From a bacterium (GTDB lineage Bacteria; Babelota; Babeliae; Babelales; RVW-14), in NCBI GenBank assembly GCA_043822925.1, contig JBDRBF010000006.1:1-24912 (forward strand): a stretch of DNA of 24,912 nucleotides, given 5' to 3'. Positions 1 through 24,912 of the stretch are shown here, in pieces. How positions within the stretch are numbered: position 1 is the stretch's first letter; every line of letters begins with the position of its first letter. The notes under the pieces are model-generated. The model searched no databases. It was not told the DNA's origin and worked only from the letters and a program-made list of their open reading frames with translations. Made by a program: the position numbers and the translations under genes.

Positions 1-9219: not shown

Positions 9220-9340
9220 ATGTATAAAAAACAAACTAAGATTAGTATACATATGTATAAAAAACAAAGTAAATACTTGCTAAATATGCTGATAAAACAA
9301 AGTAAAATAACGACAGCCATGCCGAAAAAGCAAAGACAAA
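9220..9340. repeat. Four degenerating direct repeats with an exact 33-bp period
   Basis: ATGTATAAAAAACAAA at 9220 and 9253; ATGCTGATAAAACAAAG at 9286; ATGCCGAAAAAGCAAAG at 9319. Confidence 0.75.
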
Positions 9341-9430
9341 AAAAAACGTTGTTTTTTATCAAAAAACGCACTTTTTCCTCCAGTGCCCGATTCTCACCCC
9401 AACGCCCTAGGCCGTCCACCAACTTCACCC

Positions 9431-9478
9431 ATAAAAAGAAAAGAGGCGACGTTACTTTATCCAAGCAACGTCGCCTCT
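9431..9478 (-). terminator. Rho-independent terminator of the 9542-9817 gene
   Basis: 12-bp stem AGAGGCGACGTT/AACGTCGCCTCT followed on the minus strand by TTTCTTTTT. Confidence 0.85.
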
Positions 9479-9541
9479 CAATTTTTCTAGCTAATCAAAT
9501 TAAACGATAACTCAATCGATTAAAGCATCATTTAATAAACG

Positions 9542-9817
9542 TTAATTTGAGCCCGACACCATAACTGTTTCTTGGTCAGGGCGCCCGTTCTGAGCTTTGC
9601 GCTCTTCACGTTCTTTCTTCTTCTTCATAATTCGCGCTTGCATCTCTTCCTGCGTTTCCACATCATCCTCTACTTCTGTTACTGGTATTTCTGAACCTGG
9701 CAAACCCTGCGCACATTGTGGAAACATACCATATAAATCTGTAGTAACGTTAAATGATGCTGAAGCAAAAACAATTGCTAGGACAATTTTATGAACATTA
9801 TTCTTTAATGTTTTCAT
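9542..9817 (-). CDS. Small hypothetical protein with signal-peptide-like N-terminus and charged C-terminus
   Basis: RBS GAGGA upstream; KIVLAIVFASASF; has its own terminator. Confidence 0.7.
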   Translation of the reverse strand: MKTLKNNVHKIVLAIVFASASFNVTTDLYGMFPQCAQGLPGSEIPVTEVEDDVETQEEMQARIMKKKKEREERKAQNGRPDQETVMVSGSN

Positions 9818-9914
9818 AATAAATCCTCATCTTTTAACTAACAAAAATTAGACAGGCAAACACGATGGTTCATATTGTTATGTTTTTTGATAAAAAAGGC
9901 AAGAGCAAACATGA

Positions 9915-10703
9915 TTACAGCTTATCAAACAACTTTTCTCGTAAATATTCGTAAGCAACGCGAGAATCAAAAGAATTTTTTTGTTTAGGCAAAAGAGGGA
10001 GAATATCACCTTGAAAGTCTTTATTTTCGAGCTTTTTTTCTATGTTTTTTAAAAAATCTTCCCGAGAAACATGCTGACCAGAACGAGCCATATATTCTAA
10101 GAAGCAACGCACTATCAAACTTGTATCAATGTTTGGAACCATAGTTATTGCCATGTATAAATCGAATAGGTCTCGCCCCTTGCGCCGCTGATAAAGAGCT
10201 CGCATCTTTGTTCCAAGTAATTCTTCAATCGCATACGTCGTTATCATAACGCTTCCAAGTGCCCACGATGAACTACTTGAAAATTGATGTTCTTGAAACC
10301 CAACAACTGAAAAATATTCTCTCGTATTAATCTCTATTTTAAGTTTAAGTGGAAAGCCATCATCACTTATTGTGCGATAAGAAAGCGTGCATAAGCCGCC
10401 TGAAGCGCTTCGCTTTGGTTTACCAAGCCATGGATCAATTATTTCATGAATCAAATCGATAGTCGCTCCAATGGGTTGCGACGTTATTTGAACAAGATCA
10501 ATATCTTCTGAATATCTAAAAGATTCAGTAAAAAATAATTTATTAAGCGCTGTGCCACCACGGAAAGCAAGGGTTTCTTTTATTATGGAATTACCATAAA
10601 GCTTCAAAAGCGCATTGGTTATAATAAGATCCTGTTCCACTTGTCTTGGTTCTGCCCACGGAACATGACCAGTCCACTCTAAAATAAAATTTCTTGGAAT
10701 CAT
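9915..10703 (-). CDS. abiEii: AbiEii-family nucleotidyltransferase toxin (type IV TA)
   Basis: QVEQDL, AFRGGTAL...RYSEDIDL, KIEIN, KMRALYQRRKGRDLFDL; ATGA overlap with the upstream gene. Confidence 0.9.
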   Translation of the reverse strand: MIPRNFILEWTGHVPWAEPRQVEQDLIITNALLKLYGNSIIKETLAFRGGTALNKLFFTESFRYSEDIDLVQITSQPIGATIDLIHEIIDPWLGKPKRSASGGLCTLSYRTISDDGFPLKLKIEINTREYFSVVGFQEHQFSSSSSWALGSVMITTYAIEELLGTKMRALYQRRKGRDLFDLYMAITMVPNIDTSLIVRCFLEYMARSGQHVSREDFLKNIEKKLENKDFQGDILPLLPKQKNSFDSRVAYEYLREKLFDKL

Positions 10704-11485
10704 TGTAGGTCCAACGTATCATTGATAACTATTTTCCATCTACTTACTTTTTCGCCATCTTTATTACCACAATCGGGTCGCAATAAAATATACTCCATTT
10801 TTCTTGCTGACAGCTCTTTTTCTATTATATTTGCCAGTCCAGATTGCTCAACAAATTCTAAAATATATCCCAATCGTTGCAAAACAGATTTGTTTTTTTC
10901 ATGTTCAATAACATCTGCAAGCCGTGATGGTTCACATTCTTGCGATAGACTTTTGATTACCAATGCTACGTTACTCATATACCCAGATACTTTATAAAAT
11001 CTTACCAAATCAACTATTGTTTGTTCTTTAGTCGAAATATTCACATAACCGGTCGGCACTGTAAGTTGTGCTTTTATTGAAGCCGAACAATCTTTAAAAT
11101 AGAAAAATTCTATCTCACTTCTTCCCAGCTCTATTTTTTTTGTCATTTTATTGGTAATTACCTGAAAAGTCATAGGTTGTTGTTCTGTTGAGCCATAGAG
11201 TGAGGCCGCACTTAAAAGCCCAATATAATAGGCCTGATTTAAATGCTTCATAAATGCATCGACAATCCAATGAGGGGGGAGCGTACCGAGTTGTTGGTAT
11301 TCGGCCGGAATTATCATAAAAAAATTGTTATCTAACTTCTTTATGAACCCTTTTTTTGAAAGTCTGTACGCTTGATAACGAAATTGAGATTGATCGATGG
11401 CCAATTCAAGCATTGTACCATGCTTTGAAAAAAAATATTTGCCCTGTGATAGAAGGTAAAGAATATGTTCTTTTAAGGTTTTCAT
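10700..11485 (-). CDS. abiEi: AbiEi-family antitoxin / transcriptional regulator
   Basis: YYIGLLSAASLYG..QQP..FQV, STKEQTIVDL, QRLGYILE; translationally coupled to abiEii. Confidence 0.88.
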   Translation of the reverse strand: MKTLKEHILYLLSQGKYFFSKHGTMLELAIDQSQFRYQAYRLSKKGFIKKLDNNFFMIIPAEYQQLGTLPPHWIVDAFMKHLNQAYYIGLLSAASLYGSTEQQPMTFQVITNKMTKKIELGRSEIEFFYFKDCSASIKAQLTVPTGYVNISTKEQTIVDLVRFYKVSGYMSNVALVIKSLSQECEPSRLADVIEHEKNKSVLQRLGYILEFVEQSGLANIIEKELSARKMEYILLRPDCGNKDGEKVSRWKIVINDTLDLQ

Positions 11486-11539
11486 ATACTAATTGTTGCA
11501 TTTTTCGCATCATTTTACAAGTTTTATCCTGCTTTTATT

Positions 11540-11677
11540 CCCCTTCGATGCTTCAACCCGTCTACGCCCAGAGGCTACGACGAGACAGGCAAGCCCCCTG
11601 GCTTCCAGCCGTCGCTCCTGCGGAGCTATGGCGGACAGGTCGCACAAGGCTACGACGGGACTGAATCAGGGAGAGCG
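11540..11677. repeat. Nested palindromic composite: family C shell containing two to three family B units
   Basis: CCCCTTCGA...TCAGGGAGAGCG enclosing CCCGTCTACGCCCAGAGGCTACGACGAGACAGG, TCCAGCCGTCGCTCCTGCGGAGCTATGGCGGACAGG (11604-11639) and TCGCACAAGGCTACGACGGG. Confidence 0.85.
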
Positions 11678-11697
11678 CAGCTCAGAACAAAAGCAGC

Positions 11698-12645
11698 TCA
11701 CATTTTCGTGTGCAACGGATACCCATCAAACCCAATAAATTGGCATTCAGCCTGCGGGATCATACCAAATTCTTTATAGACAAGCTCCTGCATTTTGCGC
11801 GCAAGATCGATAACGTCCTGGGCTGTCGCCCCCGGGCTGGTAACAATCATATTGGCATGCTTATGCGAAACACATGCTTTGCCGACACAGAGAGAACCCT
11901 TAACGCCAATTTTATCAAGATAGTACGCAGTAAACGGCAATTTTTTGCCATTCACCAGATGAGTAATTTCATGATCATGAAAATTTCTGAAAAAGCTCCC
12001 GCAAGTACGCTCAGTAGGATACCGGCTATTGCGATGCCGAATAATCTGGTCGCGGGCTCCTTTGGCATACGCGCCCCCAAGATCGTCTGTTTTTTTAAGT
12101 TTAAACGTTGCCTGGGTCACGTAATACTGGCCATCACACAATTTGGACGTATCGTAACCAAAATCAAACCAGGCTTTGTCTACTGATATAGAGATACCAG
12201 TATCTTTATCGATAACACGGGCGCCGACAATAAAATCCCCAAAAAAACCACTAAAATAGTGTATATTAATAAAAACAGAGCCGCCGACGCTGCCCGGAAT
12301 ACCACTAAATTCTTCCAGGCCAACTAAATTTCTATCTAAACAAGTATCAATCAGGTCTTGAACCAGTACCCCAGCGCCACACATAACACTATCTTGACCA
12401 TCAAACGTAATGTCTTTTATGGCCGGACGTATAACCAGGCCATCAAAACCAGCATCACTCACAAGACTATTGGCCCCGTCGCCGATCAAAACTGTTTTAA
12501 GCCCATGTGCATGGGCATAACGCAATATTTCACCAAATTCTTGTTCTGTTTTAGGTTCTACAAAATAACGAGCAGCCCCGCCAACACGAAACCAATTTTT
12601 ATCGGATAGTGGCACATTTTGATCAACTTTACTCAACATGAACAT
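11698..12645 (-). CDS. murB: UDP-N-acetylmuramate dehydrogenase
   Basis: FRVGGAA, IGDGANSLVSD, GLEEFSGIPGSVGG, TCGSFFRN, VSHKHANMIV; the start could be 12639. Confidence 0.95.
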   Translation of the reverse strand: MFMLSKVDQNVPLSDKNWFRVGGAARYFVEPKTEQEFGEILRYAHAHGLKTVLIGDGANSLVSDAGFDGLVIRPAIKDITFDGQDSVMCGAGVLVQDLIDTCLDRNLVGLEEFSGIPGSVGGSVFINIHYFSGFFGDFIVGARVIDKDTGISISVDKAWFDFGYDTSKLCDGQYYVTQATFKLKKTDDLGGAYAKGARDQIIRHRNSRYPTERTCGSFFRNFHDHEITHLVNGKKLPFTAYYLDKIGVKGSLCVGKACVSHKHANMIVTSPGATAQDVIDLARKMQELVYKEFGMIPQAECQFIGFDGYPLHTKM

Positions 12646-12671
12646 ACAAGCGCACCTAAAATTATTGTTTT

Positions 12672-12739
12672 TAAGGGACTGGATCCTGAATTCCAGCCGT
12701 CGCCAAGGCTATGGCGGACAGGCGAGTCCAGGATGACAA
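12672..12739. repeat. Family A element with a 31-nt family B unit inserted in its loop
   Basis: TGGATCCTGAAT[TCCAGCCGTCGCCAAGGCTATGGCGGACAGG]CGAGTCCAGGATGACAA; removing 12692-12722 leaves a 29-mer collinear with TGGATCCCAGATCAAGTCTGGGATGACAA. Confidence 0.9.
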
Positions 12740-12932
12740 TTTATACAAAGACCAGAGTAACAAATACGGCGACCACAACATAATAGATTTTTTCTTCAAA
12801 ACGTACAAATTTCTGTGTTTATATTTTCTATTTATAATAAATCATTGAAAAAGGGCTTAGCGAATTGATAATATGAAAATGTACAGGGGGATAAATCTCA
12901 AGAAATACAAAAAACCGTGGTAGGAGAACATC

Positions 12933-13442
12933 ATGAAAAAATTACGCTATTTATTGCTGTCTGCAGGATTTATTTTAAGCACAAATACTCAAGCACAGGC
13001 CAATACGCTTAAAAACATTTTTGTACATAACGATCCAGCACAAATCACGCTAAATTTTTCACAACCAATAAATTTTGAAAAAAAGTTTGTTCAAGAAAAA
13101 ACCCAGCTCAAAATTTATTTACATGATACAAAAATACAAAAAACGTTTCATCCAAAAGTACTAGCTGAACTTGCTAAATTAAGTTTTATTAAACAAGTCG
13201 ATATTAAACAAAAAGCTAAAAACCATCTCTGTTCTGTCTTATGCGTCACACTCGCCAAAGACGAGACCAGCAGCATTGTTACAGGCTTTCACATAGAATG
13301 TATAAAAAAAGAAAACGCACGCACCCTTGTCATTAATATCTCAAAGCAACAGCCACCTCATCTTATCGAATCAGCCATAACATCTCTTGCCTCAAATAAT
13401 TCTTACCAAGATGAGGCTAAAAAAAAAATACTCGAATTATAA
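12933..13442 (+). CDS. Secreted AMIN-like N-terminal part of an amidase-like gene; ends just after an A10 run
   Basis: AGGAG RBS; signal peptide ending ...QAQA; ITLNFSQPI..LKIYL..T pattern reminiscent of AMIN domains. Confidence 0.7.
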   Translation: MKKLRYLLLSAGFILSTNTQAQANTLKNIFVHNDPAQITLNFSQPINFEKKFVQEKTQLKIYLHDTKIQKTFHPKVLAELAKLSFIKQVDIKQKAKNHLCSVLCVTLAKDETSSIVTGFHIECIKKENARTLVINISKQQPPHLIESAITSLASNNSYQDEAKKKILEL

Positions 13443-14014
13443 TAGATTGCTGTCCACAAAAAAATACCAACAAACTTACCGCTCTTTTTACTGAAAAAAT
13501 TGGGCGCAATATCACTAAAAATATTTACAAATTATTAAAGCGCAATAACTATAACGCTCTTCTTGCTCAAGAAGAAAACTCACAAATCCCGTATGCCCAA
13601 AAAATAGAACTCGCCGAACAATTACAGGCCAGCATGATTATTTCGTTTTCTATTAATGCGCCAGCCCTAAAGTCTATGATAACAAACGCTCACCCACAAA
13701 TAAGCACAATAAGCATGTTTTGCCCAGGATCAGCTACCCCACAAGTCACAAATCTATCCCAAACGCTAGCAAACGAACTTAACAAAACGTTTATAAACAA
13801 CCTGCAAAAAACACAAAATATCGCTCAATATCTAGGCAAAAAACAACGAGAAACCGTTAATTCTCCAACATCACAAACAAATATAGCATTTGTAACTCTC
13901 GATATAGCAATTCACAAAAACAATATTACACAGGCTGAAAACGAATTTTTTCAGGGACAATTTGCACAAAACGTTTACGCCGGCATAGTCCAATATCTTG
14001 CGAACCAACAATAA
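13421..14014 (+). CDS. Degenerate Amidase_3-like domain in the -1 frame; probably joined to 12933 by frameshift or slippage
   Basis: Frame is open from 13421: KKNTRIIIDCC...EKIGRNITKNIYKLLKRNNYNALL...KIELAEQLQASMIISFSINA...FAQNVYAGIVQYL, collinear with the N-acetylmuramoyl-L-alanine amidase pattern. Confidence 0.65.
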   Translation, partial: KKNTRIIIDCCPQKNTNKLTALFTEKIGRNITKNIYKLLKRNNYNALLAQEENSQIPYAQKIELAEQLQASMIISFSINAPALKSMITNAHPQISTISMFCPGSATPQVTNLSQTLANELNKTFINNLQKTQNIAQYLGKKQRETVNSPTSQTNIAFVTLDIAIHKNNITQAENEFFQGQFAQNVYAGIVQYLANQQ

Positions 14015-14072
14015 AAACCTGCTTACCCTCTTTCTTATTTAACCGAAAAGCTCTATACTTGTACTACATTAT

Positions 14073-14151
14073 TGACAAGAAAGCTCTTTTTGAATCATGA
14101 TACAGGTGAAGATGTTGTGAAGAAAAACAAAAAGAGTCGTTTTCTTTGTCA
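14073..14151 (+). other. ~80-nt rod-like RNA hairpin in an intergenic region
   Basis: TGACAA/TTGTCA, CTCTTTTTG/CAAAAAGAG, and TCATGATA/TGTTGTGA (three G-U pairs). Confidence 0.5.
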
Positions 14152-14184
14152 TTCTAAGCCCTATAAAAGAGAAAGAAAAAGATT

Positions 14185-14652
14185 ATGAATTCAAGTTTAT
14201 CACTATCACTCGAGCTTATCTGTCTACTCTCTTGGCTTTTAAAAAACGAAAAGCATATGCTTAACGATGTCGTCAAAGAAGCTATTAAAAATGGCCTCAT
14301 ACATGATATCAATAAGCTAGAACTCGAAGATTTATCAAAAGTAACTGAAGACCTTGATTCTACAATTCTTGATTTTCTTATTTATCTTGAAGATTCTTTA
14401 GCAGATAATCTCAAAACGGTTCCATATCATGCAAAATCTGAAACTGATATAACGCCTACACTTAAAAAAATTGAATCCATTGGTTTTAATCCAAACACGC
14501 TCAGAACAAGTATTAAACAAGTAAAAGCTCAGATAATAAAAGAAAAACAGCATAATCCAAAAGTTTCAACTGACACTGAGTATGCAAAACAGGTTTTATT
14601 TAAACAGATTATAAAAAACTGGAAACCTTCCAATAAAGACACCATGAACTAA
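14185..14652 (+). CDS. Hypothetical helical protein
   Basis: 155-aa ORF in gene-sized space, followed by a terminator. Confidence 0.8.
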   Translation: MNSSLSLSLELICLLSWLLKNEKHMLNDVVKEAIKNGLIHDINKLELEDLSKVTEDLDSTILDFLIYLEDSLADNLKTVPYHAKSETDITPTLKKIESIGFNPNTLRTSIKQVKAQIIKEKQHNPKVSTDTEYAKQVLFKQIIKNWKPSNKDTMN

Positions 14653-14696
14653 CACCCAAACAAACCTAGTATCCAGAATTTTTTAATTAATAAATT

Positions 14697-14741
14697 AAGG
14701 GCTTAGCGCACTTCAAATATCAGCTAAGCCCTTTCTTCTTT
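14697..14741 (+). terminator. Rho-independent terminator
   Basis: 11-bp stem AAGGGCTTAGC/GCTAAGCCCTT followed by TCTTCTTT. Confidence 0.7.
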
Positions 14742-14913
14742 CCAACCCCGTTCCCCCAGATACCTAAAAAAACAGTTAAAAACGTACTTTTTCCTATCTT
14801 TTAGCCCTTTTGCAAACAATAAACAAATAACGTATAATAGATTAAGCACATAGAGCTGCAAAATCAGCACTTTTATACAGTCATCAGTACAGTTATAAAT
14901 GGGGGATCTAATT

Positions 14914-15762
14914 ATGAAAAAGTTATCTATCAAGTTACTCATAATATTAACGCTTAGTTTATCTATTACGTTAAACATAATACATGCCGAACTTATAGAA
15001 ACATTCACGTTTACCAATACCTATGGCAGCAAGATTCTCGTCATTGGAGAAACTCACGATGCTCGCTCAATATCCCAATTCAAAGAATTATTAAACAAAA
15101 AAATTATTTTAGGTTCAGAAAAAGATTTTACTTATTTACTCGAACTTCCATCAGATCTTCCAGATACCGTACTTACCAAAAGCAAAGGCCTCCTGGATTA
15201 TCTCCGCCTCAATAATATACTAAACTCAAAAAAAATAGATTGCGATAGACAGCACACATCACTTCAACTTTCGTTCCCATTTGCCGAAATTTTCGAACAA
15301 CCGCTCTCAATCGAGCTCATGAAAAAAATAGAAGAATTTTTTACAAAGCTTGGAACTTATACTGAAAAAGACTTCCCGGCAGGCATTCTAAGCGATTACG
15401 TCTCTACATGCAAAGACCTGACAAAATATCAAACAACTTTAAATCAAGCCATAAAGACACATGACCGTGATAAAAGTTTAAGTATCATCAATGACTTTAG
15501 AACAAAATACAAAGATACTCAGCGGACTGTTTGCTTGAGACTGGCCGTTACGCCCAATGGCATGCAAAACCGCAACCAAACACTGGCAAGTAATATCGCC
15601 GAATATAATCAAAAAAATAACGCAATATGTATTGTCGGCAACCTACACCTAAAAGCTTTACACGATATCTTGAAATATCAATACAACATCAAAACGATAT
15701 CAGAAATAAAAGACTATGAAGATATAGTAAAAAGAGACAAGCAAATTTTCCCGTCAGCCTAA
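14914..15762 (+). CDS. Secreted protein with EreA/ChaN/Tiki-superfamily-like motifs
   Basis: Signal peptide MKKLSIKLLIILTL...IHA after a GGGGG RBS; motifs IGETH, LLE, RNQTLA and IVGNLHL in the expected order. Confidence 0.65.
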   Translation: MKKLSIKLLIILTLSLSITLNIIHAELIETFTFTNTYGSKILVIGETHDARSISQFKELLNKKIILGSEKDFTYLLELPSDLPDTVLTKSKGLLDYLRLNNILNSKKIDCDRQHTSLQLSFPFAEIFEQPLSIELMKKIEEFFTKLGTYTEKDFPAGILSDYVSTCKDLTKYQTTLNQAIKTHDRDKSLSIINDFRTKYKDTQRTVCLRLAVTPNGMQNRNQTLASNIAEYNQKNNAICIVGNLHLKALHDILKYQYNIKTISEIKDYEDIVKRDKQIFPSA

Positions 15763-15765
15763 AAT

Positions 15766-16398
15766 CTAAAACCTAAAACCAAGATCTTTAAGCGCTTGGC
15801 GCAATTCGAACACCGGCAGGCCCATAATTGAAGAGTAAGACCCCTGAATCGACTTACAAAAGTTTTGCCCAAAACCTTCAATAATTGCCGCACCGGCAGC
15901 AGACATAACAAGCGGGACCTGTTTAATAAAAAGATCTACATCGTCTTGGCCAACGACAAATTCAGCACTTGCCACTGTCGTCCAGGCTCTGGTTTCATCG
16001 CGTACCCACGCTCCACTTTCCCACTTTTTTCTTTCGACACAGCAACCGGTTGCTACTTCGACAGCTTCATTGCGATAGGTTTGAAGCATATAAAGCGCAT
16101 GTTCTTTATCTCGAGGTTTACCAAAAACCTGATGTGAATTTTTTGTCCTAACCATCGTGTCTGCAGTTAATACAAAAATAGTATCACCTGTTTTATGTGT
16201 ATCGTGTTCAGGCAAAATAAGACTGTCCATTTTATGTTGTGCTATTGCAAGCACATAATTAGAAAAGTCTTGTTCTGTATGCGTTGTAATTTGTTCGTCA
16301 CTGGTGTGATCAAGAATTTTAAAAGTATAACCAGTTTCTTCGAGTAATTTTTTTCGCGATTGAGATTGTGAACCGAGATATAATGTATCGATACTCAC
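15766..16398 (-). CDS. maf: Maf-family nucleoside triphosphate pyrophosphatase
   Basis: LYLGSQSQSRKKLL, TADTMV, GKP, GSYSSIMGLP; GTG start with GGAG RBS. Confidence 0.9.
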   Translation of the reverse strand: MSIDTLYLGSQSQSRKKLLEETGYTFKILDHTSDEQITTHTEQDFSNYVLAIAQHKMDSLILPEHDTHKTGDTIFVLTADTMVRTKNSHQVFGKPRDKEHALYMLQTYRNEAVEVATGCCVERKKWESGAWVRDETRAWTTVASAEFVVGQDDVDLFIKQVPLVMSAAGAAIIEGFGQNFCKSIQGSYSSIMGLPVFELRQALKDLGFRF

Positions 16399-16452
16399 GA
16401 GTGCTCCAATATTTTCATAAATTTAATGTTCGATTATTTCACACGCTTCACA

Positions 16453-16507
16453 CCTGGAGTTAAAAGCCACCAGGCTAAAGTTGCAGGAACGCGTGCCGCC
16501 GGCACGC
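16453..16507. repeat. Double-hairpin GC-rich element between dprA and maf (single copy in the window)
   Basis: CCTGG...CCAGG hairpin (16453-16474) and GCGTGCC-GCC-GGCACGC hairpin (16491-16507). Confidence 0.5.
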
Positions 16508-16567
16508 ACAAATTCTACAAGACAATAAATTTCAAAACTTTGCAGAAAATTACGCTAATACTTAGCG

Positions 16568-18013
16568 TTAGATTTTTTCCCAAGAGCCGGCAAAATTTTG
16601 TTTAACCAAGCCATCAAGCTGCAAACAAAACAACTTATCTTGTAACTCGGCAAAACTTAAACCAGATTTTATCGTTAATTCGTCCAACGTATGCATACTA
16701 TCAAAATGAGCTAAAAACGGGTCGGAATAAGGCTTGGATCCCAGATCAAGTCTGGGATGACAAGAATTTGATACTTGTGCAGGCGCAGAGACAGAAACTC
16801 GAACCTGGTTATAAACTTTTACTGGCTCGTTATTTTTTTGAGAGATAATAGACTCCTGAGAGCCGTAATCTTGGTGCGCAGCAAGAGCCGTACCAGATAC
16901 ACTCGCAGCGCCAGCCGTACAATCATACTCACCAAACTCACCCAAAATATCAGAGACATCTTTAACCAGTTTAGCACCATGATCAAGCAATTTATGGCAT
17001 CCATCACTTAAATCATTAAATATAGACCCTGGGACTGCAAACACCTGTTTGCCCTGTTCAAGCGCAAATTCAGCCGTAATTAACGCGCCACTTTTTTGCG
17101 CAGCCTGAACAATAACACAGCCCTGAGATAAACCAGCTATAATGCGATTGCGCGCAGGAAAAGTCGTTTTATCTGGGGGCATACGCAATGGGAAAGATGA
17201 AACAAGCGTACCGCCACTGGCTACTATTTTTTTGAAAAATTTTTTATTTTGTTCCGGATACGGCTTCAAAAGACCTGAGCCCAGCACAATTATTGTTTTT
17301 CCCCCAGCATCGTGTGTTGCTTTATGGGCCATACTGTCAACGCCTAACGCCCCACCACTTACTATTTCCCAGCCGTTATTAACTAACCCTGGAACCAAAT
17401 GGTCTATTACTTGCGCTGCGTACTTATCAGCTTTACGTGCACCAACAAACGCGATACGTTTGGGGGTATATGGCTTGGATCCTGGATCCCCTTCGACCCC
17501 CTTCGACAAGCTTACACCTACGCCAAGGCTACGGTGCACAGGCAGGGTGAGCGCCTCAGGGTGAGCACTGGTCCCGGCAGTAACGGCGCCCAAAGAGCCG
17601 CCCTTACTGTACAACAATAACGGTGGCTGATTAATATTTCTGAGTAGTGCTGGGTATTCTTGATCAAGAATTGTATCAATGCGTATCGTATATTTTTCGA
17701 TAAGCTCTAATTCTTCTTCAAGCAATTTTTTATCTGTAAGCCCCTGGTGCAAAATAGTAGCTATTTTTTCTGAAAGACCAATTTTGTTTCTAAAATCAGC
17801 AACAGAAAAAGTATAAATTTGTTCAAACGATAACGTATCAAGATACTCGATTTTATCCCGAAAAATATCACAGGTTTGCGATTGGCTGGATCCTGACCGA
17901 TCACGCAAAAGATCGTTAACATGTAACAGGTATGCAATTAACTTGCATACCGTTGCCGGACCTATACCTGATATTAATGATAAGTGTAATAACGTTTGTC
18001 TATTTTGTTTCAT
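16568..18013 (-). CDS. dprA: DNA-processing protein DprA carrying in-frame palindrome-derived insertions
   Basis: YPALLRNINQPP, IAFVGAR, IVSGGALGVDSMAH, FPARNRIIAGLS, SGALITAEFALEQG, VFAVPG; C-terminal winged helix. Confidence 0.95.
   Translation of the reverse strand: MKQNRQTLLHLSLISGIGPATVCKLIAYLLHVNDLLRDRSGSSQSQTCDIFRDKIEYLDTLSFEQIYTFSVADFRNKIGLSEKIATILHQGLTDKKLLEEELELIEKYTIRIDTILDQEYPALLRNINQPPLLLYSKGGSLGAVTAGTSAHPEALTLPVHRSLGVGVSLSKGVEGDPGSKPYTPKRIAFVGARKADKYAAQVIDHLVPGLVNNGWEIVSGGALGVDSMAHKATHDAGGKTIIVLGSGLLKPYPEQNKKFFKKIVASGGTLVSSFPLRMPPDKTTFPARNRIIAGLSQGCVIVQAAQKSGALITAEFALEQGKQVFAVPGSIFNDLSDGCHKLLDHGAKLVKDVSDILGEFGEYDCTAGAASVSGTALAAHQDYGSQESIISQKNNEPVKVYNQVRVSVSAPAQVSNSCHPRLDLGSKPYSDPFLAHFDSMHTLDELTIKSGLSFAELQDKLFCLQLDGLVKQNFAGSWEKI
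16734..16763 (-). repeat. Family A 30-mer inside the dprA coding sequence
   Basis: Exact reverse complement of 4995-5024; read as CHPRLDLGS(KPY). Confidence 0.95.
17472..17577. repeat. Four-level nested palindrome A[C[C[B]]] inside dprA
   Basis: GGCTTGGATCCTGGAT[CCCCTTCGAC[CCCCTTCGACAAGCT[TACACCTACGCCAAGGCTACGGTGCACAGG]CAGGGTGAGCGC]CTCAGGGTGAGCA]CTGGTCCCGG. Confidence 0.88.
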
Positions 18014-18021
18014 ATATTTTG

Positions 18022-18067
18022 CCTGCCCTTCGTAGCTACAAGCCGTAAGGCAAAGAGCGTAGTAGGG
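18022..18067 (-). repeat. Family B-like element with an enlarged loop
   Basis: CCTGCCCTTCGTAGCT...AGCGTAGTAGGG; begins with CCTG, the reverse complement of the CAGG end of B units. Confidence 0.7.
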
Positions 18068-18079
18068 TCAAAAACCAGA

Positions 18080-18129
18080 TGCTTCGACAAGCTCAGCATG
18101 AGCGCTCTCCCTAAGCTTGTCGAAGGGTA
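18080..18129. repeat. Family C inverted doublet immediately downstream of gyrA
   Basis: TGCTTCGACAAGCTCAGCATGAGCGCTCTCCCTAAGCTTGTCGAAGGGTA; arms CTTCGACAAGCT/AGCTTGTCGAAG. Confidence 0.88.
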
Positions 18130-18134
18130 TTCCC

Positions 18135-20927
18135 TTATAAATCTGTATCGTCGTCAGCACCTGCATCAAACATACTGCGCTGTTTTATTTCTTTGGCTGC
18201 AACTTCAAAATCATCCTGTAATGCTGTACGATTTGAACTTGCTGAACGCTTCTGACTATTATCAAGACTGTCTTCAGAATTTTCTCCTGAATCTTCTTGC
18301 AAGTCAGCATCAAAATCGTCTTGAACATCTTGATCGTCCTGATCATCTAAACTATCTTGAGCATCAAGAGCTTCTAGATTACCCAAAAACTGCTCACCAT
18401 CAGCTTCTTGCCCGAACAATTTATCACCAGCGACCATTTTTTTGTCGCCAGGTGTCACGTCTTCATCATCATCTTCTTCTTGTTCAAACGTAAGCACCGC
18501 CGAAAGTGTTTGCCCTGCATCAAGTCTGACCAGTCTTACACCTTTTGCTTGTCTGCCCATTGTACGTACTTCTTGCGGTGAAAGACGAATAATCTTACCA
18601 TTTGTATCAATCAATAAAATCTCAGAATTTTCAGTTACACGCACAAGCGCAATAACTTCACCATTACGGCCACCGGTTGGAATAGTTCTAACACCAAGCC
18701 CACCACGGTGAGCAACTCTGAAATCAGAAATTTTAACACGTTTACCATAACCCTGTGATGTACCAAACAAGAGCGTGTCTTGTTCGCTAACCACTTCAAG
18801 CCCAACAACAAAGTCATCTTTTTTCAATTTAATACCACGCACACCAGCGGCTTGACGGCCCATTGACCGGATTTCATCTTCTTTAAAATGAATACCTTGG
18901 CCCATGCTAGTTGCAATAACAATTGAATTAGTACCTGAGCTAATCGCACAAAAAGCAAGCTCATCACCTTCATGCAAGTTAACCGCTCTAATACCGGTAC
19001 TACGCACTTTAGCAAATGCCATAGCGTCTGTTTTTTTAATTGTACCCTGACGCGTTACCATGACTAAGAATTTATTTTCCATGCCACGAGTACACAAGAG
19101 TCTAACAACTTTTTCACCTTCAGAGAGCTGAAGCAAGTTAACAATAGCACGGCCTTTTGATGTTCGAGAACCTTCTTGAACTTGGAATACTTGTAAGCTA
19201 AATACACGGCCAGTATTTGTGAAGAACAATAATTCATCGTGATTTTTAGCAACAAAAGCATCTTGCATTAAGTCGTCAGAATCATCAAGATCTGCCATAC
19301 CCTTCTTGCCTTTGCCACCACGTCTTTGTACTACGTATGTTTCAAGAGGCACGCGCTTGATATACCCCTTGCGTGTTAACGTAACAACCATATCATCATC
19401 AGGAATAAGATCAGCTTCACTCAAAATATCGACCGCGTCTTCTATCTTAGATTTACGCGCATCACCATATGTTTTTTTGACTAACTCCAACTCTTCAACA
19501 ATAACTCTACGCAATTCGTTTTCATCACGTAAAATAAGCTCAAGTTTTGCAATTAATATACGTAATTCTGAAATTTCGCCATAAATTTTTTCTTGTTCTA
19601 ACCCGGTCAAACGTTGCAATTTCATATCAAGAATAGCTTTTGCCTGCTCAAGAGAAAATTTGCACTTTTCTTGCAAAACTTCACATGCTTCTTGCGCGGA
19701 CTTTGACGCTTTAATAAGCAAAACAACATTATCGATATCGTTTAAAGCAAGAATAAAACCATCTAACAAATGTTCTCGATACTTGCTTTTAGCAAGATCA
19801 AACTCTGTACGCCGAGTGACAATCTCTTTACGATGCAACAAAAAGTGATCAAGCACTTCACGCAACGTAAAAAGCGCCGGACGATTTTGAAAGAGCGCAA
19901 GTAAAATAATAGACATCGAAGACTGAAGCGCCGTATGTTTATACAGCAAATTCAACACAACTTGTGGGTTCTCTCCACGTCTCAATTCAATAACAAGACG
20001 AATCCCTCCACGCGCAGATTCATCACGAATATTAGAAATTCCATCAATAATTTTATCTTTAACAAGATCAGCAATTTTTGTAATAAGATCTGATTTGTTC
20101 ACCTGAAATGGAAGCTCTGATACGACCAAAACCGGAGAACCTTTTTTCTCTTCTTCAACATCAATAACGCCACGTATGACAACGCGTCCATGACCGGTGC
20201 GATACGCTTTAACAATACCAGAACGACCACAAATTATACCGCCCGTTGGAAAATCAGGTGCTGGAATAATATCGAAAATTTCTTCATCTGTAATAGCGGG
20301 ATTCTTTAAAATAGCCAAACACGCATCAACAACTTCTGTTAAATTATGCGGCGGAACTGAAGTCGCCATACCAACAGCAATACCGGTCGAACCATTTACG
20401 AGCAAATGTGGAATTTTGGCAGGAAGCAATGTTGGCTCAGTACGAGATTCATCAAAGTTTGGAACAAAATGAACCGTATTTTTTTCTATATCATTAAGCA
20501 TTTCACGGGCAATCTTGGCCATACGCACTTCTGTGTATCGCATTGCAGCTGCGTTATCACCATCGATAGAACCCCAGTTACCCTGTCCATCAAGCAACGG
20601 GTATCTTTTTGAAAACTCTTGAACCAAGCCGACCATTGTTTGATAAATTGCAGCATCACCATGCGGATGATAATTACCAATTACTTCTCCAACAACAGTA
20701 GCTGATTTACGATAAGCTTTATCGTTATAATATCCAAGTTTATGCATCGCGAACAAAATACGGCGATGAACAGGCTTCAACCCATCCCGCACGTCAGGGA
20801 GAGCTCGACTGACAATTACTGACATTGCATAGTCAAGAAATGACGTCTTTAACTCTTTTTCTATTGAAAGTAACGCAACACCAGATTTTGGTTTATTATC
20901 AACTGTCGTATCGTTATCTGCAGCCAT
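18135..20927 (-). CDS. gyrA: DNA gyrase subunit A
   Basis: RALPDVRDGLKPVHRR, YHPHGD, AAAMRYTE, GyrA-box QRRGGKG, beta-pinwheel repeats. Start set to ATG 20927 (GGGGGA RBS). Confidence 0.98.
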   Translation of the reverse strand: MAADNDTTVDNKPKSGVALLSIEKELKTSFLDYAMSVIVSRALPDVRDGLKPVHRRILFAMHKLGYYNDKAYRKSATVVGEVIGNYHPHGDAAIYQTMVGLVQEFSKRYPLLDGQGNWGSIDGDNAAAMRYTEVRMAKIAREMLNDIEKNTVHFVPNFDESRTEPTLLPAKIPHLLVNGSTGIAVGMATSVPPHNLTEVVDACLAILKNPAITDEEIFDIIPAPDFPTGGIICGRSGIVKAYRTGHGRVVIRGVIDVEEEKKGSPVLVVSELPFQVNKSDLITKIADLVKDKIIDGISNIRDESARGGIRLVIELRRGENPQVVLNLLYKHTALQSSMSIILLALFQNRPALFTLREVLDHFLLHRKEIVTRRTEFDLAKSKYREHLLDGFILALNDIDNVVLLIKASKSAQEACEVLQEKCKFSLEQAKAILDMKLQRLTGLEQEKIYGEISELRILIAKLELILRDENELRRVIVEELELVKKTYGDARKSKIEDAVDILSEADLIPDDDMVVTLTRKGYIKRVPLETYVVQRRGGKGKKGMADLDDSDDLMQDAFVAKNHDELLFFTNTGRVFSLQVFQVQEGSRTSKGRAIVNLLQLSEGEKVVRLLCTRGMENKFLVMVTRQGTIKKTDAMAFAKVRSTGIRAVNLHEGDELAFCAISSGTNSIVIATSMGQGIHFKEDEIRSMGRQAAGVRGIKLKKDDFVVGLEVVSEQDTLLFGTSQGYGKRVKISDFRVAHRGGLGVRTIPTGGRNGEVIALVRVTENSEILLIDTNGKIIRLSPQEVRTMGRQAKGVRLVRLDAGQTLSAVLTFEQEEDDDEDVTPGDKKMVAGDKLFGQEADGEQFLGNLEALDAQDSLDDQDDQDVQDDFDADLQEDSGENSEDSLDNSQKRSASSNRTALQDDFEVAAKEIKQRSMFDAGADDDTDL

Positions 20928-20995
20928 CCAAGTCCCCCTTCCTAAAGAAAAAAGCAAAAATTACAACTCTGATTTTTTTAATTTTCTATCTTTTA

Positions 20996-21025
20996 TTGTC
21001 ATCCCAGACTTGATCTGGGATCCAA
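20996..21025 (+). repeat. Family A 30-mer upstream of gyrA
   Basis: Identical to 4995-5024. Confidence 0.95.
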
Positions 21026-21143
21026 ATATTTAAGTCACCAAGATACCCTGATTTATGCCTTAAAGCAAGAATTGCCTCTCTTTTCAGAGTAAAAAAAACA
21101 ATCGAAAAGCACCTAGGATCCTCACTAAATTCTCTTCTCCCCA

Positions 21144-22997
21144 TCAAGCTGCGCAACCAGCTTCACGCCTCACTTCAACAACCGTGCCCTGCCCCAAAAC
21201 AATCGATGCATTCAAACCAAGATCAAACACCTGTGCTCTAACGTTCTTAAATACAACATTAGTAAATGTAACGGTCACGTTATTATCAAGAAAAATAGAA
21301 CTCAAAACGCTTTCACCACACGTAATACTATGTCCCTGGCCATCAAATACAGTATTTCCTACAAAATATATAACGCCATGTTCAGGACAAACATATAAAT
21401 CACCTGTCGCGTTATATACAGGCCCTGTAATAAGTAAATCACCAAGAACATTGGCACTGACATCGCCCTTTAAGCACGAACAACGTAATGCATTATTACG
21501 CAGACCTAAATCATGCAAATATATATCACTATCTGCCCTATATTCATCATCCAAAAATAAATCACTAATAGACCGTGTATCAAAAGCATTATTAATATAC
21601 GGACACGTTACAACATTCTGCCGTACACTCACAACTGCATCACTCGTTTGCTTTACCCAATCAGGCAAACCCCCAGGACCAGACTCAGCAAGCACAACAA
21701 TCGCATTACTATTTTGCACCGAAAGAGCCACTGACACCCCCCCTGAAACAATCGCATTACTATTATTTTTTATATCTTCTGTGTTCTTCACGATCGCATT
21801 ACTATTTGCTCTCAGACCGTATATTAATGCATTACTATTTTGCCGAGACAAACCGTTAATACAAGAAATTGCCCCACTATTAAGCAACGCAATATTCGCC
21901 GTCGAAGCGCCCCTATTTGCCGGAACAATATTATTACTATCACCAAAACTTGCCGTATCATACTCAAGCGTTATGCCATCAACCGTCAATGTACCATTAA
22001 GCGTAAAAATTAAATTCTTATCACGCGTAATAATACGCGATGAGCCCTCAACATAAAATCCACCACTCGTTACCGAATAATTATTTGCAAGTTCTATATC
22101 AGCATGAGACAGTCTTATTTGAGACGTACTATCATCAAAAACAATACTTCCATAACCACCATCACCAAGCCCCTTAAGTTTAATATCTGTAAGATATAAT
22201 TTAGTGCCAGAGCGCACCCGAATAGAACCGGTAGTACCAAGATCAAGAATATTGCCATTGCCAATTATATGTGCCTCTTTTTCAACCCCTATCCCATCAA
22301 ATGTCCATATACCAGAAAGTGTTACTCTTGAATTTAATATAATATCAGAAGCATCATTCCAAAGTACCGTCTCCGTCATGTGAATATCTTTGCCACCAAA
22401 GCTCACACGTTTATTATTTAAATTTACAACGCCAACGCCATCAAATCTTTTTCCGTCACCAAAATTAAGATCATCAACAAGCGTTACGGCACCCCCAGCA
22501 AGCTTAACAAAACTTGTCAGCTTACCCTGAACCCCAAGCGATAATGCAGTTGCGCCATCTTGCAACTCTATATTTGGCAAACTAACCGTATCATCAGCAA
22601 ACGTAAGTTGACCCAATATTTTATTTCCCGTGCTCCCAACCAAAACTCTTTTGGACAAGTTACCACTGCCGACGTTAAGCGTTTTGTCTCCATCAAGCGT
22701 AATTTGCTGAGAACCAGAACTATTATAAGTCCCCTTAAAAAACGCAGCTGTATCCTGAACACGTAAAACACCCCCATCAAAACCAATAGTGCTTCCAGAA
22801 ACTTCACCCTCCTGATGCAACGTACCAGTCCAACTGGATAACACAGGAACCATGACCAGCCGTCCGCCAGGAGTCACATGCATGGTTGCCGACTGATTAG
22901 AAAAATTAAATGAAGCAAAAACAGCCGGAGAAAAACAACCCAGAGAAATAAAAAATAATATTTTTTTTAGGTAATTATTCTTAGATAACAAGCCCAT
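21144..22997 (-). CDS. Secreted Gly/Asn/Thr-rich beta-solenoid-like protein with NSNA-repeat segment
   Basis: AAGGAG RBS; signal peptide ending ...PAVFA; beta-strand/Gly periodicity; four NSNA(I/L) repeats. Confidence 0.8.
   Translation of the reverse strand: MGLLSKNNYLKKILFFISLGCFSPAVFASFNFSNQSATMHVTPGGRLVMVPVLSSWTGTLHQEGEVSGSTIGFDGGVLRVQDTAAFFKGTYNSSGSQQITLDGDKTLNVGSGNLSKRVLVGSTGNKILGQLTFADDTVSLPNIELQDGATALSLGVQGKLTSFVKLAGGAVTLVDDLNFGDGKRFDGVGVVNLNNKRVSFGGKDIHMTETVLWNDASDIILNSRVTLSGIWTFDGIGVEKEAHIIGNGNILDLGTTGSIRVRSGTKLYLTDIKLKGLGDGGYGSIVFDDSTSQIRLSHADIELANNYSVTSGGFYVEGSSRIITRDKNLIFTLNGTLTVDGITLEYDTASFGDSNNIVPANRGASTANIALLNSGAISCINGLSRQNSNALIYGLRANSNAIVKNTEDIKNNSNAIVSGGVSVALSVQNSNAIVVLAESGPGGLPDWVKQTSDAVVSVRQNVVTCPYINNAFDTRSISDLFLDDEYRADSDIYLHDLGLRNNALRCSCLKGDVSANVLGDLLITGPVYNATGDLYVCPEHGVIYFVGNTVFDGQGHSITCGESVLSSIFLDNNVTVTFTNVVFKNVRAQVFDLGLNASIVLGQGTVVEVRREAGCAA
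21703..21839 (-). repeat. Four GCATTACTATT units encoding NSNA
   Basis: Copies at 21703, 21754, 21796 and 21829. Confidence 0.85.
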
Positions 22998-23011
22998 CGA
23001 GACGCTCCTTT

Positions 23012-24493
23012 TTAAATAAGACTAAGAATACCTGACTTAACATCAAGTGAGCCACCAGCAAGAATATCAATATTTTTAATTGCTATCGACTCAGAGAGAC
23101 TTGTTGCACCTGTGTTTTCCAAGAAACTTTTATTTGCGACCATAAGAGTCCCATCTATAAGCCTAAATCCTGTTGTCGTCACGCTCAATGTCGCATTATC
23201 AAGCCACAACGTAGACGTCTCATCTGCCATATTAATAAGCGTACTATCAGCCACCGGTGGGGCATAGTTAAACGTACCATTTTTCGCTAAATAAACAGAT
23301 GCATTTGAAGCGATAGTACTTTGCTGATCTGTCGCATAAGTAAGCGTTTTGGCCCCAACAATCTTAAGCTGATCGAGCACATTAAAAAAACCTGTATCTA
23401 CAACAAAGTCATCAGACAAAACAAGTTTTGTATCTTTAAATAAAAAAGAACAACTGTTATTCAAACAACGTAAATTTTTATCAGAAAGTCCCGCGATTGT
23501 AATATTCTCAAACAAAAGAGAAGAGCCAGACTTATCGACATTTATCTTTCCAAGTGAGCCCAAAGTAAGTGTTTGCCCGTTACCCCTCAGAACACACGCC
23601 CCTTCAAAGCTCCACGTACCAGTAAGCGTTTCGTCTTTAGCAAGCTCTATAGTTGTACGATTACCAAAAACGATCGCCGTCGATGGGTCTGTTGCAATAT
23701 GCTGCGGTGAAAAATTTCTCAGCACAATCTCTTCCAACATAACGGTCGCCCCTGTAGCAATATAAATAATTGGATAAGGAGCTGGAGTAAGAGAGATAGC
23801 ATGATAGTTCCCGCTCAAATTTGTATCACCATCAAAATAAAGTTTTCTGTCTGCTGATACATCTGTTTGACTCGTAAGAACATTGTTCCCTGAAAAATGA
23901 TAATCTCCCTCTGGCCCTGGCGGGACCACAGGATGAGGACCATTATCTTCATACGTAATATACGCAACTTGGTTTTTGAGTGTTCCACTCGCCGTAAATT
24001 GTTTACCATTAAAAACATCTATTCCAGTACTATTTTGAGCCTGCACAACAAGAACCTCCGCAACGTCATCATAAAGCGGTTCTATAAAACGTATAAGTGG
24101 CGCATCTATGAATTTTTCAGCCAAAACATCAAAAGATGTTACGGTTCTTAACTGAAGAGCGCTATGCAATATTCCATCTACGCAAAAAAATAAAATTTTT
24201 GATTTACACTGACCGGATAAAAGAAGCGCATCACTCCCAGGGTCATGCAGATCTGCTATATATGTTATATCAAGCATACAAAAAAAAGGACTCGTTGAAC
24301 CTGCAGTCATGGCATAGGCTGGAACAGGTATTTCTACAAGTGTTATTGGATCACTATCAATTGGACAATCCGGGTAGTTATCAGTCTCCGAGGTACGCGT
24401 AAGACTATTTTTAATATCGAGCCCCCTCCCCTCAAAACCTAAACAAAAAAACATAACAAGAAAACTCAAGAAAAAAATCTTAAAACAACTCAT
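23012..24493 (-). CDS. Secreted beta-solenoid-like protein sharing modules with the downstream gene
   Basis: Hydrophobic N-terminus; LTGTWSFEG..LRGNGQTLTLG aligns with LSGIWTFDG..IIGNGNILDLG. Start 24493 preferred because AGGAG abuts the 24502 ATG. Confidence 0.8.
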   Translation of the reverse strand: MSCFKIFFLSFLVMFFCLGFEGRGLDIKNSLTRTSETDNYPDCPIDSDPITLVEIPVPAYAMTAGSTSPFFCMLDITYIADLHDPGSDALLLSGQCKSKILFFCVDGILHSALQLRTVTSFDVLAEKFIDAPLIRFIEPLYDDVAEVLVVQAQNSTGIDVFNGKQFTASGTLKNQVAYITYEDNGPHPVVPPGPEGDYHFSGNNVLTSQTDVSADRKLYFDGDTNLSGNYHAISLTPAPYPIIYIATGATVMLEEIVLRNFSPQHIATDPSTAIVFGNRTTIELAKDETLTGTWSFEGACVLRGNGQTLTLGSLGKINVDKSGSSLLFENITIAGLSDKNLRCLNNSCSFLFKDTKLVLSDDFVVDTGFFNVLDQLKIVGAKTLTYATDQQSTIASNASVYLAKNGTFNYAPPVADSTLINMADETSTLWLDNATLSVTTTGFRLIDGTLMVANKSFLENTGATSLSESIAIKNIDILAGGSLDVKSGILSLI

Positions 24494-24912
24494 TACCAAC
24501 ATCTCCTGATGGCTGATAGCTACATCAAAAAGGTCCCTCAGTAAAATATAATTCCCCTTATTTATATTTTATTGGCACTTAGGTTCGTCAATATTTTAGA
24601 ATAGCTATAAGAAAAAAGTTGAATTAAATTGTTACAAAGATAAAGTAAAATTTAAGCTATTCCGTTCAACTTAATTCTAATAAACACTAACAAATAAGCA
24701 AGCGTAATAAAACAGCCCGCCACTAAAACGTCAGGGCTCATCGTAAAACACGCATTTTAAAGAACAAGTGACGCATATTAATTTGGAGAGCTCATCAACA
24801 ACAGTCCTAACATCCAGAGAGAATAAAAAGCAATAACAATAAATTTAAACTACAAAAGATAGCTAAATCCAAAAAAACTAAAACATCCGGTTAAATTTTT
24901 CTTAAAAAAAGA

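Follow-up and report, generated by a model that had tools for sequence, protein, structure and literature searches.

We analysed a window of 24,912 nt on contig C6 of an uncultured member of the Dependentiae; other contigs of the assembly are numbered in the same way. On its minus strand, this window encodes DprA (16568..18013, 481 codons). The protein matches the Pfam family DNA_processg_A (PF02481; E = 3e-66 and 223 bits, with the curated cut-off at 29.6). The match falls into two parts, split by an insert, and the best of these places residues 184-351 on profile positions 44-211. The open reading frame is intact across the insert, as an earlier reading of the bare sequence had claimed (we will call this the sequence-only reading), and both halves lie in one frame. 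All of the invariant DprA columns are retained. The AF2 model (mean pLDDT 80) has the DprA fold, which is a SAM-like N-domain and a Rossmann-like domain: the top Foldseek matches are 3uqz (E = 2e-22), 3maj, 5mll, and 4ljr, and the TM score against S. pneumoniae DprA (3uqz) is 0.86-0.88 on the target.

The insert lies in the loop between G138 (of LLYSKG) and R186 (of KRIAFVGAR). Within the Rossmann-like domain, this loop follows the first strand and precedes the one that bears the conserved G-x-R. It has 47 residues. We compared it with the 120 best DprA relatives. In a sister copy on contig C57 the loop has 23 residues, and in 118 of the 118 others it has just 6-12 (8 residues in 104 of them). 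A short linker is also present in 19 of 19 DprA genes drawn from related genomes. The sequence-only reading had noticed the long loop and had predicted a gap here in orthologues, and both hold. Because of the difference in loop length, we estimate that the insert comprises about 39 codons, or 117 nt (AVTAGTSAHPEALTLPVHRSLGVGVSLSKGVEGDPGSKP), at roughly 17471..17587 on the minus strand. (The bounds are approximate; 17472-17577 had been proposed, which is slightly too narrow.) Its G+C content is 63%, versus 41% for the remainder of dprA. In the AF2 model, residues 149-174 of the insert have pLDDT below 50 and no secondary structure, and the loop of about 39 residues is disordered there.

The insert can be parsed into short repeats of three families. 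A is a TGTC-tagged hairpin: its stem (ATCCCAGA / TCTGGGAT) has 8 bp and begins with AT, its loop (CTTGA) has 5 nt, and its tail is CCA. C is a module that consists of a small hairpin and the tail TTGTCGAAGG. B is one of four guest hairpins (B, D, E, and F) of 30-33 nt. All of the layers are on the minus strand, and we describe them in the direction of translation. First is a vestigial left arm of A (17567..17587), which is strongly diverged (9 of 17 positions match the A-left consensus in an alignment by eye) and has no counterpart in the 19 relatives. It is followed by an outer C hairpin unit (17554..17566, GCTCACCCTGAGG), which belongs to the 45-nt class of our C scan, and by the left part of an inner C module (17543..17553, from the C scan), which ends with CCCTG, the insertion point. 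The innermost layer is B (17513..17542), which adds exactly 30 nt relative to an empty C. This copy forms the direct-repeat family D5 with 12701-12723 and 11618-11640, and nhmmer family B has 19 hits. Then come the right part of the inner C module (17498..17512, AGCTTGTCGAAGGGG; identified by the C scan and covered by 20 blastn-short hits), a second C tail, which is the right part of the outer C (17489..17497, GTCGAAGGG; the doubled tail also occurs on C74, C25, and C31), and the right arm of an A hairpin together with its tail (17468..17488, GATCCAGGATCCAAGCCATAT; 11-13 blastn-short hits to A copies), which is read as DPGSKPY.

The sequence-only reading had given this structure as A[C[C[B]]]. 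The placement of B within C is confirmed. For the "C in C" layer, a recurrent module with two hairpins and two tails is an equally good reading, and this architecture is also found on C74. The A copy is not a complete unit: its right arm and tail are clear, but its tag and left arm are degenerate. Because the left arm is barely recognisable, the evidence for the outermost A layer comes mainly from the right arm and from the parallel at C74, which also has the A[C-C] architecture. B and the inner C were each thought to preserve the frame; this is true of the 30-nt B, while for the 27-nt inner C it depends on the parse. As a whole, the insert is a poor palindrome: its DNA fold of -14 kcal/mol (z = +1.6) is equalled or bettered by 194 of 200 shuffles. 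We therefore dropped the idea that the stack forms one large cruciform, and we use "palindromic" for the repeat families and not for the composite in dprA.

Each layer has relatives in the intergenic DNA of the window, as had been noted. A is found at 4989..5025 (plus strand, by repeat search) and at 20993-21025, as part of a 41-nt copy upstream of gyrA (20988..21028, plus strand) that is absent from C57. B is found at 11618-11640 and at 12701-12723, where it is part of a 75-nt A[B] composite (12678..12752, minus strand) that is also absent from C57. C is found at 2968-3007 and at 18079..18128, which is a full but empty element, a head-to-head dimer; in C57, its CCCT^A point is occupied by a 30-nt guest. 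Furthermore, dprA has a second, independent in-frame insertion near its C-terminus: a complete A hairpin of 42 nt (16726..16767, minus strand, SCHPRLDLGSKPY), to which the intergenic copies at 4989-5025 and 20993-21025 are 95-97% complementary. It is read in the same frame as the A right arm in the loop, it falls in a low-confidence linker of the AF2 model (residues 370-429), and it is missing from the C57 dprA, which has a clean 42-nt gap.

Genome-wide scans show that the families are found both empty and filled. For C, we found 28 empty modules with a single A at the insertion point, which is where B sits in dprA, and 12 modules that are filled there: by 30 nt in five cases (four B, including dprA, and one F), by 33 nt in six (five D and one B-like), and by 35 nt in one. 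Among 83 left-arm motifs of A, 44 have a loop of 5-6 nt (5 nt in 43 of these), one has a gap of 9 nt, 14 have fillings of 36-99 nt, and in 24 the right arm was not found. The 57-nt C[B] unit recurs (blastn-short) at C31:7721-7777 (96%, E = 1e-21) and C83:2273-2329 (95%), with parts on C20 and C30. C[B] travels as a block, as it is found in at least four further places in the genome, and an identical 58-nt copy with other flanks is present in another metagenome.

Comparisons of sister contigs (85-88% identical) reveal the same steps as indels in situ. A C composite within the loop of A is present on C74 but not on C50; a 30-nt guest within C is present on C57 but not on C6 (at 18113); and the A copies at 16726 and 20988 are present in one sister and absent from the other. 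Nesting by insertion is thus supported for each layer, which is known empty, filled, and as an indel between sister contigs. Within one assembly, two sister sequences display every nesting step as an indel of its own, which makes the case for nesting unusually direct. By our own reading, the three clean A indels (16726, 20988, and 12678) show no unambiguous target-site duplication. MITEs are defined by IS terminal inverted repeats together with target-site duplication, and the units here, at 26-42 nt, do not have this combination. The composites resemble BIMEs and other mosaic repeat clusters in joining several types of short palindromic unit. However, the units of BIMEs lie side by side, whereas the units here interrupt one another at defined points and are translated.

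The C57 copy is the closest relative of this DprA (79% identity), and since the next best is just 51% identical, the events in dprA cannot be polarised and their order can only be inferred. Nor can the direction of the difference between C6 and C57 be set, as no outgroup carries any insert. After CCCTG, the C57 dprA has a different filling, so deletion or replacement may be involved, and the two inserts are not a simple precursor and product. The sequence-only reading had proposed successive insertions into one another within dprA. Repeats do enter one another at fixed points, but a stepwise build within dprA does not follow, because C[B] moves as a block: the stack may have grown in place or may have come in pre-assembled. 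C57 could belong to a sister lineage that was binned together with this genome, or could be a paralogous segment; duplication in the assembly amounts to only ~30.6 kb, mostly at 80-89% identity, with one short pair at 97%.

Long ORFs make up 86% of the genome, yet a census of repeats (12-mers that occur at least 7 times, with G+C of at least 50%) placed only 19 of its 162 segments deep in ORFs. (A census of 11-mers with at least 6 occurrences was too permissive: it gave 2013 segments, mainly ordinary coding words.) By our own placement, 11 further genes have elements within their Pfam-matched stretches or in between these: an acyl-CoA synthetase, gpsA, polA, aspS, acs, cdsA, a Mur ligase, eno, fabF, iPGM, and ftsY. 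Peptides that had been predicted from the dprA insert recur in other proteins, including (S)CHPRLDLGS and SAHPE/A...VEG.

Insertions of this kind are already known, and the dprA case adds a member. As described in the texts of PMC10969869 and PMC3733652, many Rickettsia palindromic elements (RPEs) lie in frame in unrelated housekeeping genes and give recurrent peptides, and the proteins are apparently functional. The elements described here are like RPEs in being short hairpin-forming repeats at many sites in the reduced, A+T-rich genome of a host-associated bacterium (PMC10969869, PMC3733652), and also in that a repeated palindromic element lies in frame in ORFs that stay intact. They are unlike RPEs in their phylum (the Dependentiae, going by the names under which DprA relatives are recorded) and in that units of 26-42 nt are stacked into composites, as compared to ~100-150 nt for the classic RPE-1. 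The link to RPE families is by the class definition of A: the text of Di Nocera, De Gregorio and Rocco 2013 (PMC3733652) describes a class of CGTC REPs that includes Neisseria dRS3/NTS and the Rickettsia elements RPE-4 and RPE-6. It also describes REPs within genes (with two insertions in a single ORF), REP clusters that encode 43-82 residues, and REPs placed within other palindromes.

A has the features that this text gives for CGTC REPs (PMC3733652). Copies of A begin with TTGTCAT or CGTCAT, where the tag is CGTC or TGTC/CCTC; the stem and loop fit the described 8-9 bp with A-T at the first and second positions and 4-5 nt; and most copies end with ...GGGATCCAAG, consistent with a short, unpaired tail that is mostly CCA. 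We placed A as CGTC-type by these described features and not by a consensus, and in none of the subclasses CGTC-1 to CGTC-4 (PMC3733652). The Dependentiae are not among the five phyla in the text of PMC3733652. Also, in contrast to CGTC REPs, the C module and the 30-33-nt guests have no visible CGTC or GTAG end. The layout of A (YGTCAT, stem, short loop, stem, ATCC) is like that of the NTS in the text of Chenal et al. 2025 (PMC11893778). In contrast, A does not fit the degenerate SRM pattern in that text, which has one hit genome-wide (not to A), versus 1-4 hits in five block shuffles. We found no printed description of such repeats in Dependentiae in the literature searched, although the figures and supplements of PMC3733652 and PMC11893778 may list a related consensus. 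Four 14-mers of the C module had no match in the same literature, and an exact 23-mer of the module is present in at least 8 distant phyla.

Two kinds of genes are candidates for mobilising these repeats. First, small single-domain GIY-YIG genes (C2:35334-35555 and C57:5883-6104) are bracketed by inverted copies of A in 2 of 2 cases, with A at -71/-73 and the inverted A at +128/+102. A small GIY-YIG gene bracketed by an inverted repeat is the signature used for NTS/SRM and Ssn in the text of PMC11893778. The 101-aa protein matches PF01541; the Ssn single-strand nucleases of that text form the clade cd10448 (SsnA; PMC11893778). Against NCBIfam, this protein had nothing above cut-off and only a sub-threshold match to an intron endonuclease. 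Second, the genome has four Y1_Tnp matches, and the gene on C83 has three E-like hairpins (25/33 positions) around it, on both sides. (We searched three short regions for E-type hairpins near Y1 genes, using a fuzzy search with indels.) This is reminiscent of REP/RAYT (REPIN) and IS200/IS605 systems. However, we did not see the GTAG tag of REP/RAYT, and the other three Y1 genes have different and unrelated flanking hairpins. IS200/IS605 elements enter a fixed short sequence without evident duplication, as the guests do here. The products of the GIY-YIG and Y1 (IS200/RAYT-like) genes are therefore our candidates for the mobilising enzymes, and a fixed entry point with two candidate nucleases makes for testable biochemistry.

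Together, we think that the long DprA loop is very probably a tolerated in-frame insertion of REP-type hairpin repeats. On this reading, guests enter at one defined site, YTG^A, which lies either within C or in the loop of A, and C composites enter the loop of A. Repeated hits at fixed points would then lead to Russian-doll stacks, and a stack, once formed, could move as a block. Most insertions in genes would be lost, and the survivors would be those in surface loops or linkers that keep the frame and bring no stop codon. A filter for frame retention, as the sequence-only reading had proposed, is plausible, given that one of three sense frames of the insert is open and given the few repeat segments deep in ORFs. 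In DprA, the stack would be tolerated as a disordered loop without sequence constraint, with the remainder of the protein constrained. It is also possible, but we consider it doubtful, that the Dependentiae maintain a hierarchical two-enzyme ecosystem of hairpin repeats in which the loop of one family is the preferred landing site (YTG^A) for another, C is an undescribed and horizontally spreading REP superfamily, and pre-assembled stacks enter coding DNA as units and steadily supply essential proteins with new disordered loops.

Might the insert have gained a function, either as a hairpin site for an A-associated GIY-YIG single-strand nuclease that couples the repeats to DNA uptake, or as a new interaction loop? 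DprA is a transformation protein, and according to the text of PMC11893778 the NTS/Ssn pair modulates natural transformation in Neisseria; also, dprA has two separate A-derived insertions, and the GIY-YIG cassette in the C57 segment is ~0.9 kb from dprA. However, the 17 insert codons that are common to dprA and the C57 copy evolve neutrally (dN/dS ~1.1; 1.14). Most of the insert is missing in the sister copy and all of it in the 118 other relatives, the loop is modelled as disordered, the A hairpin in the loop lacks its left arm, and the same repeats occur in many unrelated housekeeping genes. A gained function is thus improbable. The new peptide of the sequence-only reading is translated in frame, but it looks like a neutral, disordered passenger.

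The flanks of the insert evolve quite differently from its shared codons: both sides are under strong purifying selection, with dN/dS of 0.007-0.126 over 375 codons (0.126 for the N-domain, 0.019 for the core, and 0.007 for the C-domain, relative to the C57 copy) and dS of about 0.5-1.1. This makes it very unlikely that dprA is a decaying or unused pseudogene with a frame that is open across the insert by chance. Stop codons are rare in G+C-rich inserts (two of six insert frames are open), and we found no RNA that holds the insert stretch in the runs that were searched for 17250-17800. Against this, besides the selection on both sides, the invariant columns are all kept, the halves are in one frame, and two separate insertions are both in frame. 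DprA is probably made and active.

Another potential concern is a repeat-induced mis-join inside dprA during assembly or binning. De Bruijn graphs tend to break at short repeats, the public contigs that match the dprA insert all end inside repeats, and the bin includes some sister-lineage contigs. But Logan contigs from two studies match exactly across both junctions (17277-17536 and 17518-17603 from one, X2, and 17507-17957 from the other, X1) and overlap inside B, although one of these may be the source sample. Furthermore, neither the frame nor the flanking DprA sequence is interrupted, and the sister copy carries an insert of its own at this position, so we consider an artefact extremely unlikely. 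Finally, removal of the insert after transcription or translation, as for an intron or intein, so that the mature loop is short, was considered because the insert splits a conserved domain, but we found nothing for it and it is barely credible: the insert is 117 nt of REP-type repeats whose units also occur in intergenic DNA, the Pfam scan found no intein-like domain, and no Rfam family reached its gathering score within the window (the sole match in 17400-18200 was a chance-level miRNA, E = 0.82).

With dprA, in-frame insertions of the REP/RPE type are now seen in a further lineage whose genomes are small and A+T-rich. The insert is also a natural test of the amount of unstructured sequence that an essential fold tolerates at a given loop. 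For annotators, the warning is to take long G+C-rich loops in these genomes as products of repeats, and not as the scars of pseudogenes or as new domains. The peptides predicted across the insert junctions in DprA include TSAHPEALTLPVHR and DPGSKPYTPK.

The dprA gene of contig C6 (16568-18013, minus strand) is an intact open reading frame of 481 codons. (C6 is the whole 24.9-kb contig, from an assembly of 1.52 Mb in 86 contigs at 37% G+C; those DprA relatives that have named sources come from candidate division TM6, Dependentiae or Babeliales.) The Pfam family DNA_processg_A matches the protein at 223 bits in two stretches, and because the second begins at residue 184, which is profile position 44, the domain is split. 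We compared DprA with 19 genes from related genomes (41 genomes searched, 38 with a match): the linker is short in all 19, and at this place C6 exceeds it by about 39 residues. Among the 120 best relatives from 5.8 billion proteins, the linker that separates the glycine of LLYSKG from the arginine of KRIAFVGAR is 8 residues long in 104 relatives and 6-12 in all 118 from outside the assembly, versus 47 residues in C6 and 23 in the sister copy on C57, another contig of this assembly. The sequence-only reading was right that the loop is unusually long and, as it expected, absent from orthologues; the limits of the insert widen slightly, from 17472..17577 to roughly 17471-17587 (about 39 extra residues). 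The insert DNA is 63% G+C, as against 41% for the remainder of dprA, and one of its three sense frames is open.

On the coding strand, we parse the insert as a degenerate left arm of the TGTC-tagged hairpin repeat A (17587-17567), a hairpin of the C module (17566-17554), a second C hairpin that ends in CCCTG (17553-17543), a 30-nt B hairpin (17542-17513), the C tail AGCTTGTCGAAGGGG (17512-17498), a second tail GTCGAAGGG (17497-17489), and the right arm and tail of A (17488-17468). A second A copy, complete at 42 nt and in frame, lies elsewhere in the gene (16726-16767, minus strand) and encodes SCHPRLDLGSKPY. By blastn-short against the whole assembly, most of the insert has 10-20 copies and its flanks have none. 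The 57-nt block that runs from C left through B to C right, or C[B], recurs at C31:7721-7777 (96% identity, E = 1e-21) and C83:2273-2329 (95%), with partial copies on C20 and C30. As had been claimed, each of the layers A, B and C has intergenic relatives within the window; iterated nhmmer searches gave 57 matches for A, 19 for B, 73 for C and 20 for the guest hairpin D. We rejected the idea that the whole insert is one good palindrome, as its DNA fold (z +1.6) is equalled or bettered by 194 of 200 shuffles.

We also rejected an assembly artefact, because contigs from public sequencing runs of two studies bridge both insert junctions with zero differences (X2, 17277-17536 and 17518-17603; X1, 17507-17957), one of these runs being possibly the source sample. 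The contigs break inside repeats, as expected from short-word assemblies. Among the public runs listed as containing this part of dprA, none is of RNA. Besides exact contigs, X2 and X4 yield some that are 93% identical to dprA over 16905-17161 (18-19 differences over some 200-260 nt), which implies related alleles or strains in the same groundwater communities. Within the assembly, about 30.6 kb has a counterpart on another contig, in most cases 80-89% identical (97% in one short pair). The contigs concerned are C57, C80, C15/C16, C76, C50/C74 and C58, and gyrA and dprA are both duplicated. Such matches suggest that a few contigs from a sister lineage were binned along with this genome, and not that the segments are paralogous. 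Contig C57 aligns colinearly to C6:11698-21410 (85-88% identity).

The nesting is real and site-specific. When the left part of each C was paired with the nearest right part, the two were joined by a single A nucleotide in 28 copies and held a guest at the same point in 12, while 5 more copies had a second hairpin in tandem. The guest adds 30 nt in five of the filled modules (four B, including the one in dprA, and one F), 33 nt in six (five D and one B-like) and 35 nt in one. Similarly, of 83 left-arm motifs of A, 44 have a 5-6-nt loop, one has a 9-nt gap and 14 have fillings of 36-99 nt, whose entry point follows (C)TTG or CTCG; for the other 24, the search pattern used recovered no right arm. 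These fixed points indicate that both hosts are entered at YTG^A. Guest lengths in these genome-wide scans peak at values divisible by three (30 nt for B and F, 33 nt for D and, once the 5-nt loop is taken off 38, for E), so the commonest guests preserve the reading frame on their own; this may be chance, as the families are related.

Comparisons of sister contigs point the same way. Nearly every indel of at least 26 nt between C6 and C57 is a repeat unit, one 2.1-kb block excepted: a 42-nt A copy at the C-terminus of dprA (minus strand), another of 41 nt upstream of gyrA, a 75-nt composite of B within A at 12678, a 30-nt guest at the CCCT^A point of a C element in the dprA-gyrA spacer (filled in C57, empty in C6), and 31 + 41 = 72 nt in the DprA loop. 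In the pair C50/C74, an A hairpin that is empty in C50 has its loop filled in C74 by a C composite of two hairpins (48 nt); the C74 element has the architecture of the DprA stack minus B. These indels at orthologous sites document each of the three nesting steps as a separate event. The proposal of successive insertions is supported for the steps, each seen between sister contigs. The stack in dprA may have grown there or arrived pre-assembled, since C[B] travels in one piece. It occurs at four further places in the assembly, and a sediment metagenome contig has a copy that is identical over 58 nt with different flanks. The C6 loop is not simply the C57 loop extended: in C57, CCCTG is followed by the start of an F-type guest, and the A right arm is missing. 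The nearest DprA relative after the C57 copy is 51% identical, so gain in C6 and loss in C57 are indistinguishable. At 14153, C57 (2490-2515) has TTTGTCAT, a 26-nt hairpin and TCCGGGCC, and C6 has only TTTGTCAT and TCTAAGCC; the indel is the hairpin body, with tag and tail left in place, and could reflect precise excision or insertion at the stem foot.

Between the C6 and C57 copies of dprA, dN/dS (Nei-Gojobori) is 0.126 for the N-domain (142 codons), 0.019 for the core (182 codons), 0.007 for the C-terminal domain (51 codons) and 1.14 for the 17 alignable codons of the insert. An AlphaFold2 model from a 20-row alignment (mean pLDDT 80) matches DprA of S. pneumoniae (3uqz, E = 2e-22). Residues 149-174, which are the insert, fall below a pLDDT of 50 without secondary structure, as do residues 370-429, the linker in which the second A copy sits. 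Substitution rates and the predicted structure thus argue that dprA works and that the loop is a passenger.

Translated in-frame repeats are general in this genome. In a stricter k-mer census (repeat segments of at least 19 nt, five protein tandem repeats removed), 19 of 162 segments lie within long ORFs at a depth of 50 codons or more, though ORFs of at least 150 codons cover 86% of the DNA. A Pfam family matches 17 of the 20 candidate ORFs at E = 1e-5 or better. By our placement, the element interrupts a matched stretch or separates two of them in 11 further genes (acyl-CoA synthetase, gpsA, polA, aspS, acs, cdsA, Mur ligase, eno, fabF, iPGM and ftsY), and it falls outside the match in holB, a heparinase-like gene, a HhH-GPD glycosylase, mutS, a DUF885 gene and a PD40 protein. 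The peptides predicted to recur in the proteome do so: acs and fabF both carry (S/R)CHPRLDLGS, and SCHPGL... is shared by aspS and Mur ligase. Only the start of the motif, followed by divergence, is present in cdsA (SCHPRLA...) and gpsA (RHPRLACPS...), and SAHPE/A...VEG is in the glycosylase and enolase. By our reading, 8 of 12 A-derived ORF stretches use one orientation and frame of the four that are open (binomial tail 0.003, for copies that are not independent); three of the stretches sit in ORFs without firm Pfam support there. The C[B] block at C31:7721-7777 (96% identical to that of DprA) lies in the opposite orientation within ORF C31:6118-8076, near the N-terminus of a heparinase II/III-like protein, and is translated as SPFDKLTPTPRLRCTGRVSA. 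Ala/Lys/Asp-rich coding tandem repeats (AADKA-type; window 4-299, C2:97107-97222 and C20:1263-1517) also surfaced in the repeat and k-mer scans and are unrelated to the hairpin families.

In-frame insertion of a repeat into a gene that stays functional is a hallmark of the palindromic elements (RPEs) of Rickettsia (PMC10969869) and of intragenic REPs, which PMC3733652 describes in several phyla. That paper also reports an ORF with two insertions, clusters that code for 43-82 residues, and REPs that sit within other palindromes. What dprA adds to these is a gene hit by two insertions, a stack three layers deep, and nesting steps that are each documented by comparison of sister contigs.

Family A has every feature by which Di Nocera et al. 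(PMC3733652, section 6) define CGTC-tagged REPs: the tag (TGTC), an 8-bp stem starting with AT, a 5-nt loop and a CCA tail. As described there, this class takes in Neisseria dRS3 and Rickettsia RPE-4 and RPE-6. The layout of A is also like that of NTS, the repeat of the Ssn nuclease system (PMC11893778). The assembly has two small GIY-YIG genes, each flanked by inverted A copies; A gave no match to the published degenerate SRM pattern. One GIY-YIG gene (101 amino acids) lies between inverted A hairpins in the 2.1-kb block C57:4139-6252, which is missing from C6 (at 15779), also holds a duplicated neighbouring gene, and is about 0.9 kb from the sister dprA. Of four IS200/RAYT-like Y1 transposase genes, one (C83:55121-55465) is surrounded by three E-like hairpins (25/33 positions; C83:54703, 54892 and 55598), and the other three have unrelated flanks. 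The fabF with an in-frame A copy is directly upstream of this C83 region.

Across 35 genomes of the bacterial family, the A pattern is found in 12 and the C pattern in 20, with no matches to reversed control patterns. The literature searched did not contain the 14-mers of the C module. An exact 23-mer of C (window 18102-18127) occurs in at least 122 stretches of a collection of species-representative genomes. The matches listed include Dehalococcoidia/Chloroflexota, many Sphingomonadales, Thermodesulfobacteriota, Binatia, Wallbacteria, Elusimicrobia, Anaeromyxobacter and Chitinispirillaceae; among them, the 23-mer is often paired, inverted, with a CTTCGACAGGCTCAG... partner, and some Dehalococcoidia flanks carry canonical NTS-type hairpins.
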